A stretch of DNA of 64,000 nucleotides, from assembly GCF_045037415.1 (NCBI RefSeq), contig NZ_CP173438.1, one strand, 5' to 3'. This document shows, piece by piece, positions 1 to 64,000 of this stretch. The position numbers were made by a program, and so were the translations under genes. Below the pieces are notes generated by a model. That model ran no database searches, was not told the DNA's origin, and saw nothing but the letters and a program-made list of their open reading frames with translations. The DNA is from Escherichia coli (GTDB taxonomy: Bacteria > Pseudomonadota > Gammaproteobacteria > Enterobacterales > Enterobacteriaceae). How positions within the stretch are numbered: the first letter of the stretch is position 1; each line of letters begins with the position of its first letter.

Positions 1-476
1 TCGGCGTAATAGATATCGTTAATGGGCGTGACGATGATTCGCTCATCTTTCACCAGATTAATGGTGTCATTCTCACGCGTTACCGTCGCGGCAGGCGTAC
101 TGCTGGTCTGCTGTTGTTGCCAGGCTGCTTCCAGTTTTTGCAGCATCCCGGTAATGCGTGACTCCTGATACGGTTTGAGAATGTAGTCAAACGCCTCCAG
201 TTCAAACGCTTCTACCGCATGTTCTTTCCACGCGGTGATAAACACAATAAACGGTTTATGGGCGAACTGGCTGATGTTTTGTGCCAGCAACACACCATCC
301 AGCGACGGAATATTGATATCCAGAAAAATGGCGTCGACGCGGTTATGCTGCAAAAACTTCAACACGTCCAGACCGTCGTCAAAGGTGCCGACAATCTCCA
401 TCTGGCTGTGCTCTTTAATTAGCCAGCTCAGTTCCTGTTGTGCCAGGAATTCGTCTTCAACAATGATGACTTTCAC
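1..476 (-). CDS. ypdB: LytTR-family response regulator YpdB, 3' end truncated by window edge; GTG start at 474-476
   Basis: Reverse-complement translation gives MKVIIVEDEF... and ...LVKDERIIVTPINDIYYA, matching YpdB from memory; sits directly downstream of ypdA on the same strand. Confidence 0.85.
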   Translation of the reverse strand, partial: MKVIIVEDEFLAQQELSWLIKEHSQMEIVGTFDDGLDVLKFLQHNRVDAIFLDINIPSLDGVLLAQNISQFAHKPFIVFITAWKEHAVEAFELEAFDYILKPYQESRITGMLQKLEAAWQQQQTSSTPAATVTRENDTINLVKDERIIVTPINDIYYA

Positions 477-490
477 AATATCACTCCGGC

Positions 491-2188
491 TCAAAGCAAT
501 AAGGTAGCCTGTGAGGCGACTGGGGTGCGTTGGTTAGGAATGTAAAACGCAATTTCCGTTCCTGGTTCCAGGCGGCGGATATGCAGCCCCTCGCCATACA
601 ATAACTTCACGCGATGATGGACATTCAGCAGGCCAATTTTATTGCCCGGCATTTCGTTCGCTTCGACCCGCTCAATCACCTTTGGATCGATGCCGTGCCC
701 GGTATCTCGCACCGCAATGCGTACCCGATTACCGCACTCAGCAACGCTGATGGTGACAACGCCTTTACCTTTGCAAGGCTGGATACCGTGGACAATGGCG
801 TTTTCCACCAACGGCTGGATCAGCAGGCTGGGAATGCAGCAATTCACCTCTTCATCAATATCATAGATAACCGTCAGCTTGTCGCCAAAGCGGGCCTGCT
901 CAATGGCAATATAGTCTTTAATTTGATACAGCTCTTTTTTGATATCGATTTGCTCATCGTCTTTTAATTCAATGTTATAGCGCAGATAGCGCGACAAATT
1001 AAAGATCAGCTGGCGAGCAGTATCCGGATTCAGACGGATTGACGATGAAATAGCGTTCAAAGCGTTAAACAGGAAATGGGGATTAATTTTGCTTTGCAGG
1101 GCGCGAAGCTCTGCCTTATTTGCCATTTCACGTAGCTGCTCGGCGCGTGACACCTCAAGTTGCGTGGAGATGATTTGTGACAGACCGACCGCCATTTCCT
1201 GTAATGACGAGGTTATCTGATGCGCGTGGCAGTAGTAAATTTTCAGCGTTCCGGTCACAACGCCTTTCTCCCACAATGGGATCACCAGCATGGAATGAAT
1301 CTCTGGTGTGCGGTGGGCTTCATCATTGTTTTTAATGATGATTTTCCCGTAATTCATCGCCTGACGGGTAGTCGGGCTAATGAAGTCATCGCCATTCTGA
1401 TAGTTATGTTCACCCACGCCAACGTAGGCCAGCACATGATCGGTATTAGTCATCGCCACCGCATCGGCGTGAATGTCATCGCGGATAATTTCGCAGACCT
1501 TGCGTAATGACTCGCTATTGACATGGCGAAACAGCGGCAGCGTTTTGTTGGCGATATCCAGCGCCAGCTTGGCCTGCCGCGCGGCGCTGGCCTCTTTTTC
1601 TCCCTCAACACTTTGTACCAGCAACACAATAAAGCCGATACAGACGCTGCCGAGGATCATTGGAATCCCGATTTTAGAGACGATATCGATCCCCAATGCG
1701 GTAGTTGGTGCCCAGACAATCACCAGAATCATGGTCAACGTTTCACACAACATGCCGCCGAGAATACCGACGCGCCAGCGCTGTGCTTTGGGGATTTTCA
1801 GGTTGATCCAGCCCGATATACAACCCGCCAGAATGCTGGTGATAAAGCAGGGGATCGCCGTCACGCCGCCGATGTCAATTAAATAACGGTGAATACCCGC
1901 AATCACGCCGGTAATGATGCCCACCCACGGGCCAAACAGAATCCCGCCTGACATCACCGCGATAATACGTACGTTCACCAGCGAGCCTTCTACGGGAACG
2001 CCGGACCAGGTGCTGAACAGGGCGAACAGCGAGAAAATGGCGGTAACGGCGAGCAACTCTTTTGGGGAGTGCGCCGACTTGTGCAACAGTTCGCGAAACA
2101 GGCGGATACGGATGAGAAAGAACAGGCAGATAAGCATTAACGCTGCCCGATCGAAGACCGCCAGCAGCATGTTGAATATTTCGTGCAC
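491..2188 (-). CDS. ypdA: LytS-type sensor histidine kinase YpdA (565 aa)
   Basis: ORF track 565 aa, [24 protein letters not shown]...; multi-TM N-terminus, GAF and His-kinase region; matches YpdA. Confidence 0.9.
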
Positions 2189-2564
2189 GGGTGACTCTGA
2201 ATAAGGATTAAACCTCTATGATAGGTAACCTGAAGGCTGATGACCAGCAGGCCTTTTTTGAGGAAAAACCACAATTTTAAAAGGGGATTGAAAGATAAAT
2301 GGTGTATTAGCAATGCATCTCTTGATAATGCACATCTTGTTGGTAAATTTATTGAAATTATAATGTTAATAAAATGAGTGGTAATTTTCTTGTTAGCGTA
2401 GATAAATTTCCTGTTTTTGAAGTGGAGTTCCTCATTTAAAGCCATTGATAAAAATGTTCTAAAACGCTGGACAGACAGAAATTAATCAGGCTATTTTCAA
2501 AACAGCCACCATCGTGGCAGCGTCGCTCGGACGGTCCGGGCGCTAACGTTAATCTGAGGAAATT

Positions 2565-3803
2565 ATGGCTGACACTCGCCCTGAACGTCGCTTTACGCGC
2601 ATTGATCGTCTCCCGCCCTACGTTTTTAACATTACCGCTGAACTGAAAATGGCTGCGCGTCGGCGCGGCGAAGATATTATCGATTTCAGTATGGGTAACC
2701 CGGACGGTGCGACTCCGCCGCATATCGTCGAAAAATTATGTACGGTGGCCCAGCGCCCGGACACGCATGGTTACTCCACTTCACGCGGCATTCCGCGGTT
2801 ACGTCGCGCCATTTCCCGCTGGTATCAGGATCGCTACGACGTTGAAATCGACCCGGAATCAGAAGCCATCGTCACTATTGGTTCGAAAGAGGGGCTGGCG
2901 CACCTGATGCTGGCGACGCTGGATCATGGTGACACAGTGCTGGTGCCGAATCCAAGCTACCCCATTCATATTTACGGCGCGGTGATTGCCGGGGCGCAGG
3001 TACGCTCAGTGCCGCTGGTGGAAGGTGTCGACTTCTTCAATGAACTGGAGCGCGCCATTCGTGAAAGTTATCCGAAACCGAAGATGATGATCCTCGGCTT
3101 CCCGTCAAACCCAACCGCGCAATGCGTGGAACTGGAATTCTTTGAGAAGGTTGTGGCGCTGGCTAAACGCTACGATGTGCTGGTGGTCCACGACCTGGCC
3201 TATGCCGATATCGTCTACGATGGCTGGAAAGCGCCGTCAATCATGCAGGTGCCGGGCGCACGCGACGTGGCGGTCGAGTTCTTTACGCTGTCGAAAAGCT
3301 ACAACATGGCGGGCTGGCGTATCGGCTTTATGGTCGGTAACAAAACGCTGGTCAGCGCGTTGGCACGTATTAAAAGCTATCACGATTACGGCACCTTTAC
3401 GCCGTTGCAGGTGGCGGCTATTGCGGCGCTGGAGGGCGATCAACAGTGCGTGCGCGATATTGCCGAACAGTACAAACGCCGCCGCGATGTGCTGGTGAAA
3501 GGGCTGCATGAAGCGGGCTGGATGGTCGAAATGCCTAAGGCTTCGATGTATGTCTGGGCGAAAATCCCGGAACCGTATGCTGCCATGGGCTCGCTGGAAT
3601 TTGCCAAGAAATTGCTTAACGAAGCGAAGGTCTGTGTCTCTCCAGGGATTGGCTTTGGCGACTACGGCGACACGCATGTGCGCTTTGCACTGATTGAAAA
3701 CCGCGACCGTATTCGTCAGGCGATTCGTGGGATTAAAGCGATGTTCCGTGCCGACGGTTTACTACCCGCCAGCAGCAAACATATTCACGAAAACGCGGAA
3801 TAA
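2565..3803 (+). CDS. alaC: Glutamate-pyruvate aminotransferase AlaC (412 aa)
   Basis: ORF 412 aa [21 protein letters not shown]...; aminotransferase class I pattern incl. [12 protein letters not shown]. Confidence 0.9.
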
Positions 3804-3822
3804 ACGCCTTCGCCAGAAATGC

Positions 3823-3851
3823 AAACAGGAGCCTAATGGCTCCTGTTTTTC
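3823..3851. terminator. Rho-independent hairpin between convergent alaC and ypdK
   Basis: Inverted repeat AAACAGGAGCC / GGCTCCTGTTT with TAAT loop, followed by T-run. Confidence 0.6.
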
Positions 3852-3867
3852 ATTGCACAGTTTGCTT

Positions 3868-3939
3868 TTAGATCATCAGGGCAAAAGTACCGGCCCAAAC
3901 GATGACCATAAAAGAAATGCCCATAAAGAAATATTTCAC
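3868..3939 (-). CDS. ypdK: Small membrane protein YpdK (23 aa), GTG start
   Basis: Reverse complement translates to (M)KYFFMGISFMVIVWAGTFALMI*, matching YpdK from memory; not in ORF track because below its length cutoff. Confidence 0.5.
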   Translation of the reverse strand: MKYFFMGISFMVIVWAGTFALMI

Positions 3940-4295
3940 TTTACATCTCTCCGCGTAATTACTGTTACGCCTGAATGACTTCATTACACCTGATACAGTG
4001 AGTTGACACCGGGCAAAACGACCTTAAACGTCCTGTATTTTACCGTGGGCATCATCCCAGAATTCTGAGCTAAACTGCTCGAGACGGCGCTAATGTACGC
4101 CTAAAACTGAAACGAGACAAGAGGCATTTTCTTATTTACTTTTAGTAACTTACAGGTGTCTCATATCGGCGACAGTTTAATTTCTGACGGTAATAATTAG
4201 ATATTCAGCGAAGGAAAAAACCTTAAGAAAAAAAGCCATAAAAACCATGAGGTTATTATGGCTGATTTGAGGAGGGAAAGAGTGAGAGCCGTTTG

Positions 4296-5216
4296 TTAAA
4301 TGTATAACGACGATTCACCCACCGGGCGCGTTTTAAAGCGACGGTGTATCCAGAGGTACTGCTCCGGTGCGCGCATGATCTCTTTCTCGATAATCTTGTT
4401 CATATAGGCAGCGGCTTGATTTTCATCTGTCGGGTAGCCTTCCATCTCTGGGGTGATGTACAAACGATATCCGCTGTAATCCGCTTTTCTTACCATCGTT
4501 ACGGTCAACATGGCTGCGCCAGAGAGACGAGAGAGGACATAGGTGCCATTGGTTGTGGCGACATTTTCCACCGCAAAGAACGGCGCGAAGGAGCTGCCTT
4601 TACGACCATAATCCTGATCGGGAGCAAACCATACCGCTTCACCTTTCTTCAGTGCACTGACAATGCCGCGCAGATTATTTCTGCCGATCATCGCTTTGTT
4701 AGAGCGCATGCGACCACGGGTCTGGACCCATTCCATCAGCTGATTATTATGCGGGCGATAGGTGGCCATCATTGGTTGGCAAAGTCCCATCACCCGACCG
4801 CCCAGTTCCAGCGACATAAAATGGACGCCGACAACCATTACGCCGCGATTTTGCATTTGTGCGCGTTTAAGGTTATCCAGCCCTTCCACATCAAACCATT
4901 TACGTACGCGACTGTCGGGCCAGAACCACGCCATGCCGGTTTCTACCAGCGCCATGCCGAGTGAACGAAAGTTTTCGGCAATCATCTTCTCGCGCTCTTC
5001 CGCAGAATGCTGCGGGAAACAAAGTTCCAGGTTTTTACGGGCGATAGATTCACGACGTTTCAGGAATGGTCGCGCCATTGTGCCGATACGCGTGCCGAGA
5101 AAGCAGAGAACAGGATAAGGAAGCTGTACCCAAAGCCAGAGTACACCAAGCCCAAACCACGTGAGCCAGTAGCGAGGATGCAGAAACTCGCGGGAAAATT
5201 TGCATTTTGGAAACAT
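4296..5216 (-). CDS. lpxP: Lipid A palmitoleoyl acyltransferase LpxP (306 aa)
   Basis: ORF 328 aa; trimmed to internal Met giving MFPKCKFSREFLHPRYWLTWFG..., the LpxP/LpxL-family N-terminus. Confidence 0.85.
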   Translation of the reverse strand: MFPKCKFSREFLHPRYWLTWFGLGVLWLWVQLPYPVLCFLGTRIGTMARPFLKRRESIARKNLELCFPQHSAEEREKMIAENFRSLGMALVETGMAWFWPDSRVRKWFDVEGLDNLKRAQMQNRGVMVVGVHFMSLELGGRVMGLCQPMMATYRPHNNQLMEWVQTRGRMRSNKAMIGRNNLRGIVSALKKGEAVWFAPDQDYGRKGSSFAPFFAVENVATTNGTYVLSRLSGAAMLTVTMVRKADYSGYRLYITPEMEGYPTDENQAAAYMNKIIEKEIMRAPEQYLWIHRRFKTRPVGESSLYI

Positions 5217-5568
5217 AGTTACCTTCTGTAGATACGAATTGTTGTATCGCAGAAGATTCCATGTCGACAGCGGTACACTCAATTGATTAGGCCATCATGT
5301 ACGACAATGGTTCCTGTAAAGAGTGTAAAGACTAGTCAGGACATAACCACGAGGAGCATGAATGCGGTATCTGTACTTTATCACTCGCTGACTGCTTTCA
5401 GCTACTGATTATTAATCGTGCAAAGTAAATATTTTTCCGTACGTAACAGTCTTGCATTTAACATGCTGTTTTGATTGATGCTTAGCAAAAATTGCCAGAG
5501 GTTAAGGATTGTCTTACTATTAAAGTGACTGAAGTTACAGGTTTTTTAGCGCGGCAGGAGGTTGAGCT

Positions 5569-5811
5569 ATGATTTATTTATGGATGTTTCTCGCCCTGTG
5601 TATTGTCTGCGTAAGCGGATACATCGGTCAGGTACTGAACATGGTATCGGCGATCTCTTCTTTCTTCGGCATGGTGATCCTCGCTGCACTCATTTATTAC
5701 TTCACCATGTGGTTAACTGGCGGTAATGAACTGGTGACGGGGATATTTATGTTTCTTGCCCCGGCTTGTGGCTTGATGATTCGCTTTATGGTGGGGTATG
5801 GCAGGCGATAG
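5569..5811 (+). CDS. yfdY: Inner-membrane protein YfdY (80 aa)
   Basis: ORF MIYLWMFLALCIVCVSGYIGQ..., two predicted TM helices; matches YfdY. Confidence 0.8.
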   Translation: MIYLWMFLALCIVCVSGYIGQVLNMVSAISSFFGMVILAALIYYFTMWLTGGNELVTGIFMFLAPACGLMIRFMVGYGRR

Positions 5812-5887
5812 TGGGTCAGGATGGCTCATTTGGGCAGGTGTTCACATCAGCATCAGACATGATTGTTCACCTGCCAGGTGACAGACG

Positions 5888-6163
5888 CTATCGCAAAGGA
5901 TGAATGAGATAATTCGCCTTTGTCGGATAAGTAGGCGTGATGTCTTCTGTGAGGTTTAATGGTGGTGCATCTTCTCTCATCTTAAACAAAATCGCCTGTG
6001 ATGGCTGAAGTTTTGTAGAATGCGTTGTCGTCATCACTGACGTTTTTTCTGTCTCTTTATAGCTCGCCTCACTACCACCACCAGAAATAGAAAATGCAAA
6101 AACATTGCATGCCATAATAGAGACAAATAAAAATAAGCTAAAAAGCATTAAGTTTACTTTCAT
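5888..6163 (-). CDS. ypdI: Small putative lipoprotein YpdI (91 aa)
   Basis: ORF MKVNLMLFSLFLFVSIMACNVFA..., signal peptide with lipobox-like Cys. Confidence 0.75.
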   Translation of the reverse strand: MKVNLMLFSLFLFVSIMACNVFAFSISGGGSEASYKETEKTSVMTTTHSTKLQPSQAILFKMREDAPPLNLTEDITPTYPTKANYLIHPLR

Positions 6164-6457
6164 AGAAAATATCCTGGAAATGGTTCACTGAAAACCTACG
6201 ATGTTATGGCTGTATTTATATTTAATTAATCAGTATTTACATCGATATAATAAATGACATATCTTTGTGGTATATAAGAATAGTTCTCTGCGACAGGAAG
6301 CAGATTCCTACAACTGTAAGACTAAAAGCGGCTTTGCGATAATAACTACAGTTGTAAGATAACCCTTTCAAAATGACCGTTGCTCTCTGATTTCTCATTT
6401 CATGCTCACCCAATATGATGGCGGCGTTTTCTAAAACTGTTAAAGAATGAGGTAAGT

Positions 6458-7090
6458 ATGAAACGTTTAATTATGGCTACGATGGTCACAGCAATTCTGG
6501 CATCTTCAACTGTATGGGCTGCTGATAATGCACCGGTAGCGGCACAACAGCAAACTCAGCAAGTTAAGCAAACCCAGAAAACGGCAGCAGCAGAGCGTAT
6601 CTCTGAACAAGGTTTATATGCGATGCGTGACGTGCAGGTAGCGCGCCTGGCTCTGTTTCATGGCGATCCAGAAAAGGCAAAAGAACTGACCAATGAAGCT
6701 TCCGCTTTGCTGTCAGATGATAGTACCGAATGGGCAAAGTTCGCTAAGCCAGGTAAAAAGACCAACGTCAATGATGACCAATATATTGTCATTAATGCAT
6801 CTGTCGGAATTTCTGAGAGTTATGTAGCGACACCCGAAAAAGAAGCCGCGATAAAAATTGCCAACGAAAAAATGGCGAAAGGGGATAAAAAGGGCGCAAT
6901 GGAAGAGCTGCGCCTGGCCGGTGTTGGCGTAATGGAAAACCAATATCTGATGCCGCTCAAACAGACTCGTAATGCACTTGCTGATGCGCAGAAACTGCTT
7001 GATAAAAAGCAATACTACGAGGCAAACCTGGCGCTTAAAGGTGCGGAAGATGGAATCATCGTTGATAGCGAAGCACTGTTTGTGAACTAA
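6458..7090 (+). CDS. yfdX: Periplasmic protein YfdX (210 aa), EvgA-regulated acid-resistance island
   Basis: [35 protein letters not shown]... with signal peptide; matches YfdX. Confidence 0.85.
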
Positions 7091-7601
7091 ACCTGACAGG
7101 CAATATATTGAGGTAAAGGATTTAACTCCCTCCAGCCGACAATTTTTTATGACCACAATACGACAGGTTGTGGTCATAAAATTATTTGGCGCTCGCGGTT
7201 CTATATACTCGCATTTTATCTTCCTCAAAGTAAACCGCAATAATCCCATATTATCACAAATCATTTATTATGTTATATTTTATGGTACGCTTTAAATAGT
7301 GTAATCATAACCTTACTTGTAAATCACTGACACTTCTTACAGTTGTAAGAATAACATCACAAATGTCGCGGCTCTCTCTGATTACCGCGAACCAATATTT
7401 ATTATATTCTTCTTTTCGTCCTCACTACTTACCATGCAGAAAGGAATTGGAAGTAGCGATGAAATGATTTTCAGCACTTGATACAGGAATTTAAAAATAT
7501 CGAGTGCAGCTACGACGATATTTTGCAGATTATTTATAGAGGCGTTATGCCTTAAATAAACGCTAAATTAACACATATTTAATTAACTAATAGGTATTGC
7601 T

Positions 7602-8852
7602 ATGTCAACTCCACTTCAAGGAATTAAAGTTCTCGATTTCACCGGTGTGCAATCTGGCCCATCTTGTACTCAAATGCTGGCCTGGTTTGGCGCTGACGTC
7701 ATTAAAATTGAACGTCCCGGCGTTGGTGACGTAACGCGCCACCAGCTGCGAGATATTCCTGATATCGATGCGCTTTACTTCACCATGCTTAACAGTAACA
7801 AACGTTCTATTGAATTAAATACCAAAACAGCGGAAGGCAAAGAGGTAATGGAAAAGCTGATCCGCGAAGCTGATATCTTAGTCGAGAACTTTCATCCAGG
7901 GGCCATTGATCATATGGGCTTCACCTGGGAGCATATTCAAGAAATCAATCCACGTCTGATTTTTGGTTCGATCAAAGGGTTTGATGAGTGTTCGCCTTAT
8001 GTGAATGTAAAAGCCTATGAAAACGTTGCTCAGGCAGCGGGTGGCGCGGCATCTACTACAGGTTTTTGGGACGGTCCGCCGCTGGTAAGCGCTGCAGCGT
8101 TGGGTGACAGCAACACCGGAATGCATTTGCTGATCGGTTTACTTGCTGCTTTGCTGCATCGCGAAAAAACGGGGCGTGGGCAACGAGTGACCATGTCAAT
8201 GCAGGATGCCGTGTTGAACCTTTGCCGCGTGAAATTACGCGACCAGCAGCGTCTCGATAAATTGGGTTATCTGGAAGAATACCCGCAGTATCCGAATGGC
8301 ACATTTGGTGATGCAGTTCCCCGCGGTGGTAATGCGGGTGGTGGTGGTCAGCCTGGCTGGATCCTGAAATGTAAAGGCTGGGAAACCGATCCTAACGCCT
8401 ATATTTATTTCACTATTCAGGAGCAAAACTGGGAAAACACCTGTAAAGCCATCGGCAAACCAGAATGGATTACCGATCCGGCATACAGTACAGCCCATGC
8501 CCGACAGCCACATATTTTCGATATTTTTGCTGAAATCGAAAAATACACTGTCACTATTGATAAACATGAAGCTGTGGCCTATTTGACTCAGTTTGATATT
8601 CCTTGCGCACCGGTTTTAAGTATGAAAGAAATTTCACTTGATCCCTCTTTGCGCCAAAGTGGCAGTGTTGTCGAAGTGGAACAACCGTTGCGTGGAAAAT
8701 ATCTGACAGTTGGTTGTCCAATGAAATTCTCTGCCTTTACGCCGGATATTAAAGCTGCGCCGCTATTAGGTGAACATACCGCTGCTGTATTGCAGGAGCT
8801 GGGTTATAGCGACGATGAAATTGCTGCAATGAAGCAAAACCACGCCATCTGA
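7602..8852 (+). CDS. frc: Formyl-CoA:oxalate CoA-transferase Frc (416 aa)
   Basis: ORF 416 aa [40 protein letters not shown]..., family III CoA-transferase signature. Confidence 0.9.
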
Positions 8853-8905
8853 TATTAACGGGGGCTTCTGGCTCCCAATTTATAAAAATTTCGAGGTTAT
8901 TAATC

Positions 8906-10600
8906 ATGTCAGATCAACTTCAAATGACAGATGGTATGCATATCATCGTTGAAGCATTAAAACAGAATAATATTGACACTATTTATGGTGTTGTAGGTAT
9001 TCCTGTGACGGATATGGCGCGCCATGCCCAGGCGGAAGGCATTCGTTATATTGGTTTTCGTCATGAGCAGTCGGCAGGTTATGCCGCTGCAGCAAGCGGT
9101 TTTCTTACCCAAAAACCAGGGATCTGCCTGACAGTGTCTGCGCCAGGATTCCTCAACGGTTTGACCGCATTGGCCAATGCAACGGTAAATGGTTTTCCGA
9201 TGATCATGATTAGCGGCTCCAGCGACCGCGCGATCGTCGATCTCCAGCAAGGTGATTATGAAGAGCTGGACCAAATGAATGCGGCAAAACCGTATGCCAA
9301 AGCAGCATTTCGCGTTAATCAGCCGCAGGATCTTGGCATTGCATTGGCACGCGCTATCCGGGTCTCAGTATCGGGTCGTCCTGGCGGTGTTTATCTTGAT
9401 TTGCCAGCAAATGTCCTGGCCGCGACGATGGAAAAAGACGAAGCGTTAACCACGATTGTTAAAGTTGAAAATCCGTCGCCAGCATTATTGCCATGCCCGA
9501 AGTCAGTCACTAGCGCAATTTCGCTTTTAGCAAAAGCTGAACGACCATTAATTATTCTTGGCAAAGGCGCGGCGTATTCACAATCTGATGAACAGCTTCG
9601 TGAATTTATTGAAAGTGCCCAGATTCCATTCCTGCCAATGTCTATGGCGAAAGGGATCCTCGAAGATACGCATCCACTCTCTGCGGCAGCTGCGCGTTCG
9701 TTTGCCCTGGCAAATGCTGACGTTGTCATGCTTGTTGGTGCACGACTGAATTGGTTACTGGCACACGGTAAAAAAGGATGGGCGGCAGATACACAGTTTA
9801 TTCAACTGGATATTGAACCGCAGGAAATTGACAGCAACCGCCCCATTGCTGTGCCAGTCGTTGGCGATATTGCATCCAGTATGCAAGGTATGCTGGCAGA
9901 ATTGAAACAAAACACATTTACGACTCCACTGGTGTGGCGTGATATTTTAAATATCCACAAGCAGCAAAATGCACAAAAAATGCATGAAAAGTTAAGTACA
10001 GATACCCAACCATTAAATTACTTTAATGCATTGAGTGCCGTGCGCGATGTTTTGCGCGAGAACCAGGATATTTATTTAGTTAATGAAGGGGCAAATACCC
10101 TGGATAATGCACGAAATATTATTGATATGTATAAACCACGTCGTCGTCTGGATTGTGGCACTTGGGGTGTCATGGGCATCGGTATGGGCTATGCCATCGG
10201 TGCTAGCGTGACCTCTGGTTCTCCGGTTGTCGCTATTGAAGGTGATAGTGCTTTTGGTTTCAGTGGGATGGAGATTGAAACGATTTGTCGATATAACCTG
10301 CCGGTGACGATCGTTATTTTTAATAATGGCGGCATCTACAGAGGAGACGGTGTTGACCTCAGCGGCGCTGGTGCACCATCGCCAACGGATCTGTTGCACC
10401 ATGCAAGGTATGACAAATTAATGGATGCGTTTCGTGGCGTTGGCTATAACGTCACCACGACAGATGAACTTCGTCATGCTTTAACCACCGGAATTCAGTC
10501 GCGCAAACCGACCATTATTAATGTGGTCATCGACCCAGCAGCAGGAACTGAAAGTGGCCATATTACCAAACTTAACCCAAAACAAGTCGCTGGTAATTAA
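8906..10600 (+). CDS. oxc: Oxalyl-CoA decarboxylase Oxc (564 aa), ThDP-dependent
   Basis: ORF 564 aa MSDQLQMTDGMHIIVEALKQNNIDTIYGVVGIPV...; ThDP-enzyme pattern. Confidence 0.9.
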   Translation: MSDQLQMTDGMHIIVEALKQNNIDTIYGVVGIPVTDMARHAQAEGIRYIGFRHEQSAGYAAAASGFLTQKPGICLTVSAPGFLNGLTALANATVNGFPMIMISGSSDRAIVDLQQGDYEELDQMNAAKPYAKAAFRVNQPQDLGIALARAIRVSVSGRPGGVYLDLPANVLAATMEKDEALTTIVKVENPSPALLPCPKSVTSAISLLAKAERPLIILGKGAAYSQSDEQLREFIESAQIPFLPMSMAKGILEDTHPLSAAAARSFALANADVVMLVGARLNWLLAHGKKGWAADTQFIQLDIEPQEIDSNRPIAVPVVGDIASSMQGMLAELKQNTFTTPLVWRDILNIHKQQNAQKMHEKLSTDTQPLNYFNALSAVRDVLRENQDIYLVNEGANTLDNARNIIDMYKPRRRLDCGTWGVMGIGMGYAIGASVTSGSPVVAIEGDSAFGFSGMEIETICRYNLPVTIVIFNNGGIYRGDGVDLSGAGAPSPTDLLHHARYDKLMDAFRGVGYNVTTTDELRHALTTGIQSRKPTIINVVIDPAAGTESGHITKLNPKQVAGN

Positions 10601-10669
10601 ATACTGACATCGTCTCCTCTTGCCAACTTATTATGCGATGGTGAGGGGACCCTTATCGGAAATACTATT

Positions 10670-11614
10670 ATGCTAACATTTTTTATTGGCGATTTATTGC
10701 CTATTATCGTAATCATGCTGTTGGGTTATTTTAGCGGCAGACGAGAAACTTTTTCAGAAGATCAAGCCCGGGCATTTAATAAACTGGTATTAAACTACGC
10801 TCTTCCTGCGGCTCTATTTGTTTCTATTACCAGGGCAAACAGGGAAATGATTTTTGCGGACACTCGCCTGACCCTTGTATCACTTGTGGTTATTGTCGGA
10901 TGTTTCTTTTTCTCCTGGTTCGGTTGCTACAAATTTTTTAAACGTACCCATGCAGAAGCAGCAGTATGTGCATTAATTGCAGGTTCACCTACCATTGGAT
11001 TCCTGGGGTTTGCAGTTCTCGATCCTATTTATGGTGATTCCGTATCAACAGGTTTAGTGGTAGCAATTATTTCTATTATTGTTAACGCAATTACTATTCC
11101 TATTGGTCTGTATTTGCTGAATCCTTCCTCAGGAGCGGATGGTAAGAAGAATAGTAATCTGAGCGCATTAATTTCTGCGGCAAAGGAGCCAGTAGTATGG
11201 GCACCTGTTCTGGCAACGATCCTGGTGCTGGTTGGGGTAAAAATTCCGGCAGCATGGGACCCAACCTTTAATCTGATTGCGAAGGCTAACTCAGGGGTAG
11301 CGGTATTCGCTGCGGGGTTGACTCTGGCTGCACATAAATTCGAGTTCAGTGCCGAAATTGCTTATAACACTTTCCTGAAGCTGATTCTGATGCCACTGGC
11401 GCTGCTTCTCGTCGGTATGGCATGTCATTTGAATAGCGAACATTTGCAGATGATGGTACTGGCAGGCGCATTACCGCCGGCATTCTCCGGAATCATTATT
11501 GCCAGCCGGTTTAATGTCTACACCCGTACTGGTACAGCGTCATTGGCTGTGAGCGTACTGGGTTTTGTCGTCACGGCTCCTTTGTGGATTTATGTCAGTC
11601 GACTGGTTTCATAA
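10670..11614 (+). CDS. yfdV: AEC-family transporter YfdV (314 aa)
   Basis: ORF 314 aa, polytopic membrane protein, follows oxc as in the K-12 operon. Confidence 0.85.
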
Positions 11615-11687
11615 TTTATCATGTTATTGATTTTACATAAATGCCGAAGTGTCTTTTCACCTTCGGCTTTTTTCAAGGCATAAGCAA

Positions 11688-12833
11688 ATGACAAATAATG
11701 AATGCAAAGGGCCGTTTGAAGGCTTATTAGTTATCGATATGACGCATGTCCTTAATGGGCCTTTCGGAACTCAACTTCTTTGTAATATGGGCGCAAGGGT
11801 AATTAAAGTTGAGCCACCGGGTCATGGTGATGATACCCGCACATTTGGTCCCTATGTGGATGGACAGTCACTCTATTACAGTTTTATTAATCATGGCAAA
11901 GAGAGTGTGGTTCTTGATTTAAAGAATGATCACGATAAAAGTATATTTATAAATATGCTTAAACAAGCTGATGTATTAGCTGAGAATTTTCGCCCAGGTA
12001 CAATGGAAAAACTCGGGTTTTCATGGGAAAGGTTACAAGAAATCAACCCGCGCCTTATATATGCTTCATCGTCAGGTTTCGGACATACCGGTCCGCTAAA
12101 AGATGCTCCTGCCTACGATACCATCATTCAGGCAATGAGCGGGATAATGATGGAAACAGGATACCCTGATGCTCCGCCAGTGCGCGTTGGTACCTCTCTT
12201 GCGGATCTCTGTGGCGGTGTTTATTTATTCAGTGGAATAGTGAGTGCACTTTATGGCCGCGAAAAGAGCCAGAGAGGGGCGCATGTCGATATAGCGATGT
12301 TTGATGCCACTCTGAGTTTTCTGGAGCATGGACTGATGGCATATATCGCGACTGGGAAGTCACCACAACGCCTGGGAAATCGCCATCCCTACATGGCACC
12401 TTTTGATGTTTTCGATACTCAGGATAAGCCGATTACGATTTGTTGTGGTAATGACAAGCTTTTTTCTGCGTTATGCCAGGCACTGGAGCTTACGGAACTG
12501 GTTAATGATCCCCGATTTAGCAGCAATATTTTACGCGTACATAACCAGGCTATTCTTAAAGAATATATTGAGCGGACGTTAAAAACGCAGGTAGCTGAAG
12601 TTTGGTTAGCCAGAATACATGAAGTTGGTGTGCCCGTCGCGCCGTTATTAAGTGTGGCTGAGGCCATTAATTTACCACAAACTCAGGCGAGAAATATGTT
12701 GATTGAAGCCGGGGGAATAATGATGCCGGGTAATCCGATAAAAATCAGCGGCTGCGCGGACCCGCATGTTATGCCGGGAGCGGCAACGCTCGACCAGCAT
12801 GGGGAACAAATTCGCCAGGAGTTCTCATCATAA
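11688..12833 (+). CDS. yfdE: Acetyl-CoA:oxalate CoA-transferase YfdE (381 aa)
   Basis: ORF 394 aa trimmed to MTNNECKGPFEGLLVIDMTHVLNGPFG...; family III CoA-transferase. Confidence 0.85.
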   Translation: MTNNECKGPFEGLLVIDMTHVLNGPFGTQLLCNMGARVIKVEPPGHGDDTRTFGPYVDGQSLYYSFINHGKESVVLDLKNDHDKSIFINMLKQADVLAENFRPGTMEKLGFSWERLQEINPRLIYASSSGFGHTGPLKDAPAYDTIIQAMSGIMMETGYPDAPPVRVGTSLADLCGGVYLFSGIVSALYGREKSQRGAHVDIAMFDATLSFLEHGLMAYIATGKSPQRLGNRHPYMAPFDVFDTQDKPITICCGNDKLFSALCQALELTELVNDPRFSSNILRVHNQAILKEYIERTLKTQVAEVWLARIHEVGVPVAPLLSVAEAINLPQTQARNMLIEAGGIMMPGNPIKISGCADPHVMPGAATLDQHGEQIRQEFSS

Positions 12834-12850
12834 ATGTAAGATGTGCTGGT

Positions 12851-12890
12851 AAATAGCTCCCACATTTGAACATTGTGGGAGCCGCTATTT
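12851..12890. terminator. Bidirectional hairpin between convergent yfdE and evgS
   Basis: Inverted repeat AAATAGCTCCCACA ... TGTGGGAGC(C)GCTATTT. Confidence 0.55.
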
Positions 12891-15800
12891 AGTCATTTTG
12901 CTGACAGAAAACAGTAATCTCCTGGTCCAGCTCTGCAATGTGTTCTTTTACAGAGTTCAGCAACTGAAGAATTTCAGGCTTACTGTCATCTGAAACAGGT
13001 GTTATTTCTAACTGGTGGCTAATATTAATCAACTTTTGCAAATTCAGGATGTTAGCCGCACCGTGGATGCGATGAATACACTGATGGAAAGTTCTGTTAT
13101 CGCCAGCTTCTAGTGCATGAAACGCAGCGGGTAGATCTTTATGCGTTTCATGCTGGAAAGTCATGAGAATCTCCTGCATCAGTTGTAGATCATTCGCCGT
13201 ATTATTCTTCAGGGCCTCGATATCAAGGTGGCGATACTGAGGTGCAATATGCGCAACCTGGTGTAACTGACTTAAATGTGTTTTCAGTACATCCAGAGTC
13301 AACGGTTTGAACAAACATAAGTTCATGCCGCAATTTAACCCTTTTTCACGTTCGTTAGCCTGTGCGTTGGCTGTAAGCCCCCAGATGGGTAAGGAAGAAT
13401 TTTGCTCACGGAGTTTGCGAGTCAACTCAAAACCATCCATATTCGGCATATTAACGTCAGTAATAAGCAGATCATAATGTTGCATACTGATTTTGTGTAG
13501 CGCTTGCACACCATCAGTGGCTTCATCAACATCATATCCTAATAGATTTAGCTGGCGTTTGAGTAATAGCCTGTTGGTCGGATGATCATCCGCGATTAAT
13601 ATGCTCAACTTTTCAGGTAGTGTTATAGGTTGTTCTGCTTTTGCCTCGACAGCCGCCACTTGTTGGGTAATTTCTACCGGGATTGTGATCGTAAATATCG
13701 TTCCTATGCCTGGATGACTTTCTAATGACAAATCGCCCTGCATGTTTTTAATTAATTCTTTGCAGATCATTAAGCCTAAACCAGAACCTGTTTGCTGACG
13801 ACCTGCACTTGTTTGGCTATAGCGTTTAAACAGTTGTTGTTGTTCTTCCTGCGATAATCCACTTCCAGAATCCATAATCGTCATTTTGATAACAGCGTGG
13901 TTGTCATCAATGTGACCCAGGGAGGTCGTAATTTTTACTGCCCCCTCGGTAGTAAATTTGAGAGCATTACTCAGTAAATTAGATAAGACCTGCTTAAACG
14001 CCTGAGGGTCGATCTTAACCAGGTAGCGTTCAGGAAGCGTACTGCTGCAACTTAATGCGATCGATTTGCTTGCAGCAATCGCAGCGAAAGAGTGACAAGT
14101 GTTCTGGACTAAAGTAGGGATATCGACCCATTGTGGTTGAAGTTGATAGTTACCCGATTCAATTTTGTCGACATCAAGGATTTCACCAATTAAGCCGAGG
14201 AGTGATTGTCCGGTGGCGTAGGCAAGTGAAATCGCCTCCACCCGTTGTTCCTTGCTAAGACCAGAACCCGACAGAAGTTCCAGGAAGCCCATAATGGAGC
14301 TTATTGGTGTTCTTATTTCGTGACTCATTGTTGCCAGAAACTGGCTTTTTGCGACAGTTGCATTGATCGCTTTATTTCTCTCTACTTCGAGTGCATGAAT
14401 TAAATCACGCGTCTCGGTAATATCTTGCCAACCACAAATATAAACAGCATGTTCGCTTGCTGGCAGATTACATAAGGTATGCCAGTGATTAATGCATCTT
14501 TTCTCGATGCCATTATCAATTTCAAATACCTGTGTGTATATTTTTCGGTTTTCTTTCGTTTCTGCTGTGACTTCATGCGTATTAGAAAAAACATCTTTAA
14601 AGGGGGATTCACTGTTTTCTAATGGTAACATTGCATTTTTATAGTAATCAGCAGTGAAATAATGTTCAAATGCACTATTGTGACTAATGACATTACCTTG
14701 CCAGTTTACAACATAAGTTGGATTAGGTAAGGAATCCGAGAGCGCTTTCCGGAATGATATTTGGTTTTCTAAATCACCCTGAATAACTTTACGACGACGA
14801 ACTGAGCGTAACAGGTAGAATCCCCATAAAAGGCTACTGCCAACTAATAAAACGGATAATGTCGTAACAATATAAAATTGCTCGCTATAGAGGTCCCATG
14901 TGTCAATGGTCACATTGGGCATTTTAATCCATTTTTCGGTCAGGCGCAGAACTTCGCTTGGGGGAATTGCATTCAGTGCTTTATTAATAATATCCTTAAG
15001 TTCCGGTTCTCCGCGAGGAAAAGCGAACGAAAGTGATGCATTCTGAACGCCGGGAATAAGAAAATGATAAAGTTCATTAGGATAGTAATGGTCGATCATG
15101 TAACGCGAATTTAACTGTGTCGCGACCAGAGCATCAAGTTCACCTTCCTTGACCTTGTGAAATGCAGCGCTGGCGTTATCGACTTTTATCCACTCTACCT
15201 CCGGATACATCTCTTTTAATTGCGAATGAAGCTCATAATAATATGGAATGGCAACTTTCATTCCTTTTTTTAATGTTTGTTCACTGTCAGGCGCTTTTTG
15301 CATGACAAAAACGTAAGGCGTTGTTATGAAGACTTCAGCAAATGAAACATTATTTTCTCGATCTTCACTATAAATAGCGGCGGGCAATATATCCCATCCA
15401 CCGGGGTTAAGCTGTGTCCCAGCATGAATATTGTGTGAAACGGTGATCGGAGAAAAATTTAAACCTGTTTGCAAGGTAATAATATTAAGAATATCACCCA
15501 TCACGCCCCGAACTGAGCCAGTTTCATCTGTCATAGAATAGGGTGGCGAGTAAGGATTTTCCAGCACCTTTAAATCGGGATGCTGCTTAATCCACTGTTT
15601 TTCATGTTCAGTGAGTTCTAATGGTTTGTTCAGAAAGGCCAGGTTTCCTGTATCAAGCCAATTTTGTGATACTTCATAGCGAACTTCATTTGTTAAAGCA
15701 TCAACAAATCGATTGAGTACTTCATTAAGAACGATTGAATCTTTTCTGGTTAATAAAAAGTTATATTGACGCGGTGAGTTATAATACTTCACTACATTTA

Positions 15801-16482
15801 AGGAGTGAGTAAAATAACGGGAAATCATACTGCTGGTAATGATGTTACTACCAATAAAGTAATCATTCTGTCCGGCTGAGACGGATGCTAATGCCTGATA
15901 TAAATTTGTAAAAGAGATAATTGTTGCTTTTGGAAATGATTGATGAATTACCTCGTCTGGGGGATAATTTGCTACTCGAGCAATATTTACTGGTTTTGAT
16001 GAGGTAAGCGGTCGCATTGAATCGTGAAGGGTAGTGACCAGCGCCGGAAAGGTAATTATCAGAGGATTAGTTGCAGCAATGTCATCATTAAGAGGCGGCG
16101 AAGCAACTAAATGTGATAACACTATATCAACTTCACCGTCTTCCAGCGCGTCCATTGCTTTTTGATGATCTGCGTATTCCCGGAGTGTTAATTTGATATT
16201 TAACGCTCTTTTTAAAAGATTTAAATAATCAGCATTAATACCACGAATCCGTTGCTGCGAATCGGTATGCAACAACGTAGCTGTTTGGGACTTGTGTACT
16301 GCAATCACAAGATTTTTTTTGCTCGCTAGCCAACGTAATTCCTTGTTGCTCAGACGTAGTGGATCAAGTGTGACACGGTTGTTACTACTGATGCCACGAT
16401 ATTCGATGTAATCTCCGTCTGCGAAACTTATGGTCGACCAAAGACCACAACAGAGAAGAAAAATATAGGGTAAAAACTTCAT
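12889..16482 (-). CDS. evgS: Hybrid sensor kinase EvgS (1197 aa)
   Basis: ORF 1197 aa; periplasmic binding domains, H-box (ATMSHEIRTP), receiver and HPt domains. Confidence 0.95.
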   Translation of the reverse strand: MKFLPYIFLLCCGLWSTISFADGDYIEYRGISSNNRVTLDPLRLSNKELRWLASKKNLVIAVHKSQTATLLHTDSQQRIRGINADYLNLLKRALNIKLTLREYADHQKAMDALEDGEVDIVLSHLVASPPLNDDIAATNPLIITFPALVTTLHDSMRPLTSSKPVNIARVANYPPDEVIHQSFPKATIISFTNLYQALASVSAGQNDYFIGSNIITSSMISRYFTHSLNVVKYYNSPRQYNFLLTRKDSIVLNEVLNRFVDALTNEVRYEVSQNWLDTGNLAFLNKPLELTEHEKQWIKQHPDLKVLENPYSPPYSMTDETGSVRGVMGDILNIITLQTGLNFSPITVSHNIHAGTQLNPGGWDILPAAIYSEDRENNVSFAEVFITTPYVFVMQKAPDSEQTLKKGMKVAIPYYYELHSQLKEMYPEVEWIKVDNASAAFHKVKEGELDALVATQLNSRYMIDHYYPNELYHFLIPGVQNASLSFAFPRGEPELKDIINKALNAIPPSEVLRLTEKWIKMPNVTIDTWDLYSEQFYIVTTLSVLLVGSSLLWGFYLLRSVRRRKVIQGDLENQISFRKALSDSLPNPTYVVNWQGNVISHNSAFEHYFTADYYKNAMLPLENSESPFKDVFSNTHEVTAETKENRKIYTQVFEIDNGIEKRCINHWHTLCNLPASEHAVYICGWQDITETRDLIHALEVERNKAINATVAKSQFLATMSHEIRTPISSIMGFLELLSGSGLSKEQRVEAISLAYATGQSLLGLIGEILDVDKIESGNYQLQPQWVDIPTLVQNTCHSFAAIAASKSIALSCSSTLPERYLVKIDPQAFKQVLSNLLSNALKFTTEGAVKITTSLGHIDDNHAVIKMTIMDSGSGLSQEEQQQLFKRYSQTSAGRQQTGSGLGLMICKELIKNMQGDLSLESHPGIGTIFTITIPVEITQQVAAVEAKAEQPITLPEKLSILIADDHPTNRLLLKRQLNLLGYDVDEATDGVQALHKISMQHYDLLITDVNMPNMDGFELTRKLREQNSSLPIWGLTANAQANEREKGLNCGMNLCLFKPLTLDVLKTHLSQLHQVAHIAPQYRHLDIEALKNNTANDLQLMQEILMTFQHETHKDLPAAFHALEAGDNRTFHQCIHRIHGAANILNLQKLINISHQLEITPVSDDSKPEILQLLNSVKEHIAELDQEITVFCQQND

Positions 16483-16486
16483 GTGG

Positions 16487-17101
16487 TTAGCCGATTTTGT
16501 TACGTTGTGCGAATGTGTAAAGATCCATCAGTGATTTGCATTCTAATTTTTCCATCAAGCGACTTTTATAAGTGCTGACAGTTTTGTTGCTGATGAACAT
16601 TTTTTCAGCAATGTCATTATTATCCTTGCCATCAAGAATATACCGCATGACACTAATTTCTTGTTTCGATAAGGAGTCGAGTTTTTGCTGGTCGGACGTT
16701 AAACTTCCAACAAACCGGTTGAGAGAGAAGGGGAAATAGCAGTAGCCATTTTTTGCAGCTTCAATAGCTGCAATGATATTGTTCATGCCTTCTTTTTTAC
16801 TCACGAAACCATTAGCGCCAGCATCAGCACAATGTTTCCCGTAAAAATGGTCATTTTTAGCGGAGACAATAATAATAATTCCGCTATATTGGCGCTTTCT
16901 CAGCGTTTCTAACACCTGGATACCGTTAACTCCGGGGATATCGACATCAATGATGACGATATCAGGCTTAAGTGTTTCCACCCGCTGAACGGCGCTTCCG
17001 CCTTCAGTCAACTCTGCTAAGATTTCAATATCGTTTTTGATCAATAAATTACGAATTGCTGCGATAGCAAGAGGATGGTCATCAATAATTATTGCGTTCA
17101 T
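16487..17101 (-). CDS. evgA: Response regulator EvgA (204 aa), NarL/FixJ family
   Basis: ORF MNAIIIDDHPLAIAAIRNLLIKNDIEILAELTEGGSAV...; 4-nt gap to evgS. Confidence 0.95.
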   Translation of the reverse strand: MNAIIIDDHPLAIAAIRNLLIKNDIEILAELTEGGSAVQRVETLKPDIVIIDVDIPGVNGIQVLETLRKRQYSGIIIIVSAKNDHFYGKHCADAGANGFVSKKEGMNNIIAAIEAAKNGYCYFPFSLNRFVGSLTSDQQKLDSLSKQEISVMRYILDGKDNNDIAEKMFISNKTVSTYKSRLMEKLECKSLMDLYTFAQRNKIG

Positions 17102-17516
17102 AGATTATTCCCTTTGCAATGAAGCATTTCCCTTCTCCCTGTAGTAATACAGACATAAGGTATCATCTCATTTTCTCAATAAAAATAAGAAAATTTGAGC
17201 TTCCTTTAAGATAATTCGACAAGTATACCATATAAATAGTCGGCATAAATAAAATGTCAACAATAAAATCAGGGATGATACCGATGATTTATAGTTTCAA
17301 ATGAGCACTATAAGTTTTCTCACTAATCCTACAGGCGTAAGAATTGTATTGCAAAAGCCGCGGTTTAGTCCTCTGTTGTTTTTTTTGCACCTCATTTAAA
17401 TTAGCCCTCCAACGTTCCTGGGATAATGTGCAAAACATGCACTGTGTTTGATATGAGGAATGAATACTCTTTTCATTCAATTCATAAATTTCATCTATGC
17501 GAAATGAGAGATAATA

Positions 17517-18680
17517 GTGGAACAGATTAATTCAAATAAAAAACATTCTGACAGAAGAAAATATTTTGCTTTGTTAGCGGTAGTTTTATTTATTGCGCTT
17601 TCAGGTGCCTATGCCTATTGGTCAATGGAATTAAAAGACATGATTAGTACAGATGACGCCTATGTCACGGGAAATGCAGATCCAATTTCTGCACAAGTCT
17701 CAGGCAGTGTCACTGTCGTTAATCATAAAGATACGAACTACGTTCGACAAGGTGACATTTTAGTTTCACTGGATAAAACTGATGCCACTATCGCACTCAA
17801 TAAAGCTAAAAATAATCTGGCAAATATTGTTCGGCAAACGAATAAACTATACTTACAGGATAAACAATACAGTGCCGAAGTCGCTTCAGCACGTATTCAG
17901 TATCAACAATCTTTAGAAGATTATAACCGTCGTGTGCCTTTAGCGAAGCAAGGGGTTATTTCAAAAGAAGCGCTGGAGCATACCAAAGATACGTTAATAA
18001 GTAGCAAAGCGGCATTGAATGCTGCTATCCAGGCTTATAAAGCGAATAAAGCTTTAGTAATGAACACACCATTAAACCGTCAGCCACAAGTCATTGAAGC
18101 TGCAGATGCAACCAAAGAAGCCTGGTTGGCGCTTAAACGTACGGATATTAAGAGTCCGGTTACCGGTTATATTGCCCAGAGAAGTGTTCAGGTCGGCGAA
18201 ACAGTGAGTCCCGGACAATCGTTAATGGCTGTCGTACCGGCGCGTCAAATGTGGGTTAATGCCAACTTTAAAGAAACACAACTCACGGATGTACGGATTG
18301 GTCAATCGGTCAATATTATCAGCGATCTTTATGGTGAAAATGTTGTGTTTCATGGTCGGGTGACAGGGATCAATATGGGAACCGGCAATGCGTTCTCCTT
18401 ATTACCTGCACAAAATGCGACAGGGAACTGGATCAAAATCGTTCAGCGTGTACCGGTTGAAGTTTCTCTGGATCCAAAAGAACTCATGGAACACCCTTTG
18501 CGCATTGGTTTATCGATGACTGCAACTATTGATACGAAGAATGAAGACATTGCCGAGATGCCCGATCTGGCTTCAACCGTGACGTCCATGCCTGCTTATA
18601 CCAGTAAGGCTTTAGTTATCGATACCAGTCCGATAGAAAAAGAAATTAGCAACATTATTTCGCATAATGGACAACTTTAA
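17517..18680 (+). CDS. emrK: Multidrug efflux membrane-fusion protein EmrK (387 aa)
   Basis: ORF 387 aa, EmrA-like periplasmic adaptor; divergent from evgA. Confidence 0.9.
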   Translation: MEQINSNKKHSDRRKYFALLAVVLFIALSGAYAYWSMELKDMISTDDAYVTGNADPISAQVSGSVTVVNHKDTNYVRQGDILVSLDKTDATIALNKAKNNLANIVRQTNKLYLQDKQYSAEVASARIQYQQSLEDYNRRVPLAKQGVISKEALEHTKDTLISSKAALNAAIQAYKANKALVMNTPLNRQPQVIEAADATKEAWLALKRTDIKSPVTGYIAQRSVQVGETVSPGQSLMAVVPARQMWVNANFKETQLTDVRIGQSVNIISDLYGENVVFHGRVTGINMGTGNAFSLLPAQNATGNWIKIVQRVPVEVSLDPKELMEHPLRIGLSMTATIDTKNEDIAEMPDLASTVTSMPAYTSKALVIDTSPIEKEISNIISHNGQL

Positions 18681-20218
18681 TGGCAATCACTAAATCAACT
18701 CCTGCACCATTAACCGGTGGGACGTTATGGTGCGTCACTATTGCATTGTCATTAGCGACGTTTATGCAAATGTTGGATTCCACTATTTCTAACGTCGCAA
18801 TACCGACAATATCTGGCTTTCTGGGAGCATCAACAGACGAAGGTACCTGGGTTATCACCTCGTTTGGCGTAGCAAATGCCATTGCGATCCCTGTTACCGG
18901 CAGGCTGGCACAAAGAATAGGCGAATTAAGGTTATTTTTACTTTCAGTAACCTTTTTTTCGCTGTCTTCATTAATGTGTAGTTTATCGACCAATCTTGAT
19001 GTGCTGATATTTTTTAGAGTCGTTCAGGGGTTAATGGCGGGGCCGTTAATTCCACTGTCACAGAGTTTATTATTAAGGAATTATCCACCAGAAAAAAGAA
19101 CATTTGCTCTGGCATTATGGTCAATGACCGTGATTATCGCTCCGATATGTGGGCCGATATTGGGCGGCTATATTTGCGATAACTTTAGCTGGGGTTGGAT
19201 ATTTTTAATCAATGTCCCTATGGGGATTATCGTCCTGACATTATGCTTAACCTTACTTAAAGGACGAGAAACTGAGACTTCACCGGTCAAAATGAATCTA
19301 CCAGGACTGACCCTGTTAGTGCTCGGTGTTGGTGGCTTGCAAATTATGCTTGATAAAGGGCGCGATCTGGATTGGTTCAACTCGAGTACAATAATACTAC
19401 TAACAGTAGTATCAGTTATTTCTCTGATCTCTTTAGTCATTTGGGAGTCGACCTCAGAGAATCCGATTCTTGACCTCAGTTTGTTTAAGTCCCGTAATTT
19501 CACCATTGGTATTGTGAGTATCACATGCGCGTATTTATTTTACTCTGGAGCGATAGTTCTTATGCCGCAGTTACTCCAGGAAACGATGGGGTATAATGCG
19601 ATATGGGCCGGACTTGCCTATGCGCCCATCGGTATCATGCCGCTATTAATATCACCTTTGATAGGACGTTATGGCAACAAAATTGATATGCGGTTGTTGG
19701 TGACATTTAGTTTTTTGATGTATGCGGTTTGCTATTACTGGCGTTCTGTGACATTTATGCCAACGATTGATTTTACAGGCATCATTTTGCCACAGTTTTT
19801 TCAGGGATTCGCCGTTGCCTGTTTCTTTTTACCCTTAACAACGATTTCGTTTTCAGGCTTGCCAGATAATAAATTTGCCAATGCCTCGAGTATGAGTAAT
19901 TTTTTTCGCACCTTGTCAGGATCAGTTGGTACGTCGTTGACAATGACACTGTGGGGACGCCGCGAATCGTTACACCATAGTCAGTTGACAGCAACCATCG
20001 ATCAATTTAACCCCGTGTTTAATTCATCGTCACAAATTATGGATAAATACTATGGTTCGCTTTCAGGAGTTCTTAATGAAATTAATAATGAAATAACTCA
20101 GCAGTCACTTTCTATTTCTGCAAATGAGATTTTCCGTATGGCGGCTATTGCTTTTATCTTACTTACGGTTTTGGTTTGGTTTGCGAAACCGCCGTTTACA
20201 GCGAAAGGCGTTGGGTGA
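18680..20218 (+). CDS. emrY: MFS multidrug efflux pump EmrY (512 aa)
   Basis: ORF 512 aa, 14-TM EmrB-like; start overlaps emrK stop. Confidence 0.9.
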   Translation: MAITKSTPAPLTGGTLWCVTIALSLATFMQMLDSTISNVAIPTISGFLGASTDEGTWVITSFGVANAIAIPVTGRLAQRIGELRLFLLSVTFFSLSSLMCSLSTNLDVLIFFRVVQGLMAGPLIPLSQSLLLRNYPPEKRTFALALWSMTVIIAPICGPILGGYICDNFSWGWIFLINVPMGIIVLTLCLTLLKGRETETSPVKMNLPGLTLLVLGVGGLQIMLDKGRDLDWFNSSTIILLTVVSVISLISLVIWESTSENPILDLSLFKSRNFTIGIVSITCAYLFYSGAIVLMPQLLQETMGYNAIWAGLAYAPIGIMPLLISPLIGRYGNKIDMRLLVTFSFLMYAVCYYWRSVTFMPTIDFTGIILPQFFQGFAVACFFLPLTTISFSGLPDNKFANASSMSNFFRTLSGSVGTSLTMTLWGRRESLHHSQLTATIDQFNPVFNSSSQIMDKYYGSLSGVLNEINNEITQQSLSISANEIFRMAAIAFILLTVLVWFAKPPFTAKGVG

Positions 20219-20325
20219 TGGAAAAAGAGGAGGCTATAGCAGGTAAAACGGCAGAATCTTAAGTCTGCGTCATCGGCAGCATCGCTCACCCAGGGAAAGG
20301 ATGGTGATGCTGCGTTGAAACGTTA

Positions 20326-21654
20326 TTAACGGCCTTTTGCCAGATATTGATTCATCTCTTCTTCCGGCACCATTCCACCTCCCGTCGCCCACACCAGATG
20401 AGTGGCATTACGCAGTTGTTCTGCGCTGAAACCGTGCATCTGTTGGTAACTTACTGATGCGCACACGCGCTGAGGTCCGGCCATACCCGCCAGTGCCGAA
20501 GGTTCAAGACGAATACCTTCTTCCTGCGCCAGCCAGCCAAGCATGTCATACATGGTTTGATCGCTAAGGGTATAGAAGCCATCCAGCAGACGCTCCATCG
20601 CCCGCCCGACAAAGCCCGATGCGCGACCAACCGCAAGGCCATCGGCAGCGGTAAGGTTGTCGATGCCAATATCCTGAACAGAAATCTGATCGTGTAATCC
20701 GGTATGGACGCCTAATAACATACACGGGGAGTGTGTTGGTTCGGCAAAAAAGCAGTGAACATGATCGCCAAACGCCAGTTTAAGTCCGAATGCGACGCCA
20801 CCAGGACCACCGCCAACACCACACGGCAGATAGACAAATAGAGGGTTATCAGCATCGACGATACGGCCTTGCTGGGCAAATTGCGCTTTAAGACGCTGGC
20901 CAGCGACGGAATACCCAAGGAACAACGTGCGGGAATTCTCGTCATCAATAAAGAAACAGTTCGGGTCAGACTGCGATGCTTTACGTCCTTCCTCGACAGC
21001 AACACCATAATCTTGCTCATATTCCACGACCGTAACGCCATGGCTGCGCAGTTTCGCTTTTTTCCATGCCCGGGCATCAGCAGACATATGCACTGTCACC
21101 TTAAAGCCAATGCGGGCGCTCATAATACCGATTGATAACCCCAGATTTCCGGTTGAGCCCACAGCAATGCTGTATTGGCTAAAGAACTGTTTAAACTCCG
21201 GAGAAAGCAGTTTGCTGTAGTCATCTTCAAGCGTCAGCAACCCTGCTTCCAGAGCCAGTTTTTCTGCATGTGCCAGGACTTCATAAATCCCGCCGCGTGC
21301 TTTTATGGAGCCGGAAATAGGCAAATGGCTATCTTTTTTCAGTAACAGTTGCCCGCTGATCGGTTGCTGATATTCCTTTTCCAGCCGTTTTTGCATAGCC
21401 GGAATGGCAACCAGTTCTGATTCAATAATCCCCCCAGTGGCAGCAGTTTCAGGAAATGCTTTTGCCAGATAGGGGGCAAAACGAGATAAGCGCGCATGGG
21501 CGTCCTGAACATCCTGTTCGGTCAGGCCAACATAAGGTAAACCTTCAGCCAATGAGGTCGTGCCAGGATTGAACCAAGTGGTTTCTTTAAGAGCAACCAG
21601 ATCCTTTACCAACGGATACTGGGCGATGAGCGAATTCATTTTAGCGTTTTCCAT
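20326..21654 (-). CDS. dsdA: D-serine ammonia-lyase DsdA (442 aa)
   Basis: ORF 442 aa [31 protein letters not shown]...; PLP-binding SGSIKARGG motif. Confidence 0.95.
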
Positions 21655-21671
21655 AGTACGTCTCTTTGCGC

Positions 21672-23009
21672 TTAGATGATAAATGACAGCAGGAATGTGC
21701 CCGCCAGAGCGATGACCGAAGCGATAAATGTCGCTGTCGTATAGTATTTAAATGTTTCATTGAGCGTAGCGCCGCAATATTGCTTCACCAGCCAGAAAAG
21801 CGAGTCCGTAACGATCGTGCAGCCAATCGCACCGGAACCGATAGCAATCGCAATAATTTCCGGGCTGATGTCGGGATACAGCGGCAGCATGGGGGCAACA
21901 ATTGCCGTTGCCCCCATCATTGCCACCGTAGCGGAGCCCACTGCAGCATGCAGAATAAGTGCCACCAACCAGGCCAGAAGAATCGGGTGCATATGCATAT
22001 TGGAGAGAATAACTGCCAGCGTATCAGCGAGACTGCTGCTTTTTAAAATGGCGTTGAATGCGCCTCCGGCCCCGATAATCAGCAAAATATTAGCAATAGA
22101 ACCGAAACCATTTTCCGTATGTGTGAGCATCGTCCCCATGCTCATATGCTGACGTATACCCAACACATAATAGGCGACAAACACGGCGATAAACATGGCA
22201 GTGATAGGGTTGCCAATAAACTCAAGCAAGGTATACAAACCACTCTCACGCGCCATATTCAATTCGGCAATCGTTTTAACCAACATCAGCGCAATGGGTA
22301 GCAGTATGGTGAATAACGTTGCGCCTAATGAAGGTAGTGTTTTTTCATCGCGAACTTTGAGATCGGCAAACTCTGTGGGTACAGGTTTAAAGGGCAGTCG
22401 TTGCCCCAGAAATTTAAGGAAAAGTGGGCCACCGATCAGTGATGCCATCAGCCCAACCAGCAAACCGTAGACGATCACCGAACCGATATCTGCGCCCAGC
22501 TTATTGGCAACATATAAAGCAGCCGGATGTGGGGGAACCACGCAGTGCACAGCCATCAATGCGGTACACAGCGGAATGGCCAGCTTTAACAATGAGGTAT
22601 TGGTTTTTTTGGCAATTGAAAAAGCCAGAGGAATCAATAGCACGACGCCCACTTCAACAAACAGCGTGATGCCGCAAATCAGGCCAACCAGCACCATAAT
22701 GACATCAGCCGAAAGCCACCGGCAGCGTTGAAGTGTCAGACCAATTCTTTCTGCGGCCCCGGATACTTCCATCATTTTTCCCAGTATCGTGCCAAGGCCG
22801 ATAACCGCAGCGAGGAACCCCAGCGTTCCGCCAATTCCACTTTCAATAGCATTTACCATATCCAGTGGCCCCATACCCATCATCGTTCCCACGAAGAAGC
22901 TGGCCAGCAACAGCGCCAGAAACGGGTGGAATTTGAACTTCACGATGGTCAGTACAATTAACACGATGCTGATAAGCAGCGTGCTCACAACCCAGATTTG
23001 AGAGTGCAT
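21672..23009 (-). CDS. dsdX: D-serine transporter DsdX (445 aa), GntP family
   Basis: ORF 445 aa [30 protein letters not shown]... Confidence 0.9.
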
Positions 23010-23226
23010 ATCTCACCTTCCCCTGTGATTAACCTGATGATATTGGACAAAAAAACAACGCAGGCTGACAAACGATAAAATTTGCCTTTCACATGAGCTA
23101 AATTGCATCAAGGGAGTGATTTACATCTAAAAATGAAGGTGAATTGAGATATGGTTCACTTTAGCTCACCTTACAGCTGAAATTTTGCCGCTATTTTTTT
23201 ACACTTAATAGAAAAATGAGGTGATT

Positions 23227-24162
23227 ATGGAACCCCTTCGTGAAATAAGAAATCGACTGCTTAACGGCTGGCAACTATCAAAACTGCATACTTTTGAAGT
23301 GGCTGCCAGGCATCAGTCTTTCGCCCTGGCGGCAGAGGAATTGTCGCTGAGCCCCAGTGCGGTAAGTCACCGTATCAATCAGCTGGAAGAAGAATTAGGT
23401 ATTCAGTTGTTTGTTCGTTCCCATCGCAAAGTGGAATTAACGCACGAGGGGAAACGCGTTTATTGGGCGCTAAAATCGTCGCTGGATACCCTGAATCAGG
23501 AAATTCTGGATATCAAAAATCAGGAGTTATCGGGAACGTTAACTCTGTATTCCCGGCCCTCTATCGCCCAATGCTGGTTGGTGCCCGCATTAGGTGACTT
23601 TACACGCCGATATCCGTCTATTTCGCTCACCGTGCTCACTGGTAATGACAATGTCAATTTGCAACGTGCCGGAATCGATTTGGCGATCTACTTTGATGAT
23701 GCGCCGTCAGCGCAACTGACCCATAACTTTCTGATGGATGAAGAAATCTTGCCAGTTTGTAGCCCGGAGTACGCTCATAGACATGATTTAACCAACACGG
23801 TAATTAACCTGCGTCACTGTACGTTGCTCCATGACAGACAGGCATGGAGCAACGACTCCGGTACGGATGAATGGCATAGTTGGGCGCAACATTATGCGGT
23901 TAATTTGCCGACATCTTCTGGAATTGGCTTTGATCGTTCTGATTTAGCCGTTATCGCCGCGATGAATCATGTTGGGGTGGCGATGGGAAGGAAACGCCTG
24001 GTACAAAAAAGGCTTGCCAGTGGTGAGCTCGTCGCGCCGTTTGGCGATATGACGGTGAAATGCCATCAGCATTATTACATCACCACATTACCGGGCAGGC
24101 AGTGGCCAAAAATTGAGGCATTTATTACTTGGTTAAGAGAACAGGTAAAAACCACTTCATAA
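23227..24162 (+). CDS. dsdC: LysR-type regulator DsdC (311 aa)
   Basis: ORF 313 aa trimmed to MEPLREIRNRLLNGWQLSKLHTFEVAARHQSF...; LysR HTH. Confidence 0.9.
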   Translation: MEPLREIRNRLLNGWQLSKLHTFEVAARHQSFALAAEELSLSPSAVSHRINQLEEELGIQLFVRSHRKVELTHEGKRVYWALKSSLDTLNQEILDIKNQELSGTLTLYSRPSIAQCWLVPALGDFTRRYPSISLTVLTGNDNVNLQRAGIDLAIYFDDAPSAQLTHNFLMDEEILPVCSPEYAHRHDLTNTVINLRHCTLLHDRQAWSNDSGTDEWHSWAQHYAVNLPTSSGIGFDRSDLAVIAAMNHVGVAMGRKRLVQKRLASGELVAPFGDMTVKCHQHYYITTLPGRQWPKIEAFITWLREQVKTTS

Positions 24163-24260
24163 TGAATAAGACCACGAGTTCCTGGTGTGCCTTATTCGGC
24201 ACTGCTAGTGCGAATTTAATAATTTACGGTTTTTACGTGGTTTTAGGGATAAACACAAGA

Positions 24261-24280
24261 ATGGTGTCCCCTGCAGGAAT
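24261..24280. repeat. Distal attachment-site repeat of the argW-integrated element
   Basis: ATGGTGTCCCCTGCAGGAAT is an exact 20-bp copy of the argW 3' end at 36076-36095. Confidence 0.8.
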
Positions 24281-24400
24281 GTGATTAATGAATTAAGAAA
24301 TTGATTTTTATGAATATAAAATTTTTATTGTCATAATTCTATACACTTAGTTATACACATAAGAAAAAATCAGTGATTTTTATGGACTGGGTGTATCTTC

Positions 24401-24490
24401 CCCAGCCCAGCCCAGCCCAGCCCAGCCCAGCCCAGCCCAGCCCAGCCCAGCCCAGCCCAGCCCAGCCCAGCCCAGCCCAGCCCAGCCCAG
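24401..24490. repeat. Pentanucleotide microsatellite (CCCAG)x18
   Basis: Read directly: 90 bp of perfect CCCAG units, then CCCCAACAAA. Confidence 0.95.
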
Positions 24491-24582
24491 CCCCAACAAA
24501 CCTAATGCAGTCTTTAGTTTACAAATTGTTACATATATTATTCGTCAAATTTCATTATTATCAGAGAGGTAATGACTCCAAC

Positions 24583-25086
24583 TTATTGATAGTGTTTTAT
24601 GTTCAGATAATGCCCGATGACTTTGTCATGCAGCTCCACCGATTTTGAGAACGACAGCGACTTCCGTCCCAGCCGTGCCAGGTGCTGCCTCAGATTCAGG
24701 TTATGCCGCTCAATTCGCTGCGTATATCGCTTGCTGATTACGTGCAGCTTTCCCTTCAGGCGGGATTCATACAGCGGCCAGCCATCCGTCATCCATATCA
24801 CCACGTCAAAGGGTGACAGCAGGCTCATAAGACGCCCCAGCGTCGCCATCGTGCGTTCACCGAATACGTGCGCAACAACCGTCTTCCGGAGCCTGTCATA
24901 CGCGTAAAACAGCCAGCGCTGGCGCGATTTAGCCCCGACATAGCCCCACTGTTCGTCCATTTCCGCGCAGACGATGACGTCACTGCCCGGCTGTATGCGC
25001 GAGGTTACCGACTGCGGCCTGAGTTTTTTAAGTGACGTAAAATCGTGTTGAGGCCAACGCCCATAATGCGGGCTGTTGCCCGGCAT
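24583..25086 (-). CDS. insB: IS1 transposase InsB (167 aa)
   Basis: [53 protein letters not shown]..., matches IS1 InsB. Confidence 0.95.
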
Positions 25087-25280
25087 CCAACGCCATTCAT
25101 GGCCATATCAATGATTTTCTGGTGCGTACCGGGTTGAGAAGCGGTGTAAGTGAACTGCAGTTGCCATGTTTTACGGCAGTGAGAGCAGAGATAGCGCTGA
25201 TGTCCGGCGGTGCTTTTGCCGTTACGCACCACCCCGTCAGTAGCTGAACAGGAGGGACAGCTGATAGAAACAGAAGCCAC
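25005..25280 (-). CDS. insA: IS1 InsA (91 aa)
   Basis: [43 protein letters not shown]..., matches IS1 InsA. Confidence 0.95.
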
Positions 25281-25528
25281 TGGAGCACCTCAAAAACACC
25301 ATCATACACTAAATCAGTAAGTTGGCAGCATCACCTATCAGAGATTAACAAGCATTGGCAAAGGTTGTCACTCAGTAATACTCACCATTATTAACTATTA
25401 TTCACCATTATTTAGTATTCAAATTCTTTGAATGAGTTTGAAAGTGCCAGTCTTTACGTATTAATTCTTCTGTGCAAGTATATATACACCCAATAGAGAC
25501 TAATTAAGTCTTAGTATAAATATCTAAT

Positions 25529-25771
25529 GTGAAGGACATAGCCATGAGCTTATTGCCTCGGGAAAACGCACCCCAAAAAAGATATAGACTTCTGAGAATA
25601 TCAGAAGTGATTAATTTGACTGGCTTACCCAAGTCAACAATTTATCTAAAGATAAAGAATGATGAATTTCCGAACCAAGTTTCTATCGGTTCTCGTTCTG
25701 TTGCATGGGTGGAGCATGAAGTTAATGAATGGATAGAGAAGAATATTCTCAATAGAAAATTAAACTCCTAA
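25529..25771 (+). CDS. AlpA-family phage transcriptional regulator (HTH); true start may be the internal Met at 25544
   Basis: ORF 80 aa with YRLLRISEVINLTGLPKSTIYLKIKNDEFPNQVSIGSRSVAWVEHEVNEWI, the AlpA/MerR-like HTH pattern. Confidence 0.75.
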   Translation: MKDIAMSLLPRENAPQKRYRLLRISEVINLTGLPKSTIYLKIKNDEFPNQVSIGSRSVAWVEHEVNEWIEKNILNRKLNS

Positions 25772-25788
25772 ATTGAGGTGGCAAATAT

Positions 25789-26649
25789 ATGGTTGACAAT
25801 GTTTTTAAGAAGAAATTGGCATCAATTAAGAACGAACATGTGTCGGTGTTAGATAGTTACAAAGTAAGATCATTTAAAGAGACTCATAGCGACACGGCCT
25901 GTATTGTGCGTATTATTGAAATATATTCACTGAATAAGCTGCGAGCTAAAGGTGAAAAGCTGTATTCACTTACGGGGTTAACAGTACCTGATACGGAAAC
26001 TGTGGCGAATGAGATCAACCTGCTCCTGAGCCGTTATGCCCAGTTGTGTCGTCAGGAAGAGGAAGAGTTATCTTTCCGGCAGCGTGAAGTGACAAATGCG
26101 GAAGTTGCATGGAAAAGCACATTCTCAAAAAACGGCGTCAGTAGCATTGCTGAAGCCAAAACGAATAAAATGGGGCATGCTGAACGAGCGGATGCTGAAC
26201 GGTATTACCATCTGGCTGTTTCCCGGTTGAATGAACAACATAGTCGATTGAGCACGATCAAGCTTTTGCCGGGAGTACTGGCCGATGAAGGAAACTACAT
26301 TGGGAAGGGAATCGATAAGCGTTTACTGAATATATTTCCTCAATCCGGCCAGATCCCTGCTGATTTTATTTCTGTATTTAATGACAGTGACGTTGTCCGT
26401 GATATTAAATTTATTACTGATGCACTCAAGTCTTTATCTGATTCCGTGAGTGAAATTATTAGTCGTTGTAGCGTTCCAACTGATCGTTATGTATTAAATA
26501 ACGGTGGAATGGCAAGAGCTATGGCTTACAGGGAGTACTATCGAGCAGATAATTATGTATTACGTTCAGTCGTAAGTGACCGGGATTATGTTGAGCATGT
26601 AATGAAATACAATCTGGTTACTGAGTACAAAAATAAAATCTTTTCTTAA
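25789..26649 (+). CDS. Hypothetical protein (286 aa) directly upstream of capsid-like gene; possible scaffold or capsid-remodelling protein
   Basis: ORF track only; consistent coding frame; function assigned by position, not by motif. Confidence 0.5.
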   Translation: MVDNVFKKKLASIKNEHVSVLDSYKVRSFKETHSDTACIVRIIEIYSLNKLRAKGEKLYSLTGLTVPDTETVANEINLLLSRYAQLCRQEEEELSFRQREVTNAEVAWKSTFSKNGVSSIAEAKTNKMGHAERADAERYYHLAVSRLNEQHSRLSTIKLLPGVLADEGNYIGKGIDKRLLNIFPQSGQIPADFISVFNDSDVVRDIKFITDALKSLSDSVSEIISRCSVPTDRYVLNNGGMARAMAYREYYRADNYVLRSVVSDRDYVEHVMKYNLVTEYKNKIFS

Positions 26650-26671
26650 ATACTTAAAAAGGTGAAAAACT

Positions 26672-27676
26672 ATGTATGCCTTCAAAACTGAAAGGCCGGA
26701 CGCAGCACGTCGTTATCATAATAAATTCGTCACTGGCACTAACTATCAGGAAGAATCAAACAGACGCTTTGCATTAAGCGAACCTACTGAAAATATACTG
26801 CGTACCTCAATTCTGGAATCCGGGTGGCTTATTAAAAATATTACCCTACGTGATGTTAACGCCGTGTCAGGTAATGCCGTCAATATTGGTGCCAGTGAAC
26901 TGTATACCGGACGTGTGGATGGTGGCCGTTTCCACAAAAAAATGGCAATCAATGGTACGGAGTTCTTTCTGACAGAGACGGATACCTGCGCCCGGATCAG
27001 CTATTCCGATATGTCTCATATTTACCATACCGGCGTGCCGGATGAGTTTGAGAAAACGGTTGAGAGCTTTTTTGCCCAGGCATATGCGCTGGACATGCTG
27101 CGGGTCGGTTTCAACGGTGTGTCGATTGCAAATACTACAAACCCGGAAATCAATAAAAAAGGCGAGGATGTCAATATTGGCTGGCATGCACTGGCGAAAG
27201 CCTACGGGAACGGAAAGCAAATCATCTCTGAGCCTGTCACTCTGGGAGAGACTGGCACCTGGAAAAATATTGATGCTCTGGCCAACCATCTGATTACAGA
27301 GCTTATTGCTGAGCAGTTTCGTGAAGATCCTCGTCTGGTTGTACTGGTTGGGGCAGAGCTGGCAGCACATCAACGCCTGAAGTTATTTAATGCCGCAGAC
27401 CGCCCGTCTGATGTGAATGCGGCACAGATGGCTACAAGTTCTGTTGCTGGCCGCTTTGCGTTTATTCCCCCGTTTATGCCGGGTAAGCGTCTGGCAGTAA
27501 CGACGCTGGATAATCTGCATATTTACACTCAGGCGATAACACGCTGGTTTCGTGCTGAGTTTGATGATGAAAGCAGTGAATACGTGCATTCCTACCTGCG
27601 CAATGAAGGTTATGCACTCGGTGAACCTGAACTGTACGCGGCTGTTGATGAGTGCACCCTGACGTTTGCGGATTGA
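26672..27676 (+). CDS. P2-GpN-like major capsid protein homolog (334 aa)
   Basis: Blocks FALSEPTENILRTSILES..., MLRVGFNGV...NIGW..., DALANHLITELIAEQFREDPRLVVLVGAEL and TLDNLHIYT align by eye with my recollection of P2 GpN; needs profile confirmation. Confidence 0.45.
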   Translation: MYAFKTERPDAARRYHNKFVTGTNYQEESNRRFALSEPTENILRTSILESGWLIKNITLRDVNAVSGNAVNIGASELYTGRVDGGRFHKKMAINGTEFFLTETDTCARISYSDMSHIYHTGVPDEFEKTVESFFAQAYALDMLRVGFNGVSIANTTNPEINKKGEDVNIGWHALAKAYGNGKQIISEPVTLGETGTWKNIDALANHLITELIAEQFREDPRLVVLVGAELAAHQRLKLFNAADRPSDVNAAQMATSSVAGRFAFIPPFMPGKRLAVTTLDNLHIYTQAITRWFRAEFDDESSEYVHSYLRNEGYALGEPELYAAVDECTLTFAD

Positions 27677-27905
27677 CTTAGCGACAGAAAGACCCGCTCA
27701 GAGGCGGGTTCGTTTACAGCATCAGGAAAAATGAAGAACTATTTTTAAGCAGAGGCTTAAGCATGCCAGCGTTAATTAATCCAGGCAATGATCAGTTTTC
27801 GGTTATAAATTTCTTGCCTCACCAGGAATGCGCGGGATATAGTTTAAAGGTTGCCGCAAAATCGGCAGCCGGGCGTAGGAACCCGTGTTATCTGAAGGCG
27901 ATACT

Positions 27906-27929
27906 ACACGCGCTAGGCGTGTTTTTTTG
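27906..27929 (+). terminator. Rho-independent terminator inside the apparent non-coding leader upstream of the primase operon
   Basis: ACACGC-GCTAG-GCGTGT hairpin followed by TTTTTTT. Confidence 0.55.
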
Positions 27930-28149
27930 TGTCGCAGCTTTGACTCACCTAAAATTTATGGTGTGGTGGCTGATTGTATTTTTTTATTTTTTACGCCACA
28001 TCATCAGAATTATGGTAGTCCAGGCGGGGCAGCTTTCGGGCTGGCCGGTATCCTTCAGAGCCGGTATTCCTACCCCCGTCTGGGCTACCACCCATGAGCG
28101 TAGGAACTCCGGTGGTAGCGTTACCCGCTATCTGAAGGAGGTTGCCATT

Positions 28150-28353
28150 ATGGCTACAGTCCCTGCTTTATCTCACCCTGAATTTACCTTTGTCTTTCTG
28201 GCTGTCCGCCGTACAGACCGTGATGCCCGTCCACGCCCTGTGCGTGTAATCGCAGAATGCGAGCATGCTGCACGCCTTAAACTTGCCACTGAATTTATCC
28301 TGAGCTTTGCTGCCCGTATCCCTGTGAAAAGAGCCGGGGAGGTGGTTGCATGA
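28150..28353 (+). CDS. Small hypothetical protein (67 aa), first gene of a translationally coupled operon
   Basis: ATG at 28150 preceded by GAAGGAGG; stop overlaps next start (ATGA); the 196-aa ORF-track call 27763-28353 is treated as spurious upstream of this Met. Confidence 0.4.
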   Translation: MATVPALSHPEFTFVFLAVRRTDRDARPRPVRVIAECEHAARLKLATEFILSFAARIPVKRAGEVVA

Positions 28354-28586
28354 AATCCATGAATTTTAAGCAAGGCTGCATATTGAGTGAACAGGGGGAG
28401 AGTCGTCTGTTACGGGCGGCACTGGCCAGTGAGTTTCTTGCAGAGGTCTTGTCCGTGCCCACAGTGAATGGAGCGAGAACTGTTTCAGCGGAAGGCGCTG
28501 CGGCTTTAGTGGCCTGTATTGCCGAACAACTGGATGGCGTTGTTAAGGAAACCAGCACAATTAAGGGAGTGATGCGCGATGAATAA
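28350..28586 (+). CDS. Small hypothetical protein (78 aa)
   Basis: ORF track; start overlaps upstream stop and end overlaps next ORF. Confidence 0.45.
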   Translation: MKSMNFKQGCILSEQGESRLLRAALASEFLAEVLSVPTVNGARTVSAEGAAALVACIAEQLDGVVKETSTIKGVMRDE

Positions 28587-28989
28587 TAATCAAAATTTAA
28601 AGGCGCATGCTTTACGAACAGCAGTCTTACGCTACTACATTGCTGATGCATTCATTTCCTTAATGGTGCGTGTTCATAATGAACCTGTTTATATTGAAGA
28701 TGGCGAACGAATAGAACTCTCCCACGAAAAAGTGGTGAGTAATATTATTTACCATATTGAAATGCCGTGGGTGAATGAGTTTGGGGCTGATGCTGGTTGC
28801 ATACTGGCCGCAGAGAAACTGGAAAAAATGCTTAAACCAGGCTTTATGTCAGAAAATATTCGCCTGTCAGTTTTTGGTGTCACAGAGATGCGTGAGGTTT
28901 ACCGGGATATTATTTTCGGAGCACCTGATGGCGAACTACCCGAAGGTTTTGAATTTGTGAAGCCGGAAGGTCAGGAGGTGCTGCTGTGA
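28579..28989 (+). CDS. Hypothetical protein (136 aa) immediately upstream of primase
   Basis: ORF track; 4-nt overlap with primase start suggests coupling. Confidence 0.5.
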   Translation: MNNNQNLKAHALRTAVLRYYIADAFISLMVRVHNEPVYIEDGERIELSHEKVVSNIIYHIEMPWVNEFGADAGCILAAEKLEKMLKPGFMSENIRLSVFGVTEMREVYRDIIFGAPDGELPEGFEFVKPEGQEVLL

Positions 28990-31673
28990 AAACACCGTCT
29001 GTATCCACGATTTCCGGAGCTGCAATTGGGCGCTGGCCTTATATCCTGTCAGCATTAGGTATTAAAGTACCGTCCGCAGGACATCATGGGGCTTGCCCTG
29101 CCTGTGGTGGAAAAGATCGTTTTCGACTGGACGATAAAGCGGGGCGAGGGACGTGGTTTTGTAATCAGTGCGGTCATGGCGATGGTCTTGATCTGGTTCG
29201 TCTGGTGACAGGAAGAAAGATAAAAGAAGTCGCCGGGATGGTATCTGAGGCGCTTGCATTACCAGAAATACAGGAGAAGCCCGCATTGCCAGCCAGGAAA
29301 AAGGCCGCAGGAAAAGAAGCGGGCGCGGAGCGATATACCAGACTCAGACAGCAGTCCTGCAATGGTGAGCCGGTCTATCTGACAAATAAGAGCTTACACG
29401 GGTATTCACTTCCCTTGCTGTCACAGCCTTTGAATCTGGCCGGAATAACATTTTCCACCGGTTCATTACTGCTGCCTTTGACGGATATTTCCGGGAATAT
29501 TACTGGTGGCCAGCTTATCAATCCTGACGGGGATAAAAGTCTGCTGCCCGGTAGCCAGCTGTCTGGCGCATTCATTGCCCTGACCGATATACCCGCTGAA
29601 ACACCTGAACAGGTGATTATCACTGAGGGTTTTGCCACGGCGCTTACCGTCAGTCTGCTGACTGAAGGATGGATCGTGGCGGCTGTCGCTGCCACCAATT
29701 TACTGAAGGTGACGGAGCAGATCCGAAAACGCTGGCCGGAAACCCGGATCATTCTGGCCGGAGATAATGATCTGGCTGACGGCAAAGAAAACACCGGGCG
29801 TATTCAGGCAGAGAAAGCCGCCAAAGCGGTGGATGGCTGGGTAACGCTCCCTCCGGTACGCCATAAGGCTGACTGGGATGATTATCGGCAGGAAGTGGGG
29901 AAAGAACGGGCGAGAGATGCCTTTCGTGAAGAAATGACGCTGCATGGCAAAGGGCAGACCCGTTTACCAGAAGGGTTCCGGCTGACAAAAGAATATTTGT
30001 GGTACGACAAGCTGGTTAATAAGTCTGATGGTGATACAGAGATACGTAATATCAAAATTTGCAGTCCGTTGCGGGTGACGGCAATCACCAGTGATGCTGA
30101 TGGAAGTAATTACGGGCGTTTGCTGGAATGGGAAGATACCAACGGAAACAGCCGTAAATGGGCAATGCCGATGGAGATGCTGGGCGGTAGCGGGGAAGAA
30201 CTGCGCCGCGTTCTGCTGGTTAACGGGCTTTCTTACATCAACATTAACGGCATGGCCAGAGCATTCCTGATGGAATATATCTCGCTGTGTAAACCGGACA
30301 GAAAAGTAACCTGTGTGAATAAAACTGGCTGGCACGGCGGGGTTTACGTTCTCCAGGATGAAGTGATAGGGCGCGAAGCCCAGTCAGTCATCTTACAAAC
30401 ATCGAGTGTGCAGGGGCGTGATTTTCGTGTCAGCGGCACATCAGAGGGCTGGCGTGAAAATATAGGCCGTTATTGCATAAAGAATGCCCGTCTTGCCTTT
30501 GCGGTGAGTCTGGCATTTGCTGCCCCCCTTCTGAAACTGGTTGGTATCGGCGGTGGAGGTTATCACCTCAAAGGGGAATCCACAGACGGTAAAACCACGA
30601 CGATGAAAGTGGCTGCATCAGTATGTGGTGGAACAGATTTCTGGCATACGTGGCGGGCGACGGGGAATGCCTTAGAAGGAACGGCGAGCCGCCGCAATGA
30701 TGCCACGCTGATGCTGGATGAAATCCGGGAGGTTGACGGCAGGGAGGCGGGAAATATCGCTTATATGCTGGCTAACGGGCAGGGCAAAGCCAGAGCCAGA
30801 ACAGATGGTTCGGTAAGGGAAACCAACCGCTGGAATCTGTTGTTTCTGTCTACCGGGGAACTGTCACTGGTAGAGCATGCGGCAAGCGCCGGGGAACGTA
30901 CGTATGCCGGGGTTGAGGTCAGAATGATCCAGATCCCAAGCGATTCGGGCAAGTATGGCGTGTTTGAAGAACTTCATGGCTTCAGTAGCGGGAAAACCCT
31001 GGCTGAGCATCTTGAGCAGCACGTAGCGCATTATCATGGTGCACCATTCCGCGACTGGCTGTATTGCCTGACCGCTGATCTGCCGGAACTGACCAGTCAG
31101 GCGAAAGCCTTATTGAAAGAGTATACCCGAAGGCTGACGCCGGAAAATGCCGGGAATCAGGTTGGCCGGGCTGTTACCCGTTTTGCTCTGGTTGCGATGG
31201 CCGGGGAGCTGGCCACAAAAGCGGGCATCACAGGATGGCCGGAGGGAGAGGCCTTTCGTGCCGCTCAAAGCTGTCTGGCTGCATGGATGGCTGACCGGGG
31301 CCATACAGCTAATCAGGAAGATAAAGCGGCACTTGAACAGGTTCGGGACTTCATGACGCGTAATCAGTTCAGTCGGTTTGCTGACTGGAATGACGACAGG
31401 AACCGGCCTGTTTCAATGATGGGATTCAGAAAAGTCGATAAAGGAGACAACGTGACAGAGCCGGTTGTGACGTTCTACGTTCTCCCGTCAGGCTGGAAGG
31501 AGATCTGTAAGGGATTTGACTCGCGTAAGGTGGCCAGGTTGTGTGTGGACGCGGGCTGGCTGAAACCCGGTGAAGATGGCCGGACGCAAAACAGCATTCG
31601 CCTGCCAGAAATAGGGCTTAAACGTGTGTACCAGTTCAATACACAGGTACTGGGAAGCGCTGAACCTGAGTGA
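28986..31673 (+). CDS. P4-alpha-like zinc-binding primase-helicase (895 aa)
   Basis: N-terminal CPACGG...FCNQCGHGDG zinc-finger pair; Walker A GESTDGKTT; overall satellite replication-protein architecture. Confidence 0.8.
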   Translation: MKTPSVSTISGAAIGRWPYILSALGIKVPSAGHHGACPACGGKDRFRLDDKAGRGTWFCNQCGHGDGLDLVRLVTGRKIKEVAGMVSEALALPEIQEKPALPARKKAAGKEAGAERYTRLRQQSCNGEPVYLTNKSLHGYSLPLLSQPLNLAGITFSTGSLLLPLTDISGNITGGQLINPDGDKSLLPGSQLSGAFIALTDIPAETPEQVIITEGFATALTVSLLTEGWIVAAVAATNLLKVTEQIRKRWPETRIILAGDNDLADGKENTGRIQAEKAAKAVDGWVTLPPVRHKADWDDYRQEVGKERARDAFREEMTLHGKGQTRLPEGFRLTKEYLWYDKLVNKSDGDTEIRNIKICSPLRVTAITSDADGSNYGRLLEWEDTNGNSRKWAMPMEMLGGSGEELRRVLLVNGLSYININGMARAFLMEYISLCKPDRKVTCVNKTGWHGGVYVLQDEVIGREAQSVILQTSSVQGRDFRVSGTSEGWRENIGRYCIKNARLAFAVSLAFAAPLLKLVGIGGGGYHLKGESTDGKTTTMKVAASVCGGTDFWHTWRATGNALEGTASRRNDATLMLDEIREVDGREAGNIAYMLANGQGKARARTDGSVRETNRWNLLFLSTGELSLVEHAASAGERTYAGVEVRMIQIPSDSGKYGVFEELHGFSSGKTLAEHLEQHVAHYHGAPFRDWLYCLTADLPELTSQAKALLKEYTRRLTPENAGNQVGRAVTRFALVAMAGELATKAGITGWPEGEAFRAAQSCLAAWMADRGHTANQEDKAALEQVRDFMTRNQFSRFADWNDDRNRPVSMMGFRKVDKGDNVTEPVVTFYVLPSGWKEICKGFDSRKVARLCVDAGWLKPGEDGRTQNSIRLPEIGLKRVYQFNTQVLGSAEPE

Positions 31674-31699
31674 TTATCGCGTGAGTCTTATTTTTATGA

Positions 31700-31888
31700 G
31701 GTAACACTGGTAACAGAGGTAACACCCGTTACTGATGCGGTTCTTCAGTGTTACCAGTCAAAAATACTGACTGGTAACAGAGGTAACAAAAAATGGTGTG
31801 TTACCACGCGTTACCTCTTGATTTTGCTAACTGGTAACAGATTAAATCCTTTTAAATCAATAGCGTTACACGTGTTACCAGTGTTACA
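31700..31888. promoter_or_regulatory. Iteron cluster, candidate origin of replication of the element
   Basis: At least 12 copies of GGTAACA / TGTTAC(C/A) in both orientations within ~190 bp just 3' of the primase gene. Confidence 0.55.
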
Positions 31889-31955
31889 CGTTCAGAACAA
31901 GAGGTAGGGATCCAAATCCCTTCTTCTGGCGGGCAACAGTATAGGGCACAGAACG

Positions 31956-32228
31956 ATGAAGATGATGAGAATGTACTGCCCCACATGTCAGGCAGTAGCA
32001 CGGATAGGTAAAACAAACAGGAAACACCCACAACTGTACGATGTGTACTGCTATTGCTCTAATGTGGAGTGCGGTCACTCGTTTGTGATGAATGTTGCTT
32101 TCTCCCATTCCGTTAGTCCAAGCGCGCTGAACGGGCAGGGAAGGGTTAAAGAGCTGATTGATGCAATTCCACCCGAGGAACGGGAAAAGGCTTTAAAGTT
32201 GCTGCTGGCTGCGCAAAAGAATGGGTAA
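31956..32228 (+). CDS. Ogr/Delta-family zinc-finger late-gene activator-like protein (about 87-90 aa)
   Basis: ORF MKMMRMYCPTCQAVARIGKTNRKHPQLYDVYCYCSNVECGHSF...; C-x2-C ... C-x4-C spacing typical of Ogr/Delta. Confidence 0.65.
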   Translation: MKMMRMYCPTCQAVARIGKTNRKHPQLYDVYCYCSNVECGHSFVMNVAFSHSVSPSALNGQGRVKELIDAIPPEEREKALKLLLAAQKNG

Positions 32229-32907
32229 AGTATGCGTCGGGAATGGCCGATCTGTTCCCGGAACCTGAACACAGGATTTCAGTTTATACGGTCATAAAAT
32301 TATTATTTTTCAACTGGTTATCTTCTTCATGTTTCACAAACCTTCATAAAATCACACACCTAAAATTAATTATCCATTTAATATCATAGAGTTGCGTATT
32401 CAGGCCATAGATTCGACGGACAGTAAAACTGAAAAAAAATGAATTTCTTTTCATTCTTTTCAGTTCCTGTATCGCAGTACATCTCGAGGACTGGCACGGA
32501 CTGGCGGTATCGTTTGTAAAAAATCCAGGCTGAAAATTTTTAGTGATATGAAAACCGCAGGCGGGTGCGGTGTAGTGCCGTTTTGGTCTGTCGAGCGTAT
32601 ATTTTCCTTTTTCACGATTGCTGCATATCAAAACGAATGTGCAGATATCAGGCCGTGTCAAACCGTGAATCGTGGAGCCTAAATGCCCAAACTACGTTTG
32701 TAGACCTAGCTAGGGGAAGGTTTCCACATATACTGCTACCTATCTTCCAGTCGCTGGTGAGGATCAAGGTAAGCTAACTGGTGAACAAGAAAAGTACTTT
32801 CGTATCTTGCGTACTCGTTTTTTTTGATTAGTATGTACAGGTAGTAACTGGATGGTGAGAATTCGTCATAACTTATCAAATTGCATGATGTTTATAGAGT
32901 ATGAGTA

Positions 32908-33789
32908 ATGAGTCATAATAAAAAGGAATATGCTAAATTTTTCCGTCGCCCCATTTTTTCATCCTTAGCAAAAGGTAAGGATATTTCGGATTTATTTGGG
33001 AGTTTTGATTCTTACTGCTATGAAACACTGTTTTCAAACAATGATAATAATGAACATGAGATTTCACTAAGGGATTTATTTACATCATTATATGATTTTT
33101 TGCGTCTGAATTATAGAAATGAATATGTTTATAAGACAGCACTTGTCAATAAAATAATATTCGGTAAGCACAGCCCAAAAACAAGTTCGTCGTCCATAGA
33201 GTTACCAATTAAAAACTCTATAGTGGATGTTGCGGTGTTTAATGGTACGTCTACAGCTTACGAGATTAAGACAGAGTATGATTCACCAAAAAGGTTGATT
33301 ACTCAAGCCCCTGATTATTTGGATGTTTTTGATAAAGTGTATATAGTTACACATCCAGAGTATGCAAGTAAATATTGTGCTTTAAATCTCCCCAGAGTGG
33401 GAGTTATGGTTTTGAATAAAAAAGATCAATTGAGTGTCATTAAGGAGGCAGATTCAAATATTGATTATATTAAAAGTGACAGCTTGTTTTCAGTTCTTAG
33501 AAAGGAAGAGTTCTTAGCTATAATAGAAGATTACACTTCAACTAAAATAAATATGCCTAACGGATTGGTTTATGAATATTGTAAAGAGATATTCATGCAG
33601 ATGCCATTAAACATAGCAAATAAATACTTTATCTCTGCTATGAAAAAAAGATGTAACGATAAAGTTTTTTTGGATTATATTTATTCTCTTCCAGCATGTT
33701 TACGTGTTTTAGGTTATGCAACACCATTATCAAGAAAGCAAAAAGAATTCATCATGAATTTGATGGATGTAAAAATTAAAATTTGTTGA
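32908..33789 (+). CDS. Hypothetical protein A (293 aa), AT-rich cargo gene with PD-(D/E)xK-like motif
   Basis: ORF track; IVDVAVFNGTSTAYEIKTE (D107 ... E119-x-K121) resembles a restriction-endonuclease-fold catalytic core; strong AT bias unlike flanking DNA. Confidence 0.6.
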   Translation: MSHNKKEYAKFFRRPIFSSLAKGKDISDLFGSFDSYCYETLFSNNDNNEHEISLRDLFTSLYDFLRLNYRNEYVYKTALVNKIIFGKHSPKTSSSSIELPIKNSIVDVAVFNGTSTAYEIKTEYDSPKRLITQAPDYLDVFDKVYIVTHPEYASKYCALNLPRVGVMVLNKKDQLSVIKEADSNIDYIKSDSLFSVLRKEEFLAIIEDYTSTKINMPNGLVYEYCKEIFMQMPLNIANKYFISAMKKRCNDKVFLDYIYSLPACLRVLGYATPLSRKQKEFIMNLMDVKIKIC

Positions 33790-33810
33790 TATCCTCAGGA
33801 GTTGTAAGTT

Positions 33811-34761
33811 ATGTATAGCCCATATTTGTATGCGAGAAGTACAGAGTTATTATGCCTTAGGGACCTCGTTGCGAAGGGAGTTAGCCTAAATGGTCTGCTA
33901 CCAATTTTAGAACCAATTAACGTCAATACGAGAAATTTATTAACATGTTTAAATGTTTGGAATTCTGACATAATTGTTATCCTTAATCCTTATCAGGAAG
34001 ATTTTTCTTCACACAATAACGTCTTAACTTTAAATCAAAATTTATCAAGTGTATTAACAAATAAAAATAATATCATCTCTGGATATCTTATTCAGCCCAA
34101 TACAACGATTAATGATATTAATAATTGGTTGAATGCTAACTTAAATAGACGAGTTGCACTTCTATATGATAATCCATCATTATCCAACTCTGATATTCAG
34201 TTGTTGGCGACAAATCAATTGATTAGTTATCATGTTGTTTTAAATAATAAAATGCTTCCTAATCAGTGCGCTCTTCTTCCTTTGTCGAAGTTAATTATTA
34301 TTAGCGATAACTTTAGAAAGTTAGCAAAAAATGCTGATTATAATGGGCCGGAACTTTTCACGCACGCACATCAATTCGTGGGACAAAATTACTTAGGATT
34401 TGGCGATTATACAATTACTGGCCAGGTACTAGATCTTGGAGGTGGTCAACCTTCTGCTGTTGCCGCACATTTGGTGTTCAAGAATTTACAAGCGAATACA
34501 GTTTGGATTCGTCATTTTGTATCAAGCAACACGCAACGAGGAAGTTCAAATGTTACTGCAAAATTTTTAGATGTTTCAGATCAAATTACAAATCTTGTTC
34601 CCCAACATCCAACCCAGTTTGGCAGCAACATTGGTCTTAACTATTATTATTACAATAGTCAACCAACTGTAAGGCATTTCCCTGGGTTGCCAAAAAACAA
34701 ACAGTATCAAATTACTCACCATATTTGTTTCATGCTGGATTTAATAGCAGGTCGTATTTAA
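33811..34761 (+). CDS. Hypothetical protein B (316 aa), AT-rich cargo gene, Asn/Ser/Leu-rich, no motif I can assign
   Basis: ORF track; AGGAG Shine-Dalgarno 8 nt upstream; 21-bp gap from gene A; 3' end overlaps integrase 3' end convergently. Confidence 0.6.
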   Translation: MYSPYLYARSTELLCLRDLVAKGVSLNGLLPILEPINVNTRNLLTCLNVWNSDIIVILNPYQEDFSSHNNVLTLNQNLSSVLTNKNNIISGYLIQPNTTINDINNWLNANLNRRVALLYDNPSLSNSDIQLLATNQLISYHVVLNNKMLPNQCALLPLSKLIIISDNFRKLAKNADYNGPELFTHAHQFVGQNYLGFGDYTITGQVLDLGGGQPSAVAAHLVFKNLQANTVWIRHFVSSNTQRGSSNVTAKFLDVSDQITNLVPQHPTQFGSNIGLNYYYYNSQPTVRHFPGLPKNKQYQITHHICFMLDLIAGRI

Positions 34762-35916
34762 TAAGCTAGCGTACCATTCCATCATTACTTGTCGATCTTT
34801 AATATATTGCGCATGATTGTAAGTACCTCGAATAGAGTTCTTATCAACATGCGCAAGCTGCATTTCAATCCAGGCACTTTCAAACCCATGCTCATGCAAG
34901 ATGGTGCTCATGGTATGCCTGAAACCGTGACCCGTTAACCGACCGTGATAACCCAGTAGTTTTATCACTTTGTTGATGCTGGCTTCGCTCATTGGTTTAC
35001 TGACGTCATTCCGGCCAGGGAAAACGAGGCTGTAATTCCCTGTTATTTCTTGCAGCTTTTTCAGGATATTGATCGCCTGAGTTGATAACGGAACCAGATG
35101 GGGGCGGCGTTTCTTCATCCGTTCTTTGGGGATCTCCCATAAGGCATTATCTAAATCAAACTCAGCCCATTCCGCTGCACGTAGTTCAATTGTTCGCACG
35201 CCTGTTAGCATCAACAGCTGCGTGGCGTATTTGGTAACTAAACTGCCCTGATAGTTATCCAGAGCATTAACGAACTCGGGCAACTCGCTTTCAGTCAGGA
35301 ACGGGAAGTGTTGGGTTTTAGGTTTGTTGAGTGCGATAGCTAAATCGGGTGCAAAATTATACTTTGCTCTACCAGTGGCAACAGCATAACGAAGCACTTC
35401 ACCACAGCGGCGGCGGATCTTACTGGTTTGCTCTAGCGCACCTCTTTTCTCTATTTTTTGCAGGACGGTTAGCAGTTCTAATGGTTCAATCTGCTCAATT
35501 GGGCGCTGGCCGATAAAAGGAAAAATATCCTTTTCCATACAATTGAGAACCTCTTTTGCATAACCCTCTGACCAGGTGGCTTTTTTCGATGAGTGCCATT
35601 CTCTGGCCACAGACTCAAAGCTGTTCTCATGCGCGAACTGCAAAGCAATCTTATCTGCTTTTCTGGCTTCACTTGGGTTTATCCCGTTGGCTAACATCGA
35701 ACGCGCTTCATCACGTTTGGTACGTGCCTGTGCCAACGACACATCGCCATATACGCCAAAGGAAATCATCTTAGGCTTACCTGCAAAGCGATAGCGAAAA
35801 CGCCAGCCTTTACTGCCCGCTGTGTCGATCAGGAGTGATAGCCCCATACCATCGTTAAGCGTATAGGGTTTGTCCTTCGGTTTTGCTCTTTTTATTTGGA
35901 TGTCAGATAGCAGCAT
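34741..35916 (-). CDS. P4-family tyrosine integrase (391 aa)
   Basis: ORF 407 aa trimmed to MLLSDIQIKRAKPKDKPYTLNDGMGLSLL...; C-terminal HxxR ... Y catalytic pattern; adjacent to tRNA. Confidence 0.85.
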   Translation of the reverse strand: MLLSDIQIKRAKPKDKPYTLNDGMGLSLLIDTAGSKGWRFRYRFAGKPKMISFGVYGDVSLAQARTKRDEARSMLANGINPSEARKADKIALQFAHENSFESVAREWHSSKKATWSEGYAKEVLNCMEKDIFPFIGQRPIEQIEPLELLTVLQKIEKRGALEQTSKIRRRCGEVLRYAVATGRAKYNFAPDLAIALNKPKTQHFPFLTESELPEFVNALDNYQGSLVTKYATQLLMLTGVRTIELRAAEWAEFDLDNALWEIPKERMKKRRPHLVPLSTQAINILKKLQEITGNYSLVFPGRNDVSKPMSEASINKVIKLLGYHGRLTGHGFRHTMSTILHEHGFESAWIEMQLAHVDKNSIRGTYNHAQYIKDRQVMMEWYASLLNTTCY

Positions 35917-36075
35917 GTGTATAGAAAAAAGATCGAACTCAGTTATACACAATGTTATACGCAAAGATGTATAGATTCCATTAGAAATAATGGTACTTTG
36001 CTGGACGAGTATAAGGAGATGATATCAGTTAAAACAGTGAGTTATGGAATTAATTGAACTTAGTGAGAAGTGTTC

Positions 36076-36095
36076 ATGGTGTCCCCTGCAGGAAT
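36076..36095. repeat. tRNA-proximal attachment-site repeat (overlaps argW 3' end)
   Basis: ATGGTGTCCCCTGCAGGAAT, identical to 24261-24280. Confidence 0.8.
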
Positions 36096-36151
36096 CGAAC
36101 CTGCAATTAGCCCTTAGGAGGGGCTCGTTATATCCATTTAACTAAGAGGAC
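36077..36151 (-). tRNA. argW: tRNA-Arg (anticodon CCU)
   Basis: Reverse complement reads GTCCTCTTAGTTAAATGGATATAACGAGCCCCTCCTAAGGGCTAATTGCAGGTTCGATTCCTGCAGGGGACACCA; cloverleaf with CCU anticodon and T-arm GGTTCGATTCC. Confidence 0.9.
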
Positions 36152-36226
36152 AATGCGGCATGAGTATACCCGCTAATGGACTACGGGGTAAGTACACAGC
36201 CGCTCGATTGCTTAAACCCTCGCCAT

Positions 36227-37159
36227 TTATGCCGGGTTTTTATCATTTTTCTTAATGTTTTCCGCACGTTCTGCTTTTTGACGTGCTTCTGCTTTGCGCT
36301 TGTTGCTCATGTCGTTACGAATCTGTGCATGACTCATTAACGCGAAGATAAAGGTGCCGCCGCAGATGTTCCCCGCTAAAGTAGGTAGTGCGAAGGGCCA
36401 GATGAAATCGCTCCAGTGCAGCGTGCCGTTAAACACCAGATAGAGGATTTCAACAGAACCGACAACGATGTGGGTGGTGTCACCCAGGGCAATAAGCCAG
36501 GTCATCAATATAATCACCACAATCTTTGCCGCACCCGCTGCAGGAAACATCCATACCATAGTGGCGATCAGCCAGCCGGAAATAATCGCGTTGGCAAACA
36601 TCTCGCTGGGGGTGTTCTTCATCACATCCATGCCGATTTTGACAAATGCATCGCGAGTTTCTTCATTGAAGATAGGCATATATTCAAATGCCCACGCAGC
36701 AATACCTGTCCCGAGAATATTACCCAGCAGCACGATGCCCCATAACCGCATAAGTAAGCCGACGTTGCTCATTGTCGGTTTTTGCATGACGGGTAGTACC
36801 GCAGTTACGGTGTTTTCGGTAAATAATTGCTGGCGGGCCATTATGACGATAATAAAACCAAAGGTATAACCGAGATTCTCCAGCAAGAAGCTGCCCGGCA
36901 CGCCTTCCAGTTCGACATGAAATATCCCTTTTGCCAGTAACGAAGCGCCCATCGACAGGCCCGCCGCAATGGCTGACCACAGTAGCGCCATTGCGTCGCG
37001 TTCCAGCTCTTTTTCACCATCCTGGCGGATATGCTCATGAATTGCCATCGCCCGGGAGGGGAGTCGGTCTTCATCTATTTCTATTTTTTTACCGCGCTCT
37101 TTTTCTTCGCTCTCAACTTCAATTTCGTCGCTGTGTTGATCAATTTTGTCGTTGTCCAT
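36227..37159 (-). CDS. yfdC: Formate/nitrite-transporter-family membrane protein YfdC (310 aa)
   Basis: ORF 310 aa MDNDKIDQHSDEIEVESEEKERGKK... Confidence 0.85.
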   Translation of the reverse strand: MDNDKIDQHSDEIEVESEEKERGKKIEIDEDRLPSRAMAIHEHIRQDGEKELERDAMALLWSAIAAGLSMGASLLAKGIFHVELEGVPGSFLLENLGYTFGFIIVIMARQQLFTENTVTAVLPVMQKPTMSNVGLLMRLWGIVLLGNILGTGIAAWAFEYMPIFNEETRDAFVKIGMDVMKNTPSEMFANAIISGWLIATMVWMFPAAGAAKIVVIILMTWLIALGDTTHIVVGSVEILYLVFNGTLHWSDFIWPFALPTLAGNICGGTFIFALMSHAQIRNDMSNKRKAEARQKAERAENIKKNDKNPA

Positions 37160-37452
37160 GGTCTCTTCTCTTGAATTAGCACGTATAGCTAAAGCGTAGC
37201 GGCTTTTTTGCTCGCAACTGGCGGGAGTTACTCTGAAAATGTAGAAAAGGCCGCGTTTGCCTTTTTCTGTTTCTATTGAATCAAGTAGCCTACAGGGCGG
37301 CGATTACCAGGCTATGATCAAATCAGCAAATCAGGGCGTCTGGACATCAGTTGACGTGCTGTTACAATCGCCCACACCTAAACAGGCGGATACGGTATCG
37401 TTCCGTCATGGATGGCAAACTGCATAAGCCATAAAAAAACAGGGAGACATTT

Positions 37453-38208
37453 ATGAAGCTTCGCCTGTCGGCGCTTGCTCTGGGAACTACGCTTCTGGTG
37501 GGGTGTGCGAGTTCCGGTACAGATCAGCAAGGGCGTTCTGACCCGTTAGAAGGGTTTAACCGCACTATGTACAACTTCAACTTCAATGTATTAGACCCGT
37601 ATATTGTTCGACCGGTCGCTGTCGCCTGGCGTGATTATGTTCCGCAACCTGCGCGTAACGGTTTGAGCAACTTTACCGGCAACCTTGAAGAACCTGCGGT
37701 GATGGTTAACTACTTCTTGCAGGGCGACCCTTATCAGGGGATGGTCCACTTTACCCGCTTTTTCCTGAATACCATTTTGGGAATGGGCGGCTTTATTGAT
37801 GTTGCAGGGATGGCGAACCCGAAACTGCAACGGACTGAACCTCACCGCTTCGGTAGTACGCTTGGTCATTATGGTGTGGGTTATGGGCCGTACGTTCAGT
37901 TACCGTTCTACGGTAGCTTCACGCTGCGTGATGACGGTGGTGATATGGCGGATAGTCTTTACCCGGTTCTTTCCTGGCTGACCTGGCCGATGTCTGTGGG
38001 TAAATGGACGCTTGAAGGGATAGAAACTCGTGCGCAGTTGTTGGATTCCGACGGTCTGCTGCGTCAGTCCTCCGATCCTTATATTATGGTGCGTGAAGCG
38101 TACTTCCAGCGTCATGATTTCATCGCTAATGGCGGTGAACTCAAACCGCAGGAAAATCCGAACGCGCAAGCGATTCAGGATGATTTAAAAGATATCGATT
38201 CTGAATAA
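37453..38208 (+). CDS. mlaA: Outer-membrane lipoprotein MlaA/VacJ (251 aa)
   Basis: ORF MKLRLSALALGTTLLVGCASSG... with lipobox. Confidence 0.9.
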   Translation: MKLRLSALALGTTLLVGCASSGTDQQGRSDPLEGFNRTMYNFNFNVLDPYIVRPVAVAWRDYVPQPARNGLSNFTGNLEEPAVMVNYFLQGDPYQGMVHFTRFFLNTILGMGGFIDVAGMANPKLQRTEPHRFGSTLGHYGVGYGPYVQLPFYGSFTLRDDGGDMADSLYPVLSWLTWPMSVGKWTLEGIETRAQLLDSDGLLRQSSDPYIMVREAYFQRHDFIANGGELKPQENPNAQAIQDDLKDIDSE

Positions 38209-38217
38209 GAAACAAAC

Positions 38218-38250
38218 AAAAAAGGTGAGTCGCAAAACTCACCTTTTTTC
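38218..38250. terminator. Bidirectional terminator between convergent mlaA and fadL
   Basis: AAAAAAGGTGAGT-CGCAAA-ACTCACCTTTTTT. Confidence 0.65.
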
Positions 38251-38269
38251 TTATTAAGCTAACGCGTTA

Positions 38270-39610
38270 TCAGAACGCGTAGTTAAAGTTAGTACCGAAC
38301 AGCCAGGCTTTACCTTCAGACTCGAAGGAATAAGCTGCCGCTCCTTCACCTTCGGTGAATTTCACTTTCTGACCATGCATATAAGATGCGCCAACATCAA
38401 TGGATGCATCTTCATTAAATGCGTAGGTTAACCCAGCACTTAACCACAAACGATCCTGGTCAGGAATGGAAATAGAACGTTTATCTGCCGGAACCGGGCT
38501 GTCGTCATAAGCGATACCGGTACGGAAGGTCCAGTTTTTATCATAATAGTAGGTTGTACCCAACGCGATACGATACGCGTCCCGGAATCCTTCATCTTTA
38601 TAGAACAGAGTCTGACCACTATCGCCTTTCGCTTTCAATTCCTGGAACTGGCTCCAACTGGTATAGGCCATGCTGTAGTGAATTGCCCACTGCGGCGCAA
38701 CACGGTTATAACCAGAAATCTCCCACATCTCAGGCAGGTTCAGCGTTAAGGATCCATTTTGGGTTGCCCCCATCGTGCCATACGGTAAGCCCATGTTACC
38801 CAAAATATTGTTCAGATTTGGGTTAATGGAGCTTTTGTAATCCCCATCGAAGTCGATTTTAACTTCTGAACGATATGTCAGCCCCCAACGGTTATCTTTA
38901 TCCAGTTCATAAAGAATACCCGCGTTCCAGCCAAAGCCCCATTCGTCACCTTTCAAATGAGCAATTTGAGAGTCCGGAGTATTAATACCATTGGTTAATG
39001 AAGCGGGTACACCCTGGGCAATCAACTGTTGAGACAACAATGGCCCCAGCGAACCGGCGTAACGCTCAATTTTTGCCTTGGCATAAACTGCATCAAAACC
39101 AAGACCAAAACTCCAGCTATTGTTAAGGCGATAAGCCCCGCTAAGGTTAAGGTTGATTGTTTGCAGATCGGTTTTACCGCCATAGATACCAGCAGCGTAG
39201 TTGTCGGTAAATTCCGTAGCCAGGCCATAGTTGGAAGTTATTGACGCTCCCCAACCAAACTGATCGTTAATAGGCGCGACAAAGTGCAGGTTAGGTACCC
39301 ACGCTGTCGGCGCGATATTTTTAGCATTTGCACTCTGACCGGTTAAATTAGAATGTCCGGTAATATCTACATCCGGATCAATATAAACCGCACCCGCAGA
39401 AAATGTCGGGCGGTCAAACATGGTAATCAATGCGGGGTTACGGCTAACGTTACCTGCATCATCGGCAATTGCACCTTCCCCTGAATAAGCCCGGCCCAGG
39501 CCAGAGGAAGAAAATTCGTTTAACTGAAAGCCTGCCGACCAGGCCTGGGTGGAGATAAGTGCCACTGCGACTGCGAGAGCAGACTTTGTAAACAGGGTTT
39601 TCTGGCTCAT
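38270..39610 (-). CDS. fadL: Long-chain fatty acid outer-membrane transporter FadL
   Basis: ORF 448 aa M(VM)[32 protein letters not shown]...; C-terminal Phe typical of OMPs. Confidence 0.9.
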
Positions 39611-39981
39611 GACCATAACCTCAATGATTTATTTTTATACAAACTATGTTACGTGCTGTAACAGGAGCGCGAAGTGTAGGGTCTGAGGTACATCTTAGAA
39701 ATCAGACCAGTGGCGAGAGTATAGGTCGGACCAGCTGGGATGTTGCAAGTATGTTTCTATCTTTTTTCAGATATGATCTAAGAAACGCGATCCAGCTGGC
39801 AAAATTGGGAGGTGGCGCACTCATGGATTCGGGTGAATTTTGTTTTAGATCATTTTTAAGTGTGATTTCGGTCACTTATCCGATTTTGCAGAATTAACAA
39901 CTGGAGCAGCACTTTCCGGAAGCGTAAAATATCCACAACGTTTATCTGGCACCTTGGGTGCACATACAGAGGAAATCAACG

Positions 39982-40266
39982 ATGAGTAAATGTAGTGCTG
40001 ATGAAACCCCGGTTTGCTGCTGTATGGATGTTGGCACCATTATGGACAACTCCGACTGCACCGCGTCTTACAGCCGTGTGTTTGCAAACCGCGCAGAAGC
40101 AGAACAAACGCTGGCGGCGCTGACTGAAAAAGCCCGTAGCGTGGAATCCGAACCGTGCAAAATCACCCCGACTTTCACTGAAGAGTCTGACGGTGTGCGC
40201 CTGGATATCGATTTCACTTTTGCCTGCGAAGCTGAAATGCTGATCTTCCAGCTGGGTCTGCGTTAA
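39982..40266 (+). CDS. yfcZ: YfcZ-family protein (94 aa)
   Basis: ORF trimmed to MSKCSADETPVCCCMDVGTIMDNSDC... Confidence 0.8.
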   Translation: MSKCSADETPVCCCMDVGTIMDNSDCTASYSRVFANRAEAEQTLAALTEKARSVESEPCKITPTFTEESDGVRLDIDFTFACEAEMLIFQLGLR

Positions 40267-40283
40267 TTCCTCTCGGGTACATA

Positions 40284-40319
40284 CGCCCCTGTCAGCTGCT
40301 GACAGGGGCGTTTTATTTT
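40284..40319 (+). terminator. Rho-independent terminator after yfcZ
   Basis: CGCCCCTGTCAG-CTGC-CTGACAGGGGCG followed by TTTTATTTT. Confidence 0.7.
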
Positions 40320-40446
40320 CTCCTCCTCTTTTCTCTCTGTGTCATAGCTCCCACTTTCCCTTTTCTCCACTTGGCTAAATGTAAAAAAATGGTTAAGACT
40401 ATGATCAGGTCAGACCACTTTATTTATTTTTTTACAGGGGAGTGTT

Positions 40447-41757
40447 ATGGGTCAGGTTTTACCGCTGGTTACCCGCCAGGGCGATCGTATCGCCATTGTT
40501 AGCGGTTTACGTACGCCTTTTGCCCGACAGGCGACGGCTTTTCATGGCATTCCCGCGGTTGATTTAGGGAAGATGGTGGTAGGCGAACTGCTGGCACGCA
40601 CCGAGATCCCCGCTGAAGTGATTGAACAATTGGTCTTCGGTCAGGTTGTGCAAATGCCGGAAGCGCCCAACATTGCCCGTGAAATTGTTCTTGGCACTGG
40701 AATGAATGTGCATACTGATGCTTACAGCGTCAGCCGCGCTTGCGCCACCAGTTTTCAGGCGGTTGCGAACGTTGCCGAAAGCCTGATGGCGGGAACTATT
40801 CGAGCGGGGATTGCCGGTGGGGCAGATTCCTCTTCCGTATTGCCAATTGGCGTCAGTAAAAAACTGGCGCGCGTACTGGTTGATGTCAACAAAGCCCGCA
40901 CAATGAGCCAGCGCCTGAAACTCTTCTCTCGCCTGCGTTTGCGCGACTTAATGCCCGTACCGCCTGCGGTAGCAGAATATTCTACCGGCTTGCGGATGGG
41001 GGACACCGCAGAGCAAATGGCGAAAACCTACGGCATCACCCGAGAACAGCAAGATGCACTGGCGCACCGTTCGCATCAGCGTGCCGCTCAGGCGTGGTCA
41101 GAAGGTAAACTCAAAGAAGAGGTGATGACTGCCTTTATCCCTCCTTATAAACAACCGCTTGTCGAAGACAACAATATTCGCGGTAATTCCTCTCTTGCTG
41201 ATTACGCAAAGTTGCGTCCGGCGTTTGATCGTAAACACGGGACGGTAACGGCGGCGAACAGTACGCCGCTGACCGATGGCGCGGCAGCGGTGATCCTGAT
41301 GACTGAATCCCGGGCGAAAGAATTAGGGCTGGTACCGCTGGGCTATCTGCGCAGCTACGCATTTACTGCGATAGATGTCTGGCAGGACATGTTGCTCGGT
41401 CCAGCCTGGTCAACACCGCTGGCGCTGGAACGTGCCGGATTGACGATGGGCGATCTGACATTGATCGATATGCACGAAGCCTTTGCCGCCCAGACGCTGG
41501 CCAATATTCAGTTGCTGGGTAGCGAACGTTTTGCTCGCGACGTACTGGGGCGTGCACATGCCACTGGCGAAGTGGACGAGAGCAAATTTAACGTGCTTGG
41601 CGGTTCGATTGCTTACGGGCATCCCTTCGCAGCGACCGGCGCGCGGATGATTACCCAGACATTGCATGAACTTCGCCGTCGTGGCGGTGGATTTGGTTTA
41701 GTGACCGCCTGTGCTGCGGGTGGGCTTGGCGCAGCAATGGTTCTGGAGGCGGAATAA
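40447..41757 (+). CDS. fadI: 3-ketoacyl-CoA thiolase FadI (436 aa)
   Basis: ORF 436 aa, thiolase fold; followed by fadJ with overlapping stop/start. Confidence 0.9.
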
Positions 41758-43901
41758 TGGAAATGGCATCAGCGTTTACTCTTAATGTTCGTCTGGACAA
41801 CATTGCTATCATCACCATCGACGTACCGGGTGAGAAAATGAATACCCTGAAGGCGGAATTTGCCTCGCAGGTACGCGCCATTATTAAGCAACTCCGTGAA
41901 AACAAAGAGTTGCGTGGCGTGGTGTTTGTCTCCGCGAAACCAGACAACTTCATTGCTGGCGCAGACATCAACATGATCGGCAACTGCAAAACGGCGCAAG
42001 AAGCGGAAGTACTGGCGCGGCAGGGGCAACAGTTAATGGCGGAGATTCATGCTTTGCCCATTCCGGTTATCGCGGCTATTCATGGCGCTTGCCTGGGCGG
42101 CGGGCTGGAGTTGGCGCTGGCGTGCCACGGTCGTGTTTGTACTGACGATCCTAAAACGGTGCTCGGTTTGCCTGAAGTACAACTTGGATTGTTACCCGGT
42201 TCAGGAGGTACCCAGCGTTTACCGCGCCTGATAGGTGTCAGCACAGCATTAGAGATGATCCTCACCGGAAAACAACTTCGGGCGAAACAGGCGGTAAAGC
42301 TGGGGTTGGTGGATGACGTCGTTCCGCACTCCATATTGCTGGAAGCCGCTGTTGAGCTGGCAAAGCAGGATCGCCCATCTTCACGCCCTCTACCTGTTCG
42401 CGAGCGTATTCTGGCGGGGCCGTTAGGTCGTGCGCTGCTGTTCAAAATGGTCGGCAAGAAAACAGAACACAAAACGCAAGGTAACTATCCGGCGACAGAA
42501 CGCATCCTGGAGGTTGTCGAAACGGGATTAGCGCAGGGGACCAGCAGTGGCTATGACGCCGAAGCTCGGGCGTTTGGTGAACTGGCGATGACGCCGCAAT
42601 CGCAGGCGCTGCGCAATATCTTTTTTGCCAGTACGGACGTGAAAAAAGATCCCGGCAGTGATGCGCCGCCTGCGCCATTAAACAGCGTGGGGATTCTAGG
42701 TGGTGGCTTGATGGGCGGCGGTATTGCTTATGTCACTGCTTGTAAAGCGGGGCTTCCGGTCAGAATTAAAGATATCAACCCGCAGGGCATAAATCATGCG
42801 CTGAAGTTCAGTTGGGATCAGCTTGAGGGCAAAGTTCGCCGTCGTCATCTCAAAGCCAGCGAACGTGACAAACAGCTGGCATTAATCTCCGGAACGACGG
42901 ACTATTGCGGCTTTGCCCATCGCGATCTGATTATTGAAGCGGTGTTTGAAAATCTCGAATTAAAACAACAGATGGTGGCGGAAGTGGAGCAAAATTGCGC
43001 TACTCATACCATCTTTGCTTCGAACACGTCATCTTTACCGATTGGCGATATCGCCGCTCACGCCACGCGACCTGAGCAAGTTATTGGCCTGCATTTCTTC
43101 AGTCCGGTGGAAAAAATGCCGCTGGTGGAGATTATTCCTCATGCGAGTACATCGGCGCAAACCATCGCCACCACGGTAAAACTGGCGAAAAAACAGGGCA
43201 AAATGCCAATTGTCGTGCGTGACAAAGCTGGGTTTTACGTCAATCGCATCTTAGCGCCTTACATCAATGAAGCTATCCGCATGTTGACCGAAGGCGAGCG
43301 TATTGAGCATATCGATGCCGCGCTAGTGAAATTTGGTTTTCCGGTAGGCCCAATCCAACTTTTGGATGAGGTAGGAATCGACACAGGGACTAAAATTATG
43401 CCTGTACTGGAAGCCGCTTATGGAGAACGTTTTAGCGCGTCTGCAAATGTTGTTTCTTCAATTTTGAACGACGATCGCAAAGGCAGAAAAAATGGTCGGG
43501 GTTTCTATCTTTATGGTCAGAAAGGGCGTAAAAGCAAAAAACAGGTCGATCCCGCCATTTACCCGCTCATTGGCGTACAAGGGCAGGGGCGACTCTCCGC
43601 ACCGCAGGTTGCTGAACGGTGTGTGATGTTGATGCTGAATGAAGCAGTACGTTGTCTGGACGAGCAGGTTATCCGTAGCGTGCGTGACGGGGATATTGGT
43701 GCGGTATTTGGCATTGGTTTTCCGCCATTTCTCGGTGGACCGTTCCGCTATATCGATTCTCTCGGCGCAGGCGAAGTGGTTGCAATAATGCAACGACTGG
43801 CCACGCAGTATGGTTCCCGTTTTACCCCTTGCGATCGTTTAGTTGAGATGAGCGAGCGTGGGGAAAGTTTTTGGAAAACAACTGCAACTGACCTGCAATA
43901 A
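41757..43901 (+). CDS. fadJ: Fatty-acid oxidation complex alpha subunit FadJ (714 aa)
   Basis: ORF 714 aa; enoyl-CoA hydratase N-terminus and 3-hydroxyacyl-CoA dehydrogenase [13 protein letters not shown] site. Confidence 0.9.
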
Positions 43902-44103
43902 GAAGGTCAAAGTTATATGAATCCGCGCTGAATGGCGGAGTGTTGCTCAAAATGTAAACGCATATTGACTATACTTACGCCATTGAGGTAAAAAACAGCG
44001 TTTCATTCGGTGAATGGATAAGGCACAATGCCGGCCACCGTTTTCTTTCTCTGGTTTCAGATGAAAGAAAACGGGCGAATCTGGTTAACAAAAGCGGTGC
44101 AAT

Positions 44104-44589
44104 ATGCAAGTTTTTATCATGCGTCACGGCGACGCAGCCCTCGATGCCGCCAGTGATTCGGTTCGTCCTCTGACCACTCATGGTTGTGACGAATCTCGCC
44201 TGATGGCGAACTGGCTGAAAGGTCAAAAAGTGGAAATCGAACGCGTTCTGGTGAGCCCGTTCCTGCGAGCCGAGCAAACACTTGAAGAAGTAGGGGATTG
44301 TCTGAACCTGCCTTCCAGTGCAGAAGTTCTGCCGGAGTTAACGCCCTGCGGCGATGTTGGTCTGGTCGGTGCCTATTTGCAGGCGTTGACCAATGAAGGT
44401 GTTGCTTCGGTACTGGTGATCTCCCACTTACCGTTAGTTGGGTATCTGGTTGCCGAGTTATGTCCGGGCGAAACGCCGCCTATGTTTACCACGTCAGCGA
44501 TTGCCAGCGTAACGCTTGATGAAAGCGGAAAAGGCCAATTCAACTGGCAGATGAGCCCTTGTAATTTGAAGATGGCAAAAGCAATTTAA
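44104..44589 (+). CDS. sixA: Phosphohistidine phosphatase SixA (161 aa)
   Basis: ORF MQVFIMRHGDAALDAASDSVRPLT..., RHG motif. Confidence 0.9.
   Translation: MQVFIMRHGDAALDAASDSVRPLTTHGCDESRLMANWLKGQKVEIERVLVSPFLRAEQTLEEVGDCLNLPSSAEVLPELTPCGDVGLVGAYLQALTNEGVASVLVISHLPLVGYLVAELCPGETPPMFTTSAIASVTLDESGKGQFNWQMSPCNLKMAKAI

Positions 44590-64000: not shown

Follow-up and report, generated by a model that had tools for sequence, protein, structure and literature searches.

A P4-like satellite with its own capsid gene at argW of Escherichia coli, probably matched to ESSI-2-type helper phages

Introduction

The P4-like family of phage satellites is defined in SatelliteFinder by a core consisting of Int, Psu, Delta, Sid, AlpA, Epsilon/Ash and Alpha (PMC9122126). 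Among the Gram-negative PICIs, PmCI172 forms small heads on contractile-tailed particles (PMC6092414), and its helper has been described as Mu-like (PMC6893505). The cfPICIs carry a whole head and packaging module, comprising portal, protease, head-tail connectors, TerS, TerL and HNH, and steal only tails (PMC10085698).

This study concerns an element integrated at argW within a 64-kb stretch of E. coli DNA, referred to here as the window (Table 1). A sequence-only reading had proposed a P4-like but non-canonical satellite at this site, an identification that is supported by the present analysis and sharpened to a link with ESSI-2-type helpers. The preferred explanation, which is given a probability of about 0.7, is that the element is an integrated helper-dependent satellite with a P4-like backbone and a helper-exploitation module matched to ESSI-2-type phages. 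As part of this explanation, sequence comparisons suggest that its helpers would be ESSI-2-type P2-like myophages (Seongnamvirus/Quadragintavirus) and not P2 or 186.

Table 1. Features of the argW element, with positions in the window
Feature	Position	Strand	Basis
attL, left 20-bp repeat copy (duplicate of argW 3' end)	24261-24280	+	exact repeat; empty-site junction
(CCCAG)n microsatellite, 18.6 copies	24401-24493	+	TRF
IS1 (insA/insB), secondary insertion	24568-25335	-	alignment with IS1-free copies; InsA and InsB ORFs
10/20-bp direct repeats 5' of alpA	25374-25419	+	TRF
Conserved block TGTGCAAGTATATATACA, TGT-N12-ACA dyad, ~56 bp upstream of alpA	25471-25488	+	
alpA/vis-like regulator-excisionase	25544-25771	+	phrog_2790 excisionase/regulator; homologs with PF05930
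orf286 ('X'), conserved all-helical protein, 286 aa	25789-26649	+	precedes capsid gene
P2-family major capsid protein paralog, 334 aa, full length	26672-27676	+	TIGR01551, phrog_70
Immunity leader	27814-27927	+	promoter/terminator scan; Rfam RF03163 and RF01394
C4/CI-type antisense immunity RNA	28008-28095	+	Rfam RF01695, 81.1 bits (gathering score 45)
Icd-like small ORF	28147-28353	+	NF033153 Icd-like, residues 141-188; phrog_1743, residues 129-194
orf78, small protein of early operon	28350-28586	+	phrog_38507
DUF5375 protein, Cnr-like	28579-28989	+	phrog_5991; homologs with PF17345
Primase-helicase, alpha-like, Zn-ribbon/Toprim/DUF927	28986-31673	+	phrog_1139, 4.5e-185; Pfam on homologs
Candidate replication origin, nine GGTAACA/TGTTACC iterons	31700-31880	.	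motif count
Ogr/Delta-type zinc-finger late-gene activator	31956-32228	+	phrog_603
cos site	32426-32600	+	15-nt core GCGGGTGCGGTGTAG at 32561-32575
sce7726-family protein (P4 cII-like), cargo gene 1	32908-33789	+	NF033832 9.6e-52; PADLOC 'cll' 1.2e-18
sce7725-family protein, cargo gene 2	33811-34761	+	NF033831 1.1e-71
Tyrosine integrase, P4/IntS family	34741-35916	-	arm-binding and catalytic Pfam domains on homologs
attR, right repeat copy inside argW (tRNA-Arg-CCT)	36076-36095	+	repeat search, ARAGORN, Rfam

Insertion site and boundaries

The window contains exactly two copies of the 20-mer ATGGTGTCCCCTGCAGGAAT, and the chance expectation for such a repeat was zero in 100 shuffles, even with two mismatches allowed. 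The minus-strand gene for tRNA-Arg(CCT), argW, is placed at 36077-36151 by ARAGORN and Rfam, and the right-hand repeat is thus the 3' end of argW, as had been proposed for these exact bracketing repeats. The insert between them is 11,815 bp, with dsdX and dsdC on its left and yfdC, mlaA and fadL on its right. A synthetic empty site, consisting of the left flank, a single repeat and argW, has matches covering 80% or more of its length in 912 of the 5,426 complete E. coli genomes; the best matches listed, LF82 and an O25:H4 strain among them, are in one piece and at 100% identity. Because the empty-site junction is contiguous in other E. coli genomes, the element boundaries are exact to the base, which confirms those drawn earlier, and the direct repeats are also present in other integrated copies. 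The description of the element as replacing CPS-53 was sound in one part: in K-12, CPS-53 (10,215 bp) does occupy the interval between argW and dsdC. The word itself was loose, as a CPS-53 remnant and the satellite stand in tandem at argW in strain GZ2408C. The two elements have a 16-nt part of the att core in common and are alternative occupants of one attB.

Variation among copies

The IS1 in this copy lies between the two copies of a 9-bp target duplication (TATCAGAGA; 24559-24567 and 25336-25344), and most other copies of the element lack IS1 at this position. It is a later insertion into an ancestral element of ~11.04 kb. The present 11.8 kb is close to the size of P4, as the earlier reading had noted, but with IS1 included this copy may be too long for a small head. 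The microsatellite varies in copy number, with 32.6 units in strain 4/4 (TRF) and ~23 in FXCREC145 (counted from the alignment), and a repeat of a different unit occupies its position in the Klebsiella member of the family and in contig L018. The direct repeats 5' of alpA, which have period-10 counterparts of differing sequence at the equivalent position in other family members, are candidate binding sites for AlpA or Int. The TGTGCAAGTATATATACA block, which the Cronobacter member retains in full and the Klebsiella member almost so, with one degenerate half-site, is a candidate promoter or Ogr-responsive site; its dyad was not statistically enriched across the window and was graded as weak evidence.

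The relatedness of the copies bears on whether the element is, in the present strain, an immobile domesticated island, that is, a once-working satellite that has lost transfer and persists mostly within one E. coli lineage as a clonal carrier of its sce7726/sce7725 cargo. Among the 30 best-matching copies listed, 26 have 100% identity across the sequence that is shared, which fits clonal inheritance, and one is labelled O25b:H4-ST131. IS1 lies between attL and alpA here, and IS1 or ISEc52 lies elsewhere in other copies. ESSI-2-type prophages are also scarce in E. coli, with presumed helpers in 48 of the 5,426 genomes as compared with 419 for the element. Yet all ORFs, att sites, cos and iterons are intact, the element is found at argW both with and without another occupant in tandem, and infant gut viromes have yielded ESSI2 phages able to infect E. 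coli (PMC6969025). Domestication in this strain is considered unlikely, if well short of negligible.

P4-type backbone

The integrase is 40% identical to P4 Int and 45% identical to IntS of CPS-53, and the AlpA-like protein is 46% identical to P4 ORF88 (Vis). The immunity leader contains a promoter-like site (27814-27843), a1/b1-type targets (27837-27889) and an isrK-like leader whose terminator (27906-27922) is followed by a T-run. The region of the immunity RNA has 71% nucleotide identity to the P4 cI region, and P4 itself yields the same isrK and C4 pair in Rfam, its CI RNA matching RF01695. The Icd-like ORF forms the C-terminal third of an annotated 196-aa ORF (27763-28353), the upstream two-thirds of which overlie the RNA genes. 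It is followed by orf78, which is conserved in all family members, by the DUF5375 protein, whose Pfam family is also that of P4 ORF106 (Cnr), and by the primase-helicase, which shares 38% identity with P4 alpha over its N-terminal 317 aa; the remainder, including the helicase/origin-binding part, has no match to alpha. Just 3' of the primase gene, a single 282-bp gap holds 9 of the 18 GGTAACA/TGTTACC copies in the whole window, and iterons in the same number and a similar layout are found in the Cronobacter, Klebsiella and Atlantibacter members.

The sequence-only reading had recognized the AlpA-like regulator, the zinc-finger primase-helicase, the Ogr/Delta-like zinc finger and a P4-family integrase adjoining the tRNA, and each assignment agrees with the similarities and domains described here. 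Its view that gene order and content are non-canonical likewise stands. Sid and Psu, which it could not recognize, are absent on profile and P4 protein comparison, as are epsilon, gop and beta in the comparison with P4 proteins; the capsid-like gene that it reported encodes a full-length P2-family capsid paralog, and the block is not co-linear with any full-length prophage. IS1, the C4/CI RNA, the iteron origin, the ESSI-2-type cos site and the defence-type cargo pair are further features that it had not listed.

Match to ESSI-2-type phages

The Ogr protein of the element is 52% identical to the Ogr homolog of ESSI2_ev015, and its similarity to P4 delta is weak (E 0.006). When compared with the terminal ~145 nt of ESSI-2-type phage records, the cos region shows ~72-77% identity. 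Its 15-nt core forms the terminal redundancy at both ends of Cronobacter phage ESSI-2 (NC_047854), coincides in two ESSI2_ev records with the physical ends marked by adapters, and is found without mismatch in all of the family members checked (Cronobacter, Klebsiella, Atlantibacter, Yersinia, Providencia and Pectobacterium); in these members, cos invariably separates ogr from the cargo. The element has no cos of the P2/P4 kind.

The capsid paralog, which matches phrog_70 at 1.8e-86 and just misses the cut-off of TIGR01551 (204.6 versus 219.65 bits), is 48% identical to the capsid proteins of ESSI2-type phages, as opposed to 23% for P2 gpN. Its between-genera dN/dS of 0.06-0.15, with dS saturated, indicates strong purifying selection. 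For the orf286 protein, no relationship to a scaffold, Sid or Psu could be detected; it is a candidate for a scaffold, or for a partner of the paralog that determines size. In sister lineages, the capsid gene is joined by an extra homolog of the gpO N-terminal domain (protease domain), an arrangement that suggests a role of the module in head assembly. The most likely use of the capsid paralog by the element would be in small-capsid formation.

The capsid paralog and the orf286 protein might instead act mainly in interference, as dominant-negative subunits that poison or misdirect helper head assembly. Any packaging of the element would then be of multimers into helper heads of full size, on the model of EcCICFT073 and lambda. 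EcCICFT073 has a capsid homolog yet full-size capsids, and deletion of this homolog left interference unrelieved (PMC6092414; PMC6893505). Head size is not readable from sequence, and the rarity of co-resident helpers would fit a function chiefly in defence of the host. Interference as the main role is nevertheless distinctly unlikely. The three IS1-free copies measured fall tightly between 11.0 and 11.5 kb from repeat to repeat, about one-third of a helper genome (satellite/helper ratio ~0.36-0.38 for helpers of 28.8-30.9 kb; 0.35 for P4/P2), a unit length to be expected if a small head sets the limit, and the gpO-domain homolog of the sister lineages resembles assembly machinery rather than a poison. 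A decayed ESSI-2-type or P2-like prophage that had lost most of its genes would account for the related capsid gene, Ogr gene and cos site but is very improbable, given an ~11-kb gene set and order maintained under purifying selection in at least seven genera, replication and immunity genes of P4 rather than P2 type, no further phage structural, lysis or gpA-type replication gene in the block on profile searches, and capsid proteins that, among members with checked loci, are 56-100% identical to one another and at most 50% identical to any phage capsid found.

Cargo and distribution

The cargo slot is variable, and other family members hold Kiwa or retron Ec48 in it. In the present element, the sce7726-family gene has a GC content of ~32% and its product is 39% identical to P4 cII over 61 aa, while the sce7725-family protein had no match in a Pfam search and no detectable similarity to P4 beta. 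On sequence comparison the pair is related to the P4 gop-beta-cII locus. The gene order and cos core recur across Enterobacterales. The ~10-11-kb metagenomic contigs checked were integrated forms ending in tRNA, with no circles or cos-ended molecules. This capsid-carrying variant of the P4-like satellites is widespread in enterobacteria, and no published description of it was found.

Proposed life cycle

For a helper-dependent satellite of this kind, the repeats show that the tyrosine integrase inserts the element into the 3' end of argW and so creates the 20-bp duplication. The genes for the immunity RNA and its leader are present, and by homology to P4 quiescence would be maintained by the C4/CI-type antisense RNA, which would act on its own leader to block the early operon of icd, orf78, the cnr-like gene and the primase gene. 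Once a helper infects the cell or is induced, AlpA/Vis and Int would excise the element, and the primase-helicase would replicate it from the nine-iteron origin. The Ogr protein, resembling that of the helper, would switch on helper late genes and probably also activate the alpA-orf286-capsid operon. The identity of the cos core suggests that helper terminase could cut and package satellite concatemers at the satellite cos. In the least certain step, the capsid paralog and orf286 protein would co-assemble with the helper capsid protein or substitute for it, yielding small T=4-like heads that would accommodate ~11 kb and exclude the ~30-kb helper genome; the module would thereby take over the function of P4 Sid/Psu in the manner of SaPIbov5 Ccm. 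In the cos-adjacent slot, the sce7726/sce7725 pair probably provides the host with abortive-infection-type defence.

Comparison with known systems

CPS-53/KplE1 of K-12 and the element share one attB, the argW 3' end, and their integrases are 45% identical, whereas the remaining gene content is unrelated and tandem occupancy is possible. P4 resembles the element in its tRNA-directed integrase, Vis/AlpA protein, isrK-like leader and C4/CI RNA, Cnr-family protein, alpha N-terminal region, Ogr/Delta-type activator, variable cargo slot beside cos with a cII-like gene, and size of ~11 kb. The element differs from P4 in lacking Sid, Psu, epsilon, gop and beta, in a gene order other than int-psu-delta-sid-alpA-eps-alpha, in a primase whose helicase/origin-binding part is unmatched to alpha, and in its ESSI-2-type rather than P2-type cos; P4, in turn, has neither the capsid paralog nor orf286.

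The Gram-negative PICIs PmCI172 and EcCICFT073 share with the element Int, AlpA, a primase-replicase, a capsid homolog and a helper cos. Their layout and regulation, however, are not centred on a C4/CI RNA with Cnr and Ogr, the terS or rpp-type packaging genes usual among them are absent here, and the cos of EcCICFT073 is of the lambda/phi80 type. The cfPICIs also encode a capsid protein, but the element has just the capsid gene and orf286, to which sister lineages add the gpO protease-domain gene. SaPIbov5 (PMC6893505; PMC8569155) is a cos-packaged, terminase-less satellite whose Ccm is a paralog of the helper major capsid protein. Its host belongs to another phylum and its capsid lineage is unrelated; Ccm is 23% identical to the helper capsid, compared with 48% for the paralog described here, and turns prolate heads isometric. 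By analogy, Ccm is the best functional precedent for the possible role of the capsid gene in the argW element.

Integration at argW and Boundaries of the Element

Within the 64-kb window, the 20-mer ATGGTGTCCCCTGCAGGAAT has two exact copies, located at 24261-24280 and 36076-36095, and 100 shuffles yielded 0 matches with up to 2 mismatches permitted. The sole tRNA gene of the window, tRNA-Arg(CCT), lies on the minus strand at 36077-36151, so the right repeat is the 3' end of this gene; repeat search and tRNA position together bear out the sequence-only reading, which had placed exact 20-bp direct repeats around the block and the right copy at the end of argW. The neighbors of the element are dsdX and dsdC to the left and yfdC, mlaA, and fadL to the right. 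E. coli K-12 does carry CPS-53 between dsdC and argW, as had been claimed, over 10.2 kb. The boundaries proposed by that reading were also compared with genomes having an empty argW site. The predicted empty site, consisting of the left flank, one repeat, and argW/yfdC, was searched against 5,426 complete E. coli genomes, and 912 of them contained the junction with a coverage of 80% or more, which upholds the boundaries. It was unbroken at 100% identity in all 25 of the best matches listed, including LF82 and an O25:H4 strain. Because the site is contiguous in other genomes, the insertion boundaries are exact, and the insert has a length of 11,815 bp.

A 768-bp IS1 element with insA/insB is located at 24568-25335, where alignment against two other copies reveals a bounding 9-bp target duplication, TATCAGAGA. 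It lengthens the window's copy by 7%; most other copies of the element have no IS1 at this position, and in one other strain, IS1 is found elsewhere in the element. Minus IS1, the element measures 11,038 bp, and other copies measure 11,015-11,468 bp. Between attL and alpA lies a perfect (CCCAG)n microsatellite (24401-24493), with 18.6 copies in the window, 32.6 in strain 4/4 (L001 3203-3365), and ~23 in FXCREC145 by hand count from an alignment. The same position is occupied by (GCCTCCA)8 in a Klebsiella relative (L010 ~9457-9512) and by (CAGCCTC)n on the contig of another relative (L018 1-30); the position is kept, the unit varies, and the length is hypervariable. This microsatellite could tune the geometry of the att arms or the expression of alpA.

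Compound arrangements at argW were also observed. In E. coli GZ2408C (L014 7471-29702), a decayed CPS-53-like remnant stands in tandem with the satellite; besides torI … intS, the remnant includes unrelated metabolic pseudogenes as well as copies of IS4 and IS1. The int-side junction of the satellite in several IMG/VR E. coli contigs is ATGGTGTCCCCTGCAGACAT; its match to the repeat ends after the first 16 nt, which implies that another element lies between the satellite and argW.

A P4-Type Chassis

Features of the element at argW
Feature	Coordinates	Strand	Description
alpA/vis	25544-25771	+	46% to P4 ORF88 (Vis); homologs with PF05930
orf286	25789-26649	+	Conserved, all-helical protein
P2-family capsid paralog	26672-27676	+	Full length; 48% to ESSI2 capsids
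Immunity region	27814-28095	+	C4 antisense RNA preceded by an isrK-like leader with terminator, a1/b1-type targets, and a promoter-like site
Icd-like small ORF	28147-28353	+	NF033153, phrog_1743
orf78	28350-28586	+	phrog_38507
DUF5375 protein	28579-28989	+	Pfam family shared with P4 ORF106 (Cnr)
Primase-helicase, 895 aa	28986-31673	+	Zn-ribbon/Toprim/DUF927
Intergenic candidate origin	31674-31955		Nine GGTAACA/TGTTACC iterons
Ogr/Delta zinc finger	31956-32228	+	52% to ESSI2 Ogr; homologs with PF04606
Non-coding region with cos	32229-32907		Segment 32426-32600 resembles ends of ESSI-2-type phages
sce7726 and sce7725 genes	32908-34761	+	~32% GC
Integrase	34741-35916	-	Tyrosine integrase; 40% to P4 Int over 406 aa, 45% to IntS

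P4 proteins were used as queries against the element. Besides the integrase and the AlpA-type regulator, these detected ~310-317 N-terminal residues of the primase that are 38% identical to P4 alpha, the C-terminal two-thirds (the DUF927 part) giving no alpha match. A translation of the P4 cI region matched at 58% identity. The delta query gave a weak match (E 0.006) to the Ogr/Delta zinc finger, which is much nearer to phage Ogr than to P4 delta. The best match of the epsilon query (E 0.02) was off-frame, and a Phage_ASH Pfam match falls on the ORF overlying the CI RNA region. The Sid, Psu, gop, and beta queries had no match in the element, Sid being absent by tblastn/blastp and by a PHROG search of the ORFs. 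The cos of P2/P4 was considered and rejected, as blastn with the P4 end-junction and with the whole P4 genome matched only the cI region. The genes are arranged here as alpA-orf286-MCP-C4/icd-orf78-cnr-alpha-ogr-cos-cargo-int (MCP, capsid paralog), whereas the P4-like order is int-psu-delta-sid-alpA-eps-alpha with a P2-type cos (PMC8628076). The earlier description of the block as P4-like but non-canonical is supported: integrase, AlpA, primase, Ogr/Delta, and RNA immunity are of P4 type, while Sid, Psu, the P4 gene order, and the P2/P4 cos are missing. Its remark that sid and psu could not be recognized and that a capsid-like gene was present agrees with the P4 and PHROG searches and with the full-length P2-family capsid paralog. 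The resemblance to P4 thus lies in the chassis and does not extend to the helper-exploitation module.

At the nucleotide level, the immunity region shares 71% identity with P4, and it scores 81 bits with RF01695, 69 bits with RF01394, and 44 bits with RF03163; P4, when run against Rfam, yields the same pair of isrK and C4 matches. P4-type RNA immunity is recognized in this arrangement, in which a C4/CI antisense RNA and an upstream target-bearing leader lie in the early operon. The PGAP annotation places a 196-aa 'Icd-like' protein (homologs: Pfam Phage_ASH) at 27763-28353, the first two-thirds of which overlap the isrK-like leader and the C4 RNA. The real Icd-like ORF is most probably only the last ~68 codons, from 28147, so that the full-length annotation seems to be an artifact shared with the P4 'cI protein.'

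Nine of the 18 occurrences of GGTAACA/TGTTACC in the window sit in the candidate origin, and the Cronobacter, Klebsiella, and Atlantibacter relatives have an equal number of these iterons in a similar layout. They are similar to the P4 type-1 repeats TGTTCACC. The pattern of an Ogr-type late promoter, TGT-N12-ACA, shows no enrichment in the window (19 observed vs. 15.8 expected). The copy upstream of alpA is kept in two of three relatives and could be an Ogr-type late promoter or, equally, part of a sigma-70 promoter.

Affinity to ESSI-2-Type Phages and a Shared cos

The capsid paralog is colinear with phage capsid proteins over its full length and is 47-48% identical to the capsids of Cronobacter phage ESSI-2 and the Escherichia ESSI2_ev phages vs. 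23% to P2 gpN. The Ogr protein is 52% identical to that of ESSI2_ev015. The decisive evidence is non-coding: the segment at 32426-32600 is ~72-77% identical to the final ~145 nt of ESSI-2-type phage records, and the alignment continues directly into the first genuine bases of these records. The Cronobacter ESSI-2 record has an identical 15 nt, GCGGGTGCGGTGTAG, at its start and end, a terminal redundancy that is read as the cohesive end. Remnants of Nextera transposase adapters (…TCGTCGGCAGCGTCAGATGTGTATAAGAGACAG), a database contamination, are present at genome termini in the RefSeq/GenBank records of ESSI2_ev015 (NC_049395.1, 1-48) and, internally in the record, of ESSI2_ev040 (NC_049393.1). 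Since these remnants fall at the exact point of redundancy in both records, they mark physical (cos) DNA ends. The 15-mer is intact in the element at 32561-32575 and is exact in the ogr-to-cargo gap of the Cronobacter, Klebsiella, Atlantibacter, Yersinia, Providencia, and Pectobacterium relatives and of a metagenomic contig. The element thus carries the cos of its presumed ESSI-2-type Peduoviridae helpers, as a cos-packaged satellite of such phages would. We conclude from these alignments that this cos is functional-looking, and packaging of the element by an ESSI-2-type terminase would follow naturally. The match of cos, Ogr, and capsid provides a concrete candidate helper-satellite pair, for which isolates are available in the ESSI2_ev phages, which infect E. 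coli.

Spread and Evolution of the Family

Relatives of the element occur in Salmonella, Klebsiella, Enterobacter, Cronobacter, Yersinia, Providencia, and Pectobacterium, and the best E. coli matches listed are mostly 100% identical, one being labeled O25b:H4-ST131. The orf286 family comprises 105 protein clusters, all annotated as 'hypothetical,' none of which has a Pfam match and all of which are from Enterobacteriaceae save one record labeled Vagococcus. The Cronobacter, Klebsiella, and Atlantibacter loci have the common order alpA-orf286-capsid-Ash/C4-small ORF-DUF5375-primase-Ogr-[variable genes]-int. Capsid-paralog homologs with 53-58% identity are found in the same architecture in Yersinia ruckeri, Providencia rettgeri, and Pectobacterium carotovorum. 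These members have a full-length orf286 homolog (22-27% identity) and an extra gene of ~170 aa that matches the N-terminal, protease domain of gpO, the P2 scaffold. The gpO-domain gene is 54% identical to the ESSI2 scaffold and 39% to P2 gpO and is absent from the window's sublineage; it was seen directly 3' of the capsid gene in IMGVR_UViG_3300031087_000529 (L090 1-10950) and in three further loci (L144, L145, and L146).

Among four genera, the capsid paralog retains 71-80% identity with saturated dS and a dN/dS of 0.06-0.15, and the primase, Ogr, and DUF5375 protein evolve similarly. orf286 evolves faster (45-53% identity) with its length kept. Two integration modules are in use, one at argW with int at the far end and one at tRNA-Thr(CGT) with int beside alpA. 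The latter was seen at two compared loci (L012 7399-8829 and L016 1-1403), the remainder of the element being colinear.

A Cos-Adjacent Cargo Slot

The sce7726 protein matches NF033832 at 9.6e-52 and PADLOC 'cll' at 1.2e-18 and is 39% identical to P4 cII over 61 aa; P4 cII itself is annotated as a member of the sce7726 family. The cII-like component of the gop-beta-cII locus is therefore present, and P4 protein queries found no homolog of beta or gop in the element. The sce7726/sce7725 gene pair is recognized in NCBIfam. A reading of sce7725 as a homolog of P4 beta was rejected, as it had no BLAST, Pfam, or PADLOC support. In P4, gop-beta-cII acts as an abortive-infection or toxin-antitoxin-like system (bioRxiv 10.1101/2023.04.06.535777; PMC9122126), and by analogy, a defense role of the sce7726/sce7725 pair is plausible. 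Other members carry different genes in the slot: KwaA/KwaB (Kiwa) in Providencia, RVT_1 and a Retron_Ec48 effector in Pectobacterium, an HATPase_c_3 pair in Yersinia, and, adjacent to cos in K. pneumoniae (L010/L011 17226-19446), a DprA-like protein (DNA_processg_A) and an HAD hydrolase, which may be a defense pair. With Kiwa, retron Ec48, and sce7725/sce7726 in the slot of different members, the family evidently moves defense genes between genera. P4-like satellites have a cos-adjacent hotspot with varying cargo (PMC9122126), and the slot of this family behaves alike.

A Proposed Life Cycle

The sequence demonstrates that the element integrated site-specifically at argW and contains a P4-type RNA immunity locus, iterons clustered 3' of the primase gene, a cos of ESSI-2 type, a capsid paralog under selection, and a defense-type cargo slot. 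In the life cycle that we propose, the element would be excised via Int and AlpA and replicated by the primase-helicase from the iteron origin. The satellite Ogr would trans-activate the late genes of the helper and probably also its own alpA-orf286-capsid operon, small heads would be formed through the capsid paralog and orf286, and the helper terminase would package unit-length satellite DNA. The idea of small heads draws on a compatible size ratio, as the element (11.0-11.5 kb in three IS1-free copies measured) is 0.36-0.38 of the length of the helpers (28.8-30.9 kb), and the P4/P2 ratio is 0.35. Three observations suggest that orf286 may serve the capsid as a scaffold-like or size-determining partner: it keeps a fixed place beside the capsid gene, it is helical, and sister lineages have a gpO protease-domain gene in the same module; hhalign comparison of its family gave a probability of 0.2 against Sid and likewise 0.2 against Psu.

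Taken as a whole, the element may represent a distinct, Enterobacterales-wide satellite family that combines a P4-type replication/immunity chassis with a small shell that it builds or co-builds itself, while obtaining portal, terminase, and tail from ESSI-2-type phages via the shared cos, a reading that is tentative and to which we give a probability of about 0.4. Its shell parts would be the helper-capsid paralog, orf286, and, in sister lineages, the gpO protease-domain homolog. No excised, circular, or cos-ended copies were present among the contigs examined; of the IMG/VR loci with the cos pattern, 12 were classed as satellite-like, 77 as phage-like, and 31 as other, and these showed no cos-ended satellite genomes. 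Three metagenome/Logan contigs of ~10-11 kb with the whole element were considered as such copies and rejected, as they break at the tRNA or the microsatellite without terminal overlap and are integrated copies.

The distribution of presumed helpers bears on how active such a cycle is in E. coli. ESSI-2-type head modules are found in 48 of the 5,426 complete E. coli genomes vs. 419 with the element, strains labeled O25b:H4-ST131 among them, a prevalence that adds to the interest of the latter. ESSI2-type prophages have been reported as scarce in E. coli, and E. coli-infecting ESSI2 phages were isolated from infant gut viromes (Mathieu et al., PMC6969025). Given these counts, the scarce prophages, and the mostly 100% identical best matches, either the element mostly awaits an incoming helper in E. 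coli or it is simply inherited clonally.

Comparison With Known Satellites

Phage satellites are already known, as are the P4-like chassis, the mimicry of cos, and capsid homologs encoded by satellites. A full-text literature search found no description of the present architecture and no satellite tied to ESSI-2-type phages, although this is not proof of absence. What appears to be new is the combination of a P4-type chassis with a capsid paralog and a new helical protein in place of Sid/Psu, joined in sister lineages by a gpO protease-domain homolog, a helper match to ESSI-2-type phages by an identical cos core, and an Enterobacterales-wide spread.

The P4-like, PICI, and cfPICI classes were applied as defined for SatelliteFinder, under which P4-like satellites require Sid and Psu and PICIs require terS (PMC10085698). 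The element has part of the PICI core, i.e., int, alpA, a primase-replicase, and a capsid-related gene (P2-family), and no terminase family of NCBIfam or PHROGs was matched among its 10 ORFs, which leaves it without terS or packaging redirection of the PICI type. The cfPICI portal, head-tail connectors, TerL, TerS, and protease are likewise absent from the ORFs by NCBIfam and PHROGs. Judged by its predicted genes against the published definitions (PMC10085698), the element is outside full P4-like membership and lacks PICI terS and almost all cfPICI markers, and present class rules are likely to overlook or misfile its family.

cfPICIs possess a full head module of their own; in the present family, a gene for the gpO N-terminal domain is confined to the sister lineages. 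If the element does contribute its own shell, it would be 'semi-capsid-forming,' an intermediate form between P4 without head genes and cfPICIs with their complete head module. The closest functional precedent for a satellite-encoded capsid paralog is Ccm of SaPIbov5 (PMC6893505); the Gram-negative PICIs PmCI172 and EcCICFT073 likewise carry capsid homologs (PMC6893505, PMC6092414). P2/P4 is the textbook case of capsid-size redirection and relies on Sid and Psu. An own shell in the present family would constitute a second, independent solution to the same problem on P2-like phages, and the natural comparison would then be between two modes of size control acting on related HK97-fold capsids, one through Sid/Psu and the other through a capsid paralog and a helical protein.

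Follow-up and report, generated by a model that had tools for sequence, protein, structure and literature searches.

We present an analysis of a perfect pentanucleotide repeat, (CCCAG)n, found in Escherichia coli within a 64,000-nucleotide stretch of DNA, which is called the window throughout this text. The tract is probably a lineage-specific variable number tandem repeat (VNTR), driven by slippage and residing in a dispensable, non-coding spacer of a P4-like satellite integrated at argW. This reading was placed first because no conserved open reading frame or frame bias accompanies the tract, no predicted promoter overlaps it, the signals of the element lie elsewhere and the tract itself is dispensable. 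We infer that it has no required function for the element and that its effect would be at most a modulating one, exerted on transcripts crossing the repeat; the neutrality of the tract is reached by elimination.

Tandem Repeats Finder reported the array as (CCCAG)18.6 at positions 24401-24493, with a period of 5, 100% matches, no indels and a score of 186, and in the raw letters it consists of 18 full CCCAG units followed by CCC. The perfect tract that an earlier note had placed at 24401-24490 is thus real and reaches 24493. As in VNTRs, a short unit of high purity is repeated head-to-tail, and on the minus strand the array is a (CTGGG)n series of G3N2 repeats. No second array of more than 3.9 copies was detected by the same program in the 64-kb window, and therefore the tract is far beyond chance. 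The rarity of such repeats in E. coli, also claimed beforehand, agrees with a published review that cites a survey of K-12 repeats, in which the K-12 genome is credited with no pentanucleotide repeats and with tetranucleotide repeats of at most four copies (PMC7015867). Searches of the literature (for the repeat sequence, for an ST131 pentanucleotide repeat and for a tandem repeat at argW) returned no description of the locus. Microsatellites and VNTRs are a known kind of feature; the CCCAG locus itself appears to be undescribed, and unusual for E. coli.

The tract belongs to a P4-like satellite prophage of 11.8 kb, which is integrated at the tRNA gene argW. The dsdC-side boundary of the element is the attR core at 24261-24280, a 20-bp copy of the argW 3' end recognized as an exact 20-mer common with the attL core at 36076-36095, which belongs to the minus-strand argW tRNA-Arg(CCU) region at 36076-36151 (tRNA at 36077-36151, Rfam tRNA match). 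In genomes free of the element the dsdC-side homology passes directly into tRNA-Arg (matches H75-H90). On the chromosomal side of attR lie dsdA (20326-21654, minus strand), dsdX (21672-23009, minus strand) and dsdC (23221-24162, plus strand), named after the annotation of matching RefSeq genomes. In the pig isolate G3X16-2 (L171 1684-3268) the satellite stands beside an IntS-type prophage integrase and not beside dsdC, an arrangement which suggests tandem occupancy of the argW site.

Within the element, a plus-strand gene at 25544-25771 codes for a 75-aa AlpA-family protein (phrog_2790 and phrog_66, 'excisionase and transcriptional regulator'; AlpA family or HTH regulator in RefSeq). It is followed by the block of satellite core genes extending through the primase (25789-31673, plus strand), which was delimited with phrog, RefSeq and Rfam matches. 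This block comprises a hypothetical 286-aa protein lacking a family match (25789-26649), a homologue of the P2-type major capsid protein (26672-27676; phrog_70, E = 2e-86), an Icd-like region (27837-28095), two small ORFs and a large primase (28986-31673), all on the plus strand. The satellite therefore codes for its own P2-family major capsid homologue in place of the expected capsid-size factors of Sid/Psu type. Rfam matches to C4 antisense RNA (81 bits), isrK (69 bits) and c4-a1b1 fall inside the Icd-like region and represent an RNA immunity module of P1/P7/P4 type. Just 3' of the primase gene, at 31690-31890, GGTAACA motifs form a cluster of direct and inverted repeats (Tandem Repeats Finder, 31699-31725). 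In P4 iterons are bound by the alpha protein, and by this analogy the cluster is likely the replication origin of the satellite. A zinc finger gene of Delta/Ogr type comes next, and then a cos-like stretch at 32424-32590. The latter is 72-77% identical to the very terminus of linear records of ESSI-2-like phages and to a short Salmonella phage record that lacks annotation; from this resemblance it is likely the packaging site. We take ESSI-2 to be a P2-like phage. The 19-mer of P2/P4 cos, allowing up to three mismatches, was absent from the 64-kb window. Two cargo genes of unassigned function follow at 32908-34761 (phrog_984, phrog_34524, and a weak PADLOC 'cll' match). The content of this slot, between delta/cos and int, differs between copies of the element, and in strain 15A23CPO013 (L034 21664-23926) it holds an AAA ATPase and a DUF4435 protein, presumably a defence pair of PARIS type. 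The tyrosine integrase gene, on the minus strand at 34741-35964 (phrog_1 integrase, E = 5e-74), adjoins attL; its translation may in fact start downstream of 35964.

The repeat begins 120 bp inside the dsdC-side junction. It had been described as lying on the att-distal side; in fact it is att-proximal, 120 bp from the attR core, and distal solely with respect to the int/argW end. The distance to alpA given in the same note, about 250 bp upstream when IS1 is ignored, stands well: with IS1 and its 9-bp duplication subtracted, about 273 bp separate the tract from the alpA-like start codon at 25544. Between the core and the microsatellite, on the plus strand at 24338-24358, we found a pair of TATACAC motifs placed 12 bp apart (TCTATACAC and GTTATACAC), and the tract starts 43 bp past this pair. 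Exact copies of GTTATACAC occur in the window only twice, at 24350 and 35942, and each has a partner 12 bp away, at 24338 and, with one mismatch and next to int, at 35954. Both pairs lie within about 135 bp of their respective att cores, and in two relatives without the repeat (L045 and L181) comparable TATAC pairs are found equally far from the core. Judged from this arrangement, the TATACAC pairs are candidate arm-type integrase sites.

Promoters were searched by a consensus scan of the IS1-free JJ1886 locus, and the matches were mapped onto the coordinates of the window. The scan returned 5 sites versus 3.5 in shuffled sequences, and since this is barely above expectation the putative promoters serve as leads only. 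One of them, TTGCCA-16-GATAAT on the minus strand (-35 at 25361-25356, -10 at 24562-24557, 10/12 matches), points leftward into the tract and toward attR, or toward int in the excised circle, with its -10 element 66 bp from the repeat; in two sublineages this element has decayed to GATAAC. The -35 element, at 25356-25361, overlaps a putative rightward promoter of the alpA operon, TTGGCA-16-AATACT (25355-25382, plus strand), located about 88 bp from the tract and directed at alpA, the TGGCAA element of which is kept in all five E. coli sublineages. Just 3' of it, at 25374-25419 on the plus strand, TCACCATTATT is present as direct repeats in 2-3 copies (Tandem Repeats Finder, period 10/20); they are operator- or iteron-like, and relatives conserve them in the form of TTCACC repeats. 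Intrinsic terminators were also sought from the dsdC stop codon to the tract, and none was detected.

Comparison with JJ1886 located in this spacer a 768-bp IS1 (24568-25335, minus strand), flanked by a 9-bp target duplication, TATCAGAGA, at 24559-24567 and 25336-25344. The insertion splits the putative leftward promoter, parts the tract from alpA and adds 777 bp between them. Its junction was found in none of the 5,426 complete E. coli genomes, which makes the insertion private to this strain.

Megablast of the flanks detected the locus in approximately 419 of the 5,426 complete E. coli genomes (about 8%). Many of the carriers are labelled ST131 or are known strains of this type, for instance JJ1886 and EC958, which we take to be ST131. 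Because BLAST masks the repeat, the copy number was deduced from the span between the flank matches in complete genomes, and some values rest on assemblies that could misjudge long repeats. In about 110 genome records of the approximately 419 carriers, alleles of 2, 5-24, 28, 29, 31, 32 and 44 units were noted, which makes about 26 sizes. Sequences of 2 (AVS0790), 5, 10, 12, 13, 16, 18, 24, 32 and 44 units were read directly, the longest being composed of 24 units, TCCAG and 19 further units. A set of 84 genomes, taken at even intervals along two rankings, had a median of 15 units. Length deviations were exact multiples of 5 bp with two exceptions, a single 1-nt difference and strain AZ 191, in which the 5' flank is duplicated. 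The neighbouring 2,363 bp are at least 99% identical in 420 genomes, so that whole-unit alleles occur among close relatives with constant flanks, again as in VNTRs. Slipped-strand change of length, anticipated in the earlier note, is thereby borne out by alleles of 2-44 units differing nearly always in 5-bp steps, and the invariance across isolates that had been set beforehand as its refutation was not observed.

Near-identical genomes allowed the pace of this change to be judged. Five 'Esc' genomes all had 15 units and three '1162' genomes all had 11, and in another set CREC-U3 and CREC-36 had 31 units and CRKP-1 had 28. Some sets being uniform and one not, length change is fast on the scale of a clone but not on that of every isolate. 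In AZ 191 (L168 252-389) 18 units are followed by a 33-bp duplicate of the 5' flank and then by 3 units, an order due either to genuine local duplication at this site or to faulty assembly.

Beyond close relatives, the tract is retained at the same place in five diverged sublineages of the argW element, the flanks of which are identical down to about 84%; it has 16 units in PEC1011, 13 in 15A23CPO013, 18 in 33E, 10 in GDSC2BY4G, 10+6 in SC477 and 10 in G3X16-2. In these sublineages the 5' flank is conserved and the 3' flank is full of indels, some of which are not multiples of 3. The distant relatives L045 and L181, with AlpA proteins 66-69% identical, share the argW core and the layout of arm sites and alpA and have no repeat; aligned with them, the gap covers the tract together with about 17 bp on its 5' side and about 25 bp on its 3' side. 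Satellites with the same capsid module and a different int-alpA module are also devoid of it, and AVS0790 has only 2 units in an otherwise intact region. Together, the natural 2-unit allele and the repeat-less relatives indicate that carriage of the element does not require the tract. Outside this family, (CCCAG)5 or longer arrays were found in genomes of at least 120 other species; among the matches listed these are mostly GC-rich (median GC 0.66), the contexts are unrelated and no flank is common with the satellite save one chance 10-mer. IMG/VR contained 31 CCCAG stretches, only one of which (L016) belongs to this element. The motif was rejected as a marker of the satellite family, as tracts elsewhere lie in unrelated contexts and CCCAG arises repeatedly.

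According to the slippage reading, the tract would sit between an attP-type recombination region, formed by the core and the TATACAC pairs, and the promoter region of the alpA operon, and its length would shift in 5-bp steps via replication slippage. Folding of the (CTGGG)n strand into a hairpin or G-quadruplex could stabilise the slipped intermediates. Mismatch repair is inefficient on loops of five bases.

A classical contingency locus, in which frameshifts would switch ON and OFF a peptide encoded by a small ORF carrying the tract, is very improbable. Such an ORF could be the plus-strand one starting from ATG 24382 and coding for (PSPAQ)n, or a minus-strand one coding for (LGWAG)n; the frame at 24373-24648 is indeed open across the repeat, PGAP puts a minus-strand 'hypothetical protein' over long alleles, and elsewhere in E. 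coli CCCAG acts like a coding switch within the gene of an FkbM methyltransferase. However, no Shine-Dalgarno sequence or other ribosome-binding site was seen before the only ATG, the plus-strand ORF of the window merely runs into IS1, minus-strand ORFs exist only where the tract is long, and past the tract the frame is not conserved, the sublineages differing by non-triplet indels in the flank. Copy numbers of the 84 genomes were likewise spread evenly over the three frames (n mod 3 = 22/29/33; chi-square p = 0.40 for mod 3 in a 56-genome subsample), and their parity (n mod 2 = 42/42) gave no sign of a constraint by helical phase. We therefore rejected the coding reading, the frame not being conserved, and the frame-shifting role put forward earlier falls with it. 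The same note had proposed that the repeat alters promoter spacing as a phase switch, which we also rejected: the consensus scan predicted no promoter spanning the tract and none with the tract between its -35 and -10 elements, the nearest being at least 66 bp off. Thus, of two hallmarks of simple sequence repeat (SSR) contingency loci, a conserved ORF or a position within or next to core promoter elements, the tract displays neither. Still harder to credit is a packaging, replication or recombination signal, i.e. cos, origin iterons or a binding array of Int/Xis, although the intergenic position close to att and the tandem arrangement, typical of arrays that bind proteins, would suit it. The cos-like stretch (32424-32590) is 8 kb away and the tract has no likeness to cohesive ends of the helper family, which leaves the suggested packaging role unsupported; the GGTAACA iterons sit 3' of the primase gene. 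The recombination role fares no better, as the candidate arm sites are the TATACAC pairs, found on both arms and conserved in relatives without the tract, and CCCAG is missing from the int-side arm and from L045 and L181. A binding array, moreover, would not tolerate 2-44 units or total absence. The Rfam scan of the whole element matched no RNA family at the tract (only C4, isrK, c4-a1b1 and tRNA), which lies outside the arm-site candidates, the origin-like iterons, the immunity RNAs (27837-28095) and the cos-like region.

Several observations speak against a neutral VNTR. Pure arrays of 10-18 or more units are kept in at least five sublineages with flanks differing by up to about 16%, and persistence of pure arrays is usually taken as a signature of selection for mutability; the site is intergenic and regulatory, with a fair, tract-facing leftward promoter match 66 bp away and the putative alpA promoter about 88 bp away; and CCCAG seems to be a frame-shifting repeat in another E. 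coli gene. Long perfect SSRs are, moreover, otherwise nearly absent from E. coli (PMC7015867). Because long pure arrays persist across diverged sublineages, two cis-regulatory readings were kept under consideration. One, which we regard as unlikely, is a structured leader: a leftward transcript would run via (CTGGG)n, cross attP and, once the element is a circle, enter int; a G-quadruplex or hairpin would form in the RNA and in the G-rich non-template strand, and its size, fixed by the copy number, would tune read-through into int, making competence for integration and excision heterogeneous within a population. A search of both strands of the 64-kb window for at least four G3 runs separated by 1-7 nt gave a single G-quadruplex motif, on the minus strand at 24400-24494. 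The minus-strand DNA of the tract folds at -16.5 kcal/mol (z = -5.3), with the plus-strand DNA unstructured, and the minus-strand RNA at -64 kcal/mol (z = -8.5), a value that falls to -88 kcal/mol once G-quadruplexes are permitted. A 10/12 promoter match faces the tract, and the order int, core, tract and promoter, read against the direction of transcription, holds true in the circular form. Against this, the promoter is a consensus match from a scan with 5 sites versus 3.5 in shuffles, its -10 is GATAAC in two sublineages, and it is intact only in IS1-free strains, having been destroyed by IS1 in the window; relatives without the tract share the layout, a 2-unit allele exists, and int, directly 3' of argW in the same orientation, may not need this promoter. 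The other reading, a Rho-loading pad, is improbable: (CCCAG)n RNA of 25-220 nt would recruit Rho on rightward transcripts coming from dsdC/attR, so that read-through would end before the alpA operon and the excision switch would be shielded from host transcription. The plus-strand RNA is nearly unstructured (centroid 0, MFE -9.7 kcal/mol) and the C/G ratio is 3.2 over the tract versus 0.4-0.8 upstream, in line with a rut site (C-rich, G-poor, unstructured and about 60-80 nt or more), although many alleles are shorter than 60 nt. A Rho binding site is usually quoted as about 70-80 nt, which the median allele of 15 units, or 75 nt, matches, and the stretch from the dsdC stop to the tract has no detected intrinsic terminator. 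On the other hand, alleles of 2-8 units are common and too short for a full Rho site, relatives do without the tract, and the idea comes from composition alone; both readings, the leader and the pad, we infer from composition. In a broader form, which we consider doubtful, the tract would be a satellite-borne contingency element, a length-variable G-quadruplex/C-rich module, kept by selection in this lineage, that would set transcription across attP in the manner of a stochastic rheostat. Such a rheostat could affect leftward transcription into int after excision, or Rho-linked rightward read-through into alpA.

Returning to the slippage-driven VNTR, the tract resembles bacterial VNTR/MLVA loci in being a perfect head-to-tail repeat of a short unit, non-coding, with whole-unit alleles, many of them within one clone. 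It differs from them in the 5-bp unit and the 2-44 range, which are exceptional for E. coli, and in its location on a mobile satellite prophage, because of which typing is confined to carriers (about 8% of complete genomes). Non-coding SSR contingency loci include (AGAT)n in the 5' UTR of Moraxella uspA2 and (TA)n between the divergent promoters of Haemophilus hif. In Neisseria nadA a phase-variable repeat tract lies upstream of the promoter (PMC2791445). With such loci the CCCAG tract shares hypermutability, an intergenic position near divergent promoters, here putative ones, and a length varying between close relatives; unlike them, it is outside the predicted promoters and has no parity or phase pattern of copy number, and relatives work without it. 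In Neisseria gonorrhoeae, pilin antigenic variation depends on a G-quadruplex upstream of pilE, an invariable element of 16 nt with an essential sequence. The likeness consists in a G3-tract motif on one strand by a recombination locus, with a nearby promoter, putative in our case, that could open the duplex; the CCCAG motif is, however, a variable array of 2-44 units, and the recombination at its locus is site-specific, by a tyrosine integrase, and not RecA-dependent gene conversion. The host element itself is like P4 and P4-like satellites in having int by a tRNA gene, an AlpA/Vis-type regulator, a large primase, a Delta/Ogr-type activator, immunity RNA of C4/CI type and a cos-like stretch related to ESSI-2-like phages. 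Unlike them, it has the P2-type major capsid homologue where sid/psu would be expected, and its alpA and int are at opposite ends of the prophage, flanking attP in the circle. We know of no microsatellite in P4 itself.

E. coli is a textbook example of a genome nearly free of long microsatellites, and a tract with at least 26 alleles in one pandemic clone is a clear exception, indicating that slippage-prone tracts can persist in this species on mobile DNA. The CCCAG locus is a genuine hot spot of mutation, a ready high-resolution marker for sub-typing ST131 and related carriers and, if neutral, still a good natural system for determining rates of pentanucleotide slippage in E. coli. As it lies between a recombination site and the promoter of an excision regulator and carries a G-quadruplex/C-rich motif, it is also a tractable test of tuning by non-B DNA or Rho. 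If the rheostat reading were true, otherwise identical ST131 cells would differ in their readiness for satellite excision, re-integration or mobilisation, and the tract would become the first bet-hedging device built on an SSR to be described for mobile DNA of E. coli. The locus also carries a warning for assembly and annotation in the form of spurious PGAP proteins on long alleles: minus-strand 'hypothetical proteins' are annotated on alleles of 18-44 units (L002 3952-4167, L036 1320-1445, L167 1002-1280, L170 1681-1827) and are very likely artefacts of the G-rich repeat.

A second (CCCAG)n tract of E. coli is located in a gene of an FkbM-family methyltransferase (L019 8294-8428; L027, minus strand, approximately 4733-4762), these two IMG/VR contigs carrying 27 and 6 units. 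Five complete genomes match, and for four of them (H242-H245) the spans imply 5, 12, 14 and 19 units. RefSeq annotates a single intact CDS of this gene only at n = 12 and two split CDSs otherwise, a pattern that fits a genuine frame-shifting phase-variable gene.

Follow-up and report, generated by a model that had tools for sequence, protein, structure and literature searches.

The IS1 copy that lies upstream of alpA in the 64,000-nt stretch of DNA analysed here (the window) is very probably an ordinary IS1A-type simple insertion into AT-rich, non-coding DNA of a satellite prophage, whose core functions were spared. The host of the insertion is a P4-like satellite of 11.0 kb, situated at tRNA-Arg(CCT) (argW) in an ST131-like E. 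coli. IS1, a very common mobile element of bacteria, arrived there by simple, recent transposition and is private to this strain or to a narrow lineage. It breaks no gene, and the att cores and int are intact; judging from the sequence, the iteron cluster, the cos-like site and the conserved promoter block also appear intact, and what the satellite requires to be excised, replicated and recognised for packaging appears to have been spared. The only plausible effects of the insertion are on upstream regulation and on genome size. The coordinates of all features are given in Table 1.

Table 1. Features of the IS1 insertion and of its host satellite, in window coordinates.
Feature	Position	Strand	Description
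Distal att core	24261-24280		ATGGTGTCCCCTGCAGGAAT; 20-bp direct repeat, 100% identical to its partner
Microsatellite	24401-24490	+	(CCCAG)18; 77 bp left of the insertion
Block A	24518-24567		Conserved, non-coding; TTTACAAATTGTTACAT...TTCGTCAAATTTCATTATTATCAGAGA; IS1 at its right edge
Target-site duplication, left copy	24559-24567		TATCAGAGA; 9 bp
IS1 (IS1A-type)	24568-25335	minus	768 bp; sole IS1 copy in the window
IRR	24568-24590		Left end of IS1 (GGTAATGACTCCAACTTATTGAT)
insB	24583-25086	minus	167 aa; single substitution, S65R, relative to K-12 InsB1
insA	25005-25280	minus	91 aa; GTG start; identical to K-12 InsA1
AAAAAAC (A6C) motif	25023-25029	minus	Programmed -1 frameshift; yields the InsAB' transposase
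IRL	25313-25335		Right end of IS1
Target-site duplication, right copy	25336-25344		TATCAGAGA; 9 bp
IS1 insertion junction			CATTATTATCAGAGAGGTAATGACTCCAAC
Phased A/T-rich repeats, ca. 10 bp	25380-25430		TACTCACCAT TATTAACTAT TATTCACCAT TATTTAGTAT; between IS1 and the alpA promoter
Block B	ca. 25452-25495		Conserved, non-coding; holds the putative alpA core promoter
Putative alpA core promoter	25453-25481	+	-35 TTTACG (25453-58), 17-nt spacer, TG (25473-74), -10 AAGTAT (25476-81)
TGT-N12-ACA dyad	25471-25488		Overlaps the putative alpA promoter
alpA	25544-25771	+	75 aa; homologue of P4 Orf88/Vis; excisionase/regulator PHROGs; RefSeq annotation
286-aa gene			After alpA; without family assignment
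Major capsid gene	26672-27676		P2 family
isrK and C4/CI-type RNA	27850-28095		Rfam
Two small genes			Between the C4/CI-type RNA and the primase gene
Primase gene	28986-31673		Zn-ribbon/Toprim/DUF927
Iteron cluster	31686-31902		GGTAACA/TGTTACC; 3' of the primase gene; candidate ori/crr
ogr/delta-like gene	31956-32228		Zinc-finger type; followed by a non-coding stretch
cos-like region	32424-32605	+	Between the ogr/delta-like gene and the cargo; core 16-mer GGCGGGTGCGGTGTAG at 32560-32575
sce7726/sce7725 pair	32908-34761		Defence-gene cargo slot beside int
Tyrosine integrase (int)	34741-35964	minus	Adjoins tRNA-Arg
Partner att core	36076-36095		ATGGTGTCCCCTGCAGGAAT; overlaps the 3' end of tRNA-Arg(CCT), 36077-36151

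By every sequence criterion tested, the element is a member of the IS1 family. Its two 23-bp ends are inverted repeats that agree at 18 of 23 positions, which is canonical for IS1, and only 2 of its 768 nt differ from IS1A of E. coli K-12 MG1655 (766/768 identical, 99.7%). The ORFs of insA and insB are both intact, and a fusion reconstructed across the AAAAAAC motif gives an InsAB' product of 232 aa. The NCBIfam model transpos_IS1 (NF033558) matched both ORFs, InsB with 145.6 bits (cut-off 100) and InsA alone with 91.3 bits, as expected for one half of the InsAB' fusion. The two copies of TATCAGAGA that flank the element are identical at all nine positions, for which the chance is 4^-9 for one pair; the description of a complete IS1 with an intact 9-bp target duplication, given in an earlier note on this DNA, is thus borne out.

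The empty site was reconstructed by deleting IS1 together with one copy of TATCAGAGA, and was then aligned to E. coli JJ1886 (ST131). The two sequences showed no mismatch over 854 bp, JJ1886 carrying a single TATCAGAGA, and the sole difference resided in the microsatellite, which is shorter in JJ1886 by 30 bp (six CCCAG units). Agreement extends well to the sides: the chromosomal flank at 20000-24463 (4,464 bp) is 100% identical to that of JJ1886, and the satellite itself aligns to its JJ1886 counterpart in segments of 7,058 and 3,299 bp (10.3 kb), the first with a single gap and the second with a single mismatch. A search of 5,426 complete E. coli genomes with a 273-bp query spanning the reconstructed site found it uninterrupted in 434 of them, each match being in one piece and 417 of them having at least 99% identity, and in none of the 434 carriers was the site split by an insertion. 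Likewise, a query containing IS1 retrieved no record with a coverage of at least 80% among the complete E. coli genomes, and the left IS1 junction was not found in a metagenome contig collection. The exact empty site in JJ1886, the 434 IS-free carriers and the lack of the insertion elsewhere in these searches together identify a simple, recent and private insertion, in agreement with the transposition that the earlier note had considered simple and probably recent. The IS1 copies near dsdC in strains L9 and EC-07, which were the best matches of the first search, were also considered as the same event; this was rejected, the copy of L9, which was the one examined of the two, being independent and inside dsdC.

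The DNA next to the insertion has a G+C content of 26% on the left and of 31% on the right, compared to 48% for the window. IS1 prefers AT-rich targets, and the site found here fits this preference. An IS1A-type element very probably inserted into this non-coding stretch of 26-31% G+C, generating its usual 9-bp duplication; the distal att core is 287 bp away from the point of insertion, and the alpA ATG 200 bp. Insertion of IS1 with such a duplication is a textbook event that was already known, and only the site is specific to this case.

The interrupted element shows the hallmarks of P4-like satellites: an integrase adjacent to a tRNA gene and with att repeats, an alpA/vis gene, an alpha-type primase, a delta/ogr gene and a CI-RNA region. 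The deduced product of alpA is 46% identical to P4 Orf88/Vis (E 6e-22), and the N-terminal domain of the primase is 38% identical to P4 alpha (E 2e-49), whereas its helicase part differs, being of the DUF927 type. The ogr/delta-like protein matched delta weakly (E 2e-4), and Pfam Ogr_Delta is recorded for its relatives. The RNA region scored 81 bits for C4 and 69 bits for isrK with Rfam, and shares 80% nucleotide identity with the cI region of P4 (P4 8285-8707). The core set of P4-like elements consists of int, alpA, alpha, epsilon, delta, sid and psu (PMC8628076). None of the ORFs scanned here matched Sid, Psu or Epsilon in PHROG or NCBIfam, and a BLASTP comparison of the 286-aa protein with Sid was not significant. 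The gene content, in which none of these three was found, favours the name of a P4-related variant over that of a canonical member of the P4-like set (PMC8628076). The place of sid, psu and epsilon is occupied by the P2-family capsid gene. The satellite stands out for its conserved microsatellite of variable length, for its own P2-type capsid gene and for its ESSI-2-type cos-like site, and is more interesting than the IS1 that it carries.

We then compared the region upstream of alpA in nine sequences from seven genera, among them four from Escherichia (E. coli and E. marmotae) and others from Klebsiella, Salmonella, Enterobacter, Scandinavium and Cronobacter. The copy number of the microsatellite varies among strains, and other genera have a repeat with a 7-nt unit at the same place. 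The microsatellite is followed by a conserved sequence, designated block A, that in IS-free copies runs on for 6 bp beyond the insertion point, into TTAACA or CTAACA (the TTAACA is now at 25345-25350). Block A is conserved in eight of the nine relatives. Its right half is missing from the Cronobacter copies. It is not coding, as indicated by an in-frame stop codon (TGA) in Enterobacter and an indel of 1 nt in Scandinavium. The conservation might have been due to a small, phase-variable ORF that spans microsatellite and block A, with 105 open codons both in the window and in JJ1886; this was rejected because of the stop codon, because the Scandinavium indel falls within the block and because the frame is lost in several strains. 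We recognised no convincing promoter in block A, and no Rfam family spans the empty site, the only match being below threshold and elsewhere. The viral-contig relatives mostly end at alpA, and no upstream sequence of this kind was found in them.

On the other side of IS1, phased arrays equivalent to that of Table 1 occur in the relatives, with a repeat sequence that differs between subfamilies. They are followed by block B, where all nine sequences have CTTTAC and the TG without variation, and eight of them have AAGTAT (AAGCAT in Cronobacter). The layout of block B is that of a putative sigma-70 promoter with an extended -10, from which transcription would start ca. 50 nt upstream of the alpA ATG. 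The likely promoter of alpA is thus placed 110-145 bp to the right of IS1 and would be intact. The TGT-N12-ACA dyad was also considered as proof of an Ogr/Delta-type late promoter, and was discarded as such: the three dyads present in the element are about what chance would give, and none was found in the intergenic positions of ESSI-2. We keep it only as a secondary reading of block B.

With IS1 in place, the att site, the microsatellite and block A are on one side of the element, and the phased repeats and the alpA promoter on the other; the earlier note was right in placing IS1 between the microsatellite and the promoter region. Comparison with IS-free relatives, which that note had called for, provided the empty site, but did not reveal an insertion point devoid of potentially functional sequence, because a conserved block ends there.

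The replication origin of P4 is upstream of vis, and by analogy an origin was sought at the insertion. This possibility was dismissed, for the iterons of the satellite cluster elsewhere, 7 kb from IS1: of its ten GGTAACA/TGTTACC copies, nine are at 31700-31873 and one, at 31172, falls within the primase gene. These iterons resemble the type I iterons of P4 (GGTGAACA). The region between att and alpA contains no iteron cluster, with a single partial TGTTAC at 24527. There is also a conserved pair of TATACAC repeats at 60-80 bp from the att core, a candidate arm site for Int, which is on the att side of the microsatellite and far from IS1.

The insertion has two likely consequences. Block A and the microsatellite would now be 777 bp farther from the alpA promoter, as would any input reaching it from that side, and the excised circle would grow from 11,038 to 11,815 bp (+777 bp, +7%), in a family with IS-free members close to 11.0-11.1 kb. 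The two E. coli relatives that were measured, either IS-free or corrected for their IS, have sizes of ca. 11.09 and 11.13 kb despite their different cargo. An extra length of 7% might matter for packaging into a small capsid.

Two readings in which the insertion itself would be something else are extremely improbable. One is that the IS1 copy is a misplaced repeat resulting from an assembly artefact, a conceivable error given that short-read assemblies often go wrong at IS1, which E. coli has in multiple copies, and that the junction was absent from every other genome or metagenome contig searched. However, both junctions are clean and are bordered by a perfect 9-bp repeat, present only once in the empty site, and an assembly error would not produce this pattern. 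The other, raised by the earlier note, is that IS1 disrupted a cos-like packaging site, for which the only argument is that IS1 sits close to a prophage end, within a long stretch of non-coding DNA. This did not hold up. The cos of P2/P4 (GGCGAGGCGGGGAAAGCAC), allowing up to three mismatches, has no match anywhere in the window, BLAST comparison of the P4 cos junction with the element gave only chance-level matches, and the reconstructed att-alpA region had no match in 50,697 phage records. The best candidate for cos is instead the region at 32424-32605, which is similar to both ends of the record of the P2-like Cronobacter phage ESSI-2: the match continues up to the final base of that record and is taken up again at base 1, and both ends contain the same 15 nt (GCGGGTGCGGTGTAG). 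Its core 16-mer GGCGGGTGCGGTGTAG recurs without a change in each of the seven family loci that reach beyond the ogr/delta gene (from E. coli, E. marmotae, Klebsiella and Cronobacter), always 3' of this gene. In the record of ESSI2_ev040, a sequencing adapter with its index is inserted inside the same 16-mer, from which we infer a physical DNA end that was joined during assembly. Besides, cos is located in P4-like elements between delta and the cargo, by the cargo hotspot beside int (PMC8628076), which is the position of the region found here. The ESSI-2 ends, the exact 16-mer, the adapter and this position indicate that the packaging site of the satellite is most probably at 32.56 kb, 7 kb away from IS1.

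The remaining alternatives concern the regulation of alpA. Since block A borders the insertion point and its conservation continues 6 bp past it, the insertion may have broken up or shifted a functional cis element, and an upstream signal could possibly have been uncoupled from alpA. In the strongest rival to a harmless insertion, block A and the phased repeats would form one operator array at which a protein of the helper phage or of the satellite activates the alpA promoter, and IS1, by splitting the array, would have immobilised the satellite. We consider this unlikely. In its favour, phased repeats exist on both sides of the site in the E. coli, Klebsiella and Salmonella copies, alpA is a homologue of vis, and P4 has three 10-bp TTAAAG repeats just upstream of the P_LL dyad and vis; P2 Cox is said to act at tandem cox boxes upstream of P_LL. 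Block A and the equivalent region of P4 also have a 10-mer in common (TTACAAATTG), a weak coincidence that could be due to chance. Nevertheless, no protein is known to bind here, and ESSI2_ev040, a candidate helper relative, has none of the repeat motifs in its cox-C region and no enrichment of them anywhere; no Cox-box-like motifs common to the satellite and ESSI2_ev040 were found. Moreover, the variability of the microsatellite implies that the spacing upstream of block A is unconstrained, the left part of block A is intact beside IS1, and the Cronobacter copies lack the right half. As for the immobilisation that the earlier note had suggested, there is no positive evidence for it, the iterons, the att cores, int and the putative alpA core promoter all being untouched. 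It is quite improbable, too, that IS1 split a new cis-regulatory module, composed of a phase-variable, C-rich microsatellite, block A and the phased repeats, by which proteins of the helper or of the satellite would switch on alpA; if so, the strain would be a natural uninducible mutant that maps the module. Finally, IS1 could act on the expression of alpA in a direct manner, through an outward hybrid promoter at IRL or through a block to read-through, which would de-repress or silence the excision cascade; we judge both this mechanism and such an outcome very unlikely. The ends of IS1 can reportedly form hybrid promoters, and an outward TTGGCA is present at 25322-25327, in the IRL end. However, the TTAACA located 17 nt downstream of it is a poor -10 (2/6), a promoter scan reported no hybrid promoter at the junction, and the native conserved promoter block is still in place. 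The insA and insB genes are transcribed leftwards, away from alpA, and this orientation supplies no obvious promoter to it. With IS1 reading away from the gene, and with no usable hybrid promoter apparent where IRL meets the flank, direct activation of alpA by IS1 is unlikely.

A simple insertion of the textbook type and private to one strain, as favoured here, matters little in itself. It is nonetheless a marker that tags a sublineage of ST131-like E. coli, and it constitutes a natural experiment, in which comparison of the strain with its IS-free relatives could show if the upstream region controls induction. A candidate cos, ori-like repeats and a promoter have now been placed for this satellite family, and they are useful for its annotation.

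Compared with IS1A of K-12, the element has the same length of 768 bp, the same imperfect 23-bp inverted repeats, the same order of insA, A6C motif and insB, and the same 9-bp target duplication in AT-rich DNA; the differences are two nucleotide changes that lead to one substitution in InsB (S65R), and a chromosomal position that was seen in none of the 5,426 complete E. coli genomes. Other copies of the satellite have been hit as well: that of JJ1886 contains an ISEc23/IS66-family block at the position equivalent to 32382-32392 of the window, that of strain N3 has ISEc31 inside the primase gene, and in the Scandinavium copy an element of the IS3 family abuts the microsatellite upstream of alpA. 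These hits indicate that IS insertion is common in the satellite family; they involve other IS families and other sites, and only that of N3 clearly destroys a gene.

With P4, the satellite shares a tyrosine integrase adjacent to a tRNA gene, a Vis/AlpA homologue, an immunity RNA region of the CI/C4 type, a primase domain with Zn-ribbon and Toprim, iterons like those of type I, a zinc-finger gene of the ogr/delta type, a cos-like site adjoining a variable defence-gene cargo beside int, and a size of ca. 11 kb. It differs from P4 in carrying a P2-family capsid gene and the 286-aa gene, with no sid, psu or epsilon detected, and in a cos-like site that matches ESSI-2-like Peduoviridae and not P2. 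The left operon is also inverted relative to int when compared with P4, so that here the att site adjoins alpA instead of alpha.

The alpA gene of this satellite family is preceded by a microsatellite that is preserved among relatives in presence but not in sequence. Its unit is CCCAG in the E. coli copies (n = 12, 16, 18 and 29), CCTCCAG in those from Klebsiella, Salmonella, E. marmotae and Enterobacter, with up to 14+7 repeats, and CCCAGCT, repeated three times, in that from Scandinavium; the Cronobacter copies have no microsatellite upstream of alpA. Where present, it is always situated immediately upstream of the conserved non-coding block (24518-24567) that precedes alpA, its unit is of 5 or 7 nt and never a multiple of 3, and the alpA strand is C-rich, leaving G-tracts on the opposite strand. 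Such a pattern suggests a contingency or structure-forming element. Further independent IS insertions were found within the same family, in E. coli JJ1886, strain N3 and Scandinavium (see table).

Features of the P4-related satellite family. Positions are those of the window unless a locus is named: L001, JJ1886; L003, SC434; L004, N3; L005, phage ESSI-2; L020 to L024, other relatives; L027, Scandinavium; L029, ESSI2_ev040.
Feature	Position	Remarks
Microsatellite	24401-24490	Counterparts upstream of alpA in L003, L004, L020, L021, L023, L024, L027
286-aa gene and P2-family capsid gene	25789-27676	Capsid gene in place of sid/psu
ORF annotated as Icd-like protein (RefSeq)	27763-28353	Overlapped by isrK and C4/CI RNA
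Iteron array, GGTAACA/TGTTACC	31686-31902	Dense, direct and inverted; just downstream of the primase gene
cos-like region	32424-32605	See also the ends of L005, and L029 29624-29665
Cargo slot, cos-like site to int	32908-34761	Counterparts in L003, L004, L020, L021, L022
ISEc23/IS66 block, JJ1886	L001 20417-23526 (= window 32382-32392)	ca. 30 bp upstream of the cos-like region
ISEc31, strain N3	L004 17478-18691	Splits the primase gene
IS3-family element, Scandinavium	L027 350-1479	Ends exactly at the microsatellite

The distal att core of E. coli SC434 is cut down to AGGAAT, right behind the dsdC stop codon (L003 12290-12297); with most of one att repeat missing, this copy is probably fixed in place. 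A second architecture occurs in Yokenella, Cedecea and Franconibacter (L019, L025 and L026), where int, a gene for 259-272 aa and a gene for 66-73 aa are co-oriented directly upstream of the 286-aa gene. The smallest of these holds the position of alpA, has no precomputed match to Phage_AlpA and does not adjoin att.

The P4-type defence hotspot of this family lies between the cos-like site and int. Its cargo differs in each relative: sce7726/sce7725 in the window element and, elsewhere, retron Ec48, an ATP-dependent nuclease, an AAA_15/AAA_21 pair, a DprA-like protein with a hydrolase, or DUF5343. Despite this turnover, the size of the copies that could be measured stays at ca. 11.0-11.1 kb. 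P4 gene cII is likewise annotated as belonging to the sce7726 family.

Two strong RNA matches, isrK (27850-27927) and C4/CI RNA (28008-28095), lie on the same strand as the Icd-like ORF, in a stretch whose nucleotide identity to the cI immunity region of P4 is 80%. An RNA immunity locus probably makes up the 5′ part, at least, of this annotated protein. The GGTAACA/TGTTACC repeats are similar to P4 type I iterons (GGTGAACA), and the array is, judging from its sequence, probably a replication origin or crr.

The place of sid and psu is taken in this family by a P2-family major capsid gene of its own, whose 334-aa product is 48% identical to the ESSI2_ev040 capsid. The accompanying 286-aa gene, conserved in the family, is found only in Enterobacteriaceae, always between alpA and the capsid gene; its product, with no match in Pfam, PHROG or NCBIfam, may be a scaffold or size determinant. 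The satellite's cos-like region matches ESSI-2-group Peduoviridae rather than P2. Within the conserved 16-mer that forms its core (window 32560-32575), an Illumina Nextera adapter with an i5 index (AGAGTAGA-TCGTCGGCAGCGTCAGATGTGTATAAGAGACAG) is inserted in the published record of ESSI2_ev040; this is a contaminant from assembly and probably marks the end of the virion DNA.

Follow-up and report, generated by a model that had tools for sequence, protein, structure and literature searches.

P4 is the textbook satellite, and canonical P4 carries no capsid gene, as an earlier note on this locus correctly held. The question raised here is what a gene for a protein like the P2 major capsid protein gpN, together with an unfamiliar gene directly upstream of it, is doing in a P4-type island of Escherichia coli. 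The stretch of DNA that was analysed, called the window in the following, is 64,000 nucleotides long, and the two genes are found in it with the limits that the note had given them, the upstream one (the partner) at 25789-26649 (286 aa) and the capsid gene at 26672-27676 (334 aa), both on the plus strand and with an ATG start. The suggestion in the note that the pair serves as a capsid mimic or redirects capsid size would fit the anatomy of the element. We think it somewhat more probable than the opposite that 25789-27676 is the head-morphogenesis module of a satellite of about 11 kb, used for assembly or re-sizing of small capsids, with the partner as scaffold.

The island and its probable helper

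The satellite nature of the element, which the note had supposed, is borne out by its att repeats, integrase, AlpA, primase, origin, Ogr/Delta activator and cos region. The island measures 11 kb (24261-36095) and is bounded by 20-bp att repeats at the tRNA-Arg(CCT) gene argW. attL (24261-24280, ATGGTGTCCCCTGCAGGAAT), the longest exact repeat shared by the tRNA region and the region close to dsdC, copies the 3' end of the tRNA gene and forms the left edge. The right edge (36076-36151, minus strand) holds attR (36076-36095) and argW (36077-36151), as found by ARAGORN, the Rfam tRNA model and the repeat. In this window an IS1 interrupts the left arm of the island, approximately 200 bp upstream of alpA.

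The backbone between the two edges is P4-like, with an integrase, AlpA, a C4-type immunity RNA, a primase with an iteron origin, an Ogr/Delta activator and a defence hotspot. The gene for the alpA-type regulator or excisionase (25544-25771, plus strand) heads the run of alpA, partner and capsid genes and matches phrog_2790 and phrog_66 ("excisionase and transcriptional regulator"); the ORF finder starts it at a GTG at 25529, and RefSeq takes the ATG at 25544. PF05930 (Phage_AlpA) is present at the orthologous position in six of seven relatives, and an HTH regulator is annotated there in L001 and L019. Behind the capsid gene lies the immunity region (27763-28353, plus strand), recognised by Rfam matches within an ORF annotated as "Icd-like" (NF033153). 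It contains the C4 antisense RNA (28008-28095, RF01695, 81.1 bits with a gathering score of 45), isrK (27850-27927, RF01394, 68.9 bits) and the c4-a1b1 targets (27837-27889, RF03163, 43.8 bits and thus just under the threshold of 46.7). The CI/C4 antisense-RNA immunity of P4-like satellites is accordingly present in the island, and DNA identity to the P4 cI region is 71%. Two small genes follow (28350-28989, plus strand; 78 and 136 aa; phrog_38507 and phrog_5991), the second of which precedes the primase gene and is like DUF5375/P4 orf106; orf106 of P4 is itself DUF5375, and the equivalent gene before the primase is annotated so in L019, L008 and L016. The primase/helicase (28986-31673, plus strand; Zn-ribbon, Toprim and DUF927; phrog_1139, E 4.5e-185) resembles P4 alpha in its N-terminal third (38% identity over 325 aa), and its C-terminal part is DUF927. 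Directly 3' of this gene we read a putative replication origin from the sequence (31695-31895, more than ten GGTAACA/TGTTACC iterons), inside which TRF reports an array at 31699-31725.

The Ogr/Delta-type zinc-finger late activator (31956-32228, plus strand; phrog_603, E 2e-31) is followed by the cos region (32424-32605, plus strand) and by the cargo of the defence hotspot, genes of the sce7726 and sce7725 families (32908-34761, plus strand; NF033832 and NF033831, "cll" in PADLOC). The cargo varies between relatives, where other defence genes hold the same position. The P4-type tyrosine integrase is encoded on the minus strand (34741-35964) and is 40% identical to P4 Int over 406 aa; RefSeq annotates a shorter CDS of 1176 bp inside this ORF, and an integrase is annotated in L001 as well. 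No portal, head-tail adaptor or connector, terminase or protease family was matched by the ten ORFs from AlpA to the integrase, and a tblastn search of the 64-kb window found no remnant of GpO or its protease. Sid and Psu are absent, since the whole P4 genome compared with the window by blastn matches the cI region only, and an epsilon-like derepressor was not recognised among the small ORFs of the E. coli element with NCBIfam and PHROGs.

The packaging site does not point to P2. The cos region is of ESSI-2 type and matches the terminal c. 145 bp of the genomes of ESSI-2-like phages, with CTGAAA/TTTCAG repeats in front of an invariant core (GCAGGCGGGTGCGGTGTAG, 32557-32575). All eight satellites examined have this 19-nt core in identical form; it corresponds to the cohesive-end repeat of ESSI-2, and the 15-nt terminal repeat in the ESSI-2 record lies within it. 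A cos of P2/P4 type was not found in the window by blastn of the P4 genome; a single exact match of 16 nt (27969-27984) falls outside the cos core and was set aside. The Ogr protein of the island is 52% identical to the Ogr-like protein of ESSI2_ev015 and 21% identical to P4 Delta. As the capsid protein (see below), the Ogr/Delta protein and cos are all of ESSI-2 type, the donor and probable helper would be an ESSI-2-type phage of the Peduoviridae rather than P2. The note was thus right about a satellite with a capsid gene and an unfamiliar partner, but in view of the 48% (capsid) and 52% (Ogr) identities and the ESSI-2-type cos the relevant helper is probably not P2.

The sizes agree with such a pairing, approximately 11.0 kb for the satellite and 28.8-30.9 kb for ESSI-2-type helpers, a ratio similar to that of P4 and P2 (11.6 and 33.6 kb). 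ESSI-2-like phages have been reported to cross genera and to be rare as prophages in E. coli (PMC6969025), where they are found in 29-48 of 5,426 genomes, compared with about 8% for the satellite. A canonical Ogr box (TGT-N12-ACA) is present upstream of alpA at 25471-25488, but the pattern is not enriched in the window (19 found, 15.8 expected), and upstream of the operon in four relatives the box is not conserved, while the sequence surrounding it is.

The capsid protein and its partner

The product of 26672-27676 is a homologue of P2 gpN, as the note had proposed from an alignment by eye. It matches Pfam PF05125 (Phage_cap_P2) with E 1.2e-66 (positions 16-326 of the 327 in the model), PHROG 70 ("major head protein") with E 1.8e-86, and NCBIfam TIGR01551 with E 2e-60, where its 204.6 bits fall slightly short of the curated equivalog cut-off of 219.65. 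The motif blocks that the note had picked out (F..EP....L.....ES; GFNGV...V..GW; DAL.....N.LIE....EDP.LVV.VG; L.NL.IY) do align with P2 gpN, to which overall identity is 23%. Among PDB sequences the capsid chain of 7oz4 (E 3.6e-21) and P2 gpN in 7jw1 (E 2.7e-16) are matched. The RefSeq name of the product is "P2 family phage major capsid protein".

The AF2 model of the capsid protein (pLDDT 83.1, pTM 0.83) was compared with known structures by Foldseek, a check that the note had asked for. The best match is 7jw1 (gpN in the P4 procapsid, E 1.7e-21, TM 0.62-0.74), followed by 7oz4 (phiRSA1, E 2.5e-19), with TM scores for the two of 0.6-0.74 over 304-346 alignment columns; similarity to the gpN family is thus significant. 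Further matches are encapsulins and other HK97 capsids, among them 7rwz (the SaPIbov5 procapsid), and a distant similarity of fold is seen with the cf-PICI capsid 9gyi. Judged from the model, the protein keeps the complete HK97 fold.

By its sequence the capsid protein belongs to a diverged subclade of the P2 family. It is colinear over its full length with the 340-aa capsid protein of ESSI2_ev015 (48% identity), and identities to capsid proteins of ESSI-2-type phages are 43-52%, with highly conserved core blocks. The capsid proteins of the satellites form one clade, sister to those of ESSI-2-type phages (bootstrap 83/100), and are set apart by a distinct N-terminal arm and by the lack of the C-terminal extension seen in the phages. 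The best explanation includes that the gene was captured long ago, probably from an ESSI-2-type P2-like phage.

The partner is a more difficult case. It begins 17 bp after alpA, and we found no match for it in Pfam, NCBIfam, PADLOC or PDB and a single marginal one among PHROGs (E 0.002). It is nevertheless a real and conserved protein: there are 105 homologues, its dN/dS is 0.23, and the AF2 model is confident (pLDDT 87.4) and all-helical. In a set of 1.84 billion representatives it matches no more than 53 clusters. The fold search gave no specific neighbour and no structural similarity to any scaffold. A diverged GpO (PF05929) was considered and rejected, as there is no Pfam match, BLASTP against the ESSI2 scaffold gives E 1.4, and the hhalign probability is 0.1-0.5% against P2 gpO and the ESSI2 scaffold. 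In the same profile comparison, which the note had also called for, Sid (0.6%) and Psu (0.3%) were rejected, leaving a 286-aa protein of no recognised family that is strictly linked to the capsid gene. Both the partner and phage scaffolds have basic-then-hydrophobic tails, but a common C-terminal capsid-binding motif was discarded because no motif is consistent across the partners.

The linkage is seen far outside this window. The module of AlpA, partner and capsid is kept in seven other satellites from six genera, and a protein of about 280 aa precedes the capsid gene in all eight, its homology to the partner being supported by profile comparison in the four relatives tested (L004, L006, L009 and L018). 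In the loci examined the partner was never seen without the capsid gene, no relative of it was detected outside this gene pair, and ESSI-2-type phages have no homologue. The pair occurs on two backbones, one with a P4-type integrase and another with an Int_N-type integrase and an HTH repressor, and the Salmonella relatives L009 and L018 have a separate PF25738 ("Derepression") gene. Purifying selection acts on the partner and the capsid gene alike, dN/dS being 0.13-0.17 for the latter. The module is present in approximately 8% of complete E. coli genomes, strains of O25b:H4-ST131 included, and five or more further genera have it as well. More than 440 E. coli genomes contain the ORFs in intact form; most E. 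coli copies of the satellite share 99% identity or more and may for the greater part be clonal. Among deposited records of phages or satellites, none covers over 9% of the satellite core.

Gene order gives an indication of what the partner may do. A GpO scaffold gene (266-284 aa) comes before the capsid gene in P2, in ESSI2_ev015 and in a Brenneria prophage, and the satellites mirror this order with the partner standing where GpO stands. Three relatives have in addition a gene for a GpO_N protein of 169-177 aa, which has the protease domain only and whose nearest phage relatives are ESSI-2-type Peduoviridae. The residues that we take to be the catalytic Asp, His and Ser of P2 GpO are conserved in it, and as the scaffolding half is missing, the role of scaffold is left open for the partner. 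We infer that the partner is a scaffold or size determinant specific to the satellites and that it binds the capsid protein. Having no similarity to scaffolds, Sid or Psu, it is given this role on account of its position, its linkage and its helical architecture.

A proposed satellite shell and the alternatives to it

With a capsid gene, an always-linked helical partner and an ESSI-2-type packaging site, the satellite probably builds or reshapes the shell that carries it. We hypothesize that when an ESSI-2-like phage infects or is induced, the satellite would excise, replicate from the iteron origin and express the alpA, partner and capsid genes. The capsid protein, guided by the partner, would form small procapsids sized for the 11-kb genome, either alone or mixed with helper capsid protein. 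These procapsids would use the portal of the helper and, in E. coli, also its GpO protease; the helper terminase would package the satellite DNA by way of the helper-type cos, and helper tails would complete the particle. Several observations count against this explanation, namely the lack of scaffold likeness in the partner, the absence from the E. coli element of a protease, a portal and a terminase, the rarity of the helper, the Ogr box that is not conserved and the IS1 near alpA.

A bolder version, which we put forward tentatively and consider rather less probable than the general one, is that the whole small shell is made from the satellite's own capsid protein and a scaffold unrelated to GpO, Sid, Psu or CpmB, with the portal, terminase and tail only taken from the helper. 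The island would then belong to a distinct and widespread class of satellites on a P4 backbone.

The shell could also be chimeric, with the satellite protein at specific positions among the helper subunits, e.g. the pentons, where it would impose the curvature of a small capsid while the partner assists or stabilises. The precedent is Ccm of SaPIbov5, a capsid homologue that redirects size (PMC6092414, PMC6893505) and whose procapsid is among the fold matches. Identities of 43-52% and the conserved core blocks make co-assembly plausible, and neither a protease nor a scaffold is encoded by the E. coli element itself. On the other hand, the distinct N-terminal arm, the missing C-terminal extension and the protease found in some relatives suggest a self-contained assembly, and we regard the chimeric shell as unlikely.

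Even less probable is that capsid homologue and partner poison or sequester helper head assembly, for instance by titrating GpO or the portal, and so protect the host population. Satellites commonly disturb the capsid assembly of their helpers (PMC6092414), the element has a defence hotspot, and where helpers are rare a defence benefit could maintain it. However, a helper-type cos perfectly conserved in eight of eight satellites and a conserved size of 11 kb indicate that packaging and transfer are selected for, and a full-length fold with low dN/dS over the entire capsid protein is more than the interface of a decoy would need.

We give slightly less credence still to a partner without a role in morphogenesis, i.e. 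a regulator such as a helper derepressor, anti-repressor or replication accessory, with no more than its operon in common with the capsid gene. Its place directly after alpA in an operon led by a regulator would suit this, as would the absence of a recognised epsilon-like derepressor in the E. coli element and of structural similarity to scaffolds. It is harder to reconcile with a protein of scaffold-like length in the position of the scaffold gene, which accompanies the capsid gene on two different backbones and never occurs without it in the loci examined, and the separate "Derepression" gene on those backbones argues that the partner is not an epsilon analogue. The last alternative, a functionless and decaying remnant of a P2-like prophage, could appeal to the single P2-family structural gene in the window and to the IS1 in the left arm, but is effectively refuted by the identical architecture in eight elements from six genera, the intact ORFs in hundreds of E. 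coli genomes, the dN/dS of 0.13-0.23, the monophyly of the satellite capsids and the intact att, ori and cos.

The place of the family among satellites

The island shares with P4 its size, the integration in a tRNA gene via a P4-type integrase, AlpA, C4/CI-RNA immunity, a DUF5375 gene followed by a primase with an alpha-like N-terminal part, and an Ogr/Delta activator. As in P4 (psu–cos–gop/beta/cII–int), cos adjoins the defence hotspot beside int, and the genome is about one third of the helper's. Unlike P4, the E. coli element has no sid, no psu and no recognised epsilon, it carries a capsid gene and a partner, and its genes are colinear (alpA, head module, immunity, primase, delta, cos, hotspot, int) instead of divergently laid out. 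Of the seven components in the SatelliteFinder model of P4 (int, alpA, alpha, epsilon, sid, delta and psu) the island has four, the P4-type integrase, AlpA, alpha-type primase and Delta, which is below types A-C, and the family therefore seems to fall outside the current models for satellite detection.

Capsid homologues in satellites are not unprecedented, contrary to what the note had implied, since SaPIbov5 Ccm, PmCI172, c1499 of EcCICFT073 and the cf-PICIs precede the present case (PMC6092414, PMC6893505, PMC10085698). SaPIbov5 Ccm and PmCI172 are the closest parallel, with an HK97-fold homologue of the helper capsid that has been implicated in making small capsids and with no portal or terminase of the satellite (PMC6092414, PMC6893505). 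They differ in hosts, helpers and capsid families, and in our satellites the capsid gene is always paired with the helical partner of about 280 aa, to which some lineages add a GpO protease domain. The cf-PICIs, e.g. EcCI2, also encode their own HK97-fold capsid and use helper tails, but have a full head and packaging module of protease/scaffold, portal, head-tail adaptor and connector, terS and terL (PMC10085698). The island has only the capsid and partner genes and a helper-type cos, and is not a cf-PICI. PICIs of the EcCICFT073 type are likewise E. coli islands with int, alpA, primase and a capsid homologue, c1499, and are mobilised by lambda in full-size capsids (PMC6092414). Identity with c1499 was rejected, as it belongs to another capsid family, has a head-decoration gene behind it and is not similar in sequence (BLASTP E 0.91). 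The ESSI-2-type Peduoviridae (Seongnamvirus and Quadragintavirus), which are the nearest phage relatives of the capsid protein (48-50%), Ogr (52%) and cos, are in contrast to the island complete myoviruses of 29-31 kb with scaffold, portal, terminase and tail genes.

What is new is thus not a capsid-bearing satellite as such but P4-backbone satellites with a captured helper-type capsid gene and a partner, and we found no paper describing this family in the searchable literature. According to a review from 2024, P4-like satellites and their helpers have very few genes in common, and no gene for a helper-subverting protein is one of them (PMC11389934). The present lineage contradicts that statement, the Sid/Psu solution being replaced on a P4-like backbone by a captured helper capsid gene and its partner. 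The family is common and carries varied anti-phage systems in its hotspot, ESSI-2-like phages are a specific and testable group of helpers, and the partner could be a capsid-assembly factor of a new type. If the bolder version of our explanation is true, these "half capsid-forming" satellites would stand in evolution between P4, without any head genes, and the cf-PICIs with their full head module, and would represent a further, independently evolved solution to the control of capsid size.

The capsid protein and its partner

The 334-aa product of the ORF at 26672-27676 (plus strand, ATG start) is, judged by its sequence matches, a P2-family major capsid protein. It covers positions 16-326 of the 327 in Pfam PF05125 (E 1.2e-66), matches PHROG 70 'major head protein' (E 1.8e-86) and reaches 204.6 bits with NCBIfam TIGR01551 (E 2e-60), a little short of the 219.65 bits set as the curated equivalog cut-off. 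Among PDB sequences it matches the phiRSA1 capsid 7oz4 (E 3.6e-21) and P2 gpN in the P4 procapsid 7jw1 (E 2.7e-16). The overall identity to P2 gpN is 23% in an alignment of capsid proteins (A2), where the motif blocks named in the earlier note are indeed aligned with gpN. The top structural matches of the AF2 model (pLDDT 83.1, pTM 0.83) are gpN 7jw1 (E 1.7e-21, TM 0.62-0.74) and phiRSA1 7oz4. Encapsulins and further HK97-fold capsids rank next, among them the SaPIbov5 procapsid 7rwz and the capsid 9gyi of the cf-PICI EcCI2. As modelled, then, the capsid protein has the whole HK97 fold rather than a fragment of it, and the kinship with GpN that had been suggested holds for both sequence and full fold. 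The RefSeq annotation already names the gene.

The preceding ORF (25789-26649, plus strand, ATG start) lies 22 bp from the capsid ORF, and an 80-aa ORF ends 17 bp upstream of it. Its 286-aa product, which we call the partner, has no match in Pfam, NCBIfam, PADLOC or PDB sequences, in line with what was first supposed; the sole PHROG match is marginal (E 0.002), and tblastn against 50,697 phage records gave nothing even at E ≤ 1. It is nevertheless a real protein family, with 105 homologues in Enterobacteriaceae (43-100% identity), every one named 'hypothetical'. A profile search of 1.84 billion representatives returned only 53 clusters, whose complete members have 276-308 aa, the shorter matches being fragments. 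The AF2 model is confidently all-alpha with long helices (pLDDT 87.4, pTM 0.82). Five separate stretches of an 886-aa protein, P0267, also match the partner profile (E 2.6e-8); the protein may be a fused relative, or the match an artefact of repeats or a coiled coil.

The two genes are strictly linked and under purifying selection. Comparison of the window with strain EC12 gives dN/dS values of 0.23 (partner) and 0.17 (capsid protein). Comparison with Kosakonia gives 0.13 for the capsid protein, and in that pair the partner is the more diverged of the two (45% identity against 72%). Of 5,426 complete E. coli genomes, 441 contain the two-gene block with a coverage of at least 80%. Since the identity is 99% or higher in 420 of them, and O25b:H4-ST131 strains are among the carriers, many of these copies are probably clonal.

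The island and its relatives

The element is a satellite integrated between two copies of a 20-bp direct repeat, ATGGTGTCCCCTGCAGGAAT (24261-24280 and 36076-36095), the right one being the 3' end of tRNA-Arg(CCT), and it is flanked by dsdC and yfdC, a location found in many other complete genomes of the species. From left to right it carries AlpA, partner, capsid, an immunity region, two small genes (one DUF5375 / P4-orf106-like), a primase, iterons, an Ogr/Delta zinc-finger gene, a 680-bp non-coding stretch, sce7726/sce7725 and an integrase. The immunity region is P4-type (Rfam C4 antisense RNA with 81 bits, isrK, a1/b1 targets) and at the DNA level is 71% identical to the cI region of P4. 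The primase has Zn-ribbon, Toprim and DUF927 domains, with the N-terminal 325 aa 38% identical to P4 alpha; the P4-type integrase is 40% identical to P4 Int. The GGTAACA iteron block after the primase is likely the replication origin. Family profiles, tblastn and blastn found no sid, psu, portal, terminase, protease or tail genes in the island.

Without its IS1 (768 bp, 24568-25335; 9-bp target duplication TATCAGAGA at 24559-24567 and 25336-25344) the island is about 11.0 kb long. The insertion sits in the left non-coding arm, some 200 bp upstream of alpA, and could change how this strain expresses the operon of alpA, partner and capsid; the island of strain SA186 lacks it and is otherwise identical. 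Just inside attL, in the same arm, there is a perfect (CCCAG)×18.6 pentanucleotide array (24401-24493), which yields a spurious 'PSPAQ' repeat ORF (24373-24648) and could be a contingency or copy-number-variable tract. A conserved element upstream of the operon, TTCTGTGCAAGTATATATACACCC (25440-25500), is a possible regulator-binding site; it includes a TGT-N12-ACA dyad (25471-25488), around which the sequence is kept in the Providencia and Kosakonia relatives, but not the dyad itself. The ORF at 27763-28353 ('host cell division inhibitor Icd-like protein') overlaps Rfam c4-a1b1, isrK and C4 antisense RNA at 27837-28095, by these matches a P4/P1-type RNA immunity locus, so much of this 196-aa ORF may be non-coding.

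Relatives were examined in Yersinia ruckeri (locus L004), Providencia (L006), Kosakonia (L008), Pectobacterium (L016), Salmonella (L009, L018) and a second E. coli (L019). The common plan is AlpA, a partner of about 280 aa, a capsid protein of 328-339 aa, and further on primase, Ogr/Delta, cos, defence cargo and integrase. The Salmonella islands differ in their backbone: an Int_N-type integrase stands to the left of the module, Pfam gives no match to AlpA, and L018 also contains a gene for an HTH repressor. By hhalign, four of the partners (L004, L006, L009, L018) are homologues of the E. coli family, with probabilities of 98.2-100%. A Brenneria homologue (P0225), by contrast, belongs to a complete P2-like prophage that has GpO, portal and terminase genes. 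In the Yersinia, Providencia and Pectobacterium islands the capsid gene is directly followed by a third gene (L004 11011-11532, L006 11017-11550, L016 3563-4072), which encodes a PF05929 GpO_N protein of 169-177 aa. This protein corresponds to the protease half of GpO and lacks the scaffolding half. It is close to the N-terminus of the ESSI2 scaffold and keeps Asp, His and Ser aligned with D19, H48 and S107 of P2 GpO, which we take to be the catalytic triad. The gene is absent from the Escherichia (by tblastn of the window), Kosakonia and Salmonella islands.

Between cos and integrase lies a defence hotspot, filled with a different cargo in each relative: sce7726/sce7725 in the window (32908-34761; locally, the product of sce7726 is 39% identical to P4 cII), a HATPase_c_3 pair and a DndB-like pair in Yersinia (L004 16383-18346 and a further locus, L005, 16343-18242), Kiwa KwaAB in Providencia (L006 16322-17914), a Shedu SduA_C protein in Kosakonia (L008 16264-19199), retron Ec48 in Pectobacterium (L016 9539-11436), and SLATT with a reverse transcriptase in E. 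coli EC12 (L019 16960-18857).

Probable donor and helper phages

Among phages, the nearest capsid proteins come from ESSI-2-type Peduoviridae, namely Cronobacter phage ESSI-2, Escherichia phages ESSI2_ev015/040/129/239 and Yersinia phage vB_YenM_324, with 47-50% identity across more than 90% of the length. The ESSI2_ev015 protein is 48% identical over 326 residues, and P2 gpN is far more distant. The satellite Ogr/Delta is likewise 52% identical to the Ogr-like protein of ESSI2_ev015, against only 21% to P4 Delta. For the non-coding stretch after it, the phage collection gives matches only to the terminal ~145 bp of ESSI-2-like genomes. The eight satellites examined all share, without any change, a 19-nt core there, GCAGGCGGGTGCGGTGTAG (32557-32575), and the 15-nt GCGGGTGCGGTGTAG inside it is the repeat at both ends of the linear ESSI-2 record, much as the 19-nt cohesive end of P2 is repeated in its record. 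CTGAAA/TTTCAG repeats upstream of the core are also common to satellites and ESSI-2. P2 and P4 have their cos in common, and no cos of that type is present in the window. By these comparisons, and by analogy with P2 and P4, the region is a helper-type cos site of the ESSI-2 kind, which makes ESSI-2-like phages the likely helpers, with a genome-size ratio of one-third. The earlier idea of a satellite with its own capsid-fold protein thus stands, but cos, Ogr and capsid all point to a probable helper of the ESSI-2 type, not P2. ESSI-2-like head modules occur in only 29-48 of the 5,426 complete E. coli genomes, which agrees with the reported scarcity of such prophages in E. coli and their presence in Salmonella, Citrobacter and Enterobacter (PMC6969025).

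In Salmonella L018 (about 16390-16530) the repeats upstream of the invariant core are TTGCAA/TTGCAC instead, which may reflect a different specificity of the terminase small subunit. Three short unannotated 'phage' records (OR850886.1, 7,841 bp; OR850877.1; OR845435.1), which stem from samples of Salmonella Kentucky and E. coli O157, contain the best match to the cos region (76.8%) as well as a capsid gene of the ESSI-2 type, and might be fragments of a helper or of a packaged satellite.

Proposed capsid assembly and known satellites

Although the element, known here from its sequence, resembles a P4-type satellite, it has no Sid, no Psu and no P2 cos. It carries four of the seven core components used by SatelliteFinder, which puts it below the described A-C types of P4-like satellites. 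It is not a cf-PICI, because portal, connector and terminase genes are absent, and the capsid homologue of EcCICFT073 is unrelated in sequence. P4-like satellites are described as having no subversion genes in common with their helpers (PMC11389934); neither that 2024 review nor the surveys of P4-like elements mention a capsid gene in them. A literature search of incomplete coverage gave nothing linking ESSI-2 phages with satellites, so an earlier description is possible, and none of the phage records searched holds such an element.

In ESSI-2-type phages and P2, the capsid gene is preceded by the GpO scaffold/protease gene (266-284 aa), and in the satellite this position is taken by the partner, of like length. 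We hypothesize, with slightly better than even confidence in the whole chain, that infection by an ESSI-2-like phage would make the island excise, replicate and express the alpA–partner–capsid operon. On helper portals, the capsid protein would then assemble into small procapsids, using the partner as a dedicated scaffold or size determinant; these would be matured by helper GpO or, where carried, by the satellite's own GpO_N protein. The helper terminase would package satellite DNA from the common cos before helper tails attach. In concept, SaPIbov5 Ccm and PmCI172 come nearest (PMC6092414, PMC6893505), and a mixed shell of the Ccm kind is an unlikely, though serious, alternative. That the module acts mainly by interference or as a decoy seems to us quite improbable. 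Slightly more doubtful still is a partner without a role in morphogenesis, a reading weakened by the Salmonella backbones (L009, L018), which carry a separate epsilon-like 'Derepression' gene beside the partner. Prophage debris is essentially excluded by the conservation data. A neighbour-joining tree groups the satellite capsid proteins in a single clade, with support from 83 of 100 bootstraps. Its sister group is the phage proteins of the ESSI-2 type, and its branching broadly tracks host families; this fits a capsid gene that was captured from a phage once, long ago.

Follow-up and report, generated by a model that had tools for sequence, protein, structure and literature searches.

The leader upstream of a primase operon in a 64,000-nucleotide stretch of the Escherichia coli contig NZ_CP173438.1 (assembly GCF_045037415.1; the whole stretch is referred to below as the window) is very probably the P4-type immunity region of a P4-related satellite prophage, homologous to the PLE-seqA-cI(seqB)-seqC-kil/eta locus of P4 and using an antisense RNA of the c4 family of P1/P7. 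The mechanism is already known and curated in Rfam; the window has a different recognition sequence, and no new biological question is opened. For annotation, the locus is best labelled as P4-type CI/C4 RNA immunity with nested eta/kil, being neither a plain 'Icd-like' CDS nor an unexplained structured leader. Coordinates below are those of the window, and all features of the leader and of the operon behind it lie on the plus strand.

Repeats, signals and RNA elements of the leader

The first-pass annotation of this DNA had described a motif occurring twice in direct orientation, and the coordinates of both copies were confirmed. GCGTAGGAAC is found in the window only at 27873 and 28098, TATCTGAAGG only at 27889 and 28129, and the composite GCGTAGGAAC-N(5-35)-TATCTGAAGG occurs twice, with 0.00 expected from 100 dinucleotide-preserving shuffles (none in the 100). 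Between both repeat copies lie CCTTCAGA (28052) and ATTCCTAC (28066), complementary to TCTGAAGG and GTAGGAA, which accounts for the complementary segments that had been noticed in 28052-28073. The second GCGTAGGAAC lies in the loop of a 9-bp hairpin made of GCTACCACC (28084) and GGTGGTAGC (28111), and the second repeat copy ends, as had been described, in the Shine-Dalgarno sequence of a 67-aa ORF (GAAGGAGG, 28134-28141), whose ATG (28150) stands 8 nt further 3'. The rho-independent terminator reported after the first copy (27906-27929) was recovered by a terminator scan as a GC-rich 6-bp stem at 27906-27922 followed by TTTTTTT. Two further elements, a promoter-like site at 27814-27843 and a compact RNA at 28013-28090, had gone without mention.

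The promoter-like site (TTGCCT-18-TATAGT, 27814-27843) was found by promoter scan, adjoins the first repeat on its 5' side and has a predicted transcript start near 27850. In a pairwise alignment its CTTGCCT and GGATATAGTTT are the same in P4, and an old P4 record labels a '-10 consensus' at the homologous place. PLE of P4 is a constitutive promoter, and 27814-27843 is its predicted counterpart. No promoter for the CI RNA itself was found by promoter scan between the terminator and 28008; manual -35/-10 candidates for such a promoter were dropped for wrong spacing. The lack of a separate promoter is consistent with a CI RNA made by processing of the leader transcript, and CI RNA output would then depend on read-through of a strong-looking terminator.

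The segment directly behind the predicted start (27850-27927) matches the isrK model RF01394 over its full length (68.9 bits; gathering threshold 50; Rfam), while the model 'a1, b1 targets of C4' (c4-a1b1, RF03163) matches 27837-27889 with 43.8 bits, slightly under its gathering threshold of 46.7. IsrK is a structural homolog of P4 seqA, as C4 is of the P4 CI RNA (PMC3632133, PMC4825925). The seqA-like RNA of the window is composed of a stem-loop (27850-27869), a hairpin that presents target a1 (27870-27885, with the a1 core GTAGGAA at 27875-27881) and the single-stranded target b1 (TCTGAAGG, 27891-27898), and ends at the intrinsic terminator (stem at 27906-27922, T-run reaching 27929), which places the upstream target inside an IsrK/seqA-type RNA with an intrinsic terminator at its end. 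In the alignment of 60 related leaders described below, pairing is complete (100%) at the five inner positions of the terminator stem, one of which has a GC/CG swap in 18 of the 60, and the outermost of its six pairs is paired in 65%.

The role of the upstream copy and of the short terminated RNA is unsettled in the literature (PMC3632133), and this RNA is the least settled step of the switch: it could be a target only, or an activator or decoy as in Gifsy-1. With logic of the Gifsy-1 IsrK type, the short RNA 27850-27927 would be a trans-acting regulator that activates translation of the downstream ORF, either by binding the read-through transcript or by titrating the C4-like RNA, and the first repeat would be an anti-repressor or decoy. 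The isrK match itself speaks for this. In Salmonella Gifsy-1 the short IsrK binds an inactive read-through mRNA and allows its translation, and processing of that same read-through transcript yields a C4-like RNA, STnc1160 (PMC4825925); in S. Typhi, TraDIS data point to a requirement for the IsrK-like element of P4-like prophages (PMC3632133). Moreover, since the short RNA has the a and b motifs of the mRNA target, the two necessarily compete for the CI RNA. Against it, P4 genetics define seqA as a target for CI-dependent termination rather than as an activator (PMC4825925, PMC10111431), and the downstream genes of the window are P4-like (kil, primase) and not anrP/antQ. An activating role is a real but minority possibility in our estimate, and the two explanations could coexist.

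Under the P4-type reading, the centre of the leader is occupied by the counterpart of the P4 CI RNA (seqB). Positions 28008-28095 match the C4 model RF01695 over its full length (81.1 bits; gathering threshold 45; E = 2.5e-14; Rfam). The predicted mature core (28013-28090) folds into one compact RNA in which a 17-bp closing stem encloses two hairpins (MFE -47.8 kcal/mol; z = -5.3). Hairpin 1 spans 28030-28043; hairpin 2 spans 28044-28065 and holds b' in its loop (CCTTCAGA, 28052-28059; CCUUCAGA as RNA); a' (TTCCTAC, UUCCUAC as RNA) is single-stranded at 28067-28073. Pairing of the closing stem reaches 100% among the 60 homologs, and compensatory changes affect 4 of the 5 pairs of hairpin 1. 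In build the segment conforms to the family, whose antisense RNAs of about 80 nt combine a long closing stem with two hairpins and leave a linker exposed.

The downstream target, the counterpart of P4 seqC (28084-28141), was delimited by its motifs and by covariation in the 60 leaders. Its 9-bp hairpin (28084-28092 paired with 28111-28119) presents a2 (GTAGGAA, 28100-28106), is paired in 99.3% of cases and shows three compensatory pairs among the 60 leaders; b2 (TCTGAAGGA, 28131-28139) overlaps the Shine-Dalgarno sequence. The a2 hairpin and the CI closing stem share an arm, 5' in the former and 3' in the latter, which makes the two structures mutually exclusive on an unprocessed transcript.

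Such mutual exclusion would be expected of a purely cis-acting attenuator, in which alternative hairpins choose between termination and translation without a stable trans-acting RNA, and in the MFE fold of the full leader the region of a1/b1 is indeed paired in cis with that of a'/b'. A cis-only switch is nevertheless very unlikely: 28013-28090 matches a family of processed trans-acting RNAs with 81 bits, the CI RNA of P4 confers immunity in trans (PMC4825925, PMC10111431), and the heteroimmune classes found among related leaders make sense only if discrimination takes place in trans.

Covariation of the RNA segments with both targets

Viral contigs were scanned for the conserved seqA hairpin, which yielded 120 loci. 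A total of 84 distinct leaders were retrieved, and 60 distinct P4-like leaders were aligned (alignment A2); the remaining 24 were left out when a simple CI-core regular expression failed. These 24 have other loop and terminator types in the seqA region and belong to other phage groups, so the resulting catalogue of specificities is one of close P4 relatives only. Pairings between segments were counted as pseudoknot-style helices.

Helix a1-a' is paired in 99.8% of cells with both sides changed in 6 of 7 pairs, helix b1-b' in 98.8% (6 of 8 pairs changed on both sides) and helix a'-a2 in 100% (6 of 7). Helix b'-b2 reaches 85.6% in fixed columns, again with both sides changed in 6 of 8 pairs; the lower value stems from a 1-nt register shift in about 15 sequences of the alignment, and a register-free count gives at least 7 contiguous Watson-Crick pairs in 59 of the 60 leaders. 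The observed level of pairing and covariation was reached by 0 of 500 shuffles, and pairing falls to 33-47% when the partners are slid by 1-3 columns. Counted free of register, cognate duplexes have 7-9 contiguous Watson-Crick pairs, as compared with a mean of about 3.3 between types. The upstream (seqA) and the downstream (seqC) targets are both complementary to the exposed parts of the antisense RNA (seqB).

The first-pass annotation had suggested an RNA-based immunity switch on the seqA/seqB/seqC logic of the P4 CI RNA, and this proposal is supported by the Rfam matches, by the alignment with P4 and by covariation. The pairings on which it depended are kept in related elements, at no less than 98.8% for a1-a', b1-b' and a'-a2 in the 60 leaders; folding and covariance, which had been named there as a way to check it, came out in its favour as well, with the z-score of -5.3 given above and with a' and b' covarying with both targets.

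Among the 60 leaders there are 5 recognition classes for a and about 13 for b, and a'/b' occur in at least 25 combinations. The a/b combination of the window is found again in L026 and L116, two contigs classed as viral. In two other leaders, L012 and L029, the CI RNA is not matched by the short seqA RNA of the same leader, and these are natural recombinants. It is conceivable, if improbable, that the a and b segments are independently exchangeable modules of a combinatorial immunity code and that a mismatched terminated RNA works as a decoy that draws off a rival satellite's CI RNA; the short RNA would in that case be an anti-immunity weapon at the RNA level, and the window element one allele in that contest. 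The three-way covariation set is in any event a natural catalogue of immunity types that could guide the design of orthogonal antisense-RNA switches.

Nested reading frames and the predicted course of transcription

The 67-aa ORF (28150-28353) matches the NCBIfam model NF033153 (phage_ICD_like) with 68.1 bits (cutoff 25), is collinear with the 65-aa Kil of P4 and is the P4 kil counterpart. On transcripts from the internal promoter it would be translated first, from a ribosome-binding site that is also the b2 target. The same frame extends upstream into a 196-aa ORF (27763-28353), present in the ORF list and annotated in RefSeq as one CDS labelled 'Icd-like', which encloses the promoter-like site, both RNA genes and kil and is the counterpart of P4 eta in a nested eta/kil arrangement. 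The ORF whose ribosome-binding site carries the b2 target is Kil/Icd-like and makes up the C-terminal part of a longer ORF in which it is nested.

The kil frame runs without a stop across the whole leader in 57 of the 60 homologs, with a mean of 0.12 in-frame stops as compared with 4.7 and 2.3 in the other two frames, and differences in leader length are multiples of 3 in 57 of the 60. The start of the long ORF lies 55-124 nt upstream of the seqA stem, and hence upstream of the promoter. Dismissal of the 196-aa CDS as an annotation error, comparable to the old P4 'cI gene product aa 1-137', was considered and rejected, since the frame is open in nearly all relatives and their lengths differ by multiples of 3. 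The description of the leader as non-coding in the first-pass annotation accordingly needs division: it stands for transcripts from the internal promoter, on which the leader is untranslated, and fails for the DNA as such, which lies inside ORF 27763-28353.

The converse position, that the locus encodes a 196-aa 'Icd-like' protein and nothing else, with the repeats as coding repeats devoid of an RNA role, has the single RefSeq CDS at 27763-28353 and the conserved open frame in its favour. A coding constraint cannot account for the covariation of one reverse-complement copy with two direct ones, for the compensatory changes in the stems or for the Rfam structure scores, and this position is most improbable. 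Judged from the sequence, coding and RNA functions overlap in the leader, as in P4 eta.

In P4, a constitutive promoter is internal to eta; its transcript ends early through CI and seqA interactions and is processed to the CI RNA, and Kil is translated on read-through only (PMC10111431). Transcripts from a late promoter further upstream are the source of full-length Eta, and Eta translation prevents termination (PMC10111431). P4 timm is a Rho-dependent terminator (X51522 8365-8209; PMC3177188), and this interval (3260-3416 in L001) coincides exactly with the start of kil. The corresponding part of the window, 28150-28306, is rich in C and poor in G (C 31%, G 21%, compared with C 36% and G 22% in P4 timm) and has G-rich flanks. 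By analogy with P4, 28150-28306 may be the timm counterpart, at which termination would be Rho-dependent.

Transcription of the window locus can be pictured along the same lines. The constitutive promoter at 27814-27843, assigned through its sequence identity with P4 PLE, would start transcripts near 27850, and many of them would end at the terminator 27906-27929 to give a seqA/IsrK-like RNA of about 78 nt, as in P4, P1 and Gifsy-1. Read-through transcripts would give a stable CI/C4 RNA of about 78 nt (28013-28090), for which the fold and the family membership speak, and its processing would fall to RNase P and PNPase if P4 and P1 are a guide. Segments b' (CCUUCAGA) and a' (UUCCUAC) of this RNA are expected to pair with a2/b2, consistent with their complementarity and covariation, and so to sequester the Shine-Dalgarno sequence of the Icd/Kil-like ORF; they could also pair with the upstream a1/b1, to which complementarity and three-way covariation point. 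With kil left untranslated, Rho would terminate transcription in the C-rich kil region as it does in P4, the primase operon would be off, the element would be quiescent, and superinfecting elements of the same specificity would be excluded. On transcripts that start further upstream, translation of the eta-like ORF through the region would presumably bypass the block, as in P4.

Relation to P4, host island and other C4-type systems

The first-pass annotation had taken the sequences to be unrelated to those of P4, which proved wrong: window 27835-28230 is 70.9% identical to P4 NC_001609 8285-8707 over about 400 nt (blastn against phage genomes), and the two regions are homologous, not merely analogous. 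The same three Rfam models match both in the same order, and promoter hexamers, seqA stem, terminator and CI stems are nearly identical in a pairwise alignment. Both share the order promoter, seqA hairpin with terminator, CI RNA, seqC hairpin, Shine-Dalgarno sequence and Icd/Kil-like ORF, and also the nested long ORF, the C-rich kil region and the alpha-type primase downstream. The spacer between terminator and CI RNA is 27 nt shorter in the window than in P4, and upstream of eta the window has a P2-type capsid homolog where P4 has the alpA-like orf88.

The recognition motifs are where the two differ. Module a is GTAGGAA (a1/a2) with TTCCTAC (a') in the window and GTGAGAA with TTCTCAC in P4; module b is TCTGAAGG (b1/b2) with CCTTCAGA (b') in the window and TTCACAGG with CCTGTGAA in P4. 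Written as RNA, the specificity of the window is GUAGGAA for a and UCUGAAGG for b, and that of P4 is GUGAGAA and UUCACAGG. All three copies of each motif change together between the window and P4, and the arms of the a2 hairpin are compensated (GCTACCACC/GGTGGTAGC in the window, GCTATCGCC/GGCGATAGC in P4). Cognate pairs are predicted to form duplexes of -37 to -40 kcal/mol, and combinations of window with P4 duplexes of -20 to -27 kcal/mol; by this prediction the non-cognate duplexes are 12-19 kcal/mol weaker. On the strength of the differing motifs and the weaker predicted cross-duplexes, heteroimmunity is predicted between the window element and P4, with a = GUAGGAA and b = UCUGAAGG defining an immunity type other than that of P4. 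The pair GUAGGAA / UCUGAAGG also predicts which P4-like satellites this common E. coli island would exclude.

Behind the 67-aa ORF, the operon continues with a 78-aa ORF, a 136-aa ORF and an 895-aa primase/helicase of the P4 alpha type (28350-31673, from the ORF list); the 895-aa product matches the PHROGs family phrog_1139 (DNA primase) with 618 bits. The gene order is that of the P4 left operon, and DNA homology to the P4 immunity region goes together with a P4-like left operon ending in an alpha primase.

The locus lies in an island of about 11.8 kb (24261-36095) integrated in the E. coli chromosome at a tRNA-Arg gene. The island is delimited by a 20-bp direct repeat (24261-24280 and 36076-36095), the right copy of which overlaps the 3' end of tRNA-Arg. 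From left to right it contains an IS1, an AlpA-like gene, a 286-aa ORF, a P2-family major capsid homolog, the immunity region, two small ORFs, the 895-aa primase, an Ogr/Delta-like zinc-finger gene, an sce7726/sce7725 pair and the integrase. Two TGT-N12-ACA sites of the Ogr/Delta type stand just upstream of the alpA-like and the Ogr/Delta-like genes; they are only a hint, about two being expected by chance in the 7 kb searched (rough estimate).

The core of P4-like satellites comprises int, psu, delta, sid, alpA, epsilon and alpha (PMC10085698). From the SatelliteFinder core, int, an alpA-like gene, an alpha-type primase and an Ogr/Delta-like gene are present in the island, while sid, psu and epsilon of P4 had no match there with general (as opposed to dedicated) NCBIfam and PHROGs profiles. 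With homologs of these three unrecognised, the island probably counts as a P4 relative outside the canonical P4-like satellites as PMC10085698 defines them.

The element may be defective, in which case the switch would be intact in sequence but idle. Whether the module is a relic, preserved in a defective remnant and controlling nothing relevant in the host, was weighed on these grounds. The IS1 inserted inside the island near its left end (attL) and the unrecognised sid, psu and epsilon homologs fit such a remnant, as does the conservation of the locus: the 681-nt region recurs with 99% identity or more in about 420 complete-genome records of E. coli, and fixation of the element at 99.9% identity in about 420 such records fits clonal inheritance. 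Against a relic, the ORFs from the alpA-like gene through the integrase are all open, promoter, terminator, RNA stems and both targets are perfectly matched, and the same leader type recurs in the viral-classed contigs L026 and L116. A relic is unlikely in our judgement.

Beyond P4, the immI region of P1/P7 (c4, a1/b1, a2/b2, icd, ant) uses the same RNA family (Rfam C4, clan CL00128) and, like the window, has two-segment a'/b' recognition, with a first target pair upstream and a second at the ribosome-binding site of an Icd-like ORF. The window shares with immI a c4 RNA with a'/b', a1b1 and a2b2 targets and an icd gene in first position, the c4-a1b1 match at 43.8 bits being under the threshold of 46.7, and DNA similarity to the P1-like phage RCS47 is detectable over the part from C4 to icd (BLAST). 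The gene regulated downstream differs, being the antirepressor ant in P1/P7 and a primase operon in the window, where no Ant family was matched downstream of the icd-like ORF with NCBIfam and PHROGs and the translationally coupled ant of immI is thus absent from the profile matches. Unlike P1/P7, the window has no apparent C1-type protein repressor.

Salmonella Gifsy-1 resembles the window in having an IsrK-family RNA that runs to an intrinsic terminator and is followed by a C4-like RNA. In its arrangement (IsrK - STnc1160/orf45 - anrP - antQ) the short RNA switches on translation of an antirepressor pathway downstream, and the downstream genes are unrelated to the kil-primase operon of the window. 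Over the seqA and CI segments, the linear-plasmid prophages PY54 and phiKO2 are 80-83% identical to the window, and Stx and P1-like phages 68-70% (blastn). For the C4-like RNAs of PY54, phiKO2, Klebsiella phages and Stx phages, the likeness is confined to the RNA segments, and the genome context and the regulated genes of the PY54, phiKO2, Klebsiella and Stx phage loci are unlike those of the window.

A capsid gene beside the immunity region

The direct upstream neighbour of the immunity region, within this satellite-like island, is a gene (26672-27676, plus strand) for a homolog of the P2-family major capsid protein. In profile searches the homolog scored 291 bits against phrog_70 and 204.6 bits against TIGR01551, the latter slightly below the cutoff of 219.65. 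Searches against NCBIfam and PHROGs profiles found no homolog of sid or psu. It is unusual for a P4 relative to have a GpN-like capsid gene of its own instead of sid/psu, and this gene may redirect the assembly of capsids by another route.

TGT-N12-ACA dyads, the activator-site type recognized by Ogr/Delta at P2 and P4 late promoters, are present at 25471-25488 and 31882-31899, preceding by about 40-75 nt the alpA-like gene (25529) and the Ogr/Delta-like gene (31956), respectively. These two dyads may be late promoters, to be read against a roughly estimated chance expectation of about two such sites in the 7 kb searched. Translation of the eta-like ORF (27763-28353), the counterpart of P4 eta, could be driven from the dyad at 25471-25488.

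Island ends and cargo

The island is delimited by a 20-bp direct repeat, ATGGTGTCCCCTGCAGGAAT, at 24261-24280 and 36076-36095, the right copy of which runs into the 3' end of tRNA-Arg (36080-36151, minus strand), beside the integrase gene (34741-35916, minus strand). Between the integrase and Ogr/Delta-like genes lies a pair of sce7726-family and sce7725-family genes (32908-34761, plus strand), which scored 175.6 bits against NF033832 and 242.2 bits against NF033831, respectively, in profile searches; PADLOC returned a match for the first protein of the pair only ('cll', 65.8 bits). The pair's location is the one that the variable anti-phage hotspot has in P4-like satellites (PMC9122126).

Immediately inside the left attachment repeat, at 24401-24493, lies a perfect microsatellite made up of 18.6 copies of the pentanucleotide CCCAG (100% matches). 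Pentanucleotide arrays of such length and perfection are uncommon in E. coli, and the length of this one could change by slippage. An IS1 (24583-25280, minus strand) is inserted after the left repeat and before the alpA-like gene; its two ORFs, 91 and 167 aa long, are insA/insB-like. This IS1 is probably absent from the island of strain SK1144, because the gap there between dsdC and the HTH gene is ~800 bp shorter, the rest being 99.9% identical to the island described here.

Mismatched leaders and plasmid-borne relatives

Among the 60 P4-like leaders compared, some natural ones from viral contigs have upstream targets at odds with the CI RNA of the same leader: L012 (8601-8941, plus strand), L029 (6781-7076, plus), L009 (5704-6044, minus) and L106 (6843-7174, plus). 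The upstream targets a1/b1 of L012 are of the GTGAGAA/TCTAACGG type, unlike its a', b', a2 and b2, which are all of the GTGGAAA/TTCACAGG type; this pattern suggests that L012 arose by recombination, the crossover falling between seqA and cI. The other three have mismatched or degenerate b segments.

Matches to the 681-nt immunity-region query among E. coli records numbered 1864, of which 892 were plasmid-borne. Among the matches listed, those on plasmids span the CI/C4 segment only, at about 85% identity, and carry the annotation 'ash family protein'; the probable reading is that these are phage-plasmids on which C4-type RNA genes have been annotated as protein.

Follow-up and report, generated by a model that had tools for sequence, protein, structure and literature searches.

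Three small genes stand directly in front of a primase-helicase gene in the 64,000 nt stretch of Escherichia coli DNA (contig NZ_CP173438.1) that was analysed here and that we refer to as the window; all of the features described lie on its plus strand unless stated otherwise. ORF1 (28150-28353, 67 aa), ORF2 (28350-28586, 78 aa) and ORF3 (28579-28989, 136 aa) each have an ATG start, and the distal cistron is the primase-helicase (28986-31673, 895 aa), whose GTG start is located inside the ORF3 stop codon. The coordinates and lengths of the three ORFs agree with those of the initial annotation, which also had them running into the primase gene, as is borne out by the 4 nt overlap of the ORF3 stop with the primase GTG. 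Its description of ATGA-type junctions holds in that successive genes overlap at all three junctions, but fails for the last of them: ORF1 and ORF2 share an ATGA (4 nt, 28350-28353), ORF2 and ORF3 share ATGAATAA (8 nt, 28579-28586), and ORF3 and the primase share GTGA rather than ATGA (4 nt, 28986-28989). A GGAG-type Shine-Dalgarno sequence is present 6-9 nt 5' of each start, within the preceding gene. An antisense ORF of 118 aa (28295-28651) also overlaps this region.

The overlaps and Shine-Dalgarno sequences are kept in ten other elements (11 with the window), with ORF protein identities of 40-98%; the first junction is ATGA and the last is RTGA in all ten, and the second is invariably an overlap of 8, 11 or 14 nt. 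With the exception of the near-identical L020, synonymous differences between elements are close to saturation (pS 0.54-0.83) and pN is 0.19-0.44; when the closer relative L020 is used for comparison, dN/dS is 0.15 for both ORF2 and ORF3. For ORF1, dN/dS is 0.2-0.27. Since pN is far below pS for all three ORFs, they are protein-coding genes under purifying selection, and the possibility that they are spurious was rejected.

The conserved overlaps strongly suggest that translation is coupled from ORF1 through ORF2 and ORF3 to the primase. An alternative, which we regard as unlikely, is that the overlaps reflect genome compaction only, with each gene being initiated independently and no functional coupling between them. 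Overlaps of this size (4 nt) occur widely in the operons of bacteria and phages, each start is preceded at canonical spacing by a good Shine-Dalgarno sequence, and the junction windows have no significant local RNA structure (z 0 to -1.5); with unstructured junctions and a Shine-Dalgarno sequence for each gene, independent initiation is possible. Against this, the overlap class at each junction is invariant even though synonymous sites are saturated, the weak GTG start of the primase inside the ORF3 stop is kept in seven of the 11 elements, and in the homologous systems of P4, P1 and Gifsy-1 the downstream genes are expressed only if the first ORF is translated (PMC10111431, PMC4825925). Coupling through the unmasking of ribosome-binding sites was dropped because junction structure is not significant, and the coupling that we favour would proceed by termination and reinitiation through proximity.

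The upstream RNA cassette

The initial annotation overlooked an isrK/seqA and C4/CI RNA cassette just upstream of ORF1, which is evident from matches to the Rfam families RF01394 and RF01695 and would be central to the control of the ORFs. A promoter scan places a PLE-like constitutive promoter at 27814-27843 (TTGCCT and TATAGT, with an 18 nt spacer), both hexamers of which are conserved in an alignment with P4, and the predicted transcription start at about 27850 coincides with the 5' end of the isrK match. The isrK-type leader RNA (27850-27927), the equivalent of P4 seqA, scores 68.9 bits against RF01394 (gathering threshold, 50), a family also matched by P4 at 8692-8615; it contains the seqA target TCTGAAGG (27891-27898) and has at its 3' end an intrinsic terminator hairpin (27906-27922) followed by a U-run. 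The C4/CI-type antisense immunity RNA (28008-28095) is a full-length match (1-87) to RF01695 at 81.1 bits (gathering threshold, 45), with the P4 CI RNA scoring 74.9 bits, and its loop 2 carries seqB, CCTTCAGA (28052-28059), to which the seqA target is an exact 8 nt complement.

The sequence TCTGAAGG recurs as seqC at 28131-28138, where it overlaps AGGAGG (28136-28141), such that target and ORF1 Shine-Dalgarno sequence together occupy 28131-28141; the exact complement to the C4 loop here extends to 9 nt (28131-28139) and ends 10 nt before the ORF1 ATG. P4 shows the same geometry, as do five of six relatives examined, the exception being L029, in which the complement is 7 nt long and ends 12 nt before the ATG. 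The loop of the C4/CI RNA is complementary to targets both in the leader and at the ORF1 ribosome-binding site, and the sites seqA, seqB and seqC vary in concert among eight elements, which fall into three alleles: TCTGAAGG/CCTTCAGA in the window, TTCACAGG/CCTGTGAA in P4, and TCTAACGG/CCGTTAGA in L020 and L022, with L029 carrying a 7 nt variant of this third allele. Despite its different immunity allele, L020 shares 95-97% identity with the window over ORF1 and ORF2. Folding of the leader gives z = -4.8, with seqA and seqB paired in the minimum-free-energy structure. It appears that the operon is switched off by the upstream antisense RNA. Within the 5' part of ORF1 there is a C-rich, G-poor stretch (28162-28239; C 37%, G 18%), which is the only 78 nt segment between 27850 and 29175 in which C is at least 1.5 times G, and is a candidate Rho utilization site.

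Relationships of the encoded proteins

The initial annotation recognized no motif in any of the three ORFs, which is incorrect for both ORF1 and ORF3. ORF1 matches the NCBIfam Icd-like model NF033153 at 68.1 bits (cut-off, 25; E = 5e-19) and shares 53% identity with P4 kil, which corresponds to the final 65 codons of the former 'cI ORF137'; its position is also orthologous to that of kil, with the Shine-Dalgarno sequence and ATG aligning with those of P4. To judge from sequence and position, ORF1 is a P4 kil homologue belonging to the Icd-like family, and is the first cistron after the RNA cassette.

ORF1 is nested in frame within an eta-like ORF of 196 aa (27763-28353, with its ATG at 27763) that follows the capsid gene after an 86 nt gap containing a hairpin. 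It seems improbable to us that this 196 aa protein alone is made and that the 67 aa ORF1 gives rise to no separate product. The long form is that annotated in RefSeq (27763-28353, 'Icd-like protein'), its frame is open in 10 of the 11 elements, with the other two frames carrying 3-12 stops, and it matches Pfam Phage_ASH at residues 26-141 (3e-32), as does P4 eta/orf199. But the Phage_ASH profile lies mostly over the part that encodes the two RNAs, the middle part of the eta-like ORF being a translation of the isrK and C4 RNA genes, and the Icd-like model covers only the last 67 aa. The PLE-type promoter, moreover, is inside the long ORF, so that the short form is all that its transcripts can encode; a strong and conserved Shine-Dalgarno sequence, which is also the seqC target, precedes the internal ATG; and in L026 the long frame is broken while the short ORF1 is intact. 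In P4 both kil and eta have been described, as nested products (PMC10111431), and the 67 aa form is probably translated here too.

ORF3 and P4 ORF106 both match phrog_5991 (8e-38 and 2e-55, respectively) and are 29% identical in alignment; BLASTP of one against the other gave nothing significant, and the link is visible at the profile level only. Of the 61 listed homologues of ORF3, most carry precomputed PF17345 (DUF5375), among them P0044 (99% identical), but ORF3 itself scores 13.4 bits against DUF5375 in the local Pfam, below the gathering cut-off of 30 bits. On these profile matches ORF3, which ends in a conserved YRDIIFGAPDGELP tail, belongs to the DUF5375/P4 ORF106 family as a long form whose C-terminal extension is conserved. 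Proteins of the long form (135-136 aa) invariably occur together with an 895 aa DUF927 primase and those of the short form (106-107 aa) with a 777 aa alpha, and the DUF5375 gene is immediately 5' of the primase gene in P4 and in L003, L036-L038, L041 and L044. The identification of ORF3 with P4 orf151 was rejected: ORF3 shares its PHROG with ORF106, which is directly 5' of alpha, BLASTP against orf151 was not significant (E = 1.5), and phrog_10748 (orf151) was matched by none of the three ORFs. We take P4 ORF106, which UniProt names 'uncharacterized protein ORF106', to be cnr. This assignment draws in part on an indirect statement in PMC8628076, according to which 90% of P4-like elements have a cnr-containing family in the interval from the Ash ORF to alpha; a full-text literature search for cnr with DUF5375 returned nothing useful. 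The primase has zinc ribbon, Toprim and DUF927 domains (Pfam), and its N-terminal 200 aa are 40% identical to P4 alpha; since it is of the DUF927 rather than the alpha type, Cnr-like regulation need not carry over. The AlphaFold2 model of ORF3 (pLDDT 84, pTM 0.80) has a fold from which no function can be read.

ORF2 matches phrog_38507 and is a conserved member of a narrow enterobacterial family (43 clusters at 90% identity, 10 at 50%) that occupies the epsilon slot and is part of the core of a satellite lineage; across many genera its identity is 57-97%, with purifying selection acting on it. Homology to epsilon was rejected, since BLASTP against P4 epsilon gave no alignment, none of 22 ORF2-family members matched PF25738 (epsilon) at E<=1, and hhalign of the family with epsilon gave a probability of 0.24%; the local Pfam contained no epsilon-type match for any of the three ORFs. 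ORF2 is likewise unrelated to N15 gp31 (hhalign, 0.6%). A Pfam scan of all 22 family members produced noise only, with no DNA-binding or ATPase motif recognized, PADLOC gave no defence-family match for ORF2 or ORF3, and neither was matched in the INPHARED phage collection by tblastn. The AlphaFold2 model of ORF2 (pLDDT 78) is a plain helical hairpin of two helices, from which no function can be read, and a structure search against BFVD only gave no match at E<=0.001. A 74 aa protein in the slot between kil and the DUF5375 gene of a leuX island (L038), which we provisionally take to belong to the family of the 75 aa small protein of P4-like satellites (PMC8628076), gave an hhalign probability of 12% with the ORF2 family over 23 columns, and shares with it an EQLDGVV motif at the same position in the second helix.

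Related operons and the proposed mechanism

The segment of the window from 27740 to 28360 can be aligned with P4 8790-8160 (79% identity) over a stretch that takes in the promoter hexamers, Shine-Dalgarno sequence and kil start, and the operon is a variant of the known P4 system. The analogy drawn in the initial annotation to the P4 genes upstream of alpha is therefore sound at the level of the operon, as this alignment and the gene order indicate, but does not extend to the individual genes, ORF1 being a kil homologue, ORF3 a member of the ORF106 family and ORF2 unrelated to epsilon. The P4 left operon has the order PLE, seqA, CI RNA, seqC, kil/eta, epsilon, orf151, ORF106/cnr and alpha, and shares with that described here the promoter hexamers, an isrK-type seqA leader, a C4-type CI RNA, a seqC that lies over the Shine-Dalgarno sequence of a 65-67 aa kil nested in an eta frame of about 196-199 aa, a DUF5375 gene immediately before a zinc-ribbon/Toprim primase, and overlapping cistron junctions. 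It differs in its immunity specificity and in having epsilon and orf151 where there is here a single unrelated gene of 78 aa; the DUF5375 protein is 30 aa longer here, and the helicase part of the primase is of the DUF927 type (895 aa) rather than the alpha type (777 aa). The eta frame, which in P4 overlaps alpA/orf88, here follows a P2-family capsid gene, and the island is without psu or sid.

Similar arrangements are found in other phages. In the P1 immI region (c4 RNA, icd, ant) a C4-family antisense RNA derives from the same transcript as its targets, as it would here (Rfam matches to RF01695 and RF03163); the target lies over the ribosome-binding site of a small ORF of the Icd type, which must be translated for the gene coupled behind it to be expressed. 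In P1 that gene encodes the Ant anti-repressor, whereas here the payload is replication genes, and a tblastn search with ORF1 in the phage collection gave no P1 match at E<=1e-3 that would attest direct homology to P1 Icd. The anti-immunity locus of N15 likewise has isrK and C4 matches in Rfam before an Icd-like ORF (gene 32) that is 42% identical to ORF1, and two ATGA-overlapping cistrons follow, gp31 (76 aa) and then Ant (gene 30); gp31 is not detectably related to ORF2, and the final cistron is an anti-repressor gene rather than a primase gene. In the isrK-orf45-anrP region of Salmonella Gifsy-1, the isrK RNA and a terminator precede a read-through mRNA, and the stop of a small upstream ORF, on whose translation that of the downstream gene depends, overlaps the next start (AUGA) (PMC4825925). 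IsrK is regarded by these authors as a structural homologue of P4 SeqA (PMC4825925). In Gifsy-1, unlike here, the short IsrK RNA acts in trans as an activator of translation, with an anti-repressor as the payload; the layout here follows that of P4, in which the CI/C4 RNA represses by a mechanism summarized in PMC10111431 and PMC4825925.

We propose, with a probability of about 0.78, that the early replication operon of a P4-like satellite of approximately 11 kb, integrated at argW, has the three ORFs as its first cistrons, and that this operon is RNA-gated in the manner of P4 and P1. The constitutive PLE-like promoter would transcribe a leader containing both the isrK/seqA and the C4/CI RNA, and the CCTTCAGA loop of the processed C4/CI RNA would pair with TCTGAAGG in the leader and at the ORF1 Shine-Dalgarno sequence. 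ORF1 would then go untranslated, leaving its C-rich 5' stretch bare, and the transcript would end prematurely, presumably through the action of Rho as in P4, such that ORF2, ORF3 and the primase would be silent in the quiescent island. The block could be bypassed either by titration of the RNA or by transcripts from an upstream late promoter, on which the 196 aa eta-like frame would be translated through the RNA cassette; since the eta-like ORF is not overlapped with alpA, this late-transcript bypass may work differently. Ribosomes would thereafter cover the message, and the overlaps would hand translation on from ORF1 to ORF2, ORF3 and the primase. ORF1 would act both as a small toxic protein of the Kil/Icd type and as a translational sensor, and ORF3 may be a Cnr-type partner and regulator of the primase.

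The satellite lineage and the possible role of ORF2

The lineage has the gene order alpA, a gene of about 286 aa, a P2-family capsid gene, the RNA cassette, kil, ORF2, the long Cnr gene, the DUF927 primase gene, Ogr/Delta, a defence hotspot and integrase. The satellite is present in 442-447 of 5426 complete E. coli genomes (about 8%, or roughly one in twelve), with ST131 among the carriers, and near-identical proteins are named from Salmonella and Citrobacter. We found no description of this capsid-encoding P4-like lineage in the literature searched.

Its position hints at a helper-directed role for ORF2 comparable to that of epsilon, without demonstrating one. A tentative reading is that ORF2, by itself or together with its neighbours, fulfils the function of epsilon, as an anti-repressor that would inactivate the repressor of a P2-like helper prophage and would be expressed once the RNA block is lifted. 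ORF2 directly follows kil with an overlapping start, as does epsilon in P4 and in P4-type E. coli islands, and the genes coupled behind the isrK-C4-icd cassette of N15 lead to the Ant anti-repressor. The c4-icd-ant layout of P1 is alike. The anti-repressor AnrP of Gifsy-1 is encoded by the ORF that is coupled behind isrK-orf45 (PMC4825925). Of the four genes, ORF2 also diverges fastest, and its divergence is most closely in step with that of ORF1 and the immunity module, as expected of a helper-facing protein (Spearman 0.75, compared with 0.55 for ORF3), although these correlations come from non-independent pairs and differ only modestly. The searches described above, which separate ORF2 from epsilon and from N15 gp31, speak against such a role, as does a plain helical hairpin with no informative structural match, and identities of 57-97% across genera are rather uniform for a protein tracking diverse helper repressors. 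It is conceivable, and we hold it no more firmly, that ORF2 founds a new helper-directed family, an anti-repressor unrelated to epsilon that provides the derepression function of the capsid-encoding P4-like lineage.

A more doubtful reading is that ORF2 is not helper-directed and instead serves the DUF927-type primase-helicase as an accessory or regulatory factor, such as a loader, an origin-binding partner or a second copy-number regulator. The primase is of the DUF927 type in every element in which a homologue with enough context was found, the P4-type elements examined that have a 777 aa alpha yielded no ORF2, and in L042, L043 and L034, from which the DUF5375 gene is absent, ORF2 adjoins the primase gene directly. 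The same elements also all carry the capsid module and kil cassette, however, so that an association of ORF2 with the primase is inseparable from the lineage; furthermore, the divergence of ORF2 correlates no better with that of the primase than with that of ORF1, and its sequence has no recognizable motif for DNA binding or ATPase activity.

This analysis also bears on the annotation of P4-like elements, since the RefSeq 196 aa 'Icd-like' protein and the Pfam 'Ash' family largely describe the translation of two RNA genes. Ash has in addition been equated with epsilon (PMC8628076), whereas the two are different genes in P4. The three co-varying alleles of seqA, seqB and seqC constitute natural compensatory mutants for RNA-based satellite immunity. 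Three anonymous ORFs become a testable unit, a proposed RNA-gated and ribosome-relayed switch for satellite replication, in a lineage that has a P2-type capsid protein of its own in place of Sid and Psu, and the target of ORF2, if found, would show how this lineage senses or awakens its helper.

The island and its overlapping small genes

The three small ORFs lie within an island of ~11 kb on the E. coli chromosome, between dsdC and tRNA-Arg(CCU) (36077-36151), and near-identical copies are present in 442-447 of 5426 complete E. coli genomes. The gene order begins with alpA (25529-25771), a 286-aa gene without family and a P2-family major capsid gene (26672-27676; 334 aa; Pfam 9.5e-67), and continues through the region studied here, an RNA cassette followed by ORF1-ORF3, to an 895-aa primase-helicase (GTG start; zinc-ribbon, Toprim and DUF927 domains), an Ogr/Delta zinc-finger gene, the sce7726 and sce7725 cargo genes (32908-34761) and a tyrosine integrase gene. 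The island encodes its own P2-family capsid protein after the 286-aa gene (25789-27676), and psu and sid are absent from it; a Phage_GPO_N scaffold-like gene is additionally present in the related elements L035 and L042. Such a capsid-encoding P4-like architecture was not found in the available portions of three satellite surveys (PMC8628076; PMC10085698; bioRxiv 2026.02.27.708500). The cargo slot that separates ogr/delta from the integrase is a defence hotspot, since in relatives it holds DUF5343 and HEPN_Swt1, KwaA/KwaB or an OLD-like ATPase; sce7726, the first cargo gene, matches PADLOC 'cll' (P4 cII) at 1e-18. Between dsdC and the island is an IS1 copy (insA/insB-like ORFs, 24583-25280), adjoined by a perfect pentanucleotide repeat, (CCCAG)x18.6, at 24401-24493; the strain SK1144 locus lacks this IS1 copy and is otherwise identical.

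ORF1 (28150-28353, 67 aa), ORF2 (28350-28586, 78 aa) and ORF3 (28579-28989, 136 aa) run through overlapping junctions into the primase gene, with the coordinates, lengths and overlaps reported in the initial annotation. The junctions had all been described as ATGA-type, which holds for ORF1/ORF2 (4-nt overlap); that of ORF2 with ORF3 is ATGAATAA (8-nt overlap), and that of ORF3 with the primase gene is GTGA (4-nt overlap). A GGAG-type Shine-Dalgarno sequence is found at every start, within the gene before. Related elements for comparison were drawn from viral contigs and public assemblies, and in all ten other diverged elements (protein identity down to ~40%) the first junction is ATGA, the last is RTGA, and the middle overlap is 8, 11 or 14 nt. 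With the close relative L020 set aside, pS between elements is 0.54-0.83 (near saturation) versus pN of 0.19-0.44; against L020, dN/dS is 0.15 for both ORF2 and ORF3. Judged by sequence comparison, ORF1-ORF3 are evidently real genes and their overlaps are under selection.

ORF1, the nested eta-like frame and the RNA cassette

The initial annotation recognized no motif in any of the three products and proposed profile and structure searches; these assign two of the three, ORF1 and ORF3, to known families (Icd-like/kil and DUF5375/phrog_5991, respectively), whereas they yielded none for ORF2 and the folds were uninformative. The NCBIfam Icd-like model recognises ORF1 at 68 bits (cut-off 25), and ORF1 shares 53% identity with the final 65 codons of a P4 frame once annotated 'cI protein'. 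The P4 frame encodes two nested products, of which Kil is the short, cell-killing form, and Eta is the long form, translatable only from an upstream late transcript, whose translation prevents termination (PMC10111431). The same nesting is seen in the window, where the ORF1 frame is open back to an ATG at 27763, giving 196 aa; 10 of 11 elements keep this long frame free of stops, against 3-12 stops in the other two frames. A PLE-type promoter lies inside the long ORF, and its transcripts can therefore encode only the 67-aa form. RefSeq annotates only the 196-aa form, as 'host cell division inhibitor Icd-like protein', and the Pfam Phage_ASH match covers residues 26-141 of it, mostly the isrK/C4-encoding part; that name, Phage_ASH and the PHROG label 'transcriptional repressor' are all attached to a frame (27763-28353) with the isrK and C4 genes in its middle. 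PMC8628076 takes Ash (PF10554) as epsilon, but P4 epsilon is a gene of its own, further downstream (PF25738). In the related element L026 the primase gene is cut to 69 codons (4408-4617 of that element), and an added T in a T-run interrupts the eta-like frame; neither defect is present in the near-identical L028, which suggests that L026 is a copy in decay.

The cassette 5' of ORF1, overlooked initially, consists of an isrK RNA (27850-27927; Rfam scan, 68.9 bits) and, directly 5' of ORF1, a C4 antisense RNA (28008-28095; 81.1 bits). The P4 genome yields the same two matches, its C4 match being the CI immunity RNA, and window 27740-28360 is 79% identical to P4 8790-8160, with the promoter hexamers TTGCCT-18-TATAGT (27814-27843), both RNAs, and the ORF1 Shine-Dalgarno sequence and start codon all kept. 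Two sites are perfect complements of the C4 RNA loop CCTTCAGA (28052-28059): TCTGAAGG, within the leader (27891-27898), and TCTGAAGGA (28131-28139), which overlaps the ORF1 Shine-Dalgarno sequence. The leader target (seqA), loop (seqB) and second target (seqC) co-vary as three alleles among eight elements compared: targets TTCACAGG with loop CCTGTGAA in P4; TCTGAAGG with CCTTCAGA in the window, L003, L026 and L027; and TCTAACGG with CCGTTAGA in L020 and L022, with a 7-nt variant in L029. Although L020 and the window share 95-97% identity in ORF1 and ORF2, L020 differs in its allele at all three sites. These co-varying sites make up the seqA/seqB/seqC layout described for P4 immunity (PMC10111431; PMC4825925).

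A match of ~110 nt (85% identity) to the C4 RNA region occurs on ~890 E. coli plasmid records, annotated 'ash family protein', which indicates that many plasmids or phage-plasmids carry the cassette. A GC-rich hairpin, GACCCGCTCAGAGGCGGGTTC (27688-27715), lies between the capsid gene and the eta-like start and could reduce the read-through that reaches the early operon from the capsid genes.

The products of ORF3 and ORF2

PMC8628076 describes one family, P4 cnr included, that 90% of P4-like elements carry between the Ash ORF and alpha. ORF3 and P4 ORF106, whose gene is directly 5' of alpha and whose UniProt name is still uncharacterised, both match phrog_5991 (8e-38 and 2e-55) and align with 29% identity; a precomputed DUF5375 assignment is attached to most of the 61 ORF3 homologues listed. 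No other family is common to the inspected element types that keep a gene between ORF2/epsilon and the primase, and DUF5375 is missing from L034, L042 and L043. We take cnr to be the 106-codon gene before P4 alpha, its product binding alpha and limiting replication. Because of the ORF106/DUF5375 kinship, the cnr family described in PMC8628076 and this presumed position, we read ORF3 as a putative Cnr-type protein. A 30-residue C-terminal extension of ORF3 is conserved, and at the loci inspected the long form always accompanies an 895-aa DUF927 primase and the short form a 777-aa alpha, a pairing that would fit an ORF3-primase partner relationship. The AlphaFold2 model of ORF3 is confident (pLDDT 84), and fold searches gave no informative match.

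ORF2 has no Pfam or NCBIfam family, and its own family has a narrow range: clustering at 90% identity gives 43 clusters, all from Enterobacteriaceae, and among 1.84 billion representatives just 10 clusters at 50% identity belong to it. The predicted model is a two-helix hairpin, for which structure search gave no informative match. The proposed analogy to P4 epsilon/orf151 upstream of alpha stands as regards position, ORF2 occupying the epsilon and orf151 slot, but not kinship, since ORF2 is unrelated to epsilon in sequence and profile comparison. Profile comparison likewise gave no relation to N15 gp31. ORF2 may be linked to a 74-aa family that fills this slot in a leuX island (12% profile probability, with an EQLDGVV motif in both). 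At loci with enough context, ORF2 homologues all belong to the same capsid-encoding satellite architecture and lie directly after kil/eta and before DUF5375, except at three loci, where the DUF927 primase gene follows them immediately. Among the four genes, ORF2 has diverged most, in closest step with ORF1, which is weak evidence as the pairs are non-independent. The kil-to-DUF5375 slot holds epsilon and orf151 in P4-type islands, the 74-aa gene in another type and ORF2 here, and is therefore variable.

A proposed RNA-gated early operon

By homology with P4, a constitutive promoter would in the quiescent state produce the leader and C4/CI RNA, which would pair with seqA and seqC and block the ORF1 ribosome-binding site, and the untranslated 5' part of ORF1 would let Rho end transcription; no other window in the region is C-rich and G-poor like this part (28162-28239). 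Strong structure is predicted for the leader (z = -4.8), whose minimum-free-energy fold pairs seqA and seqB. On induction, transcripts from upstream would allow translation of the eta-like frame through the RNA cassette, and the stop/start overlaps would relay ribosomes to ORF2, ORF3 and then the primase. No RNA structure masking the junctions was found there, and any coupling would therefore act by proximity. TGT-N12-ACA dyads, a motif of the type seen in P2/P4 late promoters activated by Ogr/Delta, occur at 25471-25488, 58 nt 5' of the alpA start, and at 31882-31899, 57 nt 5' of the ogr/delta start; the motif is not enriched across the window (19 found versus 15.8 expected).

In N15, and likewise in P1, the same cassette lies 5' of an icd-like gene with anti-repressor genes coupled to it. 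A related arrangement is found in Gifsy-1 (PMC4825925). RNA cassette and genes together form a variant of the RNA-gated early operon of P4, and the recurrence of this cassette before anti-repressor genes is the main argument, one of position only, that ORF2 could by analogy be a helper-directed protein.

Follow-up and report, generated by a model that had tools for sequence, protein, structure and literature searches.

A twelve-iteron dyad behind a chimeric primase-helicase gene as the likely replication origin of a P4-like satellite of Escherichia coli

The intergenic region that follows a primase-helicase gene on E. coli contig NZ_CP173438.1 is crowded with copies of a single heptamer, and the question raised by this locus is what purpose these repeats serve. 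An earlier note, made from the letters of the DNA, had taken them for a candidate replication origin bound by the product of the adjacent gene. The analysis of the whole stretch of DNA (64 kb, referred to as the window) and of its relatives indicated that the array is very probably the vegetative replication origin of a P4-like satellite of ~11 kb integrated at a tRNA-Arg gene. Strong comparative support for an origin bound by the neighboring primase-helicase came from four sides, namely gene linkage, layout, footprint and the match with SaPIbov1-type origins.

To describe the array, its repeats were counted and compared with the rest of the window. The heptamer GGTAACA/TGTTACC was found 18 times in the 64 kb, with nine of the copies within 31700-31879, and this total was not reached in any of 100 dinucleotide-preserving shuffles (mean 6.2, maximum 13). 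The 5-nt core GTAAC was present 13 times in only 187 bp (31701-31887), nine times as exact GGTAACA, while the best other 200-bp window held three copies. The dense array in both orientations that had been reported for 31700-31888 was thus confirmed, and eleven of the twelve coordinates listed for its units were correct; the other one, 31823, should read 31833. The extended unit comprises about 9-10 nt, A-[C/G]-[T/A]-G-GTAACA, with tandem iterons spaced at 9 bp. Twelve of the cores form a dyad about 31794 (centre 31793/31794), in which three direct, one inverted and two direct iterons are followed by their mirror image, and the positions of the two halves mirror each other within 1 bp (Table 1). 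The thirteenth core was dropped from the set because it is not conserved in the relatives, which makes a functional iteron improbable there. The array lies immediately downstream of the primase-helicase gene, as had been claimed, its first iteron beginning 26 bp past the stop codon (31673), and its end is separated from the ogr/Delta-like gene by 67 bp. No Rfam family matched the array.

Table 1. Coordinates of the satellite, its genes and RNAs, and the repeats and boxes of the intergenic region.
Feature	Position	Strand	Remarks
Whole integrated satellite	24261..36095		11,835 bp, including the 768-bp insertion (presumably IS1)
attL	24261-24280		Exact 20-bp direct repeat of the tRNA-Arg(CCT) 3' end
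CCCAG pentanucleotide tract	24400-24484		~17 copies; adjoins the 768-bp insertion
768-bp insertion	24568-25335
P2-family major capsid protein homologue	26672-27676		PHROG 70, E = 2e-86
Icd-like ORF (annotated)	27763-28353		Encloses isrK and the C4 antisense RNA
isrK (Rfam)	27850-27927		69 bits
C4 antisense RNA (Rfam)	28008-28095		81 bits
Primase-helicase initiator	28986..31673	+	895 aa
TCTTATTTTT box, TCTTAT(T/A)TTT	31686..31695	+	Just ahead of the first iteron; from the alignment of 18 related arrays
Left half-site	31700..31788	+	Six iterons, 3+1+2
GGTAACA iterons, left half	31700, 31709, 31718	+
Extra degenerate core, CGTTACT	31727..31733	-	Thirteenth core (GTAAC core at 31728)
TGTTACC iteron, left half	31749	-
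GGTAACA iterons, left half, inner pair	31773, 31782	+
Dyad centre	31789..31798		AAAAATGGTG, 10 bp, separates the two inner pairs
Right half-site	31799..31888	-	Six iterons, 2+1+3
Right-half inner pair	31799, 31809	-	TGTTACC, CGTTACC
GGTAACA iteron, right half	31833	+
Weakest duplex of the intergenic region	31840..31863		Candidate unwinding site
Right-half outer triplet	31864, 31873, 31882	-	CGTTACA, TGTTACC, TGTTACA
TGT-N12-ACA dyad, TGTTACACGTTCAGAACA	31882..31899	+	Ogr/Delta-type activator-site pattern
Ogr/Delta-like zinc-finger activator gene	31956..32228	+	Annotation, PHROG 603; first gene after the array
attR	36076-36095		Exact 20-bp direct repeat of the tRNA-Arg(CCT) 3' end

The element that carries the array was delimited by its attachment sites. 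Its gene order is an HTH regulator, a hypothetical gene, the P2-family capsid homologue, the Icd-like ORF, two small ORFs and the primase-helicase gene, followed by the array, delta, a low-GC sce7726/sce7725 pair and the integrase. An integrase at a tRNA attachment site, a P4-type CI/C4 immunity RNA and a delta/ogr activator are present, and the isrK and C4 sequences within the Icd-like ORF form, ahead of the replication genes, an RNA-based immunity region of the P4 type. Neither sid nor psu was found in the annotation or the PHROG matches of the element, which is a P4-like satellite lacking these two genes. The capsid homologue scored 204.6 bits against TIGR01551, slightly below the curated cutoff of 219.65, and the finding of such a gene in a satellite with delta and without sid or psu suggests that the helper capsid is exploited or remodelled in a different way. 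A reading of the array as a cos or packaging site was left without support, the P4/P2 cos 19-mer GGCGAGGCGGGGAAAGCAC being absent from the whole window at up to three mismatches; a diverged cos could still be present.

Both the CCCAG tract and the 768-bp insertion are situated past attL, ahead of the first satellite gene. The insertion is taken by us to be an IS1 on account of its terminal sequences, and in the reference strain SK1144 the distance between dsdC and the array is shorter by ~0.8 kb, coordinates which are consistent with no insertion there. The sce7726/sce7725 pair (32908-34761, ~30% GC) lies where P4 has its defence hotspot, with delta on one side and the integrase on the other; the first of its proteins matched the PADLOC model 'cll' (E = 1e-18), and at the same position two relatives (L003 and L004) carry retron St85 or an ABC-three-component system. 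The locus was detected in 449 of 5426 complete E. coli genomes, ST131-labelled strains among them, and a blastn search of a phage collection with 28900-32400 gave no match.

The protein encoded just upstream of the array was then considered, since the earlier note had drawn a parallel with the sites bound by P4 alpha. Pfam recognized Zn_Ribbon_Prim, Toprim_3 and DUF927 domains in it (DUF927 at aa 331-614, E = 6e-91), and the Walker A (GESTDGKTT) and Walker B (DE) motifs are intact and invariant among the relatives. In BLASTP, aa 1-317, which span the Zn-ribbon and Toprim domains, showed 38% identity to alpha (E = 2e-49), and no similarity to alpha was detected beyond aa 317. In a sequence search of solved structures, the ATPase core matched SaPIbov1 Rep (8TCH) and the SCCmec helicase Cch (5DGK), and the same two structures were matched by the fold of an AlphaFold model of the last 270 aa (pLDDT 83). 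When the last 110 aa were modelled separately (pLDDT 90, pTM 0.83), the sole match in the fold search was the C-terminal part of 8TCH (TM 0.65, probability 1.00), so the C-terminal domain (aa ~786-895) is predicted to fold like its counterpart in SaPIbov1 Rep. The hhalign comparison with the alpha C-terminus gave a probability of 0.1%. Therefore, the initiator is chimeric, joining a primase of the P4-alpha type to a helicase and C-terminal domain of the SaPIbov1 Rep type, because the similarity to alpha stops at aa 317 while the helicase and C-terminal matches go to SaPIbov1 Rep. The likeness to alpha holds for the primase N-terminus only, and an origin-binding domain homologous to that of alpha was not supported by BLASTP, hhalign or the fold search, despite the near-identical iteron.

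Relatives of the locus were found via E. coli genomes and through a scan of genome contigs. Within E. coli, a P4-like satellite with sid, psu and delta at tRNA-Leu carries an array of the unit GGTGGAACA after the helicase stop, and an AlpA-type island has an equal arrangement after the helicase stop with the units GTGGTACA/GTGGGACA. The scan, with one genome per species, yielded 80 loci from alpha-, beta-, gamma- and delta-proteobacteria, 74 of them usable. When an array was defined as at least six copies of one hexamer in the 350 bp past the helicase stop, 66 of the 74 loci carried one, as against 2.2% of 3434 control windows taken from the same loci. Most arrays follow the layout >9>9>31<24>9>17<10<24>31<9<9<, which recurs across genera with small variations; several alphaproteobacterial loci have a single half-site only. 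The iteron unit changes with the protein lineage (GGTAACA, GGTTACA, GGTGTAACA, GGTGGAACA, GGTGGTACA, GGTGTGAC, GGGTTAC, GGAGCCA, GGGGAAC, CGTAACA and others). The comparison across related elements, which had been proposed as a check, thus gave a conserved layout with a lineage-specific unit.

Additionally, 18 arrays of the GGTAACA class from about a dozen genera were aligned. Conservation reached 91% in the iteron columns and 55% in the spacers (Mann-Whitney p = 9e-22). As the unit shifts by lineage while the layout is kept, and with the footprint obtained in this one class, each iteron sequence appears to be specific to its cognate initiator. A hint that the iteron is read by the C-terminal domain was provided by two groups of proteins, 91% identical, with GGTGGAACA and GGTGTAACA iterons, respectively: their last 110 aa differ at only three fixed positions, all of them located in a predicted beta-hairpin, a contrast that rests on few lineages. 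When specificity residues were sought column by column over six iteron classes, phylogeny confounded the search and no clean signal emerged.

These data also bear on whether the array might be a relic that has decayed or lost its function, or a repeat due to chance or low complexity, which is extremely improbable. The presumed IS1 insertion and the lack of sid and psu mean that the element could be degenerate, and three of the twelve iterons depart from the consensus. However, selective conservation of the iterons extends over about a dozen genera, the primase-helicase gene has an intact ORF and catalytic motifs, the heptamer count was beyond the reach of the shuffles, and 420 of the 449 E. 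coli genomes have the locus at an identity of 99% or more.

A role in transcription, in which the repeats would be operator or activator sites for the ogr/Delta-like gene or for autoregulation of the primase operon and would have no part in replication, is very unlikely. It could be proposed since the array occupies the space between the primase-helicase gene and delta, since the TGT-N12-ACA dyad, 57 bp ahead of the delta start codon, shares bases with the last iteron, and since a delta-like gene stands next to the array in 20 relatives. Nevertheless, the gene that follows an array of the same layout is another one in 52 of 72 loci (sid/psu-like in 9, unrelated in 43), and because the next gene varies in this way the array belongs with the helicase rather than with the downstream gene. 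The iteron likewise tracks the helicase lineage and not the gene downstream, and arrays of the same layout are present in SaPIbov1-type islands without delta. The TGT-N12-ACA pattern occurs in some relatives and is only partly conserved over the 18 aligned arrays. A promoter or terminator reading was discarded, as neither a sigma-70-like promoter on the + strand nor an intrinsic terminator was found inside the array. Given the overlap of the dyad with the last iteron, part of the array region may also serve transcription; the dyad possibly belongs to a late promoter and not to the origin, and the right edge of the array may double as a late-promoter element.

With the origin reading retained, the array was compared with the replication systems of other mobile elements. 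As set out in two reports (PMC7581432, PMC9371898, both citing Ubeda et al. 2007), SaPI origins lie just downstream of rep and have 6-12 iterons in two opposed sets, they are recognized by the C-terminal winged-helix domain of Rep, and Rep appears to load as two hexamers; the origin of SaPIbov1 has been put to experimental test. The SaPIbov1-type loci used here encode a Rep that matches 8TCH at all of the 221 aa queried, and their layout right after rep is >10>11>23<44>9>[~90, AT-rich]<9<43>23<11< (L090, 5375-5660). They share with the E. coli element an array immediately 3' of the initiator gene, twelve short iterons in a 3+1+2 and 2+1+3 dyad, an initiator with a DUF927 helicase core and a C-terminal domain of like fold (Rep being MCM-like and self-loading, 8TCH), and an iteron specificity that varies between lineages. 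The two systems differ in the unit (heptamer GGTAACA versus GTACCC-type hexamers), in the inner spacings (31/24 versus 23/44) and in the central spacer (~10 bp versus an AT-rich stretch of about 80-90 bp); the identity between the two initiators is ~15%, and, unlike in SaPIbov1, the primase of the element is of the P4-alpha type and fused to the helicase, in a Gram-negative host.

The same organization is found in the E. coli PICIs, and the rep-ori module of EcCICFT073 was tested on a temperature-sensitive plasmid (PMC6092414). The supplementary tables of that work have no entry for the element studied here. EcCICFT073 resembles the element in its E. coli host, in being a phage satellite integrated beside a host gene, and in an array right after rep with two opposed sets of 2+1+3 and 2+1+2 iterons (>9>46<22>11>9> then <11<22>46<9<; L087, 12013-12240). 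By contrast, its iteron is TCTACC, the regulatory module of the element is P4-like (C4/CI RNA, delta) and not of the AlpA type, and the EcCICFT073 Rep belongs to a different helicase family with no detectable similarity to the initiator of the element. It was rejected as a direct experimental precedent for this last reason, and since its helicase is unrelated the sole experimental precedent for a DUF927 Rep and its origin is staphylococcal, at ~15% identity.

In SCCmec, the C-terminal domain of the helicase Cch2 binds direct repeats just downstream of its own gene (PMC7581432). Cch resembles the initiator of the element in its DUF927 helicase, by structural similarity (5DGK). The putative SCCmec origin consists of three 5-nt iterons as compared with the 12-unit dyad, and SCCmec, which has CCPol-MP as its primase system, differs from the element also in not being a phage satellite.

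The comparison with P4 was of special concern, as the earlier note had seen in the array the equivalent of the P4 ori and crr sites with a different repeat unit. P4 shares with the element the homologous Zn-ribbon/Toprim primase, a P4-type immunity RNA and a delta-type activator, whereas the helicase and origin-binding domain of alpha has no detected counterpart in the initiator. The unit is indeed a heptamer instead of an octamer, yet it is only one base short of that of P4: GGTGAACA minus one base gives GGTAACA, and on the other strand the type-1 octamer TGTTCACC becomes TGTTACC. In P4, two separated clusters, ori and crr, are both required in cis; the annotated ori is one 3+1+2 half-site, >10>11>22<43>10> (L002, 9311-9413), and crr lies directly downstream of the alpha gene, with ori 4.5 kb away. 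The element has one array, a full dyad without type-2 repeats. Because there is only one array, it would correspond to ori and not to the ori-plus-crr pair, and the earlier equivalence is kept for the first of these sites alone.

The position of the array directly downstream of the primase gene is nevertheless that of crr, and its iteron is one base from the P4 type-1 repeat. A crr-like function was considered on these grounds, in which the initiator would bind the array as a cis-acting enhancer or a copy-control ('handcuffing') site and initiation would take place elsewhere in the element. This is unlikely. No second iteron cluster was found in 24261-36095, and only 4 of ~60 relatives had one within the flanks examined; in its layout the array agrees with the half-site of the P4 ori and with the origin of SaPIbov1, and not with crr. 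In the four distant relatives with a second cluster of cognate iterons a few kb from the helicase (L050 ~9105-9140, L070 ~3811-3880, L076 ~2008-2210 and L064 ~8177), a P4-like duplication into ori and crr could be present.

As judged from these comparisons of sequence, the array of the element belongs to the known SaPI/PICI-type class of origins, of which it is a well-supported and ordinary example. The half-site spacings of the P4 ori, the EcCICFT073 ori and the SaPIbov1-type origins are nearly equal (~10, 11, 22-23, 43-46, 9-10), with different helicase families.

Moreover, the intergenic region was searched for other origin components. The TCTTAT of the box ahead of the first iteron is invariant across the 18 related arrays. 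The least stable segment, 31840-31863, is 80% A+T with a nearest-neighbor dG of -24.0 kcal/mol, which places it among the least stable 0.8% of the 24-mers of the window, and it contains a TAAATCAA box (31852-31860) conserved in the 18 arrays. This box resembles an IHF core but has five spacer bases instead of four. A search for an AT-rich centre of the dyad found a central gap of only ~10 bp, the weakest 24-mer being off-centre. Neither the DnaA box TTWTNCACA nor the canonical IHF site WATCAANNNNTTR was present in 31600-32000, and a DnaA-dependent origin of the RepA iteron-plasmid type was rejected for want of such sites by the iterons.

The preferred reading, a vegetative origin used by the adjacent initiator, can be put as a sequence of proposed steps. 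The initiator would be a self-loading hexamer of the SaPIbov1 Rep/Cch (DUF927) type, the C-terminal domains of which would recognize the GGTAACA iterons, one iteron per subunit. The two mirror half-sites of six iterons would place two hexamers in opposite orientation, giving double-hexamer loading. The duplex would most plausibly be opened at the weakest segment, the fused P4-alpha-type Zn-ribbon/Toprim primase would lay the primers, and the host replisome would finish bidirectional synthesis. The melting step is uncertain because the dyad centre does not have the long AT-rich spacer of the staphylococcal origins and the weakest DNA lies off-centre.

A broader idea, put forward tentatively and held to be rather doubtful, is that a half-site of three direct, one inverted and two direct iterons might be a general loading platform with one iteron for each subunit of the hexamer. 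Half-sites of the 3+1+2 form were observed at origins with unrelated helicases, DUF927/MCM-like in SaPIbov1 and the element and D5/SF3-like in P4 and EcCICFT073. In the proteobacterial DUF927 systems the half-sites would have been fused head-to-head, an arrangement that leaves almost no central AT-rich spacer, and for this reason opening might be asymmetric, at the conserved AT box of 31840-31863 and not between the hexamers.

About 8% of complete E. coli genomes carry this satellite, and its likely origin has been narrowed to a 190-bp fragment, which is amenable to cloning, deletion and marker-frequency assays. The parts worth following up are the conserved 12-iteron dyad, its compressed centre and the grammar held in common with P4. 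The comparative set amounts to a natural series of initiator-iteron pairs with one layout and different 7-9-mers, sometimes three C-terminal substitutions apart, and may be useful as a system for studying how origins are read by self-loading helicases. The common 3+1+2 grammar ties together the origins of P4, PICIs and SaPIs, and offers a testable hint on how their hexamers may be loaded.
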